Shown here: positions 1 through 64,000 of the stretch, piece after piece | Layout: every line of letters starts with the position of its first letter | Position numbering within the stretch: the stretch's first letter is position 1 | Virus record (IMG/VR): IMGVR_UViG_2932454522_000002 | Span: 1-64,000 of that record | Source of the DNA: a virus | Lineage: Duplodnaviria > Caudoviricetes | DNA length: 64,000 bases | Direction: 5' to 3' (one strand) | Made by a program: the position numbers and the translations under genes | The notes under the pieces: model-generated | Seen by the model: the letters and a program-made list of their open reading frames with translations, nothing else | Database searches by the model: none | What the model was told of the DNA's origin: nothing

Positions 1-423
1 TCACAAGACGCCGCGCTGGCGGAGCTCCTCCAGTACCCGCTCGTTCAACTCCAGGATCTCCGAGGCCGTCAGGTTGCCCTTCGTCGCCATCGCCGCGCTC
101 TGCACCGCGTCGCCGACGGTCCGCTCGAGCTCCGACTTCGGGATGGTGGAGATCCGCGCGTCGCCGTCTCCGCTGCTGCGCGGCTTGCGGGCGGTGACCG
201 GCTGCTTGCCGGAGCGGATCCGCTCGATACTGCCGGGGGCCCACTCGAGCACGCGCTCGACCTTGGCGTAGGAGGTGTCACGCACGGGCTTGCCCTGCTC
301 GACCTTCTTCCAGGTGTCCTTGCTCATGCCGACGGATGCCGCGGCCGGCTCAAGGTCAAGGCCGAGAGAGACACGTCGCTGCTTCACCTGCGCCGCGAGG
401 CGCTCAAGGTCGGGAGTACCCAT
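1..423 (-). CDS. XRE-family HTH immunity repressor (cI-like)
   Basis: N-terminal HTH (VKQRRVSLGL...MSKDTWKKVEQG); divergent from a cro-like gene. Confidence 0.8.
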   Translation of the reverse strand: MGTPDLERLAAQVKQRRVSLGLDLEPAAASVGMSKDTWKKVEQGKPVRDTSYAKVERVLEWAPGSIERIRSGKQPVTARKPRSSGDGDARISTIPKSELERTVGDAVQSAAMATKGNLTASEILELNERVLEELRQRGVL

Positions 424-436
424 GCGTCACATCCTG

Positions 437-607
437 CCAGGACCAGCTAGGACCAGCTAGGACCGGGGCCAACTAGGGCCGAATCTTGACGTACTCAGGG
501 TGACCCTCTCGCCCCGCTGCGCGCTCGGCGCACGCCCACCTGTCGACAACTTCGGCGAGATTCCGCGCGATTCAGCTAGACGTGGACGCTAGAAACCGCT
601 AGATTCT
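437..607. promoter_or_regulatory. Divergent lysis/lysogeny promoter-operator region
   Basis: AGGACCAGCT tandem repeat (439-464); GCTAGA x3 (575, 588, 598); TAGACG-N17-TAGATT ending 6 nt before ATG 612. Confidence 0.6.
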
Positions 608-611
608 CCGC

Positions 612-866
612 ATGGAACAACCCCTCCCCACCTACCAGGTGGACGGGGCGGTAATCCGCAAGCTCCGCATGCAGGCAGGGCTCAAAACGGCCGAGCTGGC
701 AGAGAAGGCAGGCATAAGCCGCGTCCACCTCAGCCACCTCGAAGTCGGCTACCGCACCCGCATGAGACCGGATACCTACCACGGCCTCCGCACAGCGCTC
801 GGCCTGCAGGCCGACTCCACGCAACTGCTTCTCGACCCCCACGAGGAGCCCTCAGAGAAGAGGTGA
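612..866 (+). CDS. Cro-like XRE HTH protein
   Basis: IRKLRMQAGLKTAELAEKAGISRVHLSHLEVG. Confidence 0.85.
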   Translation: MEQPLPTYQVDGAVIRKLRMQAGLKTAELAEKAGISRVHLSHLEVGYRTRMRPDTYHGLRTALGLQADSTQLLLDPHEEPSEKR

Positions 867-867
867 C

Positions 868-1185
868 ATGTCCACCCGAACGGCTACCCCCACGGCCCCC
901 AGGCCTCGTAGGCAGCCCCAGTTCGACAGCCTTCACAACCTCAAGCAGACCGCCATCCGGCTCGGCCTCCAGGACCCCGACAAGCCTGAGAGCAAGGTCG
1001 GCGAACGCTGGCTCCGGGACGGCTGCAACCGCCCGGAGAACGGTTCGAAGGGGCCGCGTTTCCCGCACTTCCGGATGGGCCGCTCGCTCGTCTTCAGCGA
1101 CTCGCAGATCGCGTACATCGCAGAGATGCACCTCGCCCAGGCGGTCCCCGACCGCAAGCGCGGGGCGCTCAAGTCCGCCGCCTAG
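868..1185 (+). CDS. Excisionase-like/winged-helix DNA-binding protein
   Basis: LHNLKQTAIRLG...ERWLRDG...FPHFRMGRSLVFS pattern; follows cro. Confidence 0.6.
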   Translation: MSTRTATPTAPRPRRQPQFDSLHNLKQTAIRLGLQDPDKPESKVGERWLRDGCNRPENGSKGPRFPHFRMGRSLVFSDSQIAYIAEMHLAQAVPDRKRGALKSAA

Positions 1186-1285
1186 ACGGCAATCGGCCCC
1201 ACCGCCGGGGTCCAGCCCGGCAGCAGGGCCTCCTGAAATCCCCGCCCTCACCTGCACTGTGAATGCAGAGAGAGAAGAAACTCCA

Positions 1286-1879
1286 GTGACATCATCCTCT
1301 CAGGTCGAAGAGCAGTTCGCCGACGACGTCGACTCGTTCCAGATCGAGCAGCGCGAAGCCTTCCTTGCCGCCAAGAGCACTGTCGCCGACCCGTCCGCCT
1401 GTGGCACCTGCCGCCGCCGCGTCGAGGCCGGGAAGCCGGTCGAGCACGACGAGTGCGCGAAGCGCGCCACGCTCCTCCAGGCCCCGGACCACCCGTACTT
1501 CGAGATCCTCGCCGGATTCTCCCTGGCCGCCAACGAGCAGCTCCCGGCCCGCTTCCACGTCCCGGTGTTCGCCGACACAGCCGAGCCCAAGGCCTGGATC
1601 TGCGCCGTCTGCCAGGACTCCGGCACCGTCACCCAGTGGCCGTGCGCCACCGCCACGAAGTACGGCAAGCAGGTCTTCACCCCCGAGCACGTCGCGGAGA
1701 CCGCGCAGGCCAAGCTCGTCGCCGAGGTCGACCGCCTCCGCGACGAGGCCTCCGCCGCGATCGACCGCCTGCGTGACTTGCAGCGCCTGGAGCCGAACCA
1801 CGCCCGCGCCGCTGGCCTGTACGGCGTCGAGATGCAGCTCCGGTTCGCGATCGGCACGGAAGAGGAGGCGGCTTCATGA
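1286..1879 (+). CDS. Hypothetical phage protein with CxxC motifs
   Basis: GTG start; high GC3; coupled to next gene. Confidence 0.65.
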   Translation: MTSSSQVEEQFADDVDSFQIEQREAFLAAKSTVADPSACGTCRRRVEAGKPVEHDECAKRATLLQAPDHPYFEILAGFSLAANEQLPARFHVPVFADTAEPKAWICAVCQDSGTVTQWPCATATKYGKQVFTPEHVAETAQAKLVAEVDRLRDEASAAIDRLRDLQRLEPNHARAAGLYGVEMQLRFAIGTEEEAAS

Positions 1880-2157
1880 CCGCCCCGACGCGCACGATCG
1901 CCGACCTGGACACGCCGCTGCCGGTCCTGGACCGCCGCATCGCTGACCTGAAGCAGGAAGAAGCGCGCGCCCAGGTTGAGGCCTCCGCCGCGAAGCTCCG
2001 CTACCTCCTCGCGCACCCCGACGAGTTCGCGCACACCGGCGCACCTGACGGGCTCCGAGCCGAGTACTCGCACCTGCTGCACGACGCCGACCCCGACGCC
2101 GGCACCCACGCATTCCACGACCTGCGCAAAGGCACCACCTGGAGGACTACCTCATGA
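1876..2157 (+). CDS. Hypothetical phage protein
   Basis: ATGA overlap with GGAGG SD. Confidence 0.65.
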   Translation: MTAPTRTIADLDTPLPVLDRRIADLKQEEARAQVEASAAKLRYLLAHPDEFAHTGAPDGLRAEYSHLLHDADPDAGTHAFHDLRKGTTWRTTS

Positions 2158-2378
2158 GCGACACCGAAGTCACTTTCGCCCGCGCCCGGTTGGGCGGACA
2201 CCCGGAAGAGATGGTCGTCGGCGACGTCATCAACGGCCAGGTCGTCTACCTCGGTGGCGCGCTCGCCATCCACATTCCGGAACACCTCGACCCGGCCGTC
2301 ATCGCCGCCGCCTCGAAGGCGTTCGCCGAGGCCGCCCTCAAGCAGTCCACCCGCCACACCATCAGGGCGGTGGCGTGA
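2154..2378 (+). CDS. Hypothetical phage protein
   Basis: ATGA overlap; SD. Confidence 0.65.
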   Translation: MSDTEVTFARARLGGHPEEMVVGDVINGQVVYLGGALAIHIPEHLDPAVIAAASKAFAEAALKQSTRHTIRAVA

Positions 2379-2947
2379 TGGCGACCGCGATCAACCCGCA
2401 CGTCGAGGACGTCGAGCGCGCCCTCGTCACCCTGGATGTCGAGTACGCCGCCGTGTACGGGCCGAACCTGTCGGTCTGGTCGAAGGGTGTGCGCGGCGAG
2501 TTCTTTGAGACGCTGCGCTCCCACCGCACCGTCGACCGCGAGTTCCACCCGGTCCGGCCCCGTAAGGCGTCCGCGTCGCGTCGTCGTCGTCACCTGCGGC
2601 AGCTGGCCTGGCGTATCCGGCAGATCGCCCCAGGCGCCGACACGGTGCTGCTGACACCCGTCTACACGGACGCGGGAGGCGACCCGCACCGCGTGTACGT
2701 CGTCACCGCCCGCGCCGCCGACACCAAGCAGCACCTGAGGCTCCCGACCGGCGGCTCCCGCCAGCTGACAGCCCTCATCCAAGGCGCCTTCCCGAAGGCC
2801 GACTGGAACCGCCCGCAGACCTGGCACGCGGATCTGAATCGGCTGACGACGTGGGGCCAGTCCTCCCGAGCGTTCCGAGAGACCGCCGACGCGGGGTTCG
2901 TCGAGAGTCTCGACGAGTACAGCGCACGCCTCGGAGGCCGGAAGTGA
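2378..2947 (+). CDS. Hypothetical phage protein
   Basis: TGATG overlap; high GC3. Confidence 0.65.
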   Translation: MATAINPHVEDVERALVTLDVEYAAVYGPNLSVWSKGVRGEFFETLRSHRTVDREFHPVRPRKASASRRRRHLRQLAWRIRQIAPGADTVLLTPVYTDAGGDPHRVYVVTARAADTKQHLRLPTGGSRQLTALIQGAFPKADWNRPQTWHADLNRLTTWGQSSRAFRETADAGFVESLDEYSARLGGRK

Positions 2948-3156
2948 GCAGCCTCGAACTCGGCACTGACATCTACCTCGGCCCGGTATCGCACACGGAC
3001 CGCCGCCGGGCCGCACGACGCATCGCCGCCCAGATCGCCAACGAGAACCCGGACCTGACCGCCCAGCAGATCGCCGCCGACCCGCAGCTGAACCAGGGCC
3101 TGCGCGAACTCCTCGACGCCGTCTTCGGAACCCAGCACAGCCGGAGGAACCCGTGA
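2944..3156 (+). CDS. Hypothetical phage protein
   Basis: GTGA overlap; GGAGG SD. Confidence 0.55.
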   Translation: MSSLELGTDIYLGPVSHTDRRRAARRIAAQIANENPDLTAQQIAADPQLNQGLRELLDAVFGTQHSRRNP

Positions 3157-3653
3157 GCATCACCGACATGATCCCCGCCGTCCGTCGGCGTCGCGGTAAG
3201 CACCACCCGACCACGGTCATCCGTCGGCTCCGCAGCGAGAAGCGGGAACTCGGCACCCTCGTCTGCCGGCACCAGGACCACGGTGCGCTCCTTCAGCACG
3301 ACCTGAATGTTGCGCGCAAGCAGCAGGCCGAGGCCGAGGAGCTGGTCGTGCAGCTGCAGGCCGACAAGGACGAGCTCATCGACGAGCGCGACCAGCTCGC
3401 CGCGGAGGTCGAGGCCCTGCGTGCCGAGCTCGCCCCGCACCGGGCGGCCGAGGCGAACGCCAACGCGATCGACGTCCCGCCCATGGAGCGCGACACGACG
3501 GACGGCGCCGACCAGGCGACCGCGCCCGCCGGGATCGACGTTCGGCCGCTGTGGGACGCCCACGGAATCAGCCCCGTCGTCCGCGTCTCGACCGACGGGG
3601 CGAGTGCCGACCCGGCCGAGACGTTGCAGCTGCCGAAGGTGGTGGCGTCGTGA
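3153..3653 (+). CDS. Coiled-coil phage protein
   Basis: Heptad-rich centre; coupled start. Confidence 0.65.
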   Translation: MSITDMIPAVRRRRGKHHPTTVIRRLRSEKRELGTLVCRHQDHGALLQHDLNVARKQQAEAEELVVQLQADKDELIDERDQLAAEVEALRAELAPHRAAEANANAIDVPPMERDTTDGADQATAPAGIDVRPLWDAHGISPVVRVSTDGASADPAETLQLPKVVAS

Positions 3654-4354
3654 CGACCGTCGACCTGACGGCGCCAGCCGATCCGGAGGCCGCGGCGTTC
3701 TTCGCCGACGCGAGGGACGCGCTCACCAAGCCGGTCGTCGAGGTGGCAGTGCCCGAGGTGAAGGTTTCCGCCAACTGGCCGATGACGCCGCAGCACACCG
3801 GGCCGACCATCACCGTGCCCGAGTTGCACGCGATGCGCGGTCACGCGACCCGCATCTCGTTCGACTGGATGGGCGGCCGAAAGGCCATGTGGGTCGGCCG
3901 CGAGTTCGGCGGCTGGACCATCAACGACGGCCAGATCGGCGGGCCCGCCTCCCAGGTGACCACCCGCTACGACTGGGCGGAGACGGTCCGGTTGTTCAAC
4001 GAGTACCTGACCCCGGGCCGGGCTTTCGGCGGGGACAACCTGACCGTCGACACGTGGCTGCCCGAGTACACGCTCCTCTGCCTGGCGCACGGCGACTGCG
4101 ACCAGGCGGACGGCGGCCACCACTTCGTGCACCGCCGCACCCTGCCGCTGTACCCGGTGGGCACCTACCGGCCGTGCGGTGGAGGAAGCCACGACGGCAT
4201 CTACCGCTACCGGTTCCAGGTCGATGCCCGCTGGCGACTCCGCTACGGCTGCCGCAGCCACCACGACGGGCTGCTGAAGCAACACCTCGCCGAAGCCGAC
4301 GGAACAGTGTCCGTCCGCCGCATGGACGACCACGCACCCGCACCCGCCGCCTAG
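3650..4354 (+). CDS. Hypothetical phage protein
   Basis: GTGA overlap; high GC3. Confidence 0.65.
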   Translation: MTTVDLTAPADPEAAAFFADARDALTKPVVEVAVPEVKVSANWPMTPQHTGPTITVPELHAMRGHATRISFDWMGGRKAMWVGREFGGWTINDGQIGGPASQVTTRYDWAETVRLFNEYLTPGRAFGGDNLTVDTWLPEYTLLCLAHGDCDQADGGHHFVHRRTLPLYPVGTYRPCGGGSHDGIYRYRFQVDARWRLRYGCRSHHDGLLKQHLAEADGTVSVRRMDDHAPAPAA

Positions 4355-4418
4355 AACCCCGCCGGCCGTGCAGTGACCCGCTCCGCACCGCCGGCGGCCA
4401 GACCACCAGGAGAACCCC

Positions 4419-4565
4419 ATGGAGCAGTACGTCCAGCCCGCGCTGTTCGGCAACGGCCACGTCGTCACCGTCGAGCCGCAGCAGCAGGAGCCCAACGCCG
4501 ACACCACCCCCAACATCCCGGCCGTGATCCCCGGCCAGCTCGCATTCGAAGAGGAGGCAGCCTGA
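4419..4565 (+). CDS. Small hypothetical protein (48 aa, MEQYVQPALF...EEEAA)
   Basis: AGGAG SD; stop overlaps the DnaN-like start. Confidence 0.6.
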   Translation: MEQYVQPALFGNGHVVTVEPQQQEPNADTTPNIPAVIPGQLAFEEEAA

Positions 4566-5677
4566 TGCGCGTCACGATCCCTCAGCCCGAACTGGCTGCC
4601 GCTACCCGCTGGGCTGCCCGGCAGATCCCGGCGAAGCCGTCGCAGCCTGTACTGCTCGGCGCCCGCCTGGAGGCCGCCGATGGGCGGCTGCGGATCAGCG
4701 TGTGGGACGGCGGTAACGCCGCCCACGCCACCCTCGATGCCGACGTCGAGACGGACGGGGTCGTCATCCCGTCCGGGCAGATGCTCGCCAATGTCGTCGC
4801 CAACCTCACCAAGACCGAAGTGACCCTGGACGGGGACCACGACCTCACGGTCACCACCCCGTCCGCCGAGTTCCGGATCCCCGGCATCAACCCGCACGAC
4901 TATCCGACGCTGCCGAAACTGCCCGAGACACTCGGGAAGGTCGACGGCGACGAGTTCGCCGCCGCCTACCAGCGAGTCCACCGGGCGATCTCACCGAAGG
5001 CCGTCGGCCAGTTCGCCGGCATGGCAGGGATCCGGCTGAAGGTTCTGGCCGGCATGTTGAAGCTGTCCGCCACCGACAGGTTCCGCATCGCTTCTGCCTG
5101 GCTGCCGTGGGACGGCGACTTCGAGACCGAAGTGATGGGGGTTGTGCCCGGCAAGGTGATGGCCGACAACGCCAAGGTCTTCGGTGGAGACCTGAAGATC
5201 ACCCTGCCTTCCGATGGCAACGGAAGCCTCGCATTGACCTGCGGGGGCAACGCCGTCACGAGTCTCCTCATCGACCCGACAGTGTTCCCGCACAAGGTCG
5301 ACTCGCAGGTCCCCAACGAGTTCACCGGCCACATCCACGGGTCGGCCGCAGACCTCACCGCGGCCATCCACGCCGCGATGACCGTCTCCACCGGCAACCT
5401 CCTGTGGATCAACGCACGAGGCGACAAGGTCACCCTGCGGGCCGGCCGCGACGCCTCCAGCAAGGTCACCGCCGACGCCAAATACGACGGCGACCACGAC
5501 GAGTTCGAACTCGCCATCAACGCCGGCTACCTCCTCGACGGGCTCGCCCCCATCGCCGGAGACGCCCTCATCTCACTCACCACCCGAGCCCGCCCGGCCC
5601 TCGTTGCGGACGCCGCCGACGACACCTACCAGTACGTCGTCGTCCCCATCCGCGACCCCGAAAAAGCCGCCGCCTGA
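4565..5677 (+). CDS. dnaN: DNA polymerase III beta sliding clamp-like protein
   Basis: ~370 aa; DYPTLP, LSATDRFRIA, AINAGYLLDGL and YQYVVVPIR clamp motifs. Confidence 0.85.
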   Translation: MRVTIPQPELAAATRWAARQIPAKPSQPVLLGARLEAADGRLRISVWDGGNAAHATLDADVETDGVVIPSGQMLANVVANLTKTEVTLDGDHDLTVTTPSAEFRIPGINPHDYPTLPKLPETLGKVDGDEFAAAYQRVHRAISPKAVGQFAGMAGIRLKVLAGMLKLSATDRFRIASAWLPWDGDFETEVMGVVPGKVMADNAKVFGGDLKITLPSDGNGSLALTCGGNAVTSLLIDPTVFPHKVDSQVPNEFTGHIHGSAADLTAAIHAAMTVSTGNLLWINARGDKVTLRAGRDASSKVTADAKYDGDHDEFELAINAGYLLDGLAPIAGDALISLTTRARPALVADAADDTYQYVVVPIRDPEKAAA

Positions 5678-5694
5678 CCACCGGAGACCCAGCC

Positions 5695-6339
5695 GTGATC
5701 ACCATCGCAGACCACACCCTCAGCCGCCTCGTCGCCCAGACCCGCCCGCACATGGCCACCAAGGACGCCCCGGAGGCCCTGCAGTCCATCGCCTTCGACC
5801 ACGACGGCACCTACCTGTACGCCATGGCCACCAATCGCTTCACCATGGCCGTCTCCCGCACCCAGCTGACCCGCGCCGAAGTCGAGCCGTGGACCGCAGT
5901 CGTGCACCGACACCAGGTGCCCGAACTCGTCGCCGCCGTCCGGCTCCTCGATACCAAGCCCATCAACATCGAGCGCACTGGCGAACGCCTCGTCCTGTCC
6001 GGCCAGTCCGGCAGTCGCATCTCCATCGCCCTGTCCCAGCCTGACAGGGAGCCGCTGTCCTGGCGGAAGCTCCTCCTGCCGCAGCTGGAGAAGCAGGCCG
6101 CCTCCTCGCAGATGGCGATGACCCCGAAGTTCTTCGGCGCCTGGAAGGACCTGCCGGGCCCGGTGGAAATGTGGTCGGTCGGCGAGCACCAGCCGACGCT
6201 GATCGTCGCCGCCGACTTCCTCGGCATGCAGATGCCGGTCCGCCGCAGCGGCGACGACCTCACGATGCGCCGCGAACTCGACACCTGGGCCGCCGCCAAG
6301 AAGCCCGAGCCGGAGCCGGCCGAGCCCGTCGCCGCCTAA
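5695..6339 (+). CDS. Partial beta-clamp-like protein
   Basis: LYAMATNRFTMAVSR and FLGMQMPVR resemble DnaN domain motifs. Confidence 0.55.
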   Translation: MITIADHTLSRLVAQTRPHMATKDAPEALQSIAFDHDGTYLYAMATNRFTMAVSRTQLTRAEVEPWTAVVHRHQVPELVAAVRLLDTKPINIERTGERLVLSGQSGSRISIALSQPDREPLSWRKLLLPQLEKQAASSQMAMTPKFFGAWKDLPGPVEMWSVGEHQPTLIVAADFLGMQMPVRRSGDDLTMRRELDTWAAAKKPEPEPAEPVAA

Positions 6340-6470
6340 TCCCCACCCCACAGCCACATATCGGCCCGGCCCACCTCCTCCGAGGGCCGCGGCACCCCGG
6401 GCAGCCGCCCCGACCCACCCCCCCCTGCGGGGCGGCTGCCCTCCTAAGCCACACCCTTTTGGAGCTTCGA

Positions 6471-6758
6471 ATGCAGAACATGAGTCGCGAGGAACTCATC
6501 ATCCTCCTCGACACGATCAAGACCCGGATCGCCGCCGGCGACTCCTTCGAGGGCAAGCTGCACTACCTGCTCGGCACCGACAAAGAGCAGCCGTTCCAGG
6601 TCGCGGCGATCTACCGGGTCGACGGATCGCTCGGCGCCGGCCGCACCGAAATCGTCGGCGTCGACATCGCCTCCCCGCTCGCCTGCAAATGCGGCGACAC
6701 CGACGGGCCATTCGACAAGCAGGGCCGCTGCGAGGACTGCGCCGAGGCCGCCGCATGA
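6471..6758 (+). CDS. Hypothetical protein with C-terminal Cys motifs
   Basis: GGAG SD; coupled to YqaJ gene. Confidence 0.6.
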   Translation: MQNMSREELIILLDTIKTRIAAGDSFEGKLHYLLGTDKEQPFQVAAIYRVDGSLGAGRTEIVGVDIASPLACKCGDTDGPFDKQGRCEDCAEAAA

Positions 6759-7660
6759 CCACGATCCAGCCCGCCCCGCCCGCCGGCCGCCTGCTCGGCA
6801 CCTTCGAGCCCGGCAGCGCAGAGTGGCATGCGGCCCGCGCCAACGGCATCGGTGGCTCCGAGATCTCCGCCGTCCTCGGCCTCAGCCCCTACGAGTCGAT
6901 GTTCTCCCTGTGGCACCGCAAGCAGGGCAACATCGGCCCCGTCGACGAGTCCCGGGAAATGTACTGGGGCAAGCGTCACGAGCCCACAATCTGCGACGAG
7001 TTCACGATCCGGCACCCCGAACTGCTTGTCCTGCCGTCCGGCACCTACGCGGCCGACGACGCGCCGTGGTGGATCGCCAACCCCGACCGGCTCGGCTTCA
7101 CCGCCGACGGCGACCTCGAAGTCATCGAAGCGAAGACCGCCTACGACGACTTCGAGTGGGGCGACGAAGGCACCGACCAGATCCCCGTCCACTACAAGGC
7201 ACAGGTCCGCTGGTACCTCCGGGCCTTGGGTGCCCGCCGCGCCCACGTCGCTGTCCTGATCGGCCTCTCCGACTACCGCGAGTACATCGTCGAGCCGGAC
7301 GGCGCCGACACCGAGCTGATGCTCACCGAGGGCCAGGCATTCATGGACTCCCTCGCCGCTGGCAACGCCCCATCCATCGACGGCCACACCGCCACCTACC
7401 AGGCCGTCAAAGAGATCCCCGACGGGATGGTCGACATCGACGTCCCCATCGATCCGGCGCTCCGCGACCGCTACTTCGACTCGCTCGCCGCCTGCAAGGC
7501 CGCCGAAGAGGAGAAGCGCTGCGCCTCCGGCCTCGTCCTCGACCAGATCGCCGACGGCCGTCGCGCCGTCGTCGGCAAGGACCGGATCGCCACCCGCACC
7601 GTCCGCAACGGCAAGACCCACTCCCTCCAGCCCGCCCGAAACAGGAGCACCGCCGCATGA
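6755..7660 (+). CDS. YqaJ-like viral recombinase exonuclease
   Basis: EWHAARANGIGGSE, ANPDR, IEAKT, YKAQVRWY motifs. Confidence 0.92.
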   Translation: MTTIQPAPPAGRLLGTFEPGSAEWHAARANGIGGSEISAVLGLSPYESMFSLWHRKQGNIGPVDESREMYWGKRHEPTICDEFTIRHPELLVLPSGTYAADDAPWWIANPDRLGFTADGDLEVIEAKTAYDDFEWGDEGTDQIPVHYKAQVRWYLRALGARRAHVAVLIGLSDYREYIVEPDGADTELMLTEGQAFMDSLAAGNAPSIDGHTATYQAVKEIPDGMVDIDVPIDPALRDRYFDSLAACKAAEEEKRCASGLVLDQIADGRRAVVGKDRIATRTVRNGKTHSLQPARNRSTAA

Positions 7661-8493
7661 CCGAGCAGACCGTCTCCACCGCCATCGAGAAGCGCGACAA
7701 CGGCCCCGCCGCCATGGTCGAGCAGTACCGCGAAACCCTCGCCCTCGTCATGCCCAGCCACCTCCAGACGCGCGTCGGCGCATGGATCCGCTCCACCCAG
7801 GGCCTCCTGCGCCGCGACCCCAAGCTGATGGAAGCCGCACAGAACGACGTCGGCCAGTTCATCGCCGTCCTCATGGATGCCGGACGCCTTGGCCTCGAAC
7901 CCGGCACCGAGCAGTACTACCTCGTTCCGCGCTGGAACAAGAGGAAGCGCTGCACCGAGATCACCGGGGTGCGTGGCTACCAGGGCGAGATCGAGCTCAT
8001 GTACCGGGCCGGCGCCATCTCATCCGTGATCGTCGAAGTCGTCTACAGCAACGACAAGTTCCAGTTCCAGCCCGGCCGCGACGAGCGACCCGTCCACGAC
8101 ATCGACTGGGACGCCGAAGACCGCGGTGACCTCCGCCTGGTCTACGCCTACGCCGTGATGAAGGACGGTGCGACCAGCAAGGTCGTCGTCCTCAACAGGG
8201 GCCACATCGCCAAGGTGCGCGCCAAGTCGGACAGCGCCAACGGCAAGTACCCCGAGCGGTCCCCGTGGAACACCGACGAGGAAGCGATGTGGCTCAAGAC
8301 CGGAGCCCACCGCCTCACCAAGTGGGTGCCGACCTCCGCCGAGTACATGCGCGAGCAGCTGCGCTCCAAGGCCGTCGTCGACGGCGAGCAGCGGCCTGAA
8401 CCTGCGCCCGCCACCATCCCTACCCCGGCGCCCGGAACGGTCGACGACGACTACGACGAGGGCCCCATCGAGGGCGAACTCGTCGAGGACTAG
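7657..8493 (+). CDS. recT: RecT-family single-strand annealing protein
   Basis: LGLEPG..YYLVP, GYQGEIELMYRAG, PWNTDEEAMWLKT motifs. Confidence 0.92.
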   Translation: MTEQTVSTAIEKRDNGPAAMVEQYRETLALVMPSHLQTRVGAWIRSTQGLLRRDPKLMEAAQNDVGQFIAVLMDAGRLGLEPGTEQYYLVPRWNKRKRCTEITGVRGYQGEIELMYRAGAISSVIVEVVYSNDKFQFQPGRDERPVHDIDWDAEDRGDLRLVYAYAVMKDGATSKVVVLNRGHIAKVRAKSDSANGKYPERSPWNTDEEAMWLKTGAHRLTKWVPTSAEYMREQLRSKAVVDGEQRPEPAPATIPTPAPGTVDDDYDEGPIEGELVED

Positions 8494-8559
8494 CCCGCAG
8501 CTACCGAGAGTCGCCCCGCGGGCCATGCGGGGCGACCTCCGAGAAGGAGATCACACGCC

Positions 8560-9129
8560 ATGACCACCGACCAGACCGAGAGCACGCCGCGCGAACCCCT
8601 CGACACCCTGATGGAGCGCTGGCAGGAAGTCGCCGACGCATACCAGGCGAAGGCCGGCGAGCCCGACGACGAGCTGACCCGCCGGTACAGCGACTACCGG
8701 CACATCTACCTGCGCAACATCCGCGACCTGAAGCACGTCATCGAAACCGGCCGCATGCCCTGCTCCCTGATGAGCAACGTCGAGCGGCGCCGCGGCGACT
8801 GCGGACGCAACCACGAAGACGAGTACGACAAGCACGGAACGCCCGTCGCCAAACCCGAGACGGCCGGATGGATCGGCTACACCGCCGAACGCGACCCGTG
8901 GAGCCCGGCGCCGGACGCCACCGTCAGCATTCCCCAGCCGGCGCGCCGGGTCATCGTCGAGCGGATCGCCGACATGCTCCTCAGCCGCGGCGACGACGGC
9001 TGGCACGCCGAGCAGGCCCGCCGCCTCACCTTCGCCCTGAAGGACGCCGGCGCCGACCTGACCGGCGACATCGAGAAGCGGGTCACGCTCCTCACCCTCG
9101 GCCCGGACCCGTCCGACCCGCCGTTCTAG
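8560..9129 (+). CDS. Hypothetical phage protein
   Basis: AAGGAG SD; high GC3. Confidence 0.6.
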   Translation: MTTDQTESTPREPLDTLMERWQEVADAYQAKAGEPDDELTRRYSDYRHIYLRNIRDLKHVIETGRMPCSLMSNVERRRGDCGRNHEDEYDKHGTPVAKPETAGWIGYTAERDPWSPAPDATVSIPQPARRVIVERIADMLLSRGDDGWHAEQARRLTFALKDAGADLTGDIEKRVTLLTLGPDPSDPPF

Positions 9130-9208
9130 CCCGCACACACCACGAGCCGGCCCGCGGGAATCGGGCCGGCTCGGAACCCCAGCACACCACACCCAGGAGA
9201 CACCCGCC

Positions 9209-9499
9209 ATGACGACCCAGGACACGAACCCGACCGCGACCACCACCCCCGAGCCCTACGGCCCGCCCCTCCCCACCGCCGACGAGGCCGCCAACGCCGG
9301 ACGCATCGGCTGGAACCTGCGCTGCAACAGCTGCGGCGGATACGGCGCCACCTGGGTCCCCGAGATGCGGCCCGGCTGGGGAGACCTCGCCCTCTGCTAC
9401 CCGCACGAGAAGGAGCTGTACGCCATGCAGCGCCGCCACAAGGACGAGCTCAAGACGCTGACCACCGTCAACTTCGAGCAGGACCGGAGGAACCGATGA
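9209..9499 (+). CDS. Hypothetical protein (CxxC)
   Basis: AGGAG SD. Confidence 0.6.
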   Translation: MTTQDTNPTATTTPEPYGPPLPTADEAANAGRIGWNLRCNSCGGYGATWVPEMRPGWGDLALCYPHEKELYAMQRRHKDELKTLTTVNFEQDRRNR

Positions 9500-9912
9500 C
9501 CCACATCGCCCCCGCCTTCGACGGCACCGAGCTCGCCGCCCCGGCCCCCGCGGTCACCCGCCGCATAGTCGACGACTACGAGGCCTGGCTCGACGAGGTC
9601 ACCCCCTACTACGTGGCCGCCGCCGACACCGGCCAGCCGTTCACGATCAGCGGCGTCGCCGCCGACAAGAACCTGCCCGACCCGCCCAAGGCTCAGTACC
9701 AGTGGGGGCATCTGCCGGAGCGGCTCCTCAACGCCGGCATCATGCGCGCCCACTCCGTCGCCTCCAGCCGCCGCGGAACCGTCAACGGCAGCCTCGTCCG
9801 CGAATGGATCGGCGTCCCCGCCCACCAGCGCGAACTCGTCGCCAGGCACCGGGCCGAAGCCCGCAAGGAACGCATCGCGCGGCGCATCGAGCAGAAGAGG
9901 GCCGCCGCATGA
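9496..9912 (+). CDS. Hypothetical phage protein
   Basis: ATGA overlap. Confidence 0.65.
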   Translation: MTHIAPAFDGTELAAPAPAVTRRIVDDYEAWLDEVTPYYVAAADTGQPFTISGVAADKNLPDPPKAQYQWGHLPERLLNAGIMRAHSVASSRRGTVNGSLVREWIGVPAHQRELVARHRAEARKERIARRIEQKRAAA

Positions 9913-10004
9913 ACGACGCCCTCAAGTTCATCGCCTGCCTGCTCCTCACGCTCGGCATCGCCGCCGTCGCCTTCGCCCTCATCGCGCGCGGGAGGCGGAC
10001 GTGA
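9909..10004 (+). CDS. Small membrane peptide
   Basis: 31 aa hydrophobic; coupled at both ends. Confidence 0.5.
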   Translation: MNDALKFIACLLLTLGIAAVAFALIARGRRT

Positions 10005-10237
10005 AGACCGACCTGCACGCCGCGCTCGACGTCACCGTCACGTTCCTCAACGCCCTCACCTGGCTGTGGCTCACCGCCCCGATCATCCTCACCGCGCTCG
10101 TCTACGCCCTCGCCGCCATGGCCCTCGTCGCCATCGGACGACGCATCCGCGACTCGTTCCACCGCGCCAACCAGACCATCGCCGACATTCAGCAGCCCAC
10201 CGCAGACCAGCCCCGGAAGGAGACGCCGCAGTCATGA
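10001..10237 (+). CDS. Small membrane protein
   Basis: Hydrophobic N-half; GTGA overlap. Confidence 0.6.
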   Translation: MKTDLHAALDVTVTFLNALTWLWLTAPIILTALVYALAAMALVAIGRRIRDSFHRANQTIADIQQPTADQPRKETPQS

Positions 10238-10689
10238 GCCACCCGCGAGAGAAGGAGATCGTCGCCATGTTGCGCGACGGCATCTCCTGCGCGAAGACCG
10301 CCCGAGACCTCCACGTTGATCGCCTCGCCGTCTACAAGATCCGTGACGCCCACGGCATCCCCAACTGGTACGCCGACCCCAACGGCCCGGCCTGCCGGCA
10401 CGGTCACGCCTGGCCCGAGAACCTCGACCGCGACTGCAAGGGCAAGCACTTCTGCCGCCTCTGCGCCCAGACCGTCGCGCGCCGCCGCTACCAGCCCGTA
10501 GGCATCGACGAGCTCGCCGTCGAACTCGCCGTCCAAGGGCAGCGCGTCCGGCTCACCCCGCGCGAACGACGTGAAGCAGTGCGCCAGTTGATGCCGCGAA
10601 ACCTCAGCGGCATGCAGATCGCCGAGCGCATCGGCTGCACCGACCGGACCGTCTGGCGGATCCGCAAGCAGCTGAAGGAGGCGGCATGA
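10234..10689 (+). CDS. HTH/zinc-finger/HTH DNA-binding protein
   Basis: CRHGH..CRLC plus C-terminal LSGMQIAERIGCTDRTVWR. Confidence 0.7.
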   Translation: MSHPREKEIVAMLRDGISCAKTARDLHVDRLAVYKIRDAHGIPNWYADPNGPACRHGHAWPENLDRDCKGKHFCRLCAQTVARRRYQPVGIDELAVELAVQGQRVRLTPRERREAVRQLMPRNLSGMQIAERIGCTDRTVWRIRKQLKEAA

Positions 10690-11099
10690 CCACCCTCGCC
10701 ACCGCCATCGAACTGATGAAGGCCGGCTACTCCGACCGTCACATCGCCCGCGAAATGCACATGACCCCGAAGCGCGTCGGCCAGATCCGGAAGCGTGCAG
10801 GACTCCCCGCCGCACGCAGCGGACCCAAGCCGATCCCCGTCGAAGACCGATTCCAGGAGATCGCCGAACCCACCGACGACGGACACATGGTGTGGCCGCA
10901 CCCGTCGGAAACCATGCGCCAAGGCCGCGGACCCAAGATCTCCATCCGCCGCGTCGCCTTCCGCATCAGCCACCAGCGCGAAGCCGTCGGACAAGTCCTG
11001 CCCGGCTGCGACCGCGACGACTGCGTCCACCCCGACCACGTCGAAGACCGGGCCATGCGCGACCAATACCGGGCGATCTTCGGCCCGCTCGCCGCCTGA
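10686..11099 (+). CDS. HTH protein with degenerate HNH-like C-terminus
   Basis: GYSDRHIAREM HTH; CDRDDCVHPDHV. Confidence 0.6.
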   Translation: MTTLATAIELMKAGYSDRHIAREMHMTPKRVGQIRKRAGLPAARSGPKPIPVEDRFQEIAEPTDDGHMVWPHPSETMRQGRGPKISIRRVAFRISHQREAVGQVLPGCDRDDCVHPDHVEDRAMRDQYRAIFGPLAA

Positions 11100-11161
11100 T
11101 CAACCACAACGACAAAGGCCCCGCGGAAGCGGGGCCCGGAAGGAGAGGAGGGGAGATGCGA

Positions 11162-11347
11162 TCAGTCGGACGACTCGGCTCGCTGCCGACGCTTGAAGGC
11201 GGCCACTTCGCGCTTGATGTGCATGCGAATGTCCGCGGAGCGCGTGAGCCCCTTGTCCTTGCAGGCCAGTTCGTAGACGCGCCAGTCCTCGTCGTCGATG
11301 CGGATGACGCGGTTCGTGGTGTGGGTGTCTTTCGTCCGGCTGACCAT
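11162..11347 (-). CDS. Ribbon-helix-helix regulator
   Basis: RVIRIDDEDW...GLTRSADIRMHI RHH pattern. Confidence 0.65.
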   Translation of the reverse strand: MVSRTKDTHTTNRVIRIDDEDWRVYELACKDKGLTRSADIRMHIKREVAAFKRRQRAESSD

Positions 11348-11364
11348 GTGCCCAACATACGCGG

Positions 11365-11433
11365 TGCATATGCAGCGCGTCTACATGGCGCATTGACCGT
11401 GCATATGCACAGGGGTAGGGTGCTGCATATGCA
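11365..11433. promoter_or_regulatory. Three TGCATATGCA palindromic operators and a sigma70-type promoter
   Basis: Palindromes at 11365, 11400, 11424; TTGACC-N17-TAGGGT (11393-11421). Confidence 0.7.
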
Positions 11434-11983
11434 CGATGCTGACAGAGCGGGCATCACGACGTGCCGCCACAAGGACTACAGCCTGACCTGCGAGCAGTTC
11501 GATGACCTGCTCAAACGCTCCGAACAGCGCTGCGAGATATGCCGCCGCTACGGCATTGAGACCAGTCACGGCCAGCTCTACATCGACCACGACAAGTGGC
11601 GCGGCATGTGGGCGGTCCGCGGCCTCCTCTGCGGGCGATGCAACTCAATGCTCGAACACGAAGAGCACTTCGTCCCCGAGGTCGCCCCGTACCTCGAATC
11701 CGCCTGGTGGCAATCAATGCTCGCCGAACTGGGGATCGCCGAGTCCCCAGCAGAACCTCCGCTCGGAACGGCCGTCCGCGCCGGCCAGTGCTGCCGCTGG
11801 AAGCGAGATCGCAAGGGGTGGTTCTGCACCTGCGGACGCCACCGGCACAGCAGCGCATGGCGACGCCGCACCTGGCACCAACTACTCAGCTCTTTCGGCC
11901 CGCACCGGATTCGGATCCCCGACCACCGCGAACCAGCCGCCGACAAGCGAACTTCAGCCGCGAAGGGCGGACCGACGAAATGA
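11429..11983 (+). CDS. Endonuclease VII-domain nuclease
   Basis: YSLTCEQFDDLL..CEIC..IDHD..VRGLLCGRCN. Confidence 0.82.
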   Translation: MHDADRAGITTCRHKDYSLTCEQFDDLLKRSEQRCEICRRYGIETSHGQLYIDHDKWRGMWAVRGLLCGRCNSMLEHEEHFVPEVAPYLESAWWQSMLAELGIAESPAEPPLGTAVRAGQCCRWKRDRKGWFCTCGRHRHSSAWRRRTWHQLLSSFGPHRIRIPDHREPAADKRTSAAKGGPTK

Positions 11984-13062
11984 CGAACCTCAGCCTCTGC
12001 TCCGGCTATGGCGGACTCGACGAGGCGGTCGAGCGGATCGCCGGCAACAAGACCTTTGTCTACGCCGAGAACGATCCGTTCGCCGTCCAGGTCATGGCCG
12101 CCCGCTACCCGCACGCCGAGAACCTCGGCGACATCAAGAAGACCGACTGGGCCGCCGTCGCTGCCCAGCACCACATCGAAACCATCGCCGCCGGCTTCCC
12201 CTGCCAGGGACTCTCCAACGCCGGCCTCCGGAAAGGACTCCTCGATGCCCGCTCCGCGGTCTGGAAGAACGTTGCTCAGGCTGTTCGCATCATTCGACCT
12301 CGCCTCGTCTTCCTGGAAAACGTGGCGGGCATCCGGTCGCGCGGCCTCGGCGAAGTCGTCGCCGACCTGGCCGCGATCGGGTACAGCATCCGATGGACGT
12401 GTGTACGAGCTGGTGAAGACGTCATCGGGGCGCCGCACCCGCGCGACCGCTGGTTCGGCCTCGCGTACCCCACTGCTGAAGACCCCGACGTCGCAGCTTG
12501 GCGTGAACGGTGGACCGCAGCATCCGGCGAAGCGGAAGGCCGGGGGGCACGGTCCGACGCTGGAGGACGAGGTGGTGTTCCTGCTGGCGCCGCCGACGGA
12601 GCGGACGGAACAGGAGCCCGCCTGAGGCTCCTGCCGTCCCCGGCCGCCGGGAACTTCAACGACGGTGAGGGCCTGAAGTCCTGGCTCGCCCGGCGCGACC
12701 GCAACCGGGCCAAGGGGATCAACGGCAACGGCATGGGCACGCCGCTCTCCATCGCCGTCCGCATGGCCGACCAGTCCTGGGTCACCGCCGAAGGCATCGA
12801 CTACGGGCCCGCCATCCGGCGCTGGGAGACCATCCTCGGCCGCCCCGCGCCGCTGCCCACCGAGCCCGGTGACCGCGGCAACCGGCGCCTCAACCCCGTG
12901 TTCGTCGAGTGGATGATGGGCCTGCCCGAGGGCTGGGTCACCGGCCTCGGCCTCCCGCGCAACCCGCAGCTCAAGATCCTCGGCAACGGTGTCGTCACCC
13001 GCCAGGCCGTTGAGGGCTACCGCCGGCTGCTGTGCGCCGACGTTGACGCCATGGCCGCGTGA
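11980..13062 (+). CDS. DNA (cytosine-5) methyltransferase
   Basis: SLCSGYGG, AGFPCQ, ENV, RDRWF, EWMMGLP, LGNGVV motifs. Confidence 0.92.
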   Translation: MTNLSLCSGYGGLDEAVERIAGNKTFVYAENDPFAVQVMAARYPHAENLGDIKKTDWAAVAAQHHIETIAAGFPCQGLSNAGLRKGLLDARSAVWKNVAQAVRIIRPRLVFLENVAGIRSRGLGEVVADLAAIGYSIRWTCVRAGEDVIGAPHPRDRWFGLAYPTAEDPDVAAWRERWTAASGEAEGRGARSDAGGRGGVPAGAADGADGTGARLRLLPSPAAGNFNDGEGLKSWLARRDRNRAKGINGNGMGTPLSIAVRMADQSWVTAEGIDYGPAIRRWETILGRPAPLPTEPGDRGNRRLNPVFVEWMMGLPEGWVTGLGLPRNPQLKILGNGVVTRQAVEGYRRLLCADVDAMAA

Positions 13063-13118
13063 CCGGCCGACCCGCCAGGGCCTGAACAACCCCATCCGTA
13101 CCGCCAGGAAGTAGGGCT

Positions 13119-14111
13119 ATGCCCAGCCGGTTTGAATTCGAGCGCGCGATCAGGCGCAGCAGTCTCCCGCCTCTGGCGCGGCTGCTCGCCCTGACCGTGG
13201 CCACCTGGGCTGACGTCGAGACCGGCCGCATCGCTTCCCGCAACCAGCCAGCTCAGTCCGTCCTGCTCGAAGCGACCGGCCTGTCGAAGTCCGCGTTCCT
13301 GACGCATCGCAAGACCCTGCTCGAGGCCGGGTGGCTCAACTGCAAGTCGCCCGAGCGCATCAAGGCCCAGAAGGAGCACGCCCAGAATGTCTATTCCATC
13401 CACGTTCCGGATGGAAAAGCTGGGTCGCCAGGCGACCTAGCTTTTCCTGGGCAAGTCGGACTTGACCCGGTTGAGGCTAGGTCGGGAGACGACCTAGCCC
13501 AGTCCAACCAAACTGGGACAAGTCCGGATGAGGCTAGGTCGCCTGGCGACCTAGGGCTAGGTCGGGAGGCGACCCAGCCCAAAACGGACGATGTCGGAAT
13601 CGCACCAGAAAAGCTAGGTCGCCAGGCGACCACAAGAGTAGTTACTACTTCTCTCTCTTCTATCCCTCCCGTAGACGACGAGCGGGAGAGCAGCTACGAG
13701 GACCGGATCCCCGACGCCTTCGCCTACATCCAGCCGCTCATCAAGGCGATGACCGACGAAGGACTCACCGTCTCCTGGGCGATGCAGCCCGACGAGATCC
13801 AGCACACCGCGCAGATCCTCCGGCGAGCCGGCGTCAAGGCGATGGTCGACTTCGCGCTCGACACCAAGGCGGACACCAAGAAGCGGATCCGCTACGCCAC
13901 GTTCTTCCTTCGCGGCGGCTGGAAGGGCCTACCGCCCAAGAGCACCAAGCCGCGCCCCGAAGAACGCAAGGGATCCGAGAAGCCGCCGTACTGCGGCGAT
14001 CCGGACTGCGACGAACTCACCCGCCTGCGCCAGACGGTCGACGCCGACGGTCTCCGCTCCGTCCGCCCCTGCCCCGTATGCCACCCGAACCGTAAGGACA
14101 AAGCCGCGTGA
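13119..14111 (+). CDS. Phage replication initiator (N-terminal wHTH, C-terminal Zn ribbon)
   Basis: Directly upstream of DnaB; internal iterons; YCGDPDC..CPVCHP. Confidence 0.75.
   Translation: MPSRFEFERAIRRSSLPPLARLLALTVATWADVETGRIASRNQPAQSVLLEATGLSKSAFLTHRKTLLEAGWLNCKSPERIKAQKEHAQNVYSIHVPDGKAGSPGDLAFPGQVGLDPVEARSGDDLAQSNQTGTSPDEARSPGDLGLGREATQPKTDDVGIAPEKLGRQATTRVVTTSLSSIPPVDDERESSYEDRIPDAFAYIQPLIKAMTDEGLTVSWAMQPDEIQHTAQILRRAGVKAMVDFALDTKADTKKRIRYATFFLRGGWKGLPPKSTKPRPEERKGSEKPPYCGDPDCDELTRLRQTVDADGLRSVRPCPVCHPNRKDKAA
13413..13663. repeat. Putative replication origin: five palindromic iterons plus AT-rich tract
   Basis: GCTAGGTCG(C/G)nnGnCGACC(T/C)AG-type units near 13419, 13476, 13533, 13556, 13613, then AAGAGTAGTTACTACTTCTCTCTCTTCTAT. 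Confidence 0.7.
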
Positions 14112-15475
14112 ACGATTACGACGAGCCAGACGACTTCGAGCGCACGCCGCCATGCGATCTCGAGGCCGAACAAGCCGTACTCGGCAGCATGCTGCTTTCG
14201 CAGTCCGTCATCGACCGGATGATCGCGATCGTCGAGCCGGGCGCGTTCTACCGCCCCCAGCACCAGACCGTCTTCACCGCAGTCACTGACCTCTACGGCC
14301 GCAGCCGCAACCCGAAGATCGACCCCATCACGGTCGGTGCTGAACTCGAGCGCCTCGGCGAGCTCGCCAAAATCGGCGGCCAGGCATACCTGCACCGCCT
14401 CGTTGCCGCTGTGCCCACCGTCGCCAACGCGGAGCAGTACGCGGAAATCGTCCGCGACAAGGCCATGCTGCGCGCCGTCATCGAAACCTCCACTCGAGCC
14501 GCAGCCCGCGCCTATGCCCAGCAGGACGACGCCACCGAAATCCTCGACGACGCGATGGCCGAGTTCCAGGGCGCCGCCACCGGCGCCTCGCCGCTCGAGG
14601 TCAAGCTGTCCGTCGGCGACAGGTGGGGCACCTTCCTCGACGAACTCCAAGCCGGCAAAGACCCCAACGCCCTCGACACCCCGTGGCACGACCTCAACGA
14701 CGTCGTCGAACTCAAGCCCGGAATGCTCATCACCGTCGGCGCCGCAACCGGCGGCGGCAAGTCGCTGTTCGGCATGAACCTCGCCTCGCACATCGCGCTC
14801 ACCCGCTGCCGGCCCGCACTTGTCGCCTCCATGGAGATGGGCGGCTCCGAACTCATGGCCCGCCTCACCGCGGCGGAAGCCATGGTCGACCTCGACCGGC
14901 TCGTGCGCCGCAAGCTCAACGACCACGACTGGGCCAAGGTCATCAAGGTCTCCGACCGGATGCAGAACGCCCGCAACTTCATCCTCGACGACTCGCCCAA
15001 CCTCACCCTGTCGAAGATCCGCGCGCGCCTGCGCTGGATGGCCGGCCACGGGCAGCCCGCCGCGATCGTCGTCGCCGACTACCTCCAGCTCATGACCCCC
15101 GAAGGCTCGAGCAGCCAGGCCAACCGTGCACAGGAAGTCGCCACGATCAGCCGCGGACTGAAGCTCATGGCGATGGAGTTCGAGATCCCCGTCATCGCGC
15201 TCGCCCAGTTCAACCGCAACGCCGCCGGCCGCGAGCCCACGGTCACCGACTTCAAAGACTCCTCGGCAATCGAGCAGGACTCCAACGTGATCGTCCTCAT
15301 GCACAAGCCGCTGCCCCCGGACCCCGACGACCCCGAGTCCAAGCGCGAGAAGGACCGCACCGGCGAGATCGACCTGATCGTCGCGAAGAACCGCAACGGC
15401 ATCTCCGGGCGGATCGTCCCGCTCGTCTTCCAAGGCCACTACGGCCGCCTGCAATCCATGGGCCGCGAGTACTGA
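14108..15475 (+). CDS. dnaB: Replicative DNA helicase DnaB
   Basis: EAEQAVLGSML, GAATGGGKS, DYLQL, IEQDSN, KNRNG. Confidence 0.95.
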   Translation: MNDYDEPDDFERTPPCDLEAEQAVLGSMLLSQSVIDRMIAIVEPGAFYRPQHQTVFTAVTDLYGRSRNPKIDPITVGAELERLGELAKIGGQAYLHRLVAAVPTVANAEQYAEIVRDKAMLRAVIETSTRAAARAYAQQDDATEILDDAMAEFQGAATGASPLEVKLSVGDRWGTFLDELQAGKDPNALDTPWHDLNDVVELKPGMLITVGAATGGGKSLFGMNLASHIALTRCRPALVASMEMGGSELMARLTAAEAMVDLDRLVRRKLNDHDWAKVIKVSDRMQNARNFILDDSPNLTLSKIRARLRWMAGHGQPAAIVVADYLQLMTPEGSSSQANRAQEVATISRGLKLMAMEFEIPVIALAQFNRNAAGREPTVTDFKDSSAIEQDSNVIVLMHKPLPPDPDDPESKREKDRTGEIDLIVAKNRNGISGRIVPLVFQGHYGRLQSMGREY

Positions 15476-15488
15476 CAAGGAGAACCCT

Positions 15489-15761
15489 GTGATCACTTGG
15501 CCTGAACTGGCAGCCGCAGAACCACGGCTGGCCGAGCTCGAGCAGACCGTCCGCGCCGAATGCGCGACCGCCGAGACCGACCCCATGTGGTCGTTCTCCC
15601 GGTACTGGTCGTACACCCTGCGCCCCGCGATCAAGCCGCTCGTCGGCTGGGAACGCGACACCGGCGCCCACCCGGAGCTGGAGACCGAGGAAGCCTGGCA
15701 CGCCGCCATAAGCCACCTCATCGGCCTGCTCCCCGCAGGCGAAGGGCTGTGGGCGTCATGA
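15489..15761 (+). CDS. Hypothetical phage protein
   Basis: AAGGAG SD. Confidence 0.65.
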   Translation: MITWPELAAAEPRLAELEQTVRAECATAETDPMWSFSRYWSYTLRPAIKPLVGWERDTGAHPELETEEAWHAAISHLIGLLPAGEGLWAS

Positions 15762-16048
15762 CCGAGCTGTCCGTCAACGACATCGCGGAACTCCGCAAAG
15801 ACCCCGACAGCTTCCGCGACTACCTCCGGCACATCACTGGCCGCCCCGTCGAAGCCCCCGCCGTCGAGGAGGAGAAGACCGCGCCGGCCGACCCCGGCTA
15901 CCGCACCGCGCACGTCGGCGGCTGGCCCATCGGCTCCGCCGCATCAGGCCCCACCCCGAGGCATGGCCGATGCACCTGCCCGAAGTGCGAACAGGCCGCT
16001 GTCGTCCAACTGCCCGCCATCCAGCACCGGAACGAGGAGGCCGCGTGA
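15758..16048 (+). CDS. Hypothetical phage protein
   Basis: ATGA overlap. Confidence 0.6.
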   Translation: MTELSVNDIAELRKDPDSFRDYLRHITGRPVEAPAVEEEKTAPADPGYRTAHVGGWPIGSAASGPTPRHGRCTCPKCEQAAVVQLPAIQHRNEEAA

Positions 16049-16449
16049 CCAGCACGATGGAGTGGATCCGCCGCACCTACGACGTGCCCGCCCGGCACGG
16101 CATGCGGATCACCTACGACGGCAAGCCGGCCACGATCACCGGCGCGGGCAACGGATACCTGCGCTTCCGTGTCGACGGCGAGAAGCACGTCACCTACGAC
16201 CACCCGACCTACCGGATCGTTTACCCGGCGATCCCGAAGAGGCCTCGTCCCCGCGGCTGGTGCAAGCACTGCATGCAGGAGCGGGCGATGACCGTGGGCG
16301 GCGTGATGCGCGCACACCACTGGGGCTATCGCCGCCGCACGAAGTTCCGGGTCGAGCGCTGGTCCGAACCGTGCCCCGGCAGCTACAGCCCGCCGTGGAA
16401 GGTCGTGCGGAATCTGACGCACCCGGGCGAGCAGCGCCAGGCCGCCTGA
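16045..16449 (+). CDS. Hypothetical phage protein
   Basis: WIRRTYDVPARHGMRITY resembles a common phage motif; coupled. Confidence 0.65.
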   Translation: MTSTMEWIRRTYDVPARHGMRITYDGKPATITGAGNGYLRFRVDGEKHVTYDHPTYRIVYPAIPKRPRPRGWCKHCMQERAMTVGGVMRAHHWGYRRRTKFRVERWSEPCPGSYSPPWKVVRNLTHPGEQRQAA

Positions 16450-16601
16450 TGCCGCGCGCCGCCTCCGCTGGGAGGGACCGGTGGTCCCCGGGTTCGCGGG
16501 CGCGCCCCACCGTGGGGCTGTGAGCGCCCCGCGCTTCCAGGTCCCCGCTTTCAGCGCCCTAGGCCGTCCAGCAAAAACCAGTTGAGTGAGAAGAGGCAGA
16601 A

Positions 16602-16922
16602 ATGAACCACACCCAGACCGCCGAAGTAGTCCGCGCCGAACGAGAGCCGTCCGCCGAACTCCCCGCCACCGCCATCCGGCACCCCAAGTGCGGCGGCTGG
16701 TGGACCGGGCTCGGCCGCTCCCACTGCGCCGCCTGCTGCCGCACCTTCAGCTGCGACTCCGCGGCCGACAAGCACCGCATAGGCGCCTTCGGAGTCGACC
16801 GCCGTTGCGCCAACCCCGCCGCCGTCGGACTCGCCGCACGGACCAAGCCCTTCGGGGAGCTGTGGAGCTGGCCGGGCAGCGACGACTACGACCCGTCCGC
16901 GCGCCGCAACTCAGACGCCTGA
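16602..16922 (+). CDS. Putative zinc-binding protein (FDXHR-like)
   Basis: CGGWWTG..SHCAACCRTFS..DKHR. Confidence 0.7.
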   Translation: MNHTQTAEVVRAEREPSAELPATAIRHPKCGGWWTGLGRSHCAACCRTFSCDSAADKHRIGAFGVDRRCANPAAVGLAARTKPFGELWSWPGSDDYDPSARRNSDA

Positions 16923-16951
16923 CCAGCCAACTCAACCCGAGAGGAACCGAC

Positions 16952-17455
16952 ATGACCGACGACCACAAGCCCATCAACTGGTTCTGGGAAGCAGGCAGCG
17001 ACTCCTGCCCCCACGGCTCCGAGCCCGACTACGACACGGACCCTGAGGCCTGGGACGACTGGAACGAGCGCCACACCGGCAGCTCGGAGGACGTGCGTAT
17101 CTGCCTCGACGCCCCCGCCGGGCAGGCCTGCGAGCCGTGCAGCAACGAGCACGGCGACATGGTCCCGTGGTCCCGCTGCGAGAACCGGACGCACTCGCGC
17201 CCCCGTCGCGGCAAGACCCGCCAGCACCGCCCCACCGTCGCCGACGTCGGCACGCTGGAGTGTCTGGAGCGGGAGTGCGAAGAGTTCTACACCGACGACG
17301 GCGAGGAGATCACCGACAAGACGGCCTGCTCGCACATGACGCAGATCGAAGTCTGCGACGCCTGCTCGCCCGAGCCGTCCGCCCAGGTCGAGTTCCCGAT
17401 CGTCGTCGCCTGGGCTGACTGCCAGCACGTCAAGGCCGGGGCGGTGCAGCGATGA
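16952..17455 (+). CDS. Cys-rich acidic hypothetical protein
   Basis: GAGGA SD; multiple CxxC. Confidence 0.6.
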   Translation: MTDDHKPINWFWEAGSDSCPHGSEPDYDTDPEAWDDWNERHTGSSEDVRICLDAPAGQACEPCSNEHGDMVPWSRCENRTHSRPRRGKTRQHRPTVADVGTLECLERECEEFYTDDGEEITDKTACSHMTQIEVCDACSPEPSAQVEFPIVVAWADCQHVKAGAVQR

Positions 17456-17652
17456 GGCACTTCCGCTACCGCGACGACGCCCACCAGAGCACCGGCCTGC
17501 ACGAGGTCTGGCACTGGCTGTACGACCCGGCCGCGCTCGGCCGCAAGGCGTACCGGGTGCGCCTCCCGTGGCTGCACGCCATCCACCTGATCCCCGGCTC
17601 CTGGATCGAGCGGGCCTGCGCCCGATACGACCAGCGCCACCCCACCCCGTGA
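17452..17652 (+). CDS. Hypothetical protein
   Basis: ATGA overlap. Confidence 0.5.
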   Translation: MRHFRYRDDAHQSTGLHEVWHWLYDPAALGRKAYRVRLPWLHAIHLIPGSWIERACARYDQRHPTP

Positions 17653-17681
17653 TCACCCAACACCCCACGAAGGAGCAGCAC

Positions 17682-17996
17682 ATGACGCCCGCCGACGAAT
17701 TGCAGGCCGCGGCCGACAAGCTCGAACCGCTCGCAGAGGCAGCCCAGCGCGACCTTGACCGCGACGACTACTGGCGCTGCTACGACCCCGCCACGGCGTG
17801 GCGCGACGGACTCACCAACGGCATGGGCGGGGCTTCCGGCGACCTCGCAGGGGCCGTACCGCCCGCTGCGGCGACCGAGCTTGCCCGCTGGCTACGTGCC
17901 GAGTCCCGCCGCCTCGCAACAACAACACACCCGGGCTGGCAGGACGCCGTCAGCCCCCATGCACTCGCCGTGGCGCGAGCGATCAACACCCCGTGA
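17682..17996 (+). CDS. Hypothetical phage protein
   Basis: AAGGAG SD; MTPADELQAAADKL. Confidence 0.65.
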   Translation: MTPADELQAAADKLEPLAEAAQRDLDRDDYWRCYDPATAWRDGLTNGMGGASGDLAGAVPPAAATELARWLRAESRRLATTTHPGWQDAVSPHALAVARAINTP

Positions 17997-18066
17997 CCAC
18001 AGCAGCGCAGCGCCCGGGTCGTAGCCGGGCGCTGCTCCCCGAAGCCTAGATCAAGCAGGAGAAGTC

Positions 18067-19305
18067 ATGACCATCACCCGTTACCGCAAGAGGCCGATCG
18101 AGGTCGACACCGTCCAGTGGACCGGCGGCAACATCGACGAGCTGATCGATTTCACGGGCGGCGAGTTCCTGCTCGTCTCGCCCGACGAGGGGGATTTTGC
18201 CCCGGACGTCACCGCCAAGGTCTACGACGAGCTCCACGACACGTGGGTCGGCGTGAAGACTGGCCAGCACATCGTCCGCGGCGTGAAGGGCGAGCTGTAC
18301 CCGATCGCCGAAGACGTCCTCGCCGAGACCTACGAGCCCGCCGCCCCGACCCCGCCCGCCGACCAGAACCTCCGCGACCGCACAAAGCGGTACGCGGCAG
18401 CACTACAGCGTGAACTGCAGAAGTTCGACCGGCAGCCCGTGCCCGAGGGTGCCGCCCTTCTCGCCGACGCCGCGATGGCCGTGGCGGACGAGGAGATCGT
18501 GGAGGCGCTCCGGATCAGCGACGCGGCGACGAACGCCATGCGGGACGCCGACCGCGCCGAGAACGCCCGCCTGCGCACAGAGCTGGCGAACCGCAGCACC
18601 GACCTGAACCGGGCGGCCATGGACGCCGTCCGGTACGCCGAGGATGTCGCCCGCCTGTCCGCCGACCGGGCCGCCGTGCTGCGGGAGGCCGCAGACATCG
18701 CCGACCGCTGGACCACCGGCTGCTCGGACTGCGCCACGGAAGCGGCGTTGCGCAACCACTACCGCCGCATGGCCGACAAGGCAGAACAGGCCCACTTGGA
18801 TGTCGAGTTCGAGCCGTTCGCATACACCGATGCGGACGCGGCCCACCTCGCCATCGGCCCGCACGACGACGGCGGACGACCCGTCGTGTCCATGGAAGCC
18901 GATCACGGAGCGCGCGGACACGCCACTGTGTACGTCCTGCCTGAGGACGTTGAGCGGGTCGTGGATGCGCTCCGTGGCGCACGCCGAGCCGCGCTCAATC
19001 GGGCCGACGAGGCGCAGCGCCCGGAGGTCGAGACCGCGCAGCCGCAGCCCGTCGACCGGTCTTCCGTCGAGCTGCAGATCCGGGTCCTGGGCGAGGTGCT
19101 CGGCCGTCTTCGCGGCACGGGTGACGGCGACAGCGCGACCGAGGACGTTCCCGCGGCGACGGTGCGCGCCGTGCTCGCGGACATCCTCGCCGACATGCAG
19201 CCGGGGGAGCCCACCCACCCCGACGTCTGCCGTCACGGCTGCCGGGCCGCCGCCGACGAAATCGGCCAGCTCGGGCAGGACATGCAGGCAGGGGAGGGGC
19301 GGTGA
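18067..19305 (+). CDS. Mosaic phage protein
   Basis: N-terminal RYRKRPIEVDTVQWTG..IVRGVKGELYP domain, then helical segments. Confidence 0.7.
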   Translation: MTITRYRKRPIEVDTVQWTGGNIDELIDFTGGEFLLVSPDEGDFAPDVTAKVYDELHDTWVGVKTGQHIVRGVKGELYPIAEDVLAETYEPAAPTPPADQNLRDRTKRYAAALQRELQKFDRQPVPEGAALLADAAMAVADEEIVEALRISDAATNAMRDADRAENARLRTELANRSTDLNRAAMDAVRYAEDVARLSADRAAVLREAADIADRWTTGCSDCATEAALRNHYRRMADKAEQAHLDVEFEPFAYTDADAAHLAIGPHDDGGRPVVSMEADHGARGHATVYVLPEDVERVVDALRGARRAALNRADEAQRPEVETAQPQPVDRSSVELQIRVLGEVLGRLRGTGDGDSATEDVPAATVRAVLADILADMQPGEPTHPDVCRHGCRAAADEIGQLGQDMQAGEGR

Positions 19306-19577
19306 CCCGCTCCAAGTGGCCGGCTGCCGCCCACGTCCAGCAGGCGGCCGACGAGATGCGCGTGCCGGACACGAACCTCGACGTCGAGCGCGAGCAGTAC
19401 ACGGCGCCGATTGCCGACTGGCTCGACAAGGCGGCGCTCGACATGGCGTGGCTCGCCCCGTTCCGTGATCACGAAGGCGGTTACCGGCCGTGGCGTGCGG
19501 CCACCCGAACTGCCCACGGACTGCTCGGACTTCCTGACCCGGACGGCTGCCCGGTCTGCCACCCGCCCCGCCGCTGA
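19302..19577 (+). CDS. Hypothetical protein
   Basis: GTGA overlap; GGAGG SD. Confidence 0.55.
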   Translation: MTRSKWPAAAHVQQAADEMRVPDTNLDVEREQYTAPIADWLDKAALDMAWLAPFRDHEGGYRPWRAATRTAHGLLGLPDPDGCPVCHPPRR

Positions 19578-19652
19578 CCCACCGAACACCGGTCGCTCGC
19601 GCCTGAATCGCGAGCGACCGGCACCCACCAGTAGATCACCAGGAGGAAACCC

Positions 19653-19973
19653 ATGCTCAACCCCGACCAGTGGGCGACGATCCAGCGTCTCGTCGCGTGG
19701 CTCGACCAGCAGAACGGCTGCAGCAACGAGGAGGTCGGCCTGCGCATCCTCAAACTCACCGAGGAATCAGGCGAGGTCGCGCAGGCGTGGATCGGCGTGC
19801 GCGGCCAGAACCCGCGCAAGGGCGTCACGCACACGGTCGGCGACGTGTGCGACGAACTGATCGACGTCATGGTCACCGCCGCGGTGGCGCTCGCCTCGAT
19901 CGACGGGGATCCGGCAGGCCGGGTCGCCGACAAGCTGGCCAGGATCGAAGCCCGCTCGCAGGCGGCCGTCTGA
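19653..19973 (+). CDS. MazG-like nucleotide pyrophosphohydrolase
   Basis: LKLTEESGEVAQA..GQNPRKG..DELIDV. Confidence 0.85.
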   Translation: MLNPDQWATIQRLVAWLDQQNGCSNEEVGLRILKLTEESGEVAQAWIGVRGQNPRKGVTHTVGDVCDELIDVMVTAAVALASIDGDPAGRVADKLARIEARSQAAV

Positions 19974-20239
19974 TGGCCTGCGTGATCCACAAGGCCGACG
20001 TCTACGACCAGCTGATGCGCGGCGGATTCAACCCGTCCGAATGGCTCGGCGAGGGCTGGTACCCCGGCTACCGCACCGAGCAGCACGGCCGCCGCATGGT
20101 TCTCGTCTTCCACGACGGGCCCGGCGAGGTCGCTGGCCTCGACCAGTACCAGGCCGAACTCCAGGCCTGCGGCTACGTAGTCGTCCCCGACCAGCAGCCC
20201 GGCGGCGGCAGACGCCGACTCCACATCACCCAGCCCTAG
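19973..20239 (+). CDS. Hypothetical protein
   Basis: TGATG overlap. Confidence 0.6.
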   Translation: MACVIHKADVYDQLMRGGFNPSEWLGEGWYPGYRTEQHGRRMVLVFHDGPGEVAGLDQYQAELQACGYVVVPDQQPGGGRRRLHITQP

Positions 20240-20289
20240 CCCCTGGGGCGGTGGTTCCGGCCGCCGCCCCACCCACACCAGGAGCAGCA

Positions 20290-20703
20290 ATGCCCAGCAA
20301 GCCCACCCTGTTCGACCTCGTCCGCGACACCGACATCTCCGGAGTGTCCGGGGTCGGCAAGGTCGCCGAGGGCGTCATCTTCAGCGACGGGGAAGCCGTC
20401 ATCCACTGGCTCGGCACCTGGCCGACTACCACCCCGCACCCGGCAGGCATCCGCTCCATCGCGGCTGTTCACGGGCATGGTGGCGCCACCCGCATCGTGC
20501 TCAACGACCCGGCCGACCGGCTCGCCCGCATCGCCCAAGCCCACAGCAAGAACCGAGGCCCTGGCGGAACCACCGACGGCCTGTGCGACGAATGCGGCCA
20601 GTCCTGGGGCGCCGACGGATGCCCCACCTACGTGTGGGCCACCACCGACCGCGACCCGCTCGCCACCTGGGACCCCGCCGACGACGAGGACGTGGCGTCA
20701 TGA
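20290..20703 (+). CDS. Hypothetical actinophage protein
   Basis: DISGVSGVGKVAEGVIFSDG..VHGHGGATRI motif. Confidence 0.7.
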   Translation: MPSKPTLFDLVRDTDISGVSGVGKVAEGVIFSDGEAVIHWLGTWPTTTPHPAGIRSIAAVHGHGGATRIVLNDPADRLARIAQAHSKNRGPGGTTDGLCDECGQSWGADGCPTYVWATTDRDPLATWDPADDEDVAS

Positions 20704-20885
20704 CCGCCGACCCGATCCGCTGGGTGCCCGACGAGCGCTCCGCCAAGATCCTCAACGCGTTCATCAGCCACCGTGAATCCCGCGCCAGCGTCCTCAAGCG
20801 CGCCCTCGAACTCCTCGCCCAAGCCGACGGCATCGTCGACTCGCGGGGACGCGTCCGGGCCGCAGGCGAGAAGAGGCCGTCATGA
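20700..20885 (+). CDS. Small RHH-like protein
   Basis: ESRASVLKRALELL; coupled. Confidence 0.5.
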   Translation: MTADPIRWVPDERSAKILNAFISHRESRASVLKRALELLAQADGIVDSRGRVRAAGEKRPS

Positions 20886-21139
20886 GGAGCCCCAGCGTCT
20901 TCGGCCAGCCCCTCACCCAAGGCCAGGTCGACGCACTCCAGTTGGCAGCCTGCGGCTACAGCAGCCACCAGATCGCAGCCCGGCTCAACAGCACCGAGAC
21001 CGGCATCCACCAACGCCTCAACGAAGCCTGCATCCGCCTCGGCGCCCGGTCCCGCACCCACGCCGTCGTCATCGGCCTCCGCCGCCGCATCATCCGCTTC
21101 GACGCCGTCGACTACCCCGAACAGGAGCGTGCCGCATGA
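20882..21139 (+). CDS. LuxR-type HTH regulator
   Basis: LQLAACGYSSHQIAARL..RLGARSRTHAV. Confidence 0.8.
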   Translation: MRSPSVFGQPLTQGQVDALQLAACGYSSHQIAARLNSTETGIHQRLNEACIRLGARSRTHAVVIGLRRRIIRFDAVDYPEQERAA

Positions 21140-21732
21140 CCGAGCCCCTGCACCGCCAACTCATCGCCCAGCTCGAAGCCGACCGGGCCGCGCACCTCGC
21201 CGGGTTCGACAAGACGGACGTCGAGGAACTCCGTCTCATCTCCTCCGCCTATGCCAGCGCCCAGCTCCACGCCATCGTGCACGCGATCACCCTCTTCGAA
21301 GGCGTCGACGCGGCCATGCAATACCAGCGTGACCATGCCGACGGGAAGCACCTCATCTGGCATGAGCCAGAACCTGCCGACCCGCTGGCCGAGGAGTTTG
21401 CAGCCACCGGGCGCGCCCTCGCCCGAGCCGGCGCGCGACCGAACCCAGCAGCGACCGAAGCGACCGACAGCGTCGACGCGATCCGGGAACGCGTCCTCGC
21501 CGTCACCGCCGAACTCCGCGCCCAGGTCGCCGAACACGAACGCGGCGCCGACGGCAAGCTCCCCATGGATCACCCGATGGCCCTGTGGTGCGACACCGTC
21601 AACAACATCGCCAGCCGGATCGAGCAGGCACTCCGGACGCCCACACCGGCCCGCGGCATCCCCTGTCGAACAACCCCGAACAACCCGCTGGCCAGCAGTG
21701 ATACGGCGGACAACTCGGGGGAGGGCACGTGA
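21136..21732 (+). CDS. Hypothetical phage protein
   Basis: ATGA overlap. Confidence 0.55.
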   Translation: MTEPLHRQLIAQLEADRAAHLAGFDKTDVEELRLISSAYASAQLHAIVHAITLFEGVDAAMQYQRDHADGKHLIWHEPEPADPLAEEFAATGRALARAGARPNPAATEATDSVDAIRERVLAVTAELRAQVAEHERGADGKLPMDHPMALWCDTVNNIASRIEQALRTPTPARGIPCRTTPNNPLASSDTADNSGEGT

Positions 21733-21901
21733 AGGCCAACGCCCCCATGGCATCCCTGCCCCGCGGCGCAGCAACCTGGGGTGACCTTCAGGCCGCCATC
21801 GCGAGCGTCGAGGAGGAGCGGCTCAGGCGCGCGGCAGTCGTTGCGCAGCTCCTCGCCCGCACCGCCCATCGGACCGCCGACCACACTCCGCAGGAGCAAC
21901 A

Positions 21902-22399
21902 GTGAAAGCCGACGACATCCTCAACCAATTGGACGAGACCCTCGACGACTGGACCAGCCCCGACGCCATGCGCAGCCGGCCAGCCGAACCCGAGCGCCCC
22001 GAACTGTCGATCCCTCCGAACCTGCGACGGCTCCTCGCCCGGCGGCTGATGGAAAACCACGGCCTCGACCTGGTGACGGCGCGCCTCGCCGTCCTCAACG
22101 TCGCCCGCAGTCACGAAGCCCCGCACGCCGAACTCGTGCACGCCGAAGCCCGCGCCGTCGTGGACGAGACGATGCAGCGGATCCGGAACGTCGTACAGCC
22201 GAGCCTGGCCGCGATGCTCGAGGCGTTTCAGGCGCTGGGGGCGGCCGTCAAGCAGGCGGCAGCAGGGTTCCAGGGGGAGTGGGTCGACACCAACGGCGAC
22301 CCCGTAGGCGGCCCTCAGCGCCCGCGTCCCGCCCTCCCGCGGCGCGACGGGCGCCCGGCATGGGAGACGCCGTTCGGGCCCGCCAGGAGGCGACGGTGA
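21902..22399 (+). CDS. Hypothetical phage protein
   Basis: AGGAG SD; GTG start. Confidence 0.6.
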   Translation: MKADDILNQLDETLDDWTSPDAMRSRPAEPERPELSIPPNLRRLLARRLMENHGLDLVTARLAVLNVARSHEAPHAELVHAEARAVVDETMQRIRNVVQPSLAAMLEAFQALGAAVKQAAAGFQGEWVDTNGDPVGGPQRPRPALPRRDGRPAWETPFGPARRRR

Positions 22400-22426
22400 G
22401 CGGCCCCCTGATCGGGATCGCCGCCG

Positions 22427-23239
22427 CTAGCGTTGCCGAAGTGGAAGGTTGAGCTGTTCGCGCCACCGCCACACCGTGGACGCTGACACACCCAAGTCCT
22501 GGGCGATGTTCGCAACCGTGCGACTGGGATTCGCCCACTCCGTTTTGAGCCGCGCCGCAACCTCGTCCGTTAGGCGACTCGGCTTCCCCTTCCTCGGCTG
22601 AGCCTCCGCAAGGGCCCGTTTGAGCCGGGGGTGGCCCGGCGCGCGGTAGCGAAGAGTGGAGGGATCGCAGCCGACCTCGCGGGCTGCGCGAACTATCGAC
22701 GTACCGGAGAGGATCAGGTCGGTTGCATGGTCGAGCTGGGCTTCGGAGACTTGCCCTGGGATGCGCGGCGCTACCTGATACCCCTCGATGAGGGCCCGCA
22801 CGGCATCTTCGGCGGCGGCAAAGAGGCGGTCCGAGCGCCAGCCGTTGACTGTGTGCGGCTTCAGTCCCAGCTCGCGCGAGGCTTCCAGGCGGTTACCGCC
22901 GGCCCGGGTGAGGGCTGCCAGGTAGTCGCCTCGGCGGGCTACCAGCTGTGCGGCGAGTGGCGCTCCGTCGAGTGCGGCCCGCAGCTCTCCGTCCCGGCCA
23001 GCCGGTTGAGTCAGGTGGCGGACCGACTTGCCGATTGCCGCCGCGGCTTCCTCGGGCGTGGATCCCGCCCGCAGGGCAGTGAGCACCTTCTCGCGTTCCG
23101 AGGAGGTTAAGCCGCGGTAGCGGCTGACCTCCGCGTTATGCGCCCTCCTGCACTTGGGGCAGCGTCCGCCCGCACGCCAACCTGCCGGGCTGCCGCATGT
23201 TCGCTTGGCGGCCCGGCAGGCAACATCGTTGCGCGTCAC
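22427..23239 (-). CDS. Zn-finger/multi-HTH DNA-binding protein (contains a TTA codon)
   Basis: GRCPKCRRAH plus several HTH repeats; TTA at 23108-23110. Confidence 0.65.
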   Translation of the reverse strand: MTRNDVACRAAKRTCGSPAGWRAGGRCPKCRRAHNAEVSRYRGLTSSEREKVLTALRAGSTPEEAAAAIGKSVRHLTQPAGRDGELRAALDGAPLAAQLVARRGDYLAALTRAGGNRLEASRELGLKPHTVNGWRSDRLFAAAEDAVRALIEGYQVAPRIPGQVSEAQLDHATDLILSGTSIVRAAREVGCDPSTLRYRAPGHPRLKRALAEAQPRKGKPSRLTDEVAARLKTEWANPSRTVANIAQDLGVSASTVWRWREQLNLPLRQR

Positions 23240-24243
23240 TCGTCGCCCTCGTCTGCGGCGAACTCGATGCGGGCTCCTGTGGCCTGGGCGGCCTGGCCGC
23301 ACACCATGCGGTGCCAGGATGCGGTCCTCTTCCAGATGTGCCCGACGTAGGGCAGCTGTCCGGCCTTGTATGCCGCCTCGAAGGCTTCGTCGTCCGGGTA
23401 GACGACCAGTTCGAAGTCGTCATCGGACTCGATCTTCGCAATGGTAGTGGCGACCGCCTTCGCGGTCTCTGCCCGCAGCTCGGCCACCTTCAGCCGGAGC
23501 CAGCCCGGGATGTCGTCGCGGCCCTGCTGCCAGCTGCGCACCGTCCGTGGGTTGACGCCCAGGTATGCGGCGAACGCGTCCCCGGTCATCCCGGACGCCT
23601 CGCGGGCGATCTGCAGCTCGGCCGGCGTCAGCGGATCCTCGTCGGCCAGGTCGTCACGGAGCTGCTTGAGGTAGGCGTCCACGCCGTTCAGGACGACGAC
23701 CGACCCCTCGTCGCTGACGCTCTCAAGGTCTTTGCGGATCTGCTCTTCGATCTCGTCAAGCCGGGCGTCGGTCGTGTCGGCCGTGATGCCGTACTCCTCG
23801 ACCTCGCACCCGTTGACGGCGCCGTTGTCGACGTCCCACTCCTGTACGACGTCGGCGTTGCCAGTGCGGGCGTCGTCCTCGTAGTCGCCCAGGAGCCGCT
23901 CGATCTCCTCCTCGGCCTCGGCAGCGTCCTCACCCAGCCGCGCCTTCATGCTGTTGCCGTCCCAGTGCTCCTCCCAGTCGGCGAGGATCCGGTCGGCAAG
24001 CGGGGCGATCTCGCGCATGACGCTATTGGCGGCGTCGCCGGTGAGCAGGGGGATGTTGTAGCGGCGCTCGAAGCCGTGCCACACCTCCCCGGGGACGCCG
24101 CTGCCGATCACACCGTTGTAGTCGGCAAGGAGCGTGCCCCGCTTCAGGTCCAGTTCGATGTAGGCGGCCTGCGCCTCGGACTGGCTGGTGTAGTGGCGGT
24201 ACAGCTTGTCCTGCTCGGTGCACTCGATGATCGTGACGCTCAT
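23236..24243 (-). CDS. Acidic protein fused to a C-terminal Aca2/DUF1870-like HTH
   Basis: LTPAELQIAREASGMTGDAFAAYLGVNPRTVRSWQQGRDDIP..ASWHRMVC. Confidence 0.65.
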   Translation of the reverse strand: MSVTIIECTEQDKLYRHYTSQSEAQAAYIELDLKRGTLLADYNGVIGSGVPGEVWHGFERRYNIPLLTGDAANSVMREIAPLADRILADWEEHWDGNSMKARLGEDAAEAEEEIERLLGDYEDDARTGNADVVQEWDVDNGAVNGCEVEEYGITADTTDARLDEIEEQIRKDLESVSDEGSVVVLNGVDAYLKQLRDDLADEDPLTPAELQIAREASGMTGDAFAAYLGVNPRTVRSWQQGRDDIPGWLRLKVAELRAETAKAVATTIAKIESDDDFELVVYPDDEAFEAAYKAGQLPYVGHIWKRTASWHRMVCGQAAQATGARIEFAADEGDE

Positions 24244-24275
24244 GATGATCTCTTCCTGAAAGTCGCGGGGAGGCT

Positions 24276-24785
24276 TCAGAGGGCGGCGATGGCGGTGCGG
24301 ATGCCGGACACGACGGACTCCCACACCTCCTCACGGGTGGCGACGCGGGACTCGCCCCAGCCGTAGCGGCAGTGCAACTTGCCGTCAGCGGCGTCGAACC
24401 ACACCTTGTGGATGCAGCCGAGGAGCTTGTACGCCTGGGAGTTGGAGATCCCGTCGCCCTGGTAGCAGGCGGAGGAGATGTTGCCGGTGTTGTAGTGCGT
24501 GGTCTCCAGCCCGGCGAGCTCGGCCCAGTTGTTGAAGTAGACGCGGTCCATGCCGTTCTTCTGCCACCGGCGCCCGCCGATCGCGGTCATCGTCTCGACG
24601 GTGAAGGCGACGGGCTTGGCCGGGCGCTTCATCTTGCCGATGGCGATGCGGGCGGCGAGGGAGGCCTGGTCGATGGCCCAGCGGCCGGCCTGCTTGACGG
24701 CGGCGACGGCGCCGAGGCGGCACCAGGTGCGGACGGTGTCGACGGAGACGTGGGCCTCGATGGCTGCGGCGGAAGTGCTGATCAT
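24276..24785 (-). CDS. HTH protein with phage early-gene C-terminal domain
   Basis: VSVDTVRTWCRLG HTH; RWQKNGMDRVYFN..YNTGNISSA. Confidence 0.7.
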   Translation of the reverse strand: MISTSAAAIEAHVSVDTVRTWCRLGAVAAVKQAGRWAIDQASLAARIAIGKMKRPAKPVAFTVETMTAIGGRRWQKNGMDRVYFNNWAELAGLETTHYNTGNISSACYQGDGISNSQAYKLLGCIHKVWFDAADGKLHCRYGWGESRVATREEVWESVVSGIRTAIAAL

Positions 24786-24844
24786 GGGGCTCTCCGAGTC
24801 ACTTACGGAGTGGTCTGGGGCTCATCCCCTGACCTCATGCCAAA

Positions 24845-24874
24845 AAGGTAGCACCCGCTTTTAGGGTGCGGCAA
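24845..24874 (-). promoter_or_regulatory. Promoter with a palindromic operator in its spacer
   Basis: Minus strand TTGCCG-N18-TACCTT; GCACCC-N7-GGGTGC at 24851-24869. Confidence 0.6.
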
Positions 24875-25008
24875 GGAGTTCGCTGAATATCCATCAAAGA
24901 CCCAGCTCACGGGCCTACTTGAGGCGATCACTCGCGGACAGCGGGGCGCGGCGTCGTCGACGCGCCCGCCGACAACGAGGACGACGGGCAGGCCGGCGGG
25001 CGGTAGGG

Positions 25009-25326
25009 CTACTCGCCCACAGCCGGCGGCTGCTCGTCGTCCAGCGGCGGCACCACCTTCAGCCCCGCCGCCTTCTCCGCCTCGCCCTGCGGATCCCTCA
25101 CCAAGTCCCGCACCGTGGCCCGCTTCAGATCCAGCCGATCCGCCATTACCTCGACCGGCACCCCGTGCTTCCGCGCCGCCTTCAGTGCCAGGTTCCGGCG
25201 AACGAGCATCCGCGCCCATGCCTTCTTCGACGCCACCGAACTGTGCAACACCGCCGCCAGCCACAGCTGCACCCGGCCGGCTAACCGATTCCATCCGTCT
25301 CTCACAACGCCCCCCAGCGACTGCAC
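25009..25326 (-). CDS. Small HTH protein
   Basis: GVPVEVMADRLDLKRATVRDLV. Confidence 0.5.
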   Translation of the reverse strand: MQSLGGVVRDGWNRLAGRVQLWLAAVLHSSVASKKAWARMLVRRNLALKAARKHGVPVEVMADRLDLKRATVRDLVRDPQGEAEKAAGLKVVPPLDDEQPPAVGE

Positions 25327-25439
25327 CGTTGAACACCTGACAGGACACCGTCAGGCGGAAGGCGGGCCGCCGCAAGGGCGCAGGCAGCGCACAGGAGCGC
25401 CCCCGCAGCAGCAGTGGGCGGCTACGGGGGCGTGGATGG

Positions 25440-26056
25440 ATTTATGCGCGAGAGATCTCGAGCGGCGACGGCAGCGACAGTGAGTAACTGCCGGGCTGGC
25501 TGGCGCACTTGCTGCTCGCTCGCCTGCTTGCCTGCCCTCCGCCTCGCGCGCGATCAGCGGCGAGCAAGCCAGGAGGCTTGCCCTCTTCGAGGGATGCATT
25601 TTCTAGGCCAGCCCTCTTCTAGGTAACCGTCTTCTAAGAAGACCCCTCACTTTCAAGACTCCCATCCAGCAGGACTCCTGCCGAGCGGGACTCCTGAAAA
25701 CCTCACCCCGGGGTAGGCGGCCTGAGCAGCAGCGATAGCCCTTGCGGAGTGTCACTTACCGCAGTCGTCGTCCGCCACTTGCCGTCCTTGCCCTTGGCCC
25801 TCACGTGGGCCACCAGACCTGCCTCCCGAAGCTCCTTCAGTGCGGCGCGGACGGCGTACTCGCCCTCACCCTTGCCGCCCGCCTTCTCGTGGAGGCCGAC
25901 CAGTCGCTCGGTCGTCATGTCGGAGTCGTCCGGGTAGGAGAGCAGCGTCAGCAGGAGCCCCTTTGCCTTCAGGCTCAGCGTGTAGTTCCGGGCGACGTGC
26001 TCGTTGCTGACGGGAGTCCAGCCGCCCGACTTCGGCCGCGAACGATGCGTCCTCAC
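25440..26056 (-). pseudogene. Truncated/degenerate HTH replication-initiator-like gene
   Basis: LSLKAKGLLLTLLSYPD..VRAALKELREAG; open only to 25703, then in-frame TGA/TAG/TAG. Confidence 0.5.
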
Positions 26057-26264
26057 AGGACGGCCGATCGCTGGCGGCAAGGAGGCTTCATCGGTATCGT
26101 CATGCGCAGTGCCTTACTAGTCGATGGGTACGAACGCAGCGGGGTGATGACCCGCTCGATACGCAAGATGGCCGGACGGTGGGGACCGTCCGGCCTCTGC
26201 TTTTTGTTGCCAATTCTAATGGTTCACGGGGCCCAAGTGGGCTGTAACTGGGGCCAATTGGAGA

Positions 26265-26564
26265 TCAGGCGCGGGAAACCTCGAGCGGCGACGGCAACGA
26301 TGGGCGCGGCAGATCGAACGCCTCCGCCAGAATCACGCGGGCCGCAATGTCCCGCTCCCACTCCGGCCGGCCCGACGGCATCGCCAGGATCCGATGGCCG
26401 TCCTCGCGCACCAGGTAGTAGCCGGTGAACGTGCGGTCCGTGATCGACGACTCGACCAGCTCGACGTCCAGAGAGGCGAGCAGCTGGGGGAGGGGGGTGT
26501 CGAACAGGGAGACGTGCGCAGCATCACTCTGGGGCGCGCAGGCGTGGTCGGCTAAGGTTGACAC
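26265..26564 (-). CDS. Hypothetical protein
   Basis: GAGG SD; high GC3 on the minus strand. Confidence 0.6.
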   Translation of the reverse strand: MSTLADHACAPQSDAAHVSLFDTPLPQLLASLDVELVESSITDRTFTGYYLVREDGHRILAMPSGRPEWERDIAARVILAEAFDLPRPSLPSPLEVSRA

Positions 26565-27066
26565 TAGGAAGCCTCTTCTCTTCGCAGGGTGGACGATTCC
26601 TTGATCAGCGAGGTGCGAACTCGCTGGTTGAACTGGCCGGACGGGTGCGAACCGTCCGGCCGTTCGCGTTTGGCGCGAACGACTTGACTAGATTCTGGAG
26701 CACTCCAGGCCCGTTTCTCGGGTGAGCGGCGTCACATTCGGTGCCGACCTGGGGTTTCACGGCCAAAGTGCATCCTTTTCGCTGCCCGACCTCACCCAGA
26801 CGGTACGTGCGGCCATGAAGTCGACGGCAGGAAGCGGACGTTGGGCGCCGAGCCCCTGAACTGCGCAGAGCCCGACTTGCCCGAACCGATAGGATTTGGC
26901 GCGCGCCCCACGGAGTGCGCGGCAGAGACGGCAACGAGCGGCCGGTCGACTTGAAGTAGCTCACGCTGGTGCCTCCTTCCAGGGCGTGCGAGCCAGGACG
27001 CTAGCCGAAGTTCACGAGATGCGAAAGGCAACAACTGTCGCCATAGAGTGGGGATGACCTGCGGGT

Positions 27067-27579
27067 TTAGGTGGGGCGGGCGGCGACGAAGAGTCCCCGG
27101 CCCGACTCGAAGACGAGCAGGCCCTCGCGCTGTAGTCGAGCGGACGCCTTGCTGACGATCGGCTGGCTCGCGCCAGTCGCTTCGGTCATGCGTCGGATCG
27201 ACGGGAGGCGTTGCCCGGGTCTCCATCGGCCGGCTGTGATCTCGCCGCGGATGAGGCCTGCGACCTGCTCGATCTTGCTCCCGTAGGTGACGGTCGGCCA
27301 GGCCGCCGGGTCGAACTCGGCTTCGTCGTAGTTGTGAGTGCCGTTGTAGAGCGGCTTCTCGGTCTCGATCGCGATCTTCTCGGCGGCGAGTGCGAGCTTC
27401 CGCGTGTCGCGCCACTCATCGGTTCGTCGAACGGCCCGCTTCGGCCAGTCGTCCGGCCTCGACTCGTACAGGTGCGCCTTGCTACGGAAGGCGGGGTCGT
27501 TCGAGATCCCGACATAGAGCAGGACGTCATCGGCGTCGAAGTATCGGTAGAGCGCGGTGCGCTGCTCGGATTCAGGCAT
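27067..27579 (-). CDS. GIY-YIG nuclease fused to a GntR-type wHTH
   Basis: ALYRYFD..LLYVGIS..AEKIAIETEKPLYN, then IRGEITAGRWRPGQRLPS..GRGLFV. Confidence 0.8.
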   Translation of the reverse strand: MPESEQRTALYRYFDADDVLLYVGISNDPAFRSKAHLYESRPDDWPKRAVRRTDEWRDTRKLALAAEKIAIETEKPLYNGTHNYDEAEFDPAAWPTVTYGSKIEQVAGLIRGEITAGRWRPGQRLPSIRRMTEATGASQPIVSKASARLQREGLLVFESGRGLFVAARPT

Positions 27580-27730
27580 GGAACCCCTCGACCTATTGGG
27601 CACTGGCGTTCCACGTGGATGTTGTGCGTACAGTTGGTGCCGAGCATGCAGGCAGAACTAGCCCGCTGACCTGCATCTCTACCGTCAGTGGCAGTGCGTA
27701 AACGTGGAACTACTGGAATAGACGGTCCTC

Positions 27731-27748
27731 GACTTCCACGTGGAAGTC
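27731..27748. promoter_or_regulatory. Perfect 18-bp palindromic operator GACTTCCACGTGGAAGTC
   Basis: Upstream of the GntR gene; core repeated at 28635 and 28676; partial at 27609. Confidence 0.8.
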
Positions 27749-27805
27749 AAGCGGCTCGATCGAACCGGCTTAGCCCGACGCACGCGAGAGCTTTAGGGAG
27801 GCGTC

Positions 27806-28564
27806 TTGGCGAGCAAGAAGGGCGACGACAGCCTGGGGTACGAGGCGATCGCCGACCAGCTGCGAGCCCGCATTGAGAGCGGCGAACTCGCGCCCGGCGA
27901 CAAGGTTCCAGGCGAGAACGGGCTCATGGAGACGCTGGGTGTCAGTCGAGACACCGCCTCAAAGGCTCTGCTGATCCTTCGCAACCTGGGGCTGACCGAG
28001 GCTCGACAGGGGGCCCCAACCCGCGTTCGTAAGTTCCAGCGCATCGTTCGGCCGGCGAACAAGCGGCTATCAAAGGAAGTCTGGGGTTCCGGGCGGTCGG
28101 TCCAATCTGCGGACGTCGTCGAGGGGCAAACGAAGCCCACTGGCCTCCGCATTGACCGGGTCCCTTCGGATGCCCGGGTCGCCCAGATGCTCGGGATCGA
28201 GGAAGGGGCGGCGGTGGTCGTCCGGGACCGAAGCTATGTCCTGGGGGTTAAGCCCGTGATGCACGCCGTGTCGTACATCCCTGCGGATCTGGCAGACGGG
28301 ACCGCGATCGCCGAGGAGGACACTGGCCCCGGAGGGATCTGGATGCGACTGGATGACATCGGGCACGGGCCGACACTGTTCCGCGAGGAGGTTCGCTCGC
28401 GGATGCCGAGGAAGGTCGAGCAGGAACTGCTCAAGATTGAGATCGGCACTCCCGTGATGGAGATTCGACGCTTCGCGGCCGAGGAGTCGGGTCGGATTGT
28501 CGAGGTGAACGAGATGGTTCTGGACAGTTCCAGCTACGTTCTGGAGTACGTGATCCCGTCCTGA
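27806..28564 (+). CDS. GntR/UTRA repressor (KorSA-like)
   Basis: YEAIADQLRARIESGELAPGDKVP HTH; UTRA C-terminus with DTGPGGI. Confidence 0.88.
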   Translation: MASKKGDDSLGYEAIADQLRARIESGELAPGDKVPGENGLMETLGVSRDTASKALLILRNLGLTEARQGAPTRVRKFQRIVRPANKRLSKEVWGSGRSVQSADVVEGQTKPTGLRIDRVPSDARVAQMLGIEEGAAVVVRDRSYVLGVKPVMHAVSYIPADLADGTAIAEEDTGPGGIWMRLDDIGHGPTLFREEVRSRMPRKVEQELLKIEIGTPVMEIRRFAAEESGRIVEVNEMVLDSSSYVLEYVIPS

Positions 28565-28579
28565 CCTGCACTCCCTTTT

Positions 28580-28608
28580 GCCCCACCCCTGCCGGGTGGG
28601 GCTTTTTT
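28580..28608 (+). terminator. Intrinsic terminator
   Basis: GCCCCACCC/GGGTGGGGC stem followed by TTTTTT. Confidence 0.8.
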
Positions 28609-28631
28609 CATGCCTGGTTCCAGCTTGGACG

Positions 28632-28692
28632 TTGACTTCCACGTGGAAGTAGGCGCACTCTTGGAGCACACGGAAACTTCCACGTGGAAGTT
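28632..28692 (+). promoter_or_regulatory. Transfer-operon promoter with two ACTTCCACGTGGAAGT operators
   Basis: TTGACT -35 overlaps palindrome 28635-28650; second palindrome 28675-28692. Confidence 0.78.
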
Positions 28693-28732
28693 CCAGGAGT
28701 TCCAACCTGCCTACCAAGACCCGGGAGTCTCC

Positions 28733-28978
28733 TTGAGTCACGATGCCCCGGCCGCGGACACCGTGGCCCCCTCCCCGAACTTCCTCAACGCGGCCGAGGT
28801 CGCCGAGCGCCTCCGCGTCTCGCGATCCACCGTCTACAACCTGATCACCGCCGGCCAACTCCCGGCCATCCGCAACGGGGTCGGCAAGATCCGCCCCCGT
28901 GGCGTGCGAGTCGCCGAGAACGTCGTCGAGGCCTACCTGAACAACTCCCTCATCACTCCCGCCGAGGAGGCAGCGTGA
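28733..28978 (+). CDS. Excisionase-family HTH protein
   Basis: FLNAAEVAERLRVSRSTVYNLITAGQLPAIR. Confidence 0.8.
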   Translation: MSHDAPAADTVAPSPNFLNAAEVAERLRVSRSTVYNLITAGQLPAIRNGVGKIRPRGVRVAENVVEAYLNNSLITPAEEAA

Positions 28979-29283
28979 TGGCCACAGCAACCCAGACCCC
29001 GATCCCCCTCCCGTCCGACCCCCGTACCGCCCCGCTTCCGCCGCTCGCGCTGACCGCGATGGCCCGCCTGGAGTCGGCGCTGTCCCTCCCGCCGGCTGTG
29101 GTGCGTGCCGTGACCCGTTTCGAGGTCGCCACGGCCCGGATCGCCGAGCTGTCGGCGGTGGATGCCCAGCACCTGTCGGGCGCGGACTTCAACGCCCTGG
29201 GTGACGCCCGGGACGTGGTGAAGGCGTCGCGCAAGTTCCTCGCCGGCGCCGGTCTGCTGCAGCTGATTGGCGGCGCGTCGTGA
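28978..29283 (+). CDS. Hypothetical protein
   Basis: TGATG overlap; SD. Confidence 0.6.
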   Translation: MATATQTPIPLPSDPRTAPLPPLALTAMARLESALSLPPAVVRAVTRFEVATARIAELSAVDAQHLSGADFNALGDARDVVKASRKFLAGAGLLQLIGGAS

Positions 29284-29492
29284 ACGCGGCCCAGACGGCC
29301 TCCTGGCCGATCTCCGACGACCTGGCCGCTGCTCTGGCCCGCGACAACCGTCGCGAGGATGCGGGCATGCCGGCCGATGAGCGCCGCACGTGCTGGACGC
29401 ATCAGTGCTGGGCCGAGGACTGTGCCGACCACCCGATGCACGCGAACCCGCACGGGTTCGTGATCCGGCAGGCACTGCGGGAGGCGTCGTGA
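29280..29492 (+). CDS. Hypothetical protein (CWTHQCW motif)
   Basis: GTGA overlap. Confidence 0.55.
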   Translation: MNAAQTASWPISDDLAAALARDNRREDAGMPADERRTCWTHQCWAEDCADHPMHANPHGFVIRQALREAS

Positions 29493-30127
29493 TGTTCTCC
29501 CGCTTCCGCAAGATTCGCGCGGACCGTCGCCTGTGGGCCGAGGCTCAGTCTCTGCCGGAGCTGTCCGTGCTGACGGTCCGCTGGCTGGAGGGCGGTCTCG
29601 CCTGGCAGCCGGCGGATCGGGCCTCGACTGTGGATGAGGAGACGGCGGGCTTGGTGCCGGTGCTGTCTCGCCTGAACGCGGCGGGGTTGTTGACGACGGA
29701 GTCGCAGCCCGGCTGTGACGAAATGGTCGACGGGGTGCGCTGGCAGCAGTGTGCGGCGGTGGCTGGTTTGGTCGCTGACACGCGGCTGATGGGCCGTATC
29801 AACCGGGCTGCGATGGCTGCTGGTCTGACGGTGGGGTTGTTCCATCCGCGGCGGGGTTTGTGGTCGTGGACGACGCCGGTCACGTTCCAGGACGGCGAGC
29901 CGACGGCGTGGTACGGCCGTGAACTGTCGGTCGATGACCTGGAGTTCATGTGGCGGGGCATTAGCCCGGCCGCATTGGGCGAGGTGGTCGATGCCTGGCA
30001 GGTGACGGTCATCGACCCCGAGGTGGGTCGCGAAGACCTGCTGTGGTCTGTGCTCGATGCGGCTCTGCAGCCTGAGGCCCCCGCCGACCTGGCTCCGGTC
30101 CTTCCGTTCCGCCGCACCACCCCCTGA
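29492..30127 (+). CDS. Conserved actinobacterial mobile-element protein (DUF6919-like)
   Basis: VDEET..LNAAGLLTTESQPG..WQVTVIDPEVGR. Confidence 0.65.
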   Translation: MFSRFRKIRADRRLWAEAQSLPELSVLTVRWLEGGLAWQPADRASTVDEETAGLVPVLSRLNAAGLLTTESQPGCDEMVDGVRWQQCAAVAGLVADTRLMGRINRAAMAAGLTVGLFHPRRGLWSWTTPVTFQDGEPTAWYGRELSVDDLEFMWRGISPAALGEVVDAWQVTVIDPEVGREDLLWSVLDAALQPEAPADLAPVLPFRRTTP

Positions 30128-30219
30128 TCCGGTCGCGGGCGGGGCTGTCCCCCCGGCTTCCGCCCGCGGCCAACTCTTCGCTCAGCCAACCCACTTCACC
30201 TTGGAAGGAATTGATTGCT

Positions 30220-30435
30220 ATGCCGCGCTGGAACAAGGAGCGTCGCGCCGAGATCGCCGCCGAGTACGACGGTTACGCCAGCGACATGGACACGATCGCT
30301 GATGGCCTGTCGGAGCGTGGCCACGAGCGTGTCGCCAGCGACAAGCGCGAGCAGGCCGGGTTCTACCGGAACGTGGCCGCCGATGCCCGCGAGTCGAGTG
30401 CCGCACTGAACGCGAACCCGGACTTCAAGGCCTAA
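30220..30435 (+). CDS. Small hypothetical protein
   Basis: AAGGA SD; high GC3. Confidence 0.6.
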   Translation: MPRWNKERRAEIAAEYDGYASDMDTIADGLSERGHERVASDKREQAGFYRNVAADARESSAALNANPDFKA

Positions 30436-30611
30436 CCCCCCTGATCCGCCGCGGGCGCCGGGATGTCCCCCTACCCGTCGCCCGCGGCTCACCACCCCCG
30501 GCTCTGGCTGGGAGCGGAGGCCGCCGGTGCTTCATCCCCCGGTCGCACCGGCGGCGCCCCACCCATCCAGCACCATCCCCATTCCTTCTGCGTCCTTGAG
30601 AGGACACCGTC

Positions 30612-30842
30612 ATGTCTCCGTTCCTGTTCGATGCCGACGCCGCGCACACCCCCGAGGGGGAGAGGCGGCGCGCCGAGACGATCGTCGCCGACCCGTCGGT
30701 GCTGAGCATCAGCGACCTGTTCGCCACGTTCGCCAAGGCCGTCAAGTCCGGCGACCAGGTCAGCGTCAAGCGCATCCGACGCTCCGCCAGCCCCCAACTG
30801 CTCGCCGAGCTGGACGGCTTCAACTACCCGGCGGCTGCGTGA
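30612..30842 (+). CDS. Small hypothetical protein
   Basis: GAGAGGA SD. Confidence 0.6.
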   Translation: MSPFLFDADAAHTPEGERRRAETIVADPSVLSISDLFATFAKAVKSGDQVSVKRIRRSASPQLLAELDGFNYPAAA

Positions 30843-30976
30843 TGTTCGGCCGGAGGCGCGAGGACGCGCAGCAGCGGCCGGAGCCGTCGGCGTACCGGCC
30901 GGGTGTCGATGTCGAGGCGATGGAGGACACGCCGCGGCAGATCTGGGGTCCGGATGACGACGAGGACGGCAAGTGA
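30842..30976 (+). CDS. Small acidic protein
   Basis: Coupled at both ends. Confidence 0.5.
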   Translation: MFGRRREDAQQRPEPSAYRPGVDVEAMEDTPRQIWGPDDDEDGK

Positions 30977-31419
30977 TGTCCGGCGTGTCGACGGCCCGGT
31001 CGGAGGCCCAGTCGCTGATCGCCCGGGTGGACAGCAAGGCGAGTCTGCTGCTCGCGTTCAATGGCGTGGCTCTGGCTGGCTTGTGGTCGGCGGGGCATGG
31101 CGTCGAGTTGGCGCCGCTGCCGCTCACGATGACGGTGGGTGCCGGGCTGGCGTTCCTGGCGTCGATCGTCGTGGCGCTGTGGACGGTGCGCCCGCGTCTG
31201 GGTGACGGACGCTCCGGCTTCCCCTTGTGGGCGTCGCTGTCGGCGGACGCGGTGGAGGCGCTGCTGCTGGCCGAGCAGGAGGGCCCGCATGTGGTGGCCC
31301 TCTCGAAGATCACCGTCAAGAAGATGCGCGCCTTCACCCTGGCCATCGACCTGACTCTCACCGGCATCGGCACGGCCGTTCTCGCCGCCGCGATCCAGGC
31401 CGCCACATCCCTGTTCTGA
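30973..31419 (+). CDS. Pycsar-effector-family (DUF5706-like) membrane protein
   Basis: IARVDSKASLLL..TM..WTVRPRL..LSKITVKKM..TM. Confidence 0.75.
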   Translation: MMSGVSTARSEAQSLIARVDSKASLLLAFNGVALAGLWSAGHGVELAPLPLTMTVGAGLAFLASIVVALWTVRPRLGDGRSGFPLWASLSADAVEALLLAEQEGPHVVALSKITVKKMRAFTLAIDLTLTGIGTAVLAAAIQAATSLF

Positions 31420-31510
31420 CCTCAGCCCCGGCATCCATGCCGCGAGGGAGCCGAGTCAACGCCGGCCCGGGGCGCGCACCACACACCCAACCCGACCCGA
31501 AGGAGTCCCA

Positions 31511-31657
31511 ATGGCCCTGTCACGCGAGGACCACCAGTTCATGGCCGGACAGTCCGTGTACGCGCAGATGGAGCGCGGCGAGGTCGCCGACGTGACCGTC
31601 GCCCTGGACCAGGCGGTGGCGGACGCCAACAAGGAGTACGAGAAGGACAACGGCTGA
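31511..31657 (+). CDS. Small hypothetical protein (48 aa)
   Basis: AAGGAG SD. Confidence 0.55.
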   Translation: MALSREDHQFMAGQSVYAQMERGEVADVTVALDQAVADANKEYEKDNG

Positions 31658-31800
31658 GCCTGCCCCTGTTCCGCCGTGGGCGGGCCGCTTGCCCGCCGCC
31701 CCGCCCACGGTCCCCGCCTCGGTCACGGTCTCCACGGACGTAGCCGCGAAGTGCTGACCGGGGCGCGCACGACACCAGTTATCGAATCGAAAGGACCCTC

Positions 31801-32067
31801 ATGGACCTGACCGCAATGCGTGCCCGTGACGCCCACCGGCTGCTTGCCGACGTGGATGCCGCCGACATCACGAACCCGGATCTGCCGCACCGTACTTCTG
31901 TCCGGCTGATCACCGACCTGTCGACGATGCTCAAGATCGCGACCGAGGGCTCGGAGAGCCTGCAGGCCACCGTCGACCAGCTTCGCGAGGAGAACGTCCG
32001 CCTGAAGGCCGCCGCACTGGAAGCCCAGCTCGCAGCCCTGGACGAGACCGAGACGGCCGCTGCCTGA
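31801..32067 (+). CDS. Small coiled-coil protein
   Basis: AAAGGA SD. Confidence 0.6.
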   Translation: MDLTAMRARDAHRLLADVDAADITNPDLPHRTSVRLITDLSTMLKIATEGSESLQATVDQLREENVRLKAAALEAQLAALDETETAAA

Positions 32068-32163
32068 GCCTGCCCCCAGCCCGATCCGCCGGATCCTGCA
32101 CGCCCGGCGGTGAGAGGTGGAGCGCAGAGCCCGCCACCCCAACCCCAACCCGAGAGGAACCAC

Positions 32164-32334
32164 ATGGCATTCGGACGTAAGGCCGCCGAGAAGCTCGACT
32201 CCGCTGCGGCCGGTCTCCACAAGGTCGGCGGACGGGCCGGTGACGCGGTCGCCAACGCGGTCATCGCCCCGGTCCGTCGGCAGATCAACGAGGACTGCAC
32301 GAACTGCTCCCGCGGCAAGTGCAAGAAGCACTGA
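32164..32334 (+). CDS. Small protein with C-terminal CxxC-x3-C-x2-H
   Basis: GAGAGGA SD. Confidence 0.55.
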   Translation: MAFGRKAAEKLDSAAAGLHKVGGRAGDAVANAVIAPVRRQINEDCTNCSRGKCKKH

Positions 32335-32418
32335 CGGCCCTGCCCGTTGCCCGATCTGCCGGTCTCGCACCGGCAGTGAGGGGAGCCGGGACAGTCCCGA
32401 CTCCGGAAGGAGGGCGTC

Positions 32419-32556
32419 ATGCCCGACGGATTCTGCTGTGGAGCCGCCAAGTCCCACTGCGAGAAGCACCGCGGCGGCAACGACCTGCCGTGCACGTGGT
32501 GCATCAACCACAAGGTCAGCTTCTTCGGCGGCTGCGACGGCGGAGACAACGGCTAA
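32419..32556 (+). CDS. 45-aa six-Cys peptide
   Basis: AAGGAGG SD; MPDGFCCGAAKSHCEKHRGGNDLPCTWCINHKVSFFGGCDGGDNG. Confidence 0.55.
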   Translation: MPDGFCCGAAKSHCEKHRGGNDLPCTWCINHKVSFFGGCDGGDNG

Positions 32557-32589
32557 CCCAACCCCCACAACTCCCGAGAGGAGGAGTTG

Positions 32590-32700
32590 ATGGACGAGAC
32601 CGCCCGCATCGACAGCCGCCGGGTGCTGCACCAGTCCGGTCGTCGTCTGCCGCACGGATGGTGCGAGCAGCACGCCGAACCGCCGTTGGAGTCGTCCTGA
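32590..32700 (+). CDS. Small hypothetical peptide
   Basis: GAGGAG SD. Confidence 0.35.
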   Translation: MDETARIDSRRVLHQSGRRLPHGWCEQHAEPPLESS

Positions 32701-32752
32701 CCGACACCCATCACAGACCCAACCCGATCCATCTATCCGAGAGGAGGCCGCC

Positions 32753-32968
32753 ATGAAGCGGCTCATCCGAGGCCTGCTTGTGGCGGCCTTCCTAGTCCTG
32801 GTGGCCACGTTTCCGGTCCTTGCGTCGGCGATCAACGCGACGCTCGGCCTGATCATCGACGGCGCCGTCCAGTTGCTGTCACAGCAGGCGGTGCTCGCCG
32901 TGGTCGTCCTGCTGGCCGTCGTCTTCTACTTCCGTCACCGTCCCGCGCCCGCGAGGAGGGCCGCCTGA
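32753..32968 (+). CDS. Two-TM small membrane protein (Spd-like)
   Basis: Hydrophobic; GGAGG SD. Confidence 0.65.
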   Translation: MKRLIRGLLVAAFLVLVATFPVLASAINATLGLIIDGAVQLLSQQAVLAVVVLLAVVFYFRHRPAPARRAA

Positions 32969-33171
32969 TGCCGATCACAGTCCGCAAGTCGATCCAGGTC
33001 TTCCCTGGCGTCCGACTCAACATCAACCGTCGGTCGATCTCTTGGACGTTCGGCTTCAAGGGCGGACCGCACTACACGGCCAGCAGTACAGGCCGCCGCA
33101 CCACCTCAATGAACCTGCCCGGCGGGCTCGGCTACCGCCGGACCACGACCCGACGAAGCCGGGGTGAGTGA
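32968..33171 (+). CDS. DUF4236-like basic protein
   Basis: RKSIQVFPGVRLNINRRSISWT..LPGGLGYR. Confidence 0.75.
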   Translation: MPITVRKSIQVFPGVRLNINRRSISWTFGFKGGPHYTASSTGRRTTSMNLPGGLGYRRTTTRRSRGE

Positions 33172-33361
33172 GATGCGCTGGCTCCTCGACCTGCTGATCG
33201 TCGCCCTGCTGTCAGGGCTGAGCCTGGTCGTGATCCGACTGTCGCTCGACGGGGGCATGGCCAAGCCCGTGGCGATCGGCCTCGGTCTCGTCGTCGCCCT
33301 CGCCGCCAACCGCTTCATCCACGCACTACTCAACAGCGCGGCCCGCAGCCGCAACACCTGA
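33164..33361 (+). CDS. Two-TM small membrane protein
   Basis: Two hydrophobic helices. Confidence 0.55.
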   Translation: MSEMRWLLDLLIVALLSGLSLVVIRLSLDGGMAKPVAIGLGLVVALAANRFIHALLNSAARSRNT

Positions 33362-33377
33362 AAGGAAACCGATCACC

Positions 33378-33623
33378 GTGAGCACCGCACAGCAAACCGT
33401 CGAGAGCGCGACACCTGCGGCGGAGGTCAGGCACCACTGGATCATCACCGTCCAGTTCGATCACGGGCGGCAGGTGGCCACCTATGACGGATCCGTCAAC
33501 GTAGCGCCCGGCGTGCACACGCGCATGAGCACGTACACCAACCTCCGTGAGCACATGCAGCAGACCGTCGGCGACGACCGGGTGGTCGTCCTGTTCTTCG
33601 ACCTCACCCCCGACCAGCTCTAA
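33378..33623 (+). CDS. Hypothetical protein
   Basis: AAAGGA SD. Confidence 0.6.
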   Translation: MSTAQQTVESATPAAEVRHHWIITVQFDHGRQVATYDGSVNVAPGVHTRMSTYTNLREHMQQTVGDDRVVVLFFDLTPDQL

Positions 33624-33641
33624 CACCTGAAGGGAACTGTC

Positions 33642-33716
33642 ATGCGACTCCTGTACGCCGCCGGGATGTTCCTGCCGATCCCGCTCCTGATCATCGCCAT
33701 CCTCGCTTCCCGCTGA
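33642..33716 (+). CDS. 24-aa hydrophobic peptide
   Basis: AAGGGA SD; MRLLYAAGMFLPIPLLIIAILASR. Confidence 0.4.
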   Translation: MRLLYAAGMFLPIPLLIIAILASR

Positions 33717-33737
33717 ACGAAGGGACACCGAACGACC

Positions 33738-35042
33738 ATGACCGCCACTGCCGCCGAGAAGCAGGTCAACGGAACACCGAAGACCTCGCCTGAGCACCGC
33801 TTTGACCCGCGGGCGCTGGCCGAGGCGGAGGCGATCCGGACCAAGGCTGCCGCCGAAGCCGAGGCTGTGCGCATCAAGGCCGAAGGCGAAGCCGACGCCG
33901 CCCGCACCCTTGCCGTCGAGCAGGCCAAGAAGGACCAGCTCGCCAACGAGCGCAGCAAGATCGCGCTGGAGCGGAAGAAGGTCGACCACGACGCCTACGT
34001 CGCCAAGAAGGCCGCTGAGACCGCCAAGTCGCGTGCCGACAAGGAGAAGGCCGAGAAGGCGGAGGCTGCCCAGGCCGAGCGGGAGGCGCAGCTGGTTGCC
34101 GACCGGGAGCGTTCCGAGCGGTACTGGAAGTGGGGCGCGCGCGGCATCTACATCGTCGGCCTCGCCCTCGCCGGACCGGTGCAGTTCATGCACTTCTGGG
34201 ACCCCAAGCGGCCGTTCCTCATCGCCGCCCCCGCCCTCCTCGAAGGCTTCGCGCTGGTCCTCGCGTTCGGTGCAGCGTGGGCCGTCGCGCACCGCCGGGA
34301 TGTCACCCCCTATCGGATCGGCATCATGCTCGGCGCGATCGTCGCCGCCGCCATCAACCTGTACGGCGGCATGTCCGACGAGGAGATCGGCTTCAACGCC
34401 GGCCTCATCGGCGCCATCGCATCCATCGGCGGCCCGATCGTGCTCATGACCTACGAGCGTGGTGTCGCGCAGAAGGCTGACGGTGAACCCTCCCGGCGGG
34501 AGAAGAAGGCCGCCGCGAAGGAGGCTGCGGCGAAGGCTGCCGCGGACGCGAAGGCGCGGGCCGAGAAGGCGCTCGCTGATGAGAAGGCGGCAGCCGACAA
34601 GAAGATCACCGAGGAGCGGGCCGTAGCCGAGCAGCAGCGGCGTGACGACGATCGCCGCACCGGCCACCCCGAGGTGTGGAAGGTCGCCGACTCCATCCGA
34701 TCCGCGCGCGGTTCGCAGTACGTCACCGAGCAGATTTGGGCCGAAGCCTGGTACCGCGTCACCGGCTTCAAGCAGGTCGGTGTCGACCTTGACATCGACG
34801 CTCAGACGCGGGCCGCGGATGCTCGCGCGAAGACCGCCGAGCAGGCCCCCGTATTGGGATCTTTCTCGCTGGTCGAATCCCAACGACGCCCCGGCGCGAA
34901 GAAGGACCCGAACCAGCCCGACGGGCGCCGCAACAACGGCGGCACGCCCCCCATCCGCAGGGCCGGCGACAGCGAGCCCAACCACCCCATCGCGCGGGCC
35001 CAGGCGCGCGCCGAACGGACCACCGAGAAGGACTCGAAGTGA
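33738..35042 (+). CDS. Coiled-coil, four-TM spread protein (SpdB-like)
   Basis: Four TM segments between coiled coils; coupled to the TraB-like gene. Confidence 0.7.
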   Translation: MTATAAEKQVNGTPKTSPEHRFDPRALAEAEAIRTKAAAEAEAVRIKAEGEADAARTLAVEQAKKDQLANERSKIALERKKVDHDAYVAKKAAETAKSRADKEKAEKAEAAQAEREAQLVADRERSERYWKWGARGIYIVGLALAGPVQFMHFWDPKRPFLIAAPALLEGFALVLAFGAAWAVAHRRDVTPYRIGIMLGAIVAAAINLYGGMSDEEIGFNAGLIGAIASIGGPIVLMTYERGVAQKADGEPSRREKKAAAKEAAAKAAADAKARAEKALADEKAAADKKITEERAVAEQQRRDDDRRTGHPEVWKVADSIRSARGSQYVTEQIWAEAWYRVTGFKQVGVDLDIDAQTRAADARAKTAEQAPVLGSFSLVESQRRPGAKKDPNQPDGRRNNGGTPPIRRAGDSEPNHPIARAQARAERTTEKDSK

Positions 35043-37174
35043 GCATAGAGAGGATGCCGAGTGCGACGCCGGACCCGGAGTGGGAGCGGCTAGTCGCGGA
35101 CCTCCGCAACGACCCCGACGCCGAGCCCGCCCTCGCATCCGCCCGCCCGGCTGCGGTCGCCAAGTCGGCGGTCGCGGACCCGATGGGTGACGCGCCGCTC
35201 CGCCCCGCCTGGTCGCGAACTGCCGACGGATGGAAGGCCCGCACCACGGTTGGCCGCGTCAACAACGTCCGCCGGTTCCGCAAGTGGGTGCGCCGCCAGC
35301 GCACCGAGCACGGGCACGGCGCCCAGACGTACCGCGGGCTGCGGCGGGCCATCGTGTGGGTGCAGGGCACCGAAGGCGCACAGGTCACCACAGCGCGGCA
35401 CGAACTGCTGCAGACGCAGCGGGACTACAAGTCCGCGAAACGGGCGCACGATCGACGGCTGCTGCCAGGCAAGGAGAAGGACGCGCGGCGCCGGAACATG
35501 GAGGACGCGTTTGACCACTCGCTCAAGGCGATGGGCAAGTACAAGTCCGCCCACCGTGACGCTCGACTGCGCCGACTCTGGCGCGGGGCCCTCGCCCTCA
35601 CACCGGTCGCCGGCGCCGAAGGGGCTGGCATGTACTTCCTCGGCGGCACCGGCGGGCTCCTCGCCACCGGATCGACGGCGCTCGCCCTGGCCCTCATCGG
35701 CCGCCGTACCACCGCGGGCGAGCTGTACGCCGACCAGGACGCGAAGATCGGCAACGGGGACCGGATGACCGACAGCATGGTCAACCGCGTCTACCGCAGC
35801 GCCAAGGTTATCGCCGCGGACGACGAGGTGAAGCTGCTGTCGCCGTGCACGCTCACCGCCGACGGTTCCGCCTGGGAAGTGCGCCTCGAGCTGCCCGACG
35901 GCATCCCCGCCTCCAAGGCCCTGGGTGCGACCGCCCAGCTGGCCAACGGGTTCGGCGTCAGCGTTCAGCAGGTGTCCCAGGTCAAGGGGGCCCGCGAGGA
36001 CTGGCTGACCCTGCGCGTCACCCTCAAGGTCCCGTTCACTGGCGAGGCCCACAAGGGGCCGCTCCTGACTGCAGGCGAGGTCAGTCTGTGGGACCCCGCC
36101 CCGATGGCGGTGTCCGAGCGAGGCGACATCGTGGCCGTGGAGTGGTTCGAGAAGACCGCCCTGTTCGGCGGAGAGCCAGGCAGCGGGAAATCGGCGGCGG
36201 CTAACAATCCGCTGCTGCTGGCGGCCCTCGACGTGCGCGCCGACCTGTATCTGGGTGACGGCAAGGGCGGCTTCGATGCGACGCCGTTCGAGCCGATCGC
36301 CCAGATGATCGACACCGCGGGAGACCCAGCGGCGCTGCTCGCCATCCTCCGACACGTATGGGAGGACGTCCTGCCCGGACTGAAGCAGGTGGTCAAGGAC
36401 CACCGGGTCCGCAAGTTCTCCCGCGCGCTGGCCGCCGAGGACGAGCGAGTCCGCTGGACGGTCCTGTTCATCGACGAGTGGGCGTCCTACATGGCTGCCG
36501 CCACCCAGGAGCAGCAGAAGGAGCTGGAGAGGCTCCTGCGGCTGATCACGCAGCAGAGTCGCGCCTACGCGGGTCTCGTCATCGCGGCCACGCAGAAGCC
36601 CGACTCCAACGCCGTCCCCACCGGCATCCGCGACATCCTCTCCACCCGCTGGGCCGGGCGCTGCATGACTCCCGAGGCGTCCGACACGATCCTCGGCAAG
36701 GGGCGGGCCTCCGCCGGCTACAACGCGCAGCGGATCCTCAAGTCGCAGCGCGGCGTGGGCTATCTGCAGACCGGCGAGACGTCGGAGCCCGTCCTCACGC
36801 AGTCGTTCTTCTACGACGATGACGAGGTTGAGGCGATCCTCCGGCGGGCCTACAACCTGCGCGCCGCGGCTGGTGTGCTGCCGGTCGCAGTCGAGCAGAA
36901 GGTGACGATCCTCGATCACATGATCAAGGCGGCTTCCGCGACCGGCCGCGGGGTCGCCACCCGGGCTGAACTGTTCGCTCACCTTGCCGCCGTCGACTCG
37001 GAGTACGCGCGGCCTGACGGGGAGAGTGACGCCGCCTACAACGCTCGCGTCGGCCGTCTGCTCGCCGCGGCCATGACCGACGAAGGCATCGACGTGGAGG
37101 CGGTCAAGGTCTCCACCGGCGACGGCGGCCGGTCGATGGGGTATCGCCTCGAAGACCTCAACGACGCCCGATAG
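35039..37174 (+). CDS. traB: TraB-like FtsK/SpoIIIE conjugative DNA translocase
   Basis: N-terminal TM; Walker A GEPGSGKS; DGKGG; Walker B VLFIDE; ATQKP; C-terminal wHTH-like region. Confidence 0.85.
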   Translation: MSIERMPSATPDPEWERLVADLRNDPDAEPALASARPAAVAKSAVADPMGDAPLRPAWSRTADGWKARTTVGRVNNVRRFRKWVRRQRTEHGHGAQTYRGLRRAIVWVQGTEGAQVTTARHELLQTQRDYKSAKRAHDRRLLPGKEKDARRRNMEDAFDHSLKAMGKYKSAHRDARLRRLWRGALALTPVAGAEGAGMYFLGGTGGLLATGSTALALALIGRRTTAGELYADQDAKIGNGDRMTDSMVNRVYRSAKVIAADDEVKLLSPCTLTADGSAWEVRLELPDGIPASKALGATAQLANGFGVSVQQVSQVKGAREDWLTLRVTLKVPFTGEAHKGPLLTAGEVSLWDPAPMAVSERGDIVAVEWFEKTALFGGEPGSGKSAAANNPLLLAALDVRADLYLGDGKGGFDATPFEPIAQMIDTAGDPAALLAILRHVWEDVLPGLKQVVKDHRVRKFSRALAAEDERVRWTVLFIDEWASYMAAATQEQQKELERLLRLITQQSRAYAGLVIAATQKPDSNAVPTGIRDILSTRWAGRCMTPEASDTILGKGRASAGYNAQRILKSQRGVGYLQTGETSEPVLTQSFFYDDDEVEAILRRAYNLRAAAGVLPVAVEQKVTILDHMIKAASATGRGVATRAELFAHLAAVDSEYARPDGESDAAYNARVGRLLAAAMTDEGIDVEAVKVSTGDGGRSMGYRLEDLNDAR

Positions 37175-37182
37175 ATCCCGCT

Positions 37183-37335
37183 TTGACCCTGGACAACAGC
37201 CTGGACAGAGCCTGGACCGGCCTGGACAGGAAGGGGCTGACCCTGGACACCTCGTCCAGGGTCAATCCAGAGGAGTCCACTCTCCGTCCAGGCTCCCACA
37301 TGCACAAACGCGCCCGTGTCCACGCTCTGTCCAGG
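37183..37335. repeat. clt-like locus: CCTGGAC(A) repeats
   Basis: Direct copies at 37188, 37200, 37211, 37221, 37242; inverted at 37254, 37286, 37328; directly after the traB stop. Confidence 0.75.
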
Positions 37336-37366
37336 CAATAACGACACCCAACCCGAAGGAGAACCC

Positions 37367-37540
37367 ATGGAGATCCACAAAGACGGCACCACTGCCGGAG
37401 ACCTCACCGCCATCTACGGCATCGGCATCGTCGCCATGCTGCGCGGCGGCAAGCTCACCACCAAGCAGAAGCGCCGCCTCGAACGACGCCGCGACGCCAT
37501 CGAGGCCCGCGGACGCGCCAACCGCAACAGCCGGAGCTGA
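37367..37540 (+). CDS. Small basic protein
   Basis: AAGGAG SD. Confidence 0.6.
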   Translation: MEIHKDGTTAGDLTAIYGIGIVAMLRGGKLTTKQKRRLERRRDAIEARGRANRNSRS

Positions 37541-37558
37541 ATCCCAGGAGGGACACCC

Positions 37559-37645
37559 ATGCAGGACATCAGCAACCTGATCACCGACCCCCAGCCGGCC
37601 ACCGGGACCCCCGACGCCGAGCCCGTACTCCAGCCTGCCGCCTGA
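37559..37645 (+). CDS. Small peptide (28 aa)
   Basis: AGGAGG SD. Confidence 0.4.
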   Translation: MQDISNLITDPQPATGTPDAEPVLQPAA

Positions 37646-37661
37646 GACCGAGAGGACCGTC

Positions 37662-38222
37662 ATGACCACGCCGCCGTCCAGGCCGCACCCGACCGACAAC
37701 CTCGCGGCCGGGCAGCGGCAAGTATCACCGCAGACACAGCAGATGATCGACGAGGTCGAGGGGGTCTACAGCACTCCTGATCCCGTCGTTGATGCCAACG
37801 TCGACCAGTCGATGAGGCGGGCCAAGGAGGAGGGCGTCAGCCCTCTCGCCGTCATCGGCAGCACGCCCGCCGTCGACCAGCCGGGCCGCCCCTCGATGAG
37901 CCAGAAGGGTGTCGACGACAGCGTCCGGATGCTGTGCGCCTCTGTGCTCGCTGTCGCCGTCGGCGGCGCCGTCTCCGGAGCCCTCTACTTCTCCGGCAAG
38001 GCGGACCCCGTCGTCGTCGGCCTCATCGCCGCCACGCCGCCCGCGACGTTCCTCTCTATCCGGAGCGTCGTAAAGAGTGCCAAGCGCCTCATCCCTGACC
38101 AGCACACCCACCGCTACGAAGGTCCCGTGATCCAGGACAACCGACAGGACCACAGCACCCAAGAGATCAAGACCAAAGGCATCTGGACCAAGGTCACCAA
38201 CAATCCGAAGGGGAAGCCATGA
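37662..38222 (+). CDS. Two-TM membrane protein (spread-associated)
   Basis: TM pair; HTHRYEGPVIQD motif. Confidence 0.65.
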   Translation: MTTPPSRPHPTDNLAAGQRQVSPQTQQMIDEVEGVYSTPDPVVDANVDQSMRRAKEEGVSPLAVIGSTPAVDQPGRPSMSQKGVDDSVRMLCASVLAVAVGGAVSGALYFSGKADPVVVGLIAATPPATFLSIRSVVKSAKRLIPDQHTHRYEGPVIQDNRQDHSTQEIKTKGIWTKVTNNPKGKP

Positions 38223-38461
38223 CCATCACCACGACCACGCCCACCCTGGCGGAACCGACCGAGGATGCCGCCCGCCTGGTCGCCCCGAAGCGCCTCGCCA
38301 CCGCGGTCGCGGCCACGACGGCGGCCCTCGGCGCAGTCGCCGGCGCCACCATCGCGACCGGGGCGCCCACCACCGTCGTCGCAGCTGCGGCCGGCGTGCT
38401 GGCCTTCGGAGGCGGGGCGGTCGCCATGGCCGTCCGGCAGCCGGTGAAGGCCGAGCAGTGA
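38219..38461 (+). CDS. Small two-TM membrane protein
   Basis: Ala/Gly-rich hydrophobic; ATGA overlap. Confidence 0.6.
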   Translation: MTITTTTPTLAEPTEDAARLVAPKRLATAVAATTAALGAVAGATIATGAPTTVVAAAAGVLAFGGGAVAMAVRQPVKAEQ

Positions 38462-38667
38462 CCGCCCTGACCCTGCACACCCGCCGCCTGGTCGGCGACA
38501 TCGACACCCCGCATCCGCCGCGATGGCAGGCCCGCCTGGAAGACGAGGGCGGCGCCGTCCGCTACCAGTCCCGCCAGTGGGACTTCGAGCAGGACGCGAT
38601 CGACGAGGTGTACCGGCAGCAGGCCGACCCCGGGAGTATCTCGGACGACCTCCGCATCCACGACTGA
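38458..38667 (+). CDS. Hypothetical protein
   Basis: GTGA overlap. Confidence 0.5.
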   Translation: MTALTLHTRRLVGDIDTPHPPRWQARLEDEGGAVRYQSRQWDFEQDAIDEVYRQQADPGSISDDLRIHD

Positions 38668-38688
38668 CCACGGAAGGGCACCGCGAAC

Positions 38689-38937
38689 ATGATCGACAGG
38701 TACCCGACAACCGGCGGCGCGACCGTCGACATCACCTACACGCCCCACAGCGGCGCCCTCTACGCCGACTGCACCGGCACGGACTGCGGCTGGTCCGAGC
38801 GGACCGGCACAGGGGGTCTGCCCACCGATCCGCCCGAGAAGGAGGACTACCTCGTAGAGAAGTCACTACCCGAGAGTCGGACATGGGCGCGTGACCACGC
38901 TGCCACCTGCAACGCCAAACCCCACACCCAGCGATAG
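38689..38937 (+). CDS. Hypothetical protein (CxxxxC..WARDHAATC)
   Basis: Candidate Zn ligands; SD. Confidence 0.6.
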   Translation: MIDRYPTTGGATVDITYTPHSGALYADCTGTDCGWSERTGTGGLPTDPPEKEDYLVEKSLPESRTWARDHAATCNAKPHTQR

Positions 38938-38955
38938 ATCACTAAGGAGATCAGC

Positions 38956-39207
38956 ATGCGTTCAGAACCCACCATCTACGGCATGGAACTCGACCTCGCC
39001 ATGGAGATCGAGGACGGCGTACCCGACTGCTGCTACGGCCCGATGGACAAGCAGCCCGACCACAAGTGCACCTGCTGCACACACGAAGAGACCGACGGAG
39101 ACGGCACCGGTGTCCACCTCGTGTACGAGTGCGACGACTGCGGAAACGTCGTCGAGGTCGACGGGCTGGGGCTCGTCTTCGACATTCGGGAGAAGGCTGC
39201 CGCCTGA
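38956..39207 (+). CDS. Cys-rich zinc-ribbon protein
   Basis: AAGGAG SD; PDCC, CTCC, CDDC. Confidence 0.6.
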   Translation: MRSEPTIYGMELDLAMEIEDGVPDCCYGPMDKQPDHKCTCCTHEETDGDGTGVHLVYECDDCGNVVEVDGLGLVFDIREKAAA

Positions 39208-39222
39208 ACTACCCGCTCACGC

Positions 39223-39411
39223 CTAGGCCCCGGCCGCCTCGTCGGCAGTCGGGGCCTTCGTCATGGGTACGGCGCGTGCGACCCATCCGCGCCCGGCCGA
39301 GTCGGTGGGCACTGTGGCGGGCTGCAGCTGCATCCGCTCGCATAACAAGCGGAGTTGCGCCTGGCAGGCCGCACGGGTTCCGGCCCGCACCATGAACACG
39401 ATCTCGTCCAT
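39223..39411 (-). CDS. Small hypothetical protein
   Basis: MDEIVFMVRAGTRAACQAQL; downstream of the HTH gene. Confidence 0.45.
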   Translation of the reverse strand: MDEIVFMVRAGTRAACQAQLRLLCERMQLQPATVPTDSAGRGWVARAVPMTKAPTADEAAGA

Positions 39412-39460
39412 GACTGAAGTGTGACGTGGCAGGTGGAGGAGCGGGGCGGGAACCGGGGGA

Positions 39461-39688
39461 TTAGGCGTCGTCCGCCTGGCCCTTGAGGTCGGTCCGCGCG
39501 CCTTGGCCGGGCCGCTCGAAGCCGATGATCGTGGCTGGCCGCCAGAGCGGGGTGCGCCCGTAGACGTGGTCAGGCTCGGGGAGTTCGCCGCGCTTGCGTG
39601 ACCGGTAGGAACGGACGGTCCCCACCTTGACGCCCCAGTGCTCGGCGATCTCGGCGATGGTCCAGTACTCGTCGTTCGGGTCGGCCAC
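39461..39688 (-). CDS. AlpA/MerR-like small HTH regulator
   Basis: WTIAEIAEHWGVKVGTVRSYRSR..LPEPD..GRTPLW; AAAGGAG SD. Confidence 0.75.
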   Translation of the reverse strand: MADPNDEYWTIAEIAEHWGVKVGTVRSYRSRKRGELPEPDHVYGRTPLWRPATIIGFERPGQGARTDLKGQADDA

Positions 39689-39696
39689 CCTCGCTC

Positions 39697-39810
39697 CTTT
39701 GTCATCTTGACGTCGACAAAGTCTAGCGGCCCACCACTCTTCCAACCTTGCTGCATCCATGTTGACAAGGTTCCCGCGTGCGCCCTAACCTTGTCAATGT
39801 CAGCAAGGCG
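39697..39810. promoter_or_regulatory. Divergent promoter with CTTGTCA/TGACAAG-type repeats
   Basis: TTGACA-N18-TAACCT (39762-39791) overlapped by CCTTG/CAAGG inverted repeats. Confidence 0.6.
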
Positions 39811-39843
39811 AAGTTGTCGCCAAGAAATGGCAGGAGAGACGCC

Positions 39844-40164
39844 GTGAACACCGAGACCCACATCGACTGGACGAACGTCGTCAACTTCGACAACCACGGC
39901 AGCTTCTGGGGCTACGACACGGTCGAGGACGCCGAGATCGACATCGAGCAGGCCGAGATCGTCGGCCAGGACGTCGACGAGTGGAACGTCAGCGACCGCA
40001 ACGGCCTCCCGCTGCGCATCGTCAGGATCGCCGACCCCGAGTTCCTCGACACCATCTGCGTCTTCCCTGCCGAATGCCCCCTCTGCGGTGCGCCCGTCAC
40101 GTCGCTCAAGTGGATCTCCGACGAGCACCACGCGAAGTGCCCCCGCCGCGACCCGCGCTTCTAG
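39844..40164 (+). CDS. Acidic hypothetical protein
   Basis: AGGAG SD. Confidence 0.6.
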   Translation: MNTETHIDWTNVVNFDNHGSFWGYDTVEDAEIDIEQAEIVGQDVDEWNVSDRNGLPLRIVRIADPEFLDTICVFPAECPLCGAPVTSLKWISDEHHAKCPRRDPRF

Positions 40165-40235
40165 ACCCACCCCAGGGCCCGGCCACCTCGGCCGGGCCCG
40201 CCGAACCGCCGCACATCCGCACCCAGGGGGAACCG

Positions 40236-40574
40236 TTGAACGCCAAGCTCCGCACCCGCCGCGCCACCGTGAAATCCCGCGCCACCGCCACCCGCGCGGC
40301 CCGGCGCATAGCCCGCCACGGTGTCGGCAGTCTCGCGACGCACTGCCTCGCCGTCGGACTCACCCACCGACAGGCCGCCAGCGTCGCCGGAACCCTCCGC
40401 AAGAAGACCGAGGAAGCCGGCGTCACCGGCATCACAGGCCGCGCGTTCCGGAAGGGCGAGAACCGGCCCTGCACCCGCTACACCCGAGCCCAGGTCGCGC
40501 TGATCGTCACGGTCTACCGCCCCCGCAAGCCCGCCTACCGCCTCGCCGCCAACAAGCTCGGCCTCGCCGCGTGA
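40236..40574 (+). CDS. Basic hypothetical protein
   Basis: TTG start after GGGGG; YRPRKPAY. Confidence 0.6.
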   Translation: MNAKLRTRRATVKSRATATRAARRIARHGVGSLATHCLAVGLTHRQAASVAGTLRKKTEEAGVTGITGRAFRKGENRPCTRYTRAQVALIVTVYRPRKPAYRLAANKLGLAA

Positions 40575-40585
40575 AGGAGACCGCC

Positions 40586-40864
40586 ATGCAGGAGATCGAC
40601 ATCCGTCAGCAGGAGCCGCAGGGTCCGATCGTCTGGGTGCTGTCCCAGGGCGAGGACCACGAGGGCGGCTACGTCCTCGGCGTCTACGCCAGCAAAGAAG
40701 CCGCCAAGGGCCCGTTCCTCAAGGCCGCGACGGACATCCCGTTCGACCTCGACAACGCCTGGCAGGACGACAACGGCGCGGTCAACGCGCACGGGGGCTG
40801 CGACTGGGTCTCCCTGGAGCCGCACACGCTGGTCACGCAGGTGCAGATCGGAGGCGCGCCGTGA
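40586..40864 (+). CDS. Hypothetical protein
   Basis: VWVLSQGEDHEGGYVLGVYASKEAA. Confidence 0.65.
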   Translation: MQEIDIRQQEPQGPIVWVLSQGEDHEGGYVLGVYASKEAAKGPFLKAATDIPFDLDNAWQDDNGAVNAHGGCDWVSLEPHTLVTQVQIGGAP

Positions 40865-41130
40865 TCGCCGTCCCGCGCACCAGCATCCCGATCCCTGACG
40901 GTCTCGCCTCCCGGATCGCCTCCCGCTACCCGGAGCCCGTGCTCGCCGCGATCGCCGCCGCCTCCGACGCCGTCTACCGGCTCGACCTGTGCCTCAAGCC
41001 GCGCTACGAGGAAGGCCGCCAGCTCGCACTGGCCGACCTCGCCCGCGCCAACAAGACCCTCGCCGCCTACAACCCGCGCATCACCTACGGGCCCAGCGAC
41101 CTGCCCCGGCAGTGCCAGAAGGAGTTCTGA
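40861..41130 (+). CDS. Hypothetical protein
   Basis: GTGA overlap. Confidence 0.55.
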   Translation: MIAVPRTSIPIPDGLASRIASRYPEPVLAAIAAASDAVYRLDLCLKPRYEEGRQLALADLARANKTLAAYNPRITYGPSDLPRQCQKEF

Positions 41131-41528
41131 TGGGATACAACACCAGCGTCACCGGAGAGCTGAAGATCGAACCGCCGCTCACCTACAGCGAGTTCAAGGA
41201 CACCCCGTTCTTCTCCGGTGGCCCCGCCGACGACATCAACTACGACGTCCGCCTCCACGTCGACGAAGAGACCGTCGAGACTCCGGACGGCCCCCTCGTC
41301 CGCATGAGCGCCTCCGCTCTCGTGCCCCGCTGGGACGACTCGTTCAAGGCCTACCACCTGATCAAGCACGTACAGGCCGCCATCGATGCGTTCCCCGGGC
41401 ACACGGTCACCGGGCGCCTGGACTGCGAGGGCGAGGAGAACGCCGACATGTGGCGCGTCGTCATCCGAGACGGCCGGGCCGTAAAGATCACGCCCCGCCT
41501 CGTCTGGCCCGACGAGGGCGAGGAGTGA
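41130..41528 (+). CDS. Hypothetical phage protein (DUF6205-like)
   Basis: MGYNTSVTGELKIEPPL..CEGEENADMWRV. Confidence 0.7.
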   Translation: MGYNTSVTGELKIEPPLTYSEFKDTPFFSGGPADDINYDVRLHVDEETVETPDGPLVRMSASALVPRWDDSFKAYHLIKHVQAAIDAFPGHTVTGRLDCEGEENADMWRVVIRDGRAVKITPRLVWPDEGEE

Positions 41529-41640
41529 CCGCCCCAACCACGCCTGAGCCTGCGCCCGTTGAGCCCCGGGCGTGGGGCTGGTGGGAAGAGACCGCCGAGG
41601 AAGCCGGAATGGCCGACCGCCGATATTGGAATGAGGACTG

Positions 41641-42309
41641 ATGGCCGCCACCACCTGGCCGTTCGGAACGGACGCCATAGAGAACGACCCGCTGACCAAG
41701 CTCCGCATCCCCGTCGTCACCAGCTTCAAGCCGCACTGGGGCTACATCGGCGCCTACCTCGGCACCAACGCCGACCTTGGCACCAACTGGCAGCCGCCGT
41801 GGCCGTTCGCCAGCACCGAACGGCCTACCGACGCCGAGGCCCAGCAGCTCGTCTCGTTCATCGACGAGGCCAAGAGCCGGCTGCGCGGCAGCTACGTGGC
41901 CCGCATGGAAGAGCGCCCGCTCGACGTCGACTACTGGGACTGCGGACACGTCTTCATCAAGTACGGCGAGGACGCCTGGGGTTACCGCCGAAACTCGTGG
42001 ATGTACGGGCACACGTTCGTGCCGTCCCCGCCGAGCCTGCGCGGCACCGAGCACGCGCACGACAAGCACCCCGGGCCGCTGTCGCTTGAGCAGACCATGG
42101 ACCTCGTCCACACCATCGGCGGCGGCGAGCCCATGCGGCACTGGCTCGACTGGAAGGCCAAGCACCCGGAGGTGTTCCCGGCCGAGGCGCCCGACGTGCT
42201 CGCCGCCGGGCACGAGCGGCTGCTCGCCAAGCTCGACAAGGTGGTCGACGTCGACGCAGGACTCGACGAGATCCTCAACCGCAAGGAAGGCAACCGCAAT
42301 GGGACGTGA
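41641..42309 (+). CDS. Hypothetical phage protein
   Basis: High GC3; coupled. Confidence 0.65.
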   Translation: MAATTWPFGTDAIENDPLTKLRIPVVTSFKPHWGYIGAYLGTNADLGTNWQPPWPFASTERPTDAEAQQLVSFIDEAKSRLRGSYVARMEERPLDVDYWDCGHVFIKYGEDAWGYRRNSWMYGHTFVPSPPSLRGTEHAHDKHPGPLSLEQTMDLVHTIGGGEPMRHWLDWKAKHPEVFPAEAPDVLAAGHERLLAKLDKVVDVDAGLDEILNRKEGNRNGT

Positions 42310-43192
42310 AGTACGCCGAGTGCCGCTCGACTTCGACTGGCCGCTCAACGAGGTCTGGAAGGGCTTCCTGACGCCCGGCAGCCTCGACGAAGAGCCGTGC
42401 CCCGACTGTGATCGCGGCTACTCGCCGCGAGCGCAGAACCTGCACGACCTCTGGTACGGCAAGATCCCCTTCGATCCCGCCACCACCGGGTCAACGCCGT
42501 GGCTGCCCACAACCCCCGCCATCCGAACTCGCGCGGAGCAGAACGTCGCAAGGGCGCCGGAGTTCTACGGCCAAGGCGAGGCGGCTATCGCCTGCGAAGC
42601 GCAGCGGCTGGCCGACCACTTCAACAGCGGCTGGATGCACCACCTTGACCAAGCTGACGTCGACGCACTGATCGCGGGCTCACGCCTGTACGAGTTCACT
42701 CACGTCGTCGTCCCGGGCAAGGGTTGGCAGCCCAAGGAGCAGCCCGTGAAGCCCACAGCCGCTGCAGTCAACGAGTGGTCGCTGAGCGGCTTCGGCCACG
42801 ACGCGATCAACGCGGGCGTCGTCATCCAGGCCCGATGCGAGCGGGAGGGAATCAACGACACGTGCCCGACCTGCAAGGGGCATGCCAGCCTGGAGAAGTA
42901 CGAAGGCCAGCGCGCCGAGGCCGAGGCGTGGGAGCCGACCGACCCGCCAGAGGGGGAGGGTTGGCAGCTGTGGGAGACCGTGAGCGAGGGCTCGCCCATC
43001 AGCCCCGTCTTCGCGACCGCCGACGAACTCGCCGATTGGATGTCCGACTCTGAGCGCGGCAGCCGGTGGGTCCCGAAAGCCACCGCCGCCAAGTTCATCG
43101 ACGACGGCTGGGCACCCAGCTTCGTCGCCAGCCAACAGACCGGCGTCGTCTCCGGCGTCGAATGGGTTGGCCGCCACACAGACGACCAGTGA
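42299..43192 (+). CDS. Conserved phage protein with CxxC motifs
   Basis: MGREVRRVPLDFDWPL..WQLWETVSEGSPISPVF. Confidence 0.75.
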   Translation: MGREVRRVPLDFDWPLNEVWKGFLTPGSLDEEPCPDCDRGYSPRAQNLHDLWYGKIPFDPATTGSTPWLPTTPAIRTRAEQNVARAPEFYGQGEAAIACEAQRLADHFNSGWMHHLDQADVDALIAGSRLYEFTHVVVPGKGWQPKEQPVKPTAAAVNEWSLSGFGHDAINAGVVIQARCEREGINDTCPTCKGHASLEKYEGQRAEAEAWEPTDPPEGEGWQLWETVSEGSPISPVFATADELADWMSDSERGSRWVPKATAAKFIDDGWAPSFVASQQTGVVSGVEWVGRHTDDQ

Positions 43193-43333
43193 CCGCCCCC
43201 GCGCCGAGCCCCAGACCCGCCGACCGGGCTGGGGCTCACGTGCGTCACTGGGCCAATGGCCCACAATGTCAACCCCGTGTAGCACAATTGGCTGAGTGTG
43301 ATCCTGCTTCCCGCACCACCCGAGGAGCCGACC

Positions 43334-44044
43334 GTGCACAACCACCCCACCGACCTCGACGAGTATTCGTGGCCCATATGCGTGACGCCTGGCTGCGGAC
43401 GACAGCTTTGGGTCAACGAGGCCGGCCGGTGGGCTTGCCGGCCCTGCGAGGACGTGACAGCGAAGCGACTGGCTGAACTCCCGGCCCTGTTCCGGCAGCT
43501 GGACACGACGGCGGCTCTGATGCGTGGCGCGTCGAAGGGTGGTGCGGGCGGCGGGACGAAGACGCCGCCGATCCCGCCCCGACTCGAAGTCCTCGCGCTC
43601 GTCGGACCTGGCGGCGTCGCGGCCCGGCTGTCGGCGATCGAGGACTCGTGGCGGCAGGCGCTCGGCTGGACCGTCGCACCCTGGCGCGGCTCCCCGGCCC
43701 AAGCCGTCCCGAAGCACGTCGAGTTCCTGGTCAACAACCTGCTGTGGGCGTGCGAACGGTACGAGTCCGTCGGGCAGGACATCGCCGAACTTCGGCGCCT
43801 CCACAACGAATGCCATGCCCTCGCCACCGGCAAGCAGCGCCACGGCCGCGTACCCACCGGACTCTGCCCCACGCCCGTCGATGACGGATGGTGCGGCACC
43901 CAGTTGACCGCGACCGCCGACAGTCACCGCATCCGGTGCGGGGAGTGCGGGGCGCGGTGGGAGACGCTGGGGGAATGGCGGACACTCCGGGCCGCGCAGG
44001 AAGCCGTGAGCGTGCAGCAGGCCGAGGAGTTGGAGGCGGCATGA
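43334..44044 (+). CDS. Zinc-finger actinophage protein (possible late regulator)
   Basis: N- and C-terminal CxxC clusters; position before the late region. Confidence 0.6.
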   Translation: MHNHPTDLDEYSWPICVTPGCGRQLWVNEAGRWACRPCEDVTAKRLAELPALFRQLDTTAALMRGASKGGAGGGTKTPPIPPRLEVLALVGPGGVAARLSAIEDSWRQALGWTVAPWRGSPAQAVPKHVEFLVNNLLWACERYESVGQDIAELRRLHNECHALATGKQRHGRVPTGLCPTPVDDGWCGTQLTATADSHRIRCGECGARWETLGEWRTLRAAQEAVSVQQAEELEAA

Positions 44045-44298
44045 ACCTTGACGATCCGCTCGACCAGTCGCGCCCATCGTGGAAGCTGCACAACAAGCTG
44101 ACCACCCTTGGCGTGTCCGTCGACGAGGCGGCGGAACTGATGGGCGGCTACGCCCACGAACTGGCGGAGCGACAGCGCGAGGCCATCGGCGACTTCGAAC
44201 TCGACGACCATTGGGCGGTGTTCTATCGAGCGTCCGACGTCGAGGAACTGCCCGACCTCATCGACCCGAAGCCCGGGAACGAGGAGCCGACCCCGTGA
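44041..44298 (+). CDS. Hypothetical protein
   Basis: ATGA overlap. Confidence 0.6.
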   Translation: MNLDDPLDQSRPSWKLHNKLTTLGVSVDEAAELMGGYAHELAERQREAIGDFELDDHWAVFYRASDVEELPDLIDPKPGNEEPTP

Positions 44299-44696
44299 GC
44301 AACATCGCCGACTTCCTGCGGGAGCGCTACAAGGAACGCCGCGCGCTTGCGGAGGCCGCGAGCCCCGGCCCGTGGCGCGCCGACGCTGACGGCTACGAAG
44401 TCCTTGCCGTGGACGGCATCACCGTCGCCGACGGGTTCGCGCTCAGTGATCGGCAGCTGCGGGCCACCGTCGCCCACATCGCCGCCAACGACCCGGCCGA
44501 CGTCATCGCCGACTGCGACGCCAAGCTGCGCATCCTTGACGAGATCGTCCCGGAGATCGACGCCATGGAGGACCGGATCGACGGCGAGTGGGGTGCCGGA
44601 GATCCTGGCGAGCGTGAGTCCGTGGCCCTGCTTCGCCTGCTTGCTCAGCCCTTCGCCGCGCACCCCGATCACAAGGGCGAGGAGTGGGCGCCGTGA
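44295..44696 (+). CDS. DUF6221-like protein
   Basis: ASPGPW..HIAANDPADVIADCDAK..LRLLAQPFAAHPD. Confidence 0.7.
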   Translation: MSNIADFLRERYKERRALAEAASPGPWRADADGYEVLAVDGITVADGFALSDRQLRATVAHIAANDPADVIADCDAKLRILDEIVPEIDAMEDRIDGEWGAGDPGERESVALLRLLAQPFAAHPDHKGEEWAP

Positions 44697-44938
44697 CTGC
44701 CCCGCCGTGGGGGCACAAGCCGCCTCCCGTCGACGAGGTCACCGACTATTGGATCGAGATGCCACCCGCTCTGTCGCCCCGCTGCACCTACTGGATCTCC
44801 CGGCATCACGCGGGGACTTGGCGGTCCAACCGGCGGCTGCGCATGGAGGGCTACCACACAGCCTCCGAATATCTCGGCGTGTGGATCTGGGAGTACCTCC
44901 ACATGATCTGGCCGCTCATCGATGAGGAGGGCGAGTGA
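44693..44938 (+). CDS. Trp-rich hypothetical protein
   Basis: Coupled at both ends. Confidence 0.5.
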   Translation: MTAPPWGHKPPPVDEVTDYWIEMPPALSPRCTYWISRHHAGTWRSNRRLRMEGYHTASEYLGVWIWEYLHMIWPLIDEEGE

Positions 44939-45240
44939 CGCAGCAGGTCGTCAATCAGGGGCTGTTCAGGCTCTACTCCGCCTTCTGGTTCGTGGCAGCC
45001 GCCAGCGTGGTCGGTGTTGCCTGGGCGGCGACCGAGGCGTCCGGCTCCGTCGTCGCCATCTACGCGGCTATCGGGTTCGGGCTGTGGCTTCTCGACATGA
45101 TGCTGACTAAGGGTGGGCCGCGAGGCCACGCCCTCTCGCACGCGATGCTCGTCGCGGCCTCCGCTGCCGTGTGGCCGCTGACGATCGTGGCGCTGGCCGC
45201 CTGGGGCGGGGTCACCGTTGTGCGCGAAGTGCGCCTGTAG
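44935..45240 (+). CDS. Three-TM membrane protein
   Basis: Hydrophobic segments. Confidence 0.55.
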   Translation: MTQQVVNQGLFRLYSAFWFVAAASVVGVAWAATEASGSVVAIYAAIGFGLWLLDMMLTKGGPRGHALSHAMLVAASAAVWPLTIVALAAWGGVTVVREVRL

Positions 45241-45261
45241 AAGCGTCCGTTACAGAAATGG

Positions 45262-45290
45262 TTGCCCTCTGAGCTGGGCGAGCGTATTGT
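45262..45290 (+). promoter_or_regulatory. Putative promoter
   Basis: TTGCCC-N17-TATTGT in an AT-richer intergenic stretch. Confidence 0.45.
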
Positions 45291-45366
45291 GACCTCAAGA
45301 TTGGATCTTTGCGACTTGAGGGGCTGCCGAGAAGGCGGCCCCTTTCGCGTATCCGGGGGTGATCGA

Positions 45367-45612
45367 ATGCCCGGACTGCTCATCCCCGTAGACCTCGCAG
45401 CACACGTCGCCGGACGCCCCGAAGCGACCATCCGACGCTGGGCAGCAGAAGGCCGCCTCACCCGGCACCAAGACCCGGGTCGGCGTAAGAACGGGGTCCT
45501 GTACGACATGGACGAGATCCCCGAAGCAACCCGGGACCGGGACACGCTCGAACTCATCGAGCCCGCCCCCACCCCGCCGATCCTCGACGAACCGGCCTTA
45601 CTGGCCGCCTAA
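45367..45612 (+). CDS. Small HTH DNA-binding protein (contains a TTA codon)
   Basis: LAAHVAGRPEATIRRWAAEGRL; TTA at 45598-45600. Confidence 0.7.
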   Translation: MPGLLIPVDLAAHVAGRPEATIRRWAAEGRLTRHQDPGRRKNGVLYDMDEIPEATRDRDTLELIEPAPTPPILDEPALLAA

Positions 45613-45896
45613 GCCCCTGCGCACTTGGTGGTCGCGCAGGTCGGGTCTTGCAGCGCCACGCGCTCGGCCCACCCCGCCTGTACCTGCTCCGTGGGGGAGC
45701 AGGCACAGGCATCGGGCGGTCGCTCATCCGCCCCGTCCCGCCGCCGCCAGCCCCCCAGGTACCGGCGGCGGGACACCCCCAACACTTCGCCGCCTGGCGA
45801 TGCGATCGAAGAGGTCGTCCCGCAGCTCGCTGGGTCGCGGTGTGCTAGCAGCGTCCAGGCGGCGGACCCAACTACGGCCTCCCGAGAGGGCACGCG

Positions 45897-46334
45897 ATGA
45901 ACCTCGTCTTCAATGTCGCCCTCGGGCGCCTCGCACAGTACGCAGACCTTCCGGCCGCAGCGGACTCGCTGATCCTTGTTCCGTTCGCGGCAGCCGGCCT
46001 GCCGACGGACGCGACGATGCGGGACTACGCCACCCTCGCCGCGGTCAAGGGCGGGGCGACGGAGCAGACGGCGCTCGGCCGCAAGACGCTGGCCAACGTG
46101 ACGGTGACCGTCGACAACACGAACGACAGGGTTGCGATCGACTGCGACGACGTCGCGTGGACGGCGACGTCCGGCGCGGCGATCGGTGCGGTCGTCATCT
46201 GCTACAAGCCGGACACGGCCTCGGCGGACAGTGCGATCATTCCGCTGACCAAGCACGACGTGGCGATGACCCCTGACGGAACCAACTTCACGCTGACCGT
46301 GACGGACTTCGCGCGGGCCAGCTCCGCCGCCTAG
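45897..46334 (+). CDS. Putative virion structural/accessory protein
   Basis: Beta-rich; GRKTLANVTVTVDNTNDRV..DCDDVAWT. Confidence 0.6.
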   Translation: MNLVFNVALGRLAQYADLPAAADSLILVPFAAAGLPTDATMRDYATLAAVKGGATEQTALGRKTLANVTVTVDNTNDRVAIDCDDVAWTATSGAAIGAVVICYKPDTASADSAIIPLTKHDVAMTPDGTNFTLTVTDFARASSAA

Positions 46335-47440
46335 TGGCCACCTTCGCGGACGACTTCAACCGAGCCGACTCGACCGACCTCGGCGCCAACTGGGTTGAGG
46401 TCAGCGGCGACTGGTCGATCGTCTCGAACCGGCTCTCCCCGGGCGCGGCAGGCGGAACGATCATCCTGCGTGCCGCGGGAGCGATGGCCAGCAGCGACAA
46501 CTACGCGCAGGTCACCATCGTCTCGACGACCACCGCCTCCCAAGGCGTCTGGTGCCGCGGTAACGCGAACATCAGCTCCGGCTACCTGTGGCGCAACAAC
46601 GGCAGCAGCTGGGACCTGTTCGCGGTGGTCGGCGGCTCGTTCACCGTGATCGGCACCTACACCGCCGCAGCCGCACCCGGAGACATCGCCAAAGTCCAGG
46701 CGGTTGGCAGCGCCATCACCGCCTACGTCAACGGAACCCCGCGCGTCTCCGTCGCCAACACCAGCGTTACAACAGGCGTCAACGTCGGCATCCGAGCCGA
46801 CTCGGCCTCGGCTCTGCGGTTCGACGACTTCGCCGCCGGCGACGTGACCACGGGCACGGGCCTCACGCTCACGCCCGCAGGTGCCACAGAGGCCGCTCAG
46901 CCGCTCGGCGGGGCCAAGACGGCAGTCCTCGGGCCTGCCGCCGTTGTACAGGCAGCACAGCCCGTCATCGGCGCCAAGACCGGCACCCTAACCGCAGCCA
47001 CCGCGTCGGAGACGGCACAGGCGCTCACCGGCGCCAAGATGCTCACGCTCGACAGCCCGGCAGCCGTCGAGGCGGCGCAGGCATTGTCTGGCAGCAAGGT
47101 GGCCATGCTCGGCCCCGCGGTCGAGACCGTGACCGTGCAGGCCTTCGCCGGCGGTAAGGCGGCACTGCTGCCCACCGCGACGGAAGACGAGACCGGCCTA
47201 CCACTCGGCATTGCGGTGGCCCGAATCCTCACCGCTGCTACGGCTGTTGAGACGGCGCGGTCGCTGGCAGGCGGCAAGAGGGCCACGCTTGGACCGGCCG
47301 TAGAGACCAGCCTCGCGCGACCGCTCGTAACCGCGGGCCCCGACGTGGACATCGACGTGACCGTCGGCCCGCCAACAGGCTCGCCCTGCACGGTAGGCGC
47401 ACCACGGCCAGGCGACTGGAGGGTGGGCGCACCATGCTGA
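46334..47440 (+). CDS. Putative virion fibre: beta-sandwich head plus 20-aa repeats
   Basis: TFADDFNRAD N-terminus; about 8 repeats of L(G/T)xAxxxExAQxLxGxKxxx. Confidence 0.6.
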   Translation: MATFADDFNRADSTDLGANWVEVSGDWSIVSNRLSPGAAGGTIILRAAGAMASSDNYAQVTIVSTTTASQGVWCRGNANISSGYLWRNNGSSWDLFAVVGGSFTVIGTYTAAAAPGDIAKVQAVGSAITAYVNGTPRVSVANTSVTTGVNVGIRADSASALRFDDFAAGDVTTGTGLTLTPAGATEAAQPLGGAKTAVLGPAAVVQAAQPVIGAKTGTLTAATASETAQALTGAKMLTLDSPAAVEAAQALSGSKVAMLGPAVETVTVQAFAGGKAALLPTATEDETGLPLGIAVARILTAATAVETARSLAGGKRATLGPAVETSLARPLVTAGPDVDIDVTVGPPTGSPCTVGAPRPGDWRVGAPC

Positions 47441-47721
47441 TCCCCGCCAGCAGCACCGAGTACCTGCACGTTCCCGTCACCGTGCCCGGCGTTGACCTCG
47501 CCGGCAGCCCAGTGCGGATCGCTGTCGTCGACCATGGCAACAACCCGGCCGCAGGCGAATGGCAGACCGCAGAGTGGGGCGGCAGCGACGCCCGAATCCT
47601 GATCGGCCCCGACGGCGGCACGCTCACCCTCGCCCCCGGCAGTTACCGCGTCTGGGTCACGTTCGATCCGCCCGGCGCCGAAAACATCGTCCGCCTGTCC
47701 GGCACCCTCACCATCCGCTGA
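47434..47721 (+). CDS. Small beta-rich putative virion protein
   Basis: ARILIGPDGG..GSYRVWV..GTLTIR. Confidence 0.6.
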   Translation: MLIPASSTEYLHVPVTVPGVDLAGSPVRIAVVDHGNNPAAGEWQTAEWGGSDARILIGPDGGTLTLAPGSYRVWVTFDPPGAENIVRLSGTLTIR

Positions 47722-47738
47722 CCAGCGAGGAGACCGCC

Positions 47739-48278
47739 ATGCCCACCAGCGACGCCGAGGGCAAGGACTGGTCCCTCGAACGGTTCCGCTACCACCTGCC
47801 CAACACGGTCACCGACGTCGGGCCCGGTGAGGGCACCTACGCGCACCTCTTCCGCCCGGTGCACAAGGGCGTGTGGTGGACGGCAATCGAGATCCACAAG
47901 CCCTACGTCGCCAAGTACAAGCTCAAGTCGACCAAGACCAGGGCCATGTACGACGAGATCCACGTCGAGGACGTCCGGCAGAGCGAAGACCACCTCCTCT
48001 TCCGGGACCTCGTGCTGTACGGCGATGTCCTGGAACACATGCCGCGCGAGGACGCCGTCACTCTCCTGGAGCGCACGGTCGCTGCCGGGGCCTGGAACAT
48101 CCTCGTCTCCGTCCCCATCGTCGAGAGCATCCAGGGCGAGGTCGACGGCAACCCTGCCGAAGAGCACGTCCACCAGTGGGACGCCGACGACATGGACGCC
48201 GTCATGGCGGGGCTCGGCGGCAAGGTCGAGTCGATGCGTGGATCAACGCTCGGGTGTTGGTGGTGGACACGGACGTGA
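47739..48278 (+). CDS. Class I SAM-dependent methyltransferase
   Basis: DVGPGEG motif I; AIEIH; GDVLEHM. Confidence 0.82.
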   Translation: MPTSDAEGKDWSLERFRYHLPNTVTDVGPGEGTYAHLFRPVHKGVWWTAIEIHKPYVAKYKLKSTKTRAMYDEIHVEDVRQSEDHLLFRDLVLYGDVLEHMPREDAVTLLERTVAAGAWNILVSVPIVESIQGEVDGNPAEEHVHQWDADDMDAVMAGLGGKVESMRGSTLGCWWWTRT

Positions 48279-48499
48279 GCGGCTACGAGAACGGCGGCCA
48301 CCTCGAACCCGGCCGCTTCCTCGCCTTCGAGGTCTCCGGATTCGGTCACGCGCCCGACCCGGACGACGCGCTCACCTACGGCCGAGTGCTCGCCGAGCGC
48401 GGCGGTATGGCCATCACTGAAGGTGCCCGGCCGCGTATCACGCAGCGCGCCGACGGATCCGACAACTACCGCGTCGAGATTCCTGCCCACCACACCTGA
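48275..48499 (+). CDS. Hypothetical protein
   Basis: GTGA overlap. Confidence 0.5.
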   Translation: MSGYENGGHLEPGRFLAFEVSGFGHAPDPDDALTYGRVLAERGGMAITEGARPRITQRADGSDNYRVEIPAHHT

Positions 48500-48519
48500 C
48501 CCCACGGAAGGCCCGCGCC

Positions 48520-48675
48520 GTGCCTGAACCGGAAGACCCCATCACGCAGCTCGCCGAAGCAGCCGTCCAGCTGCACGAGCTGTACGCCTCCTACGTCGAA
48601 GCCGGATTCACCGAGCAACAGGCCTTCGACCTCGTCAAGACCATCCTCGTCGCCGGAGCAGGCGGCCGCGCCTGA
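48520..48675 (+). CDS. Small phage protein
   Basis: LHELYASYVEAGFTEQQAFDLV motif. Confidence 0.65.
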   Translation: MPEPEDPITQLAEAAVQLHELYASYVEAGFTEQQAFDLVKTILVAGAGGRA

Positions 48676-48693
48676 ACCGTAGGAGCCCGCGCC

Positions 48694-49236
48694 ATGGACC
48701 TCCATGCCTGGATCACCGAACGAGTCGACGCCGTCGAACGAGCCGAGCCGCTACACCAGCCGAACTGCGACAGTGTTCCGCACGTGACGTCCTGCTGCGG
48801 TGCCGACGACTGCGACTGCTTCGACACCTTCCCGTGCGACTGCGACCTGCCCGCCGCCGTACTCCGCCGCTGCGAGGCGGACCGGCGGATCCTCGCCCGG
48901 CATCGGCTCGACCCGGCGTCGGCCAACAGTTGGTTGTTCGCGACAGCCTGCGAAGGCTGCGGGTACGAAGGCGAGATGGGCGACCCCGTCACCGAGAACC
49001 TCAACGACTGCCCCGAACTCCTCGACCTCGGCTACGCGCACGGGCTGACGGACGAGATCCTCGCCGGACTCGACCGCCCACAGCCGCCCGAACCCGCACG
49101 GCCACGGACGAACGCGCCACCACTTCTCGGATCAGCCAGCCAGGTGTGGCGCGACGCGCTCCTTGGCAGCGCCACCCCGCCCATCACCACCAGCGACGTA
49201 CCCGAGGCCCTACGCGGGCCCCGCTGGAAGCCGTAA
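48694..49236 (+). CDS. DUF6221-like protein
   Basis: MDLHAWITE..VLRRCEADRRILARH. Confidence 0.65.
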   Translation: MDLHAWITERVDAVERAEPLHQPNCDSVPHVTSCCGADDCDCFDTFPCDCDLPAAVLRRCEADRRILARHRLDPASANSWLFATACEGCGYEGEMGDPVTENLNDCPELLDLGYAHGLTDEILAGLDRPQPPEPARPRTNAPPLLGSASQVWRDALLGSATPPITTSDVPEALRGPRWKP

Positions 49237-49259
49237 CCCCACACCCAGGAGCCCGCGCC

Positions 49260-49439
49260 ATGGCACGCTATGAGATCAACTACCTGACCGGCGACACCGA
49301 GTACATCACCGCCGCCAACCTCGAATCATCCGGCAGCCAGTACATCGCCTGGGTCGGAGACGGCTCCGTGGCCGCCTACATCCCGGCAGCCAACGTCCGC
49401 AGCATCGTCCGCCAGGACGAAGAGGCAGGCGACGCCTGA
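49260..49439 (+). CDS. Small hypothetical protein
   Basis: AGGAG SD. Confidence 0.6.
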   Translation: MARYEINYLTGDTEYITAANLESSGSQYIAWVGDGSVAAYIPAANVRSIVRQDEEAGDA

Positions 49440-49984
49440 TGGCCCGCCTGCAGATCCTCGAACTCCCCGAAGGCGCCAGCGACCAGCGGGCGCCGTTCGT
49501 CCTCGTCGTCGACGAGTACGAGCCCCAGCAATACATCGCCGGACCTGGCCTCGAACCGCAGGAAGTGAACCTCTTCGAGGGTGTCGCCGAGCAGATCGGC
49601 GCACGAGGGGTCCTCGTCTTCCAGGAGACCATCGAGATCCCCGCCAACGACGTCCCGGTCGACCCCGACGGCTACCCACTCAAGGTGCGCGTCGAAGGCG
49701 ACTTCGAGCAGTTCCGCGAGCAAGTGCAAGGCGAGATCCACATGGCGCAAGGCGACCTCGCACGCGCGCTCAGCGACAAGCAGCAACCTGCCGCAGAAGA
49801 CGGATGGACCGGACGACCCACTCACCCGGACGGAACTCCATACAGCTACAGCGAGATCACCGCAGGCGGCTGGGAGCCCTGCGACGGATGCCGCACCTGG
49901 GGTCGGTGGACCATCGAGAATCCGCACGACTGCCCCGGCACGTACATCAAGGGCCCGGCCGCCCCGCCCGCAGCTGATGCCTGA
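49439..49984 (+). CDS. Hypothetical phage protein
   Basis: MARLQILELPEG; coupled. Confidence 0.65.
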   Translation: MARLQILELPEGASDQRAPFVLVVDEYEPQQYIAGPGLEPQEVNLFEGVAEQIGARGVLVFQETIEIPANDVPVDPDGYPLKVRVEGDFEQFREQVQGEIHMAQGDLARALSDKQQPAAEDGWTGRPTHPDGTPYSYSEITAGGWEPCDGCRTWGRWTIENPHDCPGTYIKGPAAPPAADA

Positions 49985-50180
49985 CGTCACCATCAAGGTC
50001 GGCGACGGCATCCGCGAGGTCACCGTCGAGATCACAGGCGGAGAGGCTGGCGCACTCGCCGATGCTGAAGACACGGCCGTGCGGCTGCTCGGTGTCGTCG
50101 CCAGCAGCACGTCGGACCGGCGGGCAGGGTTCACCAACTGGGCACTCAGCAGCGACGTCGAACGCAGCCCCGAGGAGTAG
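49977..50180 (+). CDS. Small hypothetical protein
   Basis: Overlap with upstream stop. Confidence 0.5.
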   Translation: MPDVTIKVGDGIREVTVEITGGEAGALADAEDTAVRLLGVVASSTSDRRAGFTNWALSSDVERSPEE

Positions 50181-50251
50181 GGCAACTCGTGTTCCAGTGG
50201 GACGAGTTGACCTACGAGGAGCGAGTTGAGCAGGTAAAATGGACATCGAAA

Positions 50252-50312
50252 ACCCCGGCGAGTGCTGGTAACACTCCCGGGGCCGTGGACGACCTGGTGA
50301 AAGCAGGCCGAC
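50252..50312 (+). ncRNA. Conserved structured 5' leader, copy 1
   Basis: Two hairpins; covaries with the copy at 53629. Confidence 0.6.
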
Positions 50313-51008
50313 GTGAAGAGCATAGTCGTGCGCACATGCCCTGTGTGTAGCGAGTCCTTCGAGATCCCCCCGGGCCGAAGGCGCCCTGCCACGTACTGTG
50401 GATCAAGTTGCAAGAGTAAGGCCCGGCGGCTCCGCATTGAGGAGCAGCGAGGCACCTTCCCGCCGTGCGAGCTTGAAGACTGCGAACGATCTCGTCGAAC
50501 CGCGAGCGCTCGCTGGTGCGAGGCGCACTACATTCGCTGGTACCGGCACGGTGATCCTCGCGCAAGGGCGAGCACTGCGCGGGAACCCAACGGGACGTGC
50601 TTCCACTGTGGCCAGCCCGCCCCCGCACGCAAGATCTTCTGCACGCCCCTGTGCTCGACCCGCGACCGCATCGGGGCAGACTTCGAACTTCGATCTTGCC
50701 CCGTCTGCGATGAGACGGTGCGGTTCACGCACCGCCCCGATCGCGTCTACTGCACTCAGAAGTGTGCTGATACAGCTTCTCGGGCTCGACAGTACGGACT
50801 GACCATCCAGCAGTACCGAGAGATGCGCGACAGGCAAGCAGGCGCCTGTGCAATATGTGGGCGATCCGCCAAGACCCTGCATATCGATCACTGTCACTCC
50901 ACCGGTCGTGTGCGTGGGCTCCTGTGCCCGATGTGCAACCACGGCCTCGGGCAGTTCCAAGACGACGTGCAACGCATGAAGCTGGCCATCGCGTACCTGC
51001 AGCAGTAG
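50313..51008 (+). CDS. Multi-zinc-finger Endonuclease VII-domain (homing-type) endonuclease
   Basis: Repeated CxxC..YC; CAIC..IDHCHSTGRVRGLLCPMCN; lower GC3. Confidence 0.85.
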   Translation: MKSIVVRTCPVCSESFEIPPGRRRPATYCGSSCKSKARRLRIEEQRGTFPPCELEDCERSRRTASARWCEAHYIRWYRHGDPRARASTAREPNGTCFHCGQPAPARKIFCTPLCSTRDRIGADFELRSCPVCDETVRFTHRPDRVYCTQKCADTASRARQYGLTIQQYREMRDRQAGACAICGRSAKTLHIDHCHSTGRVRGLLCPMCNHGLGQFQDDVQRMKLAIAYLQQ

Positions 51009-51022
51009 CGAAGGGAGAAGTC

Positions 51023-51316
51023 GTGAGCGGAGGATGGGCAGGTTCCAATCGCCGCTCGCGACTTCCCGGGAACTGGCAGAAGATACGGGCGCGGGTGCTT
51101 GCGCGGGATGTGACCTGCGTACTTTGTGGAGTGCGCCCGGCGACTCACTGCGATCACATCAAGCCCAAGACCGATGATGATCGTCCCTCCGAGTTGCAGG
51201 GCGTGTGCGCTATCTGCCATGGACTGAAAAGCAGCGCGGAAGGGAACGCCGCCCAGCGCGCCAACCCGAAGCCCGGGCGACAGAGGCCGCAGGAACCGCA
51301 TCCTGGGATGAGGTGA
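51023..51316 (+). CDS. HNH endonuclease (terminase-associated type)
   Basis: WQKIRARVLARD..CVLC..DHI..LQGVCAICHGLKS. Confidence 0.88.
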   Translation: MSGGWAGSNRRSRLPGNWQKIRARVLARDVTCVLCGVRPATHCDHIKPKTDDDRPSELQGVCAICHGLKSSAEGNAAQRANPKPGRQRPQEPHPGMR

Positions 51317-51320
51317 GACC

Positions 51321-51575
51321 GTGGCAAAGACTTCATCGCCGAGCAGCGCCACGATGATCCGCCTCATCCTCGTAGTGGGGTTCGGATGCACGCGCTACTC
51401 AAGCGGCAACATCCCGATCCCGGACGGCGCCGAGCCCAGAGCATTCGCAGCGAAGGAAGCAGTGGCGAGACTCGGCGAGGGGCAATGGGTGGCCTGGAAC
51501 GACGGCCCGGCCCCGATCATCTTCCCGGCGGGCGCCGTGCAGCGAGTCGAGGTCGAGTTCCATGACCGGTACTGA
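51321..51575 (+). CDS. Hypothetical protein
   Basis: GAGG SD. Confidence 0.45.
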   Translation: MAKTSSPSSATMIRLILVVGFGCTRYSSGNIPIPDGAEPRAFAAKEAVARLGEGQWVAWNDGPAPIIFPAGAVQRVEVEFHDRY

Positions 51576-51587
51576 AGGGCAGCGCCC

Positions 51588-51803
51588 ATGCCCGCCTACC
51601 TGATCGTCCACGCGGAACGGCGCGGCGACGACACGCTCATCGAAGACGAGCACCTCACCGTCCAGTTCGACCCGCACTGGGTCACCATCTCCGACGAGAA
51701 CGGCCCCTGCTTCGCCGCACCCCGCGAGAAGATTCACGCCGTAATCCGGGTAGACCCTGAACAGGACCCCCTGCACGAAGGGCCCGCGCCGCAGAAGGAG
51801 TGA
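51588..51803 (+). CDS. Hypothetical protein
   Basis: High GC3; SD. Confidence 0.6.
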   Translation: MPAYLIVHAERRGDDTLIEDEHLTVQFDPHWVTISDENGPCFAAPREKIHAVIRVDPEQDPLHEGPAPQKE

Positions 51804-51809
51804 TCCACT

Positions 51810-52067
51810 GTGGCCAGTCGTGCCAAGTCCAACCGCCGCATCGTCCGCGAAGGACGCAGGTACTGGAGCGATCGCCCGACGAGCCGGGGCAAGGCGGCGG
51901 GCATCGGGTACGCCCTGCACTCGGGCTCGTTCACAAGGTGCGTGGCACGCACACAACGCTTCCTTGGGCCGAGGGCGCGCGGATTCTGTGCGGTCCGATT
52001 CCACGAGGCAACTGGCGTATGGCCAGGCAGCAAGGCTAACCGTGGATCGAAGGGGCGCCGAGGATGA
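51810..52067 (+). CDS. Small basic phage protein
   Basis: GSFTRCV..RGFCAVRFHEATGVWPG motif. Confidence 0.65.
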   Translation: MASRAKSNRRIVREGRRYWSDRPTSRGKAAGIGYALHSGSFTRCVARTQRFLGPRARGFCAVRFHEATGVWPGSKANRGSKGRRG

Positions 52068-52366
52068 CCACCTACTCCCTCGCCCGCAACGAGTGGGGCA
52101 TCCACGGCATCACCCTCGTCGCCAACCAGATCGACACCATCCAGTTCGGCGACGACGTTGACGAGATCGAGATCCTCAGCCACGACGGGGCGGCGGCCGT
52201 GTACTTCACGGTCGACGGCAACCCGCCGGCCGTCGAAGGGCGCGGCTCACGCGTCCTGCCCGCCGCGATCAACTCGGTGATGGTCGAGCCGCCCACTGCG
52301 GGCCCGACGATCGTGAAGGTTGTCTCGGCTGGCACGCCGAAGATCTCGGTGATGAGGACGTCATGA
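52064..52366 (+). CDS. Beta-rich putative virion protein
   Basis: AAVYFTVDG; coupled. Confidence 0.6.
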   Translation: MTTYSLARNEWGIHGITLVANQIDTIQFGDDVDEIEILSHDGAAAVYFTVDGNPPAVEGRGSRVLPAAINSVMVEPPTAGPTIVKVVSAGTPKISVMRTS

Positions 52367-53580
52367 AGCGCACCGTCTACACGCCCAAGGTGCCCGACGC
52401 CGAGACCGACGCCATGGTGAAGACCATCGCGTCCTCGGCCCTCGCGGGCAACGCGACGGTCGCCGCCAACCTCGCCGCACAGAAGGCGGCACAGGATGCG
52501 CGCGACGCGGAGATGGCCACGCACATCGCCACCCTGGCCGACATCGCCGCACAGCTCACGCCCATCAAGGCCGGCGCCGAAGTCGAACACGCCAGGCTGC
52601 AAGGCCTCATCGACCAGGCCACCACAGCCATCGCGGCACTGCGGCCCCTCATCGCCGAGGCTCAGGCCGATGCCGACTCGGCCGGCGTTCAGGCGCAGGG
52701 CGCCTACGACATGGCGGGCACGGCGCTCGGTACGGCGCAGGACGCGTCAGCCCTCGCCCAGCAGGCCAACACCACAGCAGCCGGCGCCAACACGACGGCA
52801 ACACAGGCGCAGGGCGCGGCGACCAAGGCCAGCACTGACGCGGCCTCAGCGAAGACCGCGGCCGGCTCCGCGCAGGCAGATGCGGCAGACGCCAAGGCGA
52901 TGGCCACGCAAGCAGCCACCGATGCGGGCGCAGCGAAGACCGGGGCGCAGGCAGCGCAGACCGACGCGGCCAGTGCCAAAACCACGGCGGCTACCGCAGC
53001 GAGCGATGCCGCCACAGCGAAGACCAGCGCCGCCTCTGCACAAACAACCGCGGGGCAGGCAGCAACAGACGCCGCCACCGCCAAGACCACGGCCAGCTCC
53101 GCGCAGAGCACTGCGCAGAGTGCCGCGACCAAGGCCGACGCGGCTACCTCCACGGCCGGCACAGTCAAGGCGACAGCCGACCAGGCGGCAGCCACAGCAA
53201 CGGCAGCACAGGCCGCAGCCAGCACGGCAGGGACCAAGGCGGACCAGGCCAACACGGCAGCGGCAGCCGTCGCGACGAGGGCAACAGCACTTGAAGCTGA
53301 TGTTGCAACGCTCAAGGCCAAGAGTCCTGAGATGCGTCGAGCGATCCCTCAACTCCCGTTGCTCGCACTTGGTGTTGCTTACGACCAGGTGATCAAGTGG
53401 GAGACGCCGATGCCAAGCGCCACCTACAAGGTGACGATCGCCAAGAGCGCAGGACTGTTGGGCACGGCGACAGCAGTCGTGAAGGCAGGAACCCAGACGG
53501 CCGCGGGCCTGACCATCACCGTCACGCCGACCGTCCTGCTGGCCGCCGGCCAGACGCTGGACGTCACCGCCTACCAGTGA
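52363..53580 (+). CDS. Ala/Thr-rich coiled-coil fibre with a C-terminal beta domain
   Basis: Repeats such as TDAASAKTAAGSAQ; IKWETPMPSATYKVT tail. Confidence 0.7.
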   Translation: MKRTVYTPKVPDAETDAMVKTIASSALAGNATVAANLAAQKAAQDARDAEMATHIATLADIAAQLTPIKAGAEVEHARLQGLIDQATTAIAALRPLIAEAQADADSAGVQAQGAYDMAGTALGTAQDASALAQQANTTAAGANTTATQAQGAATKASTDAASAKTAAGSAQADAADAKAMATQAATDAGAAKTGAQAAQTDAASAKTTAATAASDAATAKTSAASAQTTAGQAATDAATAKTTASSAQSTAQSAATKADAATSTAGTVKATADQAAATATAAQAAASTAGTKADQANTAAAAVATRATALEADVATLKAKSPEMRRAIPQLPLLALGVAYDQVIKWETPMPSATYKVTIAKSAGLLGTATAVVKAGTQTAAGLTITVTPTVLLAAGQTLDVTAYQ

Positions 53581-53628
53581 GCTGGTGCTGCAACCGCCGC
53601 ACTGTCAGTGGGCGTTGAGACAATAGAG

Positions 53629-53688
53629 ACCCCGGCGACGGCAGCAACCGTCCCGGGGCAATGGCCGACCTGACGCAACAGGACCGAC
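53629..53688 (+). ncRNA. Conserved structured 5' leader, copy 2
   Basis: Same two-hairpin fold as 50252. Confidence 0.6.
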
Positions 53689-54432
53689 ATGACAAACGCT
53701 ACACGCCCCACGTCCATCACCTGCGCCCGATGCGGTGCCAGCAAGAAGGTGGCTGGCGCCGGACCGCTCCCCACCTACTGCTCGGCACACTGTCGCTCAG
53801 CGGCGAAGTACCAGCGGACCCGTGCTGACGGACGATACGAGGCAGCCCTCGCAGCGAACCGCGACAAGGCTCAGGAGAGACGGGCAGCTCAGGCGCGTCC
53901 GTGCCCGTACTGCTCCGCACCCATGACAAACCTGCGCCGTAAGCAATGCGGCCTGCCGGAATGCCGGCGTGCGTTCCATGCAGACCGGATGCGCGAGTGG
54001 AACCGAGCCTACAAGACAAAGACCGGCGAGTGGCCGCACCGACAGTACGGCGAAGGCCAGCGCGCCTACGAGCGACGCCGACGGCAGGAGAAGGGGCACT
54101 GGCGCACCCTCTACCCCGACCGGGCTGCCGCCTATGACGCTCGACGTCGAGCTCTCGTTGCGCAAGCGCAAGTTGGCGAGACGTTCGATCCACGTGAAGT
54201 CCACGAGCGTGACGACTGGACTTGCCAGCTCTGCCTCAAGCCCATCGATCCGTCGACCGCTTGGCCGGACCCGATGAGCGCCAGCATCGACCATGTGGTC
54301 CCGCTATCGCGAGGCGGACTGCACGCGATGGCCAACGTCCAGAGCGCGCACCTTGGTTGCAACAGCGGCAAGTGCGATCGCCTCATGGCTGAGGTGGTTG
54401 ACCTTCTTACTGCCAAGAGGGAGACCTTCTAG
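53689..54432 (+). CDS. HNH endonuclease with N-terminal zinc fingers
   Basis: ERDDWTCQLC..SIDHVVPLSRGGLH..NVQSAHLGCN. Confidence 0.88.
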   Translation: MTNATRPTSITCARCGASKKVAGAGPLPTYCSAHCRSAAKYQRTRADGRYEAALAANRDKAQERRAAQARPCPYCSAPMTNLRRKQCGLPECRRAFHADRMREWNRAYKTKTGEWPHRQYGEGQRAYERRRRQEKGHWRTLYPDRAAAYDARRRALVAQAQVGETFDPREVHERDDWTCQLCLKPIDPSTAWPDPMSASIDHVVPLSRGGLHAMANVQSAHLGCNSGKCDRLMAEVVDLLTAKRETF

Positions 54433-54540
54433 GCGCCGGCCTGCCCTACCTGGTGGGTGCCAGGTGAGGCAGGGGAGTGGTCGGCCGGCGTGGCAGGCAG
54501 GGTGACGCGGTCGTGGTCATGGTCATCGTGTCTGTGAGCG

Positions 54541-54721
54541 TTGATCGTTGAGCTTGATCGATTCGAGTTGATCGAAGATTGAAGATCAATGAATGAAGAT
54601 CGAATCGATGAGATCGATCACGCCAGGACCCTGGAGCGATCTTTCCCGCCGGCGCCGAGAGGCCTTGCGGGCCGTCGAATCGATCACGCCCCTGACCTGG
54701 GGGAATGCCCCTGACCTGGGG
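54541..54721. repeat. GATC-periodic tract and 15-bp direct repeat; candidate cos/pac region
   Basis: GATC at 54543, 54556, 54570, 54584, 54598, 54612; GCCCCTGACCTGGGG at 54688 and 54707. Confidence 0.55.
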
Positions 54722-54799
54722 TTATGCGGATCGGGACCGTTTACACGCTAAGGCCGTCGACGGGTCTGGGGCCTTTGGATCTTCGAGGGGGTGGACGCC

Positions 54800-55276
54800 G
54801 TGGCAGGTCGCGGGCCACAGCCCAAGGACCCCTCTCGCCGAGCCAGGGGCAACAAGGATCCAATCGCACAGACCGTCCTGCGCTTCGAGCAGGCGGAGGC
54901 CCCGGAGCTGCCGACCCTGTCGGTGATGAAGGACGGCGACCTTGTGGAGTACGCCTGGCCGGCGCGGACGCTGGACTGGTGGGAGATGTGGAAGGCCTCT
55001 CCGCAGGCGGAGCATTTCTCCTCCACGGACTGGGACTTCCTTCTCGATACGGCTGTGGTGCACGCCCGGCTGTGGTCGGGCGAGATGTCCGCGGCGGGTG
55101 AACTGCGCTTGCGTGTCGCCAAGTTCGGTGCGACGCCCGAGGACCGGGCGCGCCTGAGGATGCAGTTCGCCCAGGCCGATGAGGCTGACAGTAAGCGCCC
55201 TGACGGCGCGGCGTCGGCGCGGCAGCGGCGTGGGGTCCTTCGTGCGCTTCCGGATCCTAAGGCGGAGGGCGAGTAG
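54800..55276 (+). CDS. Terminase small subunit
   Basis: AGRGPQPK..WWEMW..ELRLRVAKFGATPEDRARLR. Confidence 0.85.
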   Translation: MAGRGPQPKDPSRRARGNKDPIAQTVLRFEQAEAPELPTLSVMKDGDLVEYAWPARTLDWWEMWKASPQAEHFSSTDWDFLLDTAVVHARLWSGEMSAAGELRLRVAKFGATPEDRARLRMQFAQADEADSKRPDGAASARQRRGVLRALPDPKAEGE

Positions 55277-56907
55277 TGCCCTGGATGCCGCCGGAGCCGG
55301 GTGCAGTTCCAACCCTCGGGTACGACGTCATCGACTGGATCTCCGAGATGCTTGCCGCCCCGGACCGGGGTGACTATGAGCCGTTCGTTCTGTATCCGGA
55401 GCAGGAAGACTTCGTGCTCCGTTACTACGAGCTCGATCCGCGCTCGGGTAAGCGCCGGTTCCGGCGTGGGGTCATCAGTCGCCCGCGCGGGTGGGGCAAG
55501 TCGCCTTTCCTGGCCGCTCTAGCGATCGTCGAGGCTCTGGGTCCGGTCGTGCCCGACGGGTGGGACGCGGAGGGGCAGCCGGTCGGGAAGCCGTGGTCGG
55601 AGGTGCGCACTCCGCTGGTGCAGATCGCGGCGGTGTCGGAAACGCAGACGAAGAACACCTGGACCCCCCTCCTGGAAATGCTCCAGGGGCCGGTCCTGGA
55701 TGAGTATCCGGGCTTGGAGCCGCTGGACACGTTCGTCAATCTGCCCCGTGGCCGTATCGAGCCGATCACTTCGTCGGCACGGACGGTGAAGGGCAACAAG
55801 CCGGTCTTCGCTGTGCTGGACCAGACCGAGGAGTGGGTGCGCTCGAACCGCGGGAACCGGCTGGCCGAGACGATGCGTATCAACGCCGCCAAGGTGGGCG
55901 GCACGACGATCGAATCGCCGAATGCTTTCATTCCTGGCGAGGGGTCGGTGGCCGAGGAGTCGGCCGCGTTCTGGGCGAAGATCCGTGAGGGCCGGGCTCG
56001 GGATGACGGCCTCTTCTATGACCACCGCGAGGCTCCTCCGGAAACGGACATGACTGACCGGCAGTCGCTGACAGCCGGATTGGCGTACACCTACGGCGAC
56101 TCGGCTGACCGCAATGGCGGCCATGTCGATCTGGACACGATTGTCGCGACGATCTGGGACCCCAGTACCGATCCTCAGACGGCTCGCGCCGACTTCCTGA
56201 ACCAGATCACGCACGCCTCCGACTCGTGGATCTCCCAGCCCGAGTGGGCGGGGGTGGCCGCGGCGGACAAGGTCGTGGGCCGCGGCGAGGAAGTCGTGCT
56301 CGGGTTCGACGGTTCACGGCGGCGCAATCGCGGCGTGACGGATGCGACGGCCCTGGTGGGGTGTCGCGTCTCAGACGGTCATCTCTTCCTGCTGGGCTGC
56401 TGGGAGCAGCCGGACGGGCCCTTCGGCCAGGACTGGCAGGTGCCGACGGTGGAGGTACTTGCCGCGGTTGAGGACGCGTTCCGCGACTACAAGGTGGTGG
56501 GGATGTACGCCGACCCGGCCCGCTGGGAGTCGCACGTCGCGAAGTGGGAGGCGGATCACGGGCGGCGCTTGAAGCTCAAGGCGTCGACTCAGCACCCGAT
56601 CGAATGGTGGATGACCGGTGGGCGCTCAAGCCACATTGTGCGGGCGCTGGAGAAGTTCCGGTCCAGCGTGGTCGACGGCGAGCTCACCCATGACGGGTCG
56701 AGCGTGATGACGAGGCACATCCTCAACGCGCGACGCCGCGAGTCCCGCAGCGGAATTCAGATCATGAAGGAACACCCGGACAGCTCGAAGAAGATCGACG
56801 TCGCGGTTGCCGCCGTTCTCGCGTGGCAGGCCCGAGTCGACGCCATGGCCAAGGGGCTCGGCAAGAAGAAGGCCGGCAGGCAAGGACGGGTGGTGGTGCT
56901 GCGATGA
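55276..56907 (+). CDS. Terminase large subunit
   Basis: RPRGWGKSP Walker A; QIAAVS; LGFDGS; KIDVAVA. Confidence 0.93.
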   Translation: MPWMPPEPGAVPTLGYDVIDWISEMLAAPDRGDYEPFVLYPEQEDFVLRYYELDPRSGKRRFRRGVISRPRGWGKSPFLAALAIVEALGPVVPDGWDAEGQPVGKPWSEVRTPLVQIAAVSETQTKNTWTPLLEMLQGPVLDEYPGLEPLDTFVNLPRGRIEPITSSARTVKGNKPVFAVLDQTEEWVRSNRGNRLAETMRINAAKVGGTTIESPNAFIPGEGSVAEESAAFWAKIREGRARDDGLFYDHREAPPETDMTDRQSLTAGLAYTYGDSADRNGGHVDLDTIVATIWDPSTDPQTARADFLNQITHASDSWISQPEWAGVAAADKVVGRGEEVVLGFDGSRRRNRGVTDATALVGCRVSDGHLFLLGCWEQPDGPFGQDWQVPTVEVLAAVEDAFRDYKVVGMYADPARWESHVAKWEADHGRRLKLKASTQHPIEWWMTGGRSSHIVRALEKFRSSVVDGELTHDGSSVMTRHILNARRRESRSGIQIMKEHPDSSKKIDVAVAAVLAWQARVDAMAKGLGKKKAGRQGRVVVLR

Positions 56908-58370
56908 CCATCTCCATCCCCGATCTGCCGCTGTTGACGTTGTCGGACGATGAGCTGGCCCTGATCAACGTGCTGCGGGGGGAGATGCAGCGTGACCGCT
57001 ATGCGCTGATGGTGCGGGACGCCTACTTCAACGGCGAGCAGCTGGTCCGTGACCTTGGCATCAGCATCCCGCCGCAGCTCAAGGGCCTACATACGGTGAT
57101 CGGCTGGCCGCGGGTGGGCGTCGAGTCCTTGGAGGAGCGCCTCGATCTGGAGGCGTTCCGTTGGGCTGACGGTGCGGACTCGGCCGAGTTGGCGGAGATC
57201 GCCGAGGCGAACGACCTGTTCGACGAGTCGAGCCTCGCGCACCTCGATGCGCTCACCTACGGCCGCGGCTATCTCGCTGTCGGTTCCGGTGACTGTGGCG
57301 GCGAGGATTGCCCGCCGCTGATCTCGGTGGAGTCGCCGCTCGACATGACGCTGCTGTGGGATGCCCGGCTGCGCATGGGCACGGCGGCACTGAGGGAGTG
57401 CCAGCTCGACGGGTATGTGGAGTTGGGCCCCGATGAGCGGATGATCGTCCTGTATCTGCCGGACCAGACGGTGACGGCGATCCCGTCGACGTCTGGTGGT
57501 TGGGAGGTTGTCGACCGCGACCCTCACAACCTGGGTGTTGTGCCGGTGGTGCGGATGGCGAACCGGCAGCGGACGTCCGATCGTGTGGGTCGCAGCGAGA
57601 TCACCCCGGAGGTCATGTCCATCACGGATGCCGCTTGCCGGCGCCTGATGGGCATGGAGGTGGCGGCGGAGTTCTTCGGTGCCCCGCAGCGCTACATCCT
57701 CGGCGCGTCGGAGTCGGCGTTCCAGGACGCGGACGGCACGGCCAAGTCGGCGTGGGAGACGTATATCGGCCGGGTTCTCGCCTTGGAGCGGGACGAGGAC
57801 GGCAATGTGCCGACGGTCGGCCAGTTCGCCGCGCACGATCCGACCGGCATGACGAAGATCATTGACCTGTATGCGCGGATCATGTCGGCGCAGTTCGGTC
57901 TGCCACCGCACATGCTCGGCTACACCACAGACAACCCTGCTTCTGCGGACGCGATCCGGAGCACGGAAGCCAAGCTGGTCAAACGCTCCGAGCGGCGCAT
58001 CCGTCGTTTCGGCGCCTCCTGGCAGCAGGCTATGCGGCTCGCCCTGTGGGTGCGCGATGGTGAGCCTCCGGACAAGACGCGCCGTATCGAGACGGTCTGG
58101 CGCAACCCTGCGACACCGACCGTGGCGGCCCAGGTGGACGCCACCGTGAAGTTGGTGCAGGCAGGCGTGCTTCCCGCGGACTCCGACGTGACGCTGGAGA
58201 TGGCAGGCTTCACCGAGGCCCAGCGGCAGCGTGTTGCCGCCGATCGTCGCCGGTCGAGTGCCGCGGCTACCGGTGGCGGACTGTTGGACCGACTGGCCGC
58301 CGTGAACGACCAGCAGGCAACCAGCCTGCCGGACGTCGCGGAGGTGACCGGTGCCGACAACGGTCTCTGA
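56904..58370 (+). CDS. Portal protein
   Basis: Follows TerL; GRSEIT, NPASADAI, WRNPATPT. Confidence 0.93.
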   Translation: MTISIPDLPLLTLSDDELALINVLRGEMQRDRYALMVRDAYFNGEQLVRDLGISIPPQLKGLHTVIGWPRVGVESLEERLDLEAFRWADGADSAELAEIAEANDLFDESSLAHLDALTYGRGYLAVGSGDCGGEDCPPLISVESPLDMTLLWDARLRMGTAALRECQLDGYVELGPDERMIVLYLPDQTVTAIPSTSGGWEVVDRDPHNLGVVPVVRMANRQRTSDRVGRSEITPEVMSITDAACRRLMGMEVAAEFFGAPQRYILGASESAFQDADGTAKSAWETYIGRVLALERDEDGNVPTVGQFAAHDPTGMTKIIDLYARIMSAQFGLPPHMLGYTTDNPASADAIRSTEAKLVKRSERRIRRFGASWQQAMRLALWVRDGEPPDKTRRIETVWRNPATPTVAAQVDATVKLVQAGVLPADSDVTLEMAGFTEAQRQRVAADRRRSSAAATGGGLLDRLAAVNDQQATSLPDVAEVTGADNGL

Positions 58371-59124
58371 CGGCGGACAGGATGCAGACCGGTACCGGGC
58401 TGCCCAGTTGGGGCTAACACGGCTTCTCGTCCGGGATGTGCGCGGTCTGCGGCGGCTCATCATCAGGTCGCGGCTGCGGCAGACGATGCCCGACTGGATC
58501 ACGGCCATGCAGGCCGTGATCGACCAGTACGCCAGGACGTCGGCCGCTCTCGGCGCCGAGTTCTACGACGGGCAGCGAGACCTGGCCCGGGTGACGGGCA
58601 CGTTCACTGTGCCGGTCGCAGATCCGCCGCCGGCTGAGCGCACCGAGAGCAGCCTGCGGTGGGCGACGAAGGACGTCTGGGACCGGCCGCCCGAGGAGGC
58701 GACTGAGGCCCAGCTGCAGCCGCTGGATACGCGGCTGGAGCAGGCCGAGAAGAAGGCTGAGGCCGTCGCGCAGAAGCTTGTCGCCGATACGGGCCGAAGC
58801 ACGGTGCTCGACGCGGTGCGTCAGGACCGGCAGGCCACCGCCTGGGCACGAACTGCGGCGCTCGGGGCTTGCGCCTTCTGCAAGTTGCTATCCGCACGCG
58901 GGGCCGTGTTCGCTCAGGAAACCGTGGGCTTTCGGGCCCACGATGGTTGTCACTGTCTAGCCACTCCTGTCTTTGCCGGCCAGCGCTTCGAGCTGTCGCC
59001 GCATGCGTCCGAGTGGGCGCGCATCTACCAGGAGTACGCGGCCCCCTTCCCGGGTGGCCAGCTTCGACGCTTCCGGGCCGCCCTGGCGGAGCACGACTCC
59101 AACCCACTTCCCGGATCTTTCTGA
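58351..59124 (+). CDS. Head maturation/minor capsid protein
   Basis: ACAFCKLLSARG..HDGCHC; between portal and scaffold. Confidence 0.8.
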   Translation: MPTTVSDGGQDADRYRAAQLGLTRLLVRDVRGLRRLIIRSRLRQTMPDWITAMQAVIDQYARTSAALGAEFYDGQRDLARVTGTFTVPVADPPPAERTESSLRWATKDVWDRPPEEATEAQLQPLDTRLEQAEKKAEAVAQKLVADTGRSTVLDAVRQDRQATAWARTAALGACAFCKLLSARGAVFAQETVGFRAHDGCHCLATPVFAGQRFELSPHASEWARIYQEYAAPFPGGQLRRFRAALAEHDSNPLPGSF

Positions 59125-59187
59125 TCAACAAGGTCGCCCTGGTGGCGGCCTTTCTCATTTCCACAGCCCCTGGAGGGCCGATTCGTC

Positions 59188-59829
59188 ATGCCCGAAGAGA
59201 ACGAGACCAGCGAGCAGCAGCGGGAGACCGGCACCGAGGAGACCGTCGAGGAGACGGCCACCGAGGAGAACGACAGCACCGAGCAGCAGGACGACGCCCA
59301 GGAGGCGGAGGCCGGCGGCAAGGACGAGTCGTTCGACAAGGCCAAGTTCGAGGCTGAGCTGCGCAAGAAGAACAGCGAAGCCAAGAACCTGCGTGAGCGC
59401 CTCAAGAAGGCGGAGCCGCTCCTGGCTGAGCTGCAGCGCATCAAGGACGCCGACAAGTCGGAGTCCGAGCGGCTCACCGACCAGCTGGCTCATGCGGAAG
59501 AGCAGGTGGCCAAGACGCGTCAGCGCCTGGTCCGCACTCAGGTGCAGGCCCTGGCGATGACCGGGTTCGCGGACCCGGAGGACGCGGTCGGCGCGCTGGA
59601 TCTCGACACGTACATCGACTCTGACGGCGACATCGACGAGGCGGCCATTCAGGCGGACCTCGACGCGCTCTTGGAGCGCAAGCCGCACTGGGCGAAGAGC
59701 CAGCCCCCGGAGGGCCCGCGGCGTCCCGCACCGGATCGCACTCAGGCGTCCGGCGCCAACCGAACGAAGGCCCCCAGCCCGGAGGACGAGTTCTCCGGAT
59801 GGCTTAAGTCGCGGCTTCCTGGCCGCTGA
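59188..59829 (+). CDS. Scaffolding protein
   Basis: Acidic N-terminus; coiled coil; LLERKPHW. Confidence 0.85.
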   Translation: MPEENETSEQQRETGTEETVEETATEENDSTEQQDDAQEAEAGGKDESFDKAKFEAELRKKNSEAKNLRERLKKAEPLLAELQRIKDADKSESERLTDQLAHAEEQVAKTRQRLVRTQVQALAMTGFADPEDAVGALDLDTYIDSDGDIDEAAIQADLDALLERKPHWAKSQPPEGPRRPAPDRTQASGANRTKAPSPEDEFSGWLKSRLPGR

Positions 59830-59840
59830 GAGAAGGAATC

Positions 59841-60797
59841 ATGGCGGCTACGGCCCCTATCACCACGTCCGGTCTGCCCGAGGAGCTCCTCCCGCGGACC
59901 ATCACGGCGCCGATCTTCGAGAAGAGCGTCGAGCAGTCTGCGGTCATGGCGCTCGCCCGTCAGGCGCCGCTGGCCCTGGACGCCACCACGTCGGTGCCGA
60001 TCCCGATGGACGTGCCGACCGCTGACTGGGTCGGGCAGGGCCAGAAGAAGCCCCTGTCGACCGGCGGCATCGACGTCAAGCACATGACCGCGAAGAAGCT
60101 CGCGGTCCTCATTCCGGTGGCCATGGAGGTCGCCCGGACGAACACCGCCGGCCTCTACCAGCAGCTGCAGAACGACCTGCCGACCGCGTTCGCCCGCGCT
60201 TTCGACCACGCGGCGATCCACGGCAAGACGATGAAGGGCGCGACCGGGCCGTTCACCGAGTACCTGGCGATGACCTCGCAGTCCGTCGCGCTGGGCACCA
60301 CGGCGCAGGGCCAGGGCGGCATCTGGGCCGACCTGGTCAAGGGCATGGACCTCGTCGTCGACGAGGACTACGACTACACCGGCACGGTCGCGGACCACCG
60401 CCTGAAGCCGAAGCTGCTGCTGGCGACGGACACCACGGGCCGGCCGATCCTGGTGGACACGCAGACGCCGGGCACGAACATGGCGTCGGCGGGCACCCTG
60501 ATCGGCGAGCCGCTCGCCTACTCCCGCAGCGTGTCGGGCAAGCAGCGCCGCCAGTCCGCTTCGACGGACACTGGCCTGCGCGCGCTTGGCGGCGACTGGT
60601 CGCAGGCGGCGTATGGCGTGGGCTTGGATATCACCGTGCGGATCTCCGACCAGGCGACCTACGTCGACGAGGACGGTGGCGTGCACTCGGCGTTCCAGGA
60701 GAACCTGGTGCTGATCCTGGCGGAGGCCTACTACGGCTTCGTCATGGGCGACGCCGACGCGTTCGTGAAGTACACCGGCACCCCGAGCGGTTCCTGA
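59841..60797 (+). CDS. Major capsid protein (HK97 fold)
   Basis: ADWVGQGQKKP, KKLAVLIP, GDWSQ, FQENLVLILAE. Confidence 0.93.
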   Translation: MAATAPITTSGLPEELLPRTITAPIFEKSVEQSAVMALARQAPLALDATTSVPIPMDVPTADWVGQGQKKPLSTGGIDVKHMTAKKLAVLIPVAMEVARTNTAGLYQQLQNDLPTAFARAFDHAAIHGKTMKGATGPFTEYLAMTSQSVALGTTAQGQGGIWADLVKGMDLVVDEDYDYTGTVADHRLKPKLLLATDTTGRPILVDTQTPGTNMASAGTLIGEPLAYSRSVSGKQRRQSASTDTGLRALGGDWSQAAYGVGLDITVRISDQATYVDEDGGVHSAFQENLVLILAEAYYGFVMGDADAFVKYTGTPSGS

Positions 60798-60798
60798 C

Positions 60799-61827
60799 GT
60801 GGGGGCGGTCCCGGCATCCGCGCCGGGCGGGACCGCGCCGCTGCGAATCGTGGTCCGTGCCCATGCCATGCCCCCAGAGCACAACGCGGGGGCGGAGCAC
60901 ATGCTGGTCAGCATGCTGCGTCCGCTGGTGGAGCGCGGTCACGACGTGTCGGTGTGGCTGTCCCGCTACGGCCGAGCTCACGAGGAGTACGAGTACCGCG
61001 GCATCAAGGTGGTTCCGCTGGAGTCGCGGCTGGACTACACGCTCGCTGTGAAGCGCGCGGACGTCCTGATCGCGCACCTGGAGACGGTCCCCTCGACGGC
61101 GTCGATGGCCCGCGGCTGGGGCGGCAAACTGGTGGTGATCTGCCACAACACGCACCGGCCAACTTTCCGCGACATGGCCGCGGGCGGCACATCGCTGGCC
61201 ATCTACAACAGCCAGTGGATGCAGGCGGAGGCGGAACTCTTCTTCGCCGAGTACCCGAAGTCGGTACGGCCGACGTCGAGCCTGATCGTGCGGCCTCCGG
61301 TGTTCGCCGACGAGTACGCAACGAAGCCTGGCAAGGCGATCACGCTCATCAACTGCAATGAGGCCAAGGGCGGCAAGGTCCTCGAAGCCCTCGCCCGCAA
61401 GATGCCGGACCAGCAGTTCCTTGCTGTGGCTGGCGCCTACGGGGAGCAGATCCTGCCGGACCTGCCGAACGTCGAGGTCGTCGAGCACGTCAACGGCGAG
61501 GACATGCGCGAACAGGTCTACGCCCGCACCAAGGTGCTGCTCATGCCCAGCTCATACGAGTCATGGGGGCGTGCCGGCGCCGAGGCGCTCGCGAGCGGCA
61601 TCCCCGTAGTGGCCCACCCGACGCCCGGCCTGTGCGAGTCGCTGGGCGAAGCAGGCCTGTTCGTCGACCGGAACGACATCGACGGCCACGAGGCGGTCCT
61701 CCGCAAGCTCCTGACCCCGGCCGAGTACCGGCTGGCGTCGAAGCGTGCGAAGGCCCGCAGCGCAGAGCTCGACCCGGCGGCCGACCTGGCCGCCTGGTGT
61801 AGCGCAATCGAGGGCCTCAAGAGCTAG
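60799..61827 (+). CDS. GT-B (family 4-like) glycosyltransferase
   Basis: GAEHML..LVERGHDV; LMPSSYESWGRAGAEALASGIPVV (EX7E). Confidence 0.9.
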   Translation: MGAVPASAPGGTAPLRIVVRAHAMPPEHNAGAEHMLVSMLRPLVERGHDVSVWLSRYGRAHEEYEYRGIKVVPLESRLDYTLAVKRADVLIAHLETVPSTASMARGWGGKLVVICHNTHRPTFRDMAAGGTSLAIYNSQWMQAEAELFFAEYPKSVRPTSSLIVRPPVFADEYATKPGKAITLINCNEAKGGKVLEALARKMPDQQFLAVAGAYGEQILPDLPNVEVVEHVNGEDMREQVYARTKVLLMPSSYESWGRAGAEALASGIPVVAHPTPGLCESLGEAGLFVDRNDIDGHEAVLRKLLTPAEYRLASKRAKARSAELDPAADLAAWCSAIEGLKS

Positions 61828-61835
61828 GAGGAGTC

Positions 61836-62252
61836 GTGGCATTCGTTCCTCCTACTGCTGAACAGCTCGGCCTGTATCTGGGACTCGATGAGATCCAGGG
61901 CGACCGGGCGGACCTGCTCATCACCACGGCGGAGAGTCTCTGCCAGACGGTCGTGAGGCCGTTGCCTGAGGGCGCGGAAGCTGTGGTCCTTTCGGTCGCC
62001 GGCAGGGCCTACGTCAATCCTCAGCAGGTCAGCTACGAGACGATCGGCCCGATGTCGGTTCAGCGCCCCCAGGGTTCTGGCGGCATGTATCTGACGAAGG
62101 CCGACAAGTCTGCGCTCAAGTCTCTGGCGGGCCGCGGTGGAGCGTTCACTGTGGATCCGACGCCAGCGACGGCGGATCCGTCGCCGACGTGGCCGATCTA
62201 TGAGGTCACCGGTTTCGCGGAGGAGTACGAGCCGGGCTGGGAGCCTCTCTGA
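61836..62252 (+). CDS. Head-tail adaptor protein
   Basis: RAYVNP..ETIGP..GGMYLT; position. Confidence 0.8.
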   Translation: MAFVPPTAEQLGLYLGLDEIQGDRADLLITTAESLCQTVVRPLPEGAEAVVLSVAGRAYVNPQQVSYETIGPMSVQRPQGSGGMYLTKADKSALKSLAGRGGAFTVDPTPATADPSPTWPIYEVTGFAEEYEPGWEPL

Positions 62253-62614
62253 TGCCCGCCCCGTACCCGTTTGGGGAAACCATCGTCCGCATTCGCCGCG
62301 GCCCTTCTCCGGGCCGCGATGGGCGCGGGCAACCGATCCCCGGGCCTCTCGCAGAGACCCCGATCGGCGGTTGTGTGGTGGCTCCGCGAGCGGAGACGCC
62401 GCAGGTTGGCGGCGCCGAGCAGCAGGCCCGGGACACGGTAATCGTCGGGTTCACGGTGTACGCGCCCCCCGGCACGGACATCGTTACGACCGACCAGTTC
62501 CGGATCCGTGACCACGTCTATGAGGTCACGGGTGAGCCCGGCGACTGGGGGCGTTCCCCGTTCACCGGGACCCGTGGCGTCATGCAGTTCGCTGCGGACC
62601 GGGTGACGGGCTAG
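62252..62614 (+). CDS. Head closure/stopper protein
   Basis: TVYAPPGTDI..YEVTGEPGDW..SPFTG. Confidence 0.8.
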   Translation: MPAPYPFGETIVRIRRGPSPGRDGRGQPIPGPLAETPIGGCVVAPRAETPQVGGAEQQARDTVIVGFTVYAPPGTDIVTTDQFRIRDHVYEVTGEPGDWGRSPFTGTRGVMQFAADRVTG

Positions 62615-62931
62615 CTGCGCGCCTGCTCGATGGCGGCGATGAGTTTCTCTGCGGCGTCGTTGCTTTTGTGCGGGATTGACAGGCTGTGCGGATCGGCGGC
62701 CGGCGGCCGCCCTCCTTGCAGTAGGCCGCCCTGTTCGCCTGCTGCCAGGGCGCCGGGGATCAGGACTTGCACGTAGCCGTGCATAAGCCTGCTCGCCTTC
62801 TTGAGTCGCGTGCCGGTGATGTCGGCTGCCCGGATGCGTACCGGTGCGGGCTGCGGTCCGACGGGCGTCTTCGCGATGGTGATCCATTCCCCGTCGAAGC
62901 TGATCGTGCCCTGTACGCCTTTCACGTCCAT
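62611..62931 (-). CDS. DUF4429-like PH-fold protein (reverse-strand moron)
   Basis: VKGVQGTISFDGEWITI..GYVQV. Confidence 0.65.
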   Translation of the reverse strand: MDVKGVQGTISFDGEWITIAKTPVGPQPAPVRIRAADITGTRLKKASRLMHGYVQVLIPGALAAGEQGGLLQGGRPPAADPHSLSIPHKSNDAAEKLIAAIEQARS

Positions 62932-62967
62932 GTCCGCCCCCAGATGCGTGTGTTGATGGAGGTGGCT

Positions 62968-63294
62968 ATGGCAGCACGAGTGAAGCTGAGGCGTAAAGGT
63001 GTCGGTGAGATGCTGCGTTCGCCCATGATGCAGGCGGAGATGCTGCGGCGGGCCGAGGTCATCAAGGGCGTTGCCGTGGGTCTCTCCCCGGTGTACCGAG
63101 GCCCGACCGGCGGCCACTACAAGGCGTCGTGGAAGACGTCGTCGGCGTCGCGGGGCGGCCGTAACCGAGACCGCGCGACGGCAACCGTGCGCAACAACTC
63201 CTACTACGCCCGCTGGGTGGAGTACGGCACCGAACGCGTCCCAGCGCACCACGTGCTGCTGCGGGCCGCGCAGATCGGCGGGCGGAACCAGTGA
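62968..63294 (+). CDS. HK97 gp10-like neck protein
   Basis: GHYKASW..YARWVEYGT. Confidence 0.8.
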   Translation: MAARVKLRRKGVGEMLRSPMMQAEMLRRAEVIKGVAVGLSPVYRGPTGGHYKASWKTSSASRGGRNRDRATATVRNNSYYARWVEYGTERVPAHHVLLRAAQIGGRNQ

Positions 63295-63683
63295 CCGCTC
63301 TCGTCGACATCGAGGCGGCCCTGATCGGCGCCGCGACACCGCGCTTCCCCGAGGCCGTCGTCCGCGACGAGCTCGACAACAAGCTGCTGGAAGAACTGCC
63401 CACAATCCAGGTCCAGCAGATCCCTGGCGGCGGCGACGACGGCCTGCGCCTGTCCCGAGCCCTCGTCGACGTCGACACCTATGCCGCCAGCCGGGCTGAC
63501 GCCTTCGTCCTGGCCAACCGGGTGCACGCCTGGCTGACCGGCGAACTCCGCGGCTCCACAACGACGGCGGCCGTGTTCGGGCGGGTCAGCGCGATGACGC
63601 TGCCCGCCGCCCGCGACTACGAGAACACCGCTCTGCGCCGCGTTGGCGCCACCTACGAAATCTTCCTCCACCCGGTCTCCTGA
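63291..63683 (+). CDS. Tail completion/terminator protein
   Basis: LPTIQVQQIPGG..VDVDTYA; precedes the major tail gene. Confidence 0.75.
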   Translation: MTALVDIEAALIGAATPRFPEAVVRDELDNKLLEELPTIQVQQIPGGGDDGLRLSRALVDVDTYAASRADAFVLANRVHAWLTGELRGSTTTAAVFGRVSAMTLPAARDYENTALRRVGATYEIFLHPVS

Positions 63684-63751
63684 CCGGTCTGGGCCCGCGC
63701 CGGACCCTCCACCCGCCCGAGCGCGGGCCTTTCCATGTCTGGAGAATCTCC

Positions 63752-64000
63752 ATGGTTCAGATCACCCGCGCTGCGGACCTCGCTGTCGTCGGCGCCAACG
63801 GCGGAGGCTGGACGGCACCTGTCGGAACGCCCGCCCTCGACTCGCCGCTTTCACAGCCGACGGCCCCGTGGGAGCCGCTCGGCGCAATCTCGGACGACGG
63901 ACTGACCTACGGATTCGACGAGGACTCGCAGGAGTTCACGCCGTGGGGACTCACCTCCCCGTTCCGCACCCAGATCACCAAGTCGGTCCGCACCTTCGGC
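63752..64000 (+). CDS. Major tail protein (runs off window)
   Basis: APVGT..WEPLGAISDDGL..EFTPWG. Confidence 0.85.
   Translation, partial: MVQITRAADLAVVGANGGGWTAPVGTPALDSPLSQPTAPWEPLGAISDDGLTYGFDEDSQEFTPWGLTSPFRTQITKSVRTFG

Follow-up and report, generated by a model that had tools for sequence, protein, structure and literature searches.

A probable clt-type TraB loading array with a CCTGGAC core in the genome of a temperate phage or prophage

TraB-dependent conjugation of double-stranded DNA is known from Streptomyces plasmids and integrative elements, and few of the recognition words involved have been defined. Passages on transfer in two papers describe TraB hexamers that assemble at clt and recognise 8-bp repeats via the C terminus (PMC4170104, PMC4447253), and one of these passages calls TraB closely similar to FtsK/SpoIIIE (PMC4447253). 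In the part of PMC3583192 that deals with clt, the loci of pIJ101, pJV1 and pWTY27 contain inverted and direct repeats, and the Tra protein of pWTY27 footprints its own clt. According to a passage of PMC9513070, no recognition word has been described even for the archetypal AICE, pSAM2.

The DNA analysed here, called the window, is a stretch of 64,000 nucleotides that makes up the first 64 kb of an 87.9-kb (87,926-nt) IMG/VR record classed as a provirus. It encodes a TraB homologue, and a repeat array lies directly behind the gene. The closest likeness is to the plasmids pSVH1 and pSG5, which have a homologous TraB motor with an array directly after traB. Their arrays also have direct units, then a palindrome of two units with 12–14-bp arms, then inverted units, together with a (T/C)(G/C)ACCTGC-type box and phasing of ~10.5 bp, and a GntR regulator is encoded on the same element. 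The stretch after traB on pSVH1 is one that we take to be the mapped clt. Three differences from pSVH1 stand out. Where the window has CCTGGAC, pSVH1 has GACCCGGA(C), the difference being one extra T in mid-word. The C-terminal domain of pSVH1 TraB belongs to another sequence type and is 22% identical over 81 aligned columns. Finally, the carrier is an 88-kb phage genome rather than a 12.6-kb rolling-circle plasmid.

The likeness to pJV1, pIJ101 and pWTY27 is confined to short direct and inverted repeats beside the tra gene, as given in excerpts of PMC3583192. Compared by the words quoted there alone, TGACACC, the 5-bp pIJ101 word and CCGCACASS all differ from the word of the window. The quoted pJV1 word, CCGCACA(C/G)(C/G), resembles the inverted units CGCACAG of three sister loci of the window (L009, L012 and L018). 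A wider parallel is offered by FtsK gamma and KOPS, in which a C-terminal winged helix on a hexameric double-stranded DNA pump reads a polar 8-bp word that orients loading. KOPS are dispersed on the chromosome, whereas here ~ten words, in two blocks of opposite orientation, crowd into 150 bp.

The repeat array and its counterparts behind related traB genes

The array and its immediate surroundings comprise the following features.

37183–37249, plus strand: direct half of the array, with five exact CCTGGAC units starting at 37188, 37200, 37211, 37221 and 37242
37254–37335, minus strand: inverted half of the array, with exact CCTGGAC at 37254, 37286 and 37329 and degenerate GTCCAC at 37275 and 37318
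37238–37264, no strand: central palindrome TGACCCTGGAC-N5-GTCCAGGGTCA, the point at which the orientation switches
37293–37310, plus strand: box CTCCCACATGCACAAACG, conserved and not part of the repeats, separating the two inverted pairs
37367–37540, plus strand: small ORF of 57 aa, 3' of the array, with GGAG in front

The array starts 14 bp 3' of the traB stop codon (TAG, 37172–37174). The first-pass annotation of this DNA had placed five direct and at least three inverted CCTGGAC units there, and these positions were confirmed: positions 37188–37335 contain 8 exact copies, 5 direct and 3 inverted. Two degenerate GTCCAC units occur in the inverted half. GTCCACG at 37318 has one mismatch, and GTCCACT at 37275 has two, with exact units at the aligned place in relatives. 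The exact and degenerate units together therefore give an array of five direct and five inverted units. The inverted half is built as two 19-nt pairs (37275–37293 and 37318–37336). The palindrome noted earlier was likewise confirmed; its arms (37238–37248 and 37254–37264) are 11 nt each and 100% complementary. A 12-nt arm, TTGACCCTGGAC (37183–37194), also matches 37254–37265. The units are spaced 12, 11, 10, 21, 12, 32, 32 and 11 nt centre to centre, each spacing being near a multiple of ~10.7.

The recognition sequence had been put forward as an octamer, of which only a shared 7-mer core survived comparison. Only 5 units (4 direct, 1 inverted) carry the octamer CCTGGACA without a mismatch. 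It matches the window 6 times against 2.15 expected, and since 6 or more matches were reached in 5/100 shuffles, the octamer count is by itself weak evidence. The 7-mer is another matter, as 8/20 of the CCTGGAC hits in the window, and 8/26 in the whole 87,926-nt record, lie inside 148 nt. When 26 hits were placed at random 100,000 times, the maximum was 4 per 150-nt span, and a Poisson estimate for the cluster is ~2e-17 per span, or ~2e-12 after multiplication by the record length. The significance of the array rests on this clustering of CCTGGAC, which chance does not explain. The copies outside the array are scattered along the record. Chance recurrence through Leu-Asp codons fits the pair at 1905/1926, which lies within an ORF and was the one out-of-array case read; it does not fit the intergenic cluster.

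An extended consensus was drawn from the 48 exact-core units of seven CCTGGAC loci. It reads A (38/48), C/G (48/48), C (46/48), CTGGAC, A (30/48). The conserved core is thus the 7-mer CCTGGAC, with A-S-C-C-T-G-G-A-C-A as its extended form, and CCTGGACA is not strict.

Relatives of the locus were collected by protein and nucleotide searches. A protein search with TraB returned 165 homologues at E ≤ 1e-10, almost all from Streptomyces or metagenomes, labelled 'FtsK/SpoIIIE domain-containing', 'ATP-binding' or hypothetical, and in one case LAGLIDADG homing endonuclease. By tblastn, 33 of 72,556 plasmid records were matched, all at <60% identity, including NC_007431.1 (pSVH1) and NC_008792.1 (pSG5). 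Megablast and tblastn of TraB against 50,697 phage records found no homologue. The loci compared were the window, 7 loci on viral contigs (L008–L014), 11 in genomes (L015–L025), pSVH1 (L026) and pSG5 (L027). The most frequent 7-mer was counted blind in the 270 nt after the traB stop in these 21 sources (the window and 20 loci). A single 7-mer was dominant in 19/21. L010 was ambiguous, and L016 has no intergenic space, its traB carrying an intein-sized insertion with only 27 nt to the next gene. The words were distributed as follows.

CCTGGAC: the window, L008, L011, L015, L019, L020, L024
CACAGGG/CCGCACA: L009, L012, L018 (L012 identical to L018)
ACCCTGCCC: L017
CCCGTCC: L013, L021, L023
CCGGACG: L014, L022, L025
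CGACCCG/ACCCGGA/CCCGGAC: pSVH1
CCCGGAC: pSG5

The word found on pSVH1 is presumably the published TRS of the pSVH1 clt.

The switch from direct to inverted units had been thought unusual, and this proved wrong. Orientation was scored in 18 arrays; L010, L016 and L018 (a duplicate) were set aside. The switch is present in 18/18, and the order is strictly direct, then inverted, in 17/18, among them pSG5, the exception being pSVH1 with a single unit out of order. Pooled over the arrays, 108 spacings gave a peak vector strength of R = 0.83 at a period of 10.5–10.75 bp; because the loci are related, this phasing is descriptive and carries no P-value, and the locus counts are not independent events. 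A central palindrome of two units is common, with a perfect stem of at least 8 bp in 11/19 sources and of 14 bp on pSVH1. The box recurs in a version containing GACCTGC in other word groups, on pSVH1 and pSG5 and on plasmid CP075612.1. In the alignment of the seven CCTGGAC loci most invariant columns belong to the units and the box, CTCCCACATGCACAAACG itself consisting mostly of such columns, and most spacer columns are variable, even though traB dS between the window and L015 is ~0.6. In layout, what follows traB here is homologous to the corresponding region of pSVH1 and pSG5, and the switch is the norm.

Two small ORFs at the array were considered and rejected. A 52-aa ORF over the repeats (37183–37341) is open in the window and in 5/6 of the other CCTGGAC loci, closed in L024, and closed also in most loci with other words. 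It was rejected because the frame is not kept across loci and, at 68% GC, 170 nt without a stop codon is commonplace. The 57-aa ORF was seen only in the window and L015, and the remaining CCTGGAC loci run straight into the common downstream gene. It was rejected as a unit-specific binder because it is absent from the other CCTGGAC loci.

TraB and the pairing of its C-terminal domain with the repeat word

Two features upstream of the array concern TraB.

35039–37174, plus strand: traB (P0001), a dsDNA translocase of the FtsK/SpoIIIE type as used in Streptomyces conjugation, 711 aa
36866–37171, plus strand: C-terminal domain of TraB, residues 610–711, predicted to fold as a winged helix and the putative repeat reader

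By BLASTP the window TraB is 38% identical to pSVH1 TraB over 637 aa (E 3e-100), and the similarity stops where the C-terminal domain starts. The TraB proteins of pSVH1 and pSG5 were matched by tblastn over 85–91% of the length. A PHROG family was matched, phrog_1358, 'FtsK/SpoIIIE-like protein' (E 6e-93). The TraB alignment shows conservation of GGEPGSGKS (Walker A) and of DEW in the Walker B region. A hydrophobic stretch at about residues 184–221, visible in the translation, is a candidate for an N-terminal membrane segment. The Pfam model FtsK_SpoIIIE (PF01580) scored 17.8 bits, under the cut-off of 24, NCBIfam had no family for TraB or its neighbours, and the PDB sequence matches were weak (conjugative coupling protein 3e-5, FtsK 9e-4). 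On these similarities the product of 35039–37174 is classed as a true TraB. Its dN/dS against five relatives was 0.17–0.43 overall and 0.25–0.48 in the C-terminal 96 codons. The gene is intact and under purifying selection.

Residues 610–711 were modelled with AlphaFold2 from an alignment of 11 sequences. The model has a pLDDT of 90.2 and the topology H-S-H-H-S-S-H. A Foldseek search of the PDB gave nothing at E ≤ 0.001 (all E ≥ 0.08), the weak top matches being forkhead and other winged helices. VIA-align scored forkhead domains at Z 5.1–6.2 with 71–84 residues aligned, followed by ORC/Cdc6, PafBC, histone H5 and PadR winged helices. The domain is thus predicted to be a winged helix, the middling scores speaking to the fold class only. 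FtsK gamma was absent among the fold matches listed, and no sequence match to it was found either.

Over its last ~100 residues, TraB occurs in two sequence types. One, with a 'WLPG' segment, is that of pSVH1 and pSG5; the second is found in the window. Words of the CCGGAC type accompany the 'WLPG' type; CCCGTCC accompanies a more diverged form of the same type. All 7/7 CCTGGAC loci have the helix SDxAYNARVG(R/K)xLA and the wing DGGRSMGYRL(E/D)DL. Within the second type, the CCCTGTG loci, L017 and L010 each have a helix and wing of their own. Identity to the window separates the two parts of the protein:

L019 and L020 (word CCTGGAC): motor 61% and 57%, C-terminal domain 67% and 71%
L010, L017, L009 and L012 (other words): motor 79–82%, C-terminal domain 45–58%

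Maximum-likelihood trees of the motor and of the C-terminal domain were compared (20 rows, L016 left out). The CCTGGAC label changes 6 times on the motor tree, where well-supported branches force at least 3 changes, and 2 times on the C-terminal tree; a single change suffices on 60% of the C-terminal bootstrap trees. For all eight word labels, the motor tree required 9 changes and the C-terminal tree 7, the lowest number possible. The pSVH1-type C-terminal domains of loci from the phage family cluster with those of pSVH1 and pSG5 (100/100), but their motors do not. Outside the set of loci, a domain of the second type was found on plasmid CP075612.1 at 47% identity, the sole match at E ≤ 1e-3 among 72,556 records. 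This plasmid has the same layout after traB, with CCNGGACA-like units.

In these trees and alignments it is the C-terminal winged-helix domain that the repeat word goes with, not the motor. The covariation is strong and is no proof of contact, since domain and array are <100 bp apart and linkage with upstream recombination breakpoints would suffice. The gene 3' of the array, whose product has a PPVPQPGRPPMS segment, is common to loci with different words, so this protein is not the specific reader.

The carrier element and its transfer module

Two further genes of the window may belong to the transfer module.

27806–28564, plus strand: regulator with GntR and UTRA domains (Pfam GntR 3e-16, UTRA 1.2e-19), TraR/KorA-like and a candidate for repressing the transfer module
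33738–35042, plus strand: ORF of 434 aa directly 5' of traB, in the position of SpdB2 on pSVH1 and of similar size

Homologues of the regulator are encoded on pSVH1 (34% identity, E 8e-23) and on pSG5 (E 1e-16), and we assume these genes to be traR. The 434-aa ORF has no Pfam, NCBIfam or PHROG family, and its BLASTP match to pSVH1 SpdB2 is weak (E 0.026 over 57 aa). Spd proteins are called poorly conserved in a passage of PMC4170104.

Phage genes flank the module on both sides, and the gene calls from 28 to 64 kb lie nearly all on the plus strand, like the module. The small and large terminase subunits, portal and major head protein are encoded at 54.8–60.8 kb, a DnaB-like helicase, a clamp-like protein and a YqaJ-type recombinase at 4–15 kb, and a resolvase-domain protein at 80.4–81.8 kb. 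The record was scanned for a tyrosine integrase and a ParB_N domain, and neither was found. At 88 kb, the genome is far larger than the ~12-kb plasmids pSVH1 and pSG5, an observation that counts against the transfer reading.

A portal match (E ≤ 1e-10) was found in 5/10 of the other records or genomes that have a traB relative. In three of these (G004/L021, G006/L009 and G008/L013) the portal is 73–75% identical and lies ~9–12 kb beyond traB, the distance in G004 assuming that the portal contig is the L021 contig; the repeat words of the three differ. The genome of L015, whose TraB is the closest of all (83–85% identity), has no match to this portal at E ≤ 1e-10. The module thus occurs in other settings too and is not confined to this type of phage. 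A nested AICE was considered as the origin of the module and rejected, as no tyrosine integrase was found in the record and the portal lies 9–12 kb beyond traB in 3/10 of the other records. In keeping with this, 10 ORFs of 25.7–55.3 kb and 10 further ORFs were scanned and no replication-initiator or integrase family was found among them. Such an origin could still apply to L015, whose genome lacks the portal.

The portal is 85–87% identical to that of two circular Streptomyces plasmids of 88–92 kb. One of them, NZ_CP108705.1, has ParA/ParB and PhlD in the style of pZL12 as given in passages of PMC4487206, and no homologue of the window TraB was detectable on it. Going by its title, a 2010 report by Zhong et al. 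is said to present pZL12 as a transferable plasmid-phage. The present record differs from pZL12 in its provirus class and in lacking ParB_N. The element pZL12 (and pSLE1) is described as phage and as conjugally transferable in passages of PMC4487206 and PMC3583192, and a transferable plasmid-phage therefore has precedent.

The first-pass annotation had also read the array as the transfer locus of the phage. This reading gained from the finding of a clt-like array beside a genuine traB homologue and from the covariation of its word with the C-terminal winged-helix domain of TraB. The intact traB under purifying selection, the TraR-like GntR regulator and the presence of phage genes make a working transfer module in a phage or prophage plausible.

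Four related host genomes were searched for tandem pairs of the form CCTGGAC-N3-5-CCTGGAC, which numbered 7–12 against 3–5 in a reversed control. Most host pairs have a 12-nt spacing, which fits coding sequence. Among the pairs listed, with the exception of two overlapping 12-nt pairs (three units) in G003:C34, only those of L015 and L024 lie at or beside clt. The enrichment is weak, so no conclusion on chromosome mobilisation was drawn.

Interpretation of the array

The kind of locus is already known, clt next to traB; what stands out here is the word and the phage setting. CCTGGAC is not among the four words quoted in the relevant part of PMC3583192, which suggests that it is new. A full-text literature search for CCTGGAC with TraB and Streptomyces returned nothing on topic by title, and searches for a phage-borne clt or TraB found no such report. 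The array is probably a clt-type site for TraB loading in a temperate phage or prophage, with CCTGGAC as core and A-S-CCTGGAC-A as extended form. The word occurs in about ten phased copies, five each way around the central palindrome. With a spacing of ~10.5 bp the units would sit on one face of the helix, where they could be read by the C-terminal winged-helix domains of membrane-bound TraB hexamers. TraB would then assemble at the array on the double-stranded phage genome and pump it across to a recipient or to the adjoining hyphal compartment, with the TraR-like GntR repressor controlling the transfer module. TraB binding, transfer and the use of the module by the phage are inferred here.

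Three other readings were weighed. In the first, the units are operators through which another DNA-binding protein controls the downstream genes, the candidates being the GntR regulator, an HTH_17 protein (28610–28978) and the downstream product. Several regulators are indeed encoded near the array, which ends ~30 nt before the ribosome-binding site of the next gene, and phased repeats around a core box are generally known from autoregulated centromere/operator arrays. Against this, loci with different words have the downstream gene in common, and it is the last ~100 residues of TraB that the word tracks. A search of 36900–37700 for a sigma-70-like promoter found none. The homologous pSVH1 region, moreover, is described as bound by TraB in passages of PMC4447253 and PMC3583192. 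An operator role is thus unlikely.

The second reading gives the region a role as RNA, the central hairpin or a long imperfect one terminating or stabilising the traB transcript and the repeats being a by-product of the stem. Folded as a single strand, a state in which it might act as RNA or ssDNA, the region does form a long hairpin (MFE -87.8 kcal/mol, z = -6.05, 0/200 shuffles as good), although this is expected of any array of direct plus inverted repeats. The central stem of 11 bp, with a dG of -20.7 kcal/mol as an RNA hairpin, comes directly after the traB stop codon, and perfect central stems of 8 bp or more are found in the 11/19 sources mentioned above. In the other 8/19 the best perfect stem is only 5–7 bp, and the unit arrays are kept nonetheless. 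None of the 19 sources (0/19) has a T-rich tail after the hairpin, and a terminator scan found nothing at the palindrome. A stem has no need of 4–5 tandem, helically phased copies per arm, and the unit spacings of the two halves are not mirror images. The hairpin also leaves unexplained why the word tracks the C-terminal domain of TraB. We consider it quite improbable that an RNA role accounts for the array; since both roles are compatible, it would be an added function more than a replacement.

The third reading, that the array consists of replication-origin iterons or is a partition centromere or packaging (pac) site of a phage or phage-plasmid, draws on phased 10–11-bp repeats in two blocks, generally known as typical of iterons and some centromeres, and on the relatives of the head module on circular 88–92-kb plasmids, and is very improbable, since the relevant genes are absent or far away (no ParB_N domain in the record; DnaB and sliding-clamp-like replication genes 15–30 kb off; terminase genes 17.5 kb off) and this layout also stands behind traB on pSVH1 and pSG5, plasmids that lack phage genes and whose rep gene is annotated separately.

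Returning to the clt-type loading array, its presence in a temperate Streptomyces phage or prophage would give the phage genome a route of spread independent of virions. A transfer module that seems complete, lying inside a phage genome, is relevant to the spread of temperate phages in mycelial hosts and to the role of the 'FtsK-like' genes of Streptomyces phages. In the passages of PMC13587820 that treat them, such genes are mentioned only with regard to host development.

A more far-reaching proposal can be offered only tentatively, and we think it rather doubtful in full. It holds that TraR-TraB-clt is a regular part of a phage lineage and moves a dsDNA genome of 60–90 kb without virions between hyphal compartments or strains, that the winged helix and clt form an exchangeable specificity cassette, and that the two-block layout loads two opposed TraB hexamers. 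The opposed, helically phased blocks might seat two oppositely oriented hexamers, each pumping one arm, and a covalently closed circle might be threaded as a loop beginning at clt. If the cassette proposal is true, the cassette would decide which co-resident elements can or cannot mobilise each other. At least five words occur within one TraB lineage, and one type is shared with pSVH1-type plasmids. As each word in this one motor lineage goes with a distinct C-terminal helix and wing, a code of protein-DNA recognition would be directly testable here.

Possible exchange of the TraB C-terminal domain and clt

TraB is an FtsK-like conjugative translocase with a motor and a predicted C-terminal winged-helix domain, and these two parts have different affinities in six phage-family TraB loci (L013, L014, L021-L023 and L025). 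The motors of all six fall in the phage-family clade. Their C-terminal domains, unlike the motors, are of the pSVH1/pSG5 type, and a 100/100 split in the C-terminal tree places them with pSVH1 (L026) and pSG5 (L027). CCGGACG units, close to the pSVH1 repeat word, were found in 3/6 of these loci. A pSVH1/pSG5-type domain on a phage-family motor, together with a word near that of pSVH1, points to exchange of a domain-plus-clt cassette between plasmids and phage-family TraB loci, and possibly to cross-mobilisation between the two kinds of element.

A separate element lies within the putative clt array of the window, between the inverted unit pairs.

37293-37310, non-repeat box CTCCCACATGCACAAACG

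Counterparts with a …GACCTGC… core occupy the same placement in pSVH1, pSG5, L031 and loci with other repeat words. Because the box is constant across loci while their repeat words differ, it may be used by a conserved factor or as a promoter element.

TraB relatives with a possible insertion

The traB relative in L016 (NZ_JBEOTZ010000006.1) is ~970 codons long, and one 1063 aa cluster member (P0037) is named as a LAGLIDADG homing endonuclease. These two features suggest an intein within TraB. Only 27 nt separate traB from the next gene in L016, and the repeat array is absent from this gap.

Plasmids with a related portal and other genes of the record

The window's portal shares 85-87% identity with the portals of two circular Streptomyces plasmids of 88-92 kb, NZ_CP109578.1 and NZ_CP108705.1.

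56823-58370, portal

NZ_CP108705.1 encodes ParA/ParB and a PhlD-type PKS, which identify it as a phage-plasmid of the pZL12-like kind. A search of this plasmid for the window's TraB detected no homologue.

Two further putative regulators flank the TraR-like gene, one divergent from it and one directly 3'.

27067-27603, minus strand, second GntR-domain protein
28610-28978, plus strand, HTH_17 (excisionase/MerR-like) protein

Three other genes were identified, the last two listed in coordinates of the whole record (G000; L030 is a stretch of it).

30973-31419, plus strand, PycTM ORF, 148 aa (E 1.4e-8)
G000 78432-80075 (L030:432-2075), plus strand, TROVE (Ro60-like) ORF, 547 aa (E 5.5e-12)
G000 80384-81838 (L030:2384-3838), minus strand, resolvase-domain protein, 484 aa

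In Pycsar anti-phage systems the transmembrane effector domain is PycTM, and the ORF matching it possibly encodes a defence function carried by the prophage. The TROVE-domain ORF lies 3' of the tail genes. The 484-aa protein was the only recombinase found in the whole record. Within it, residues 205-252 match a phage zinc-binding domain and residues 282-419 the resolvase catalytic domain, which is unusually distant from the N terminus; the start codon of the gene may be mis-set.
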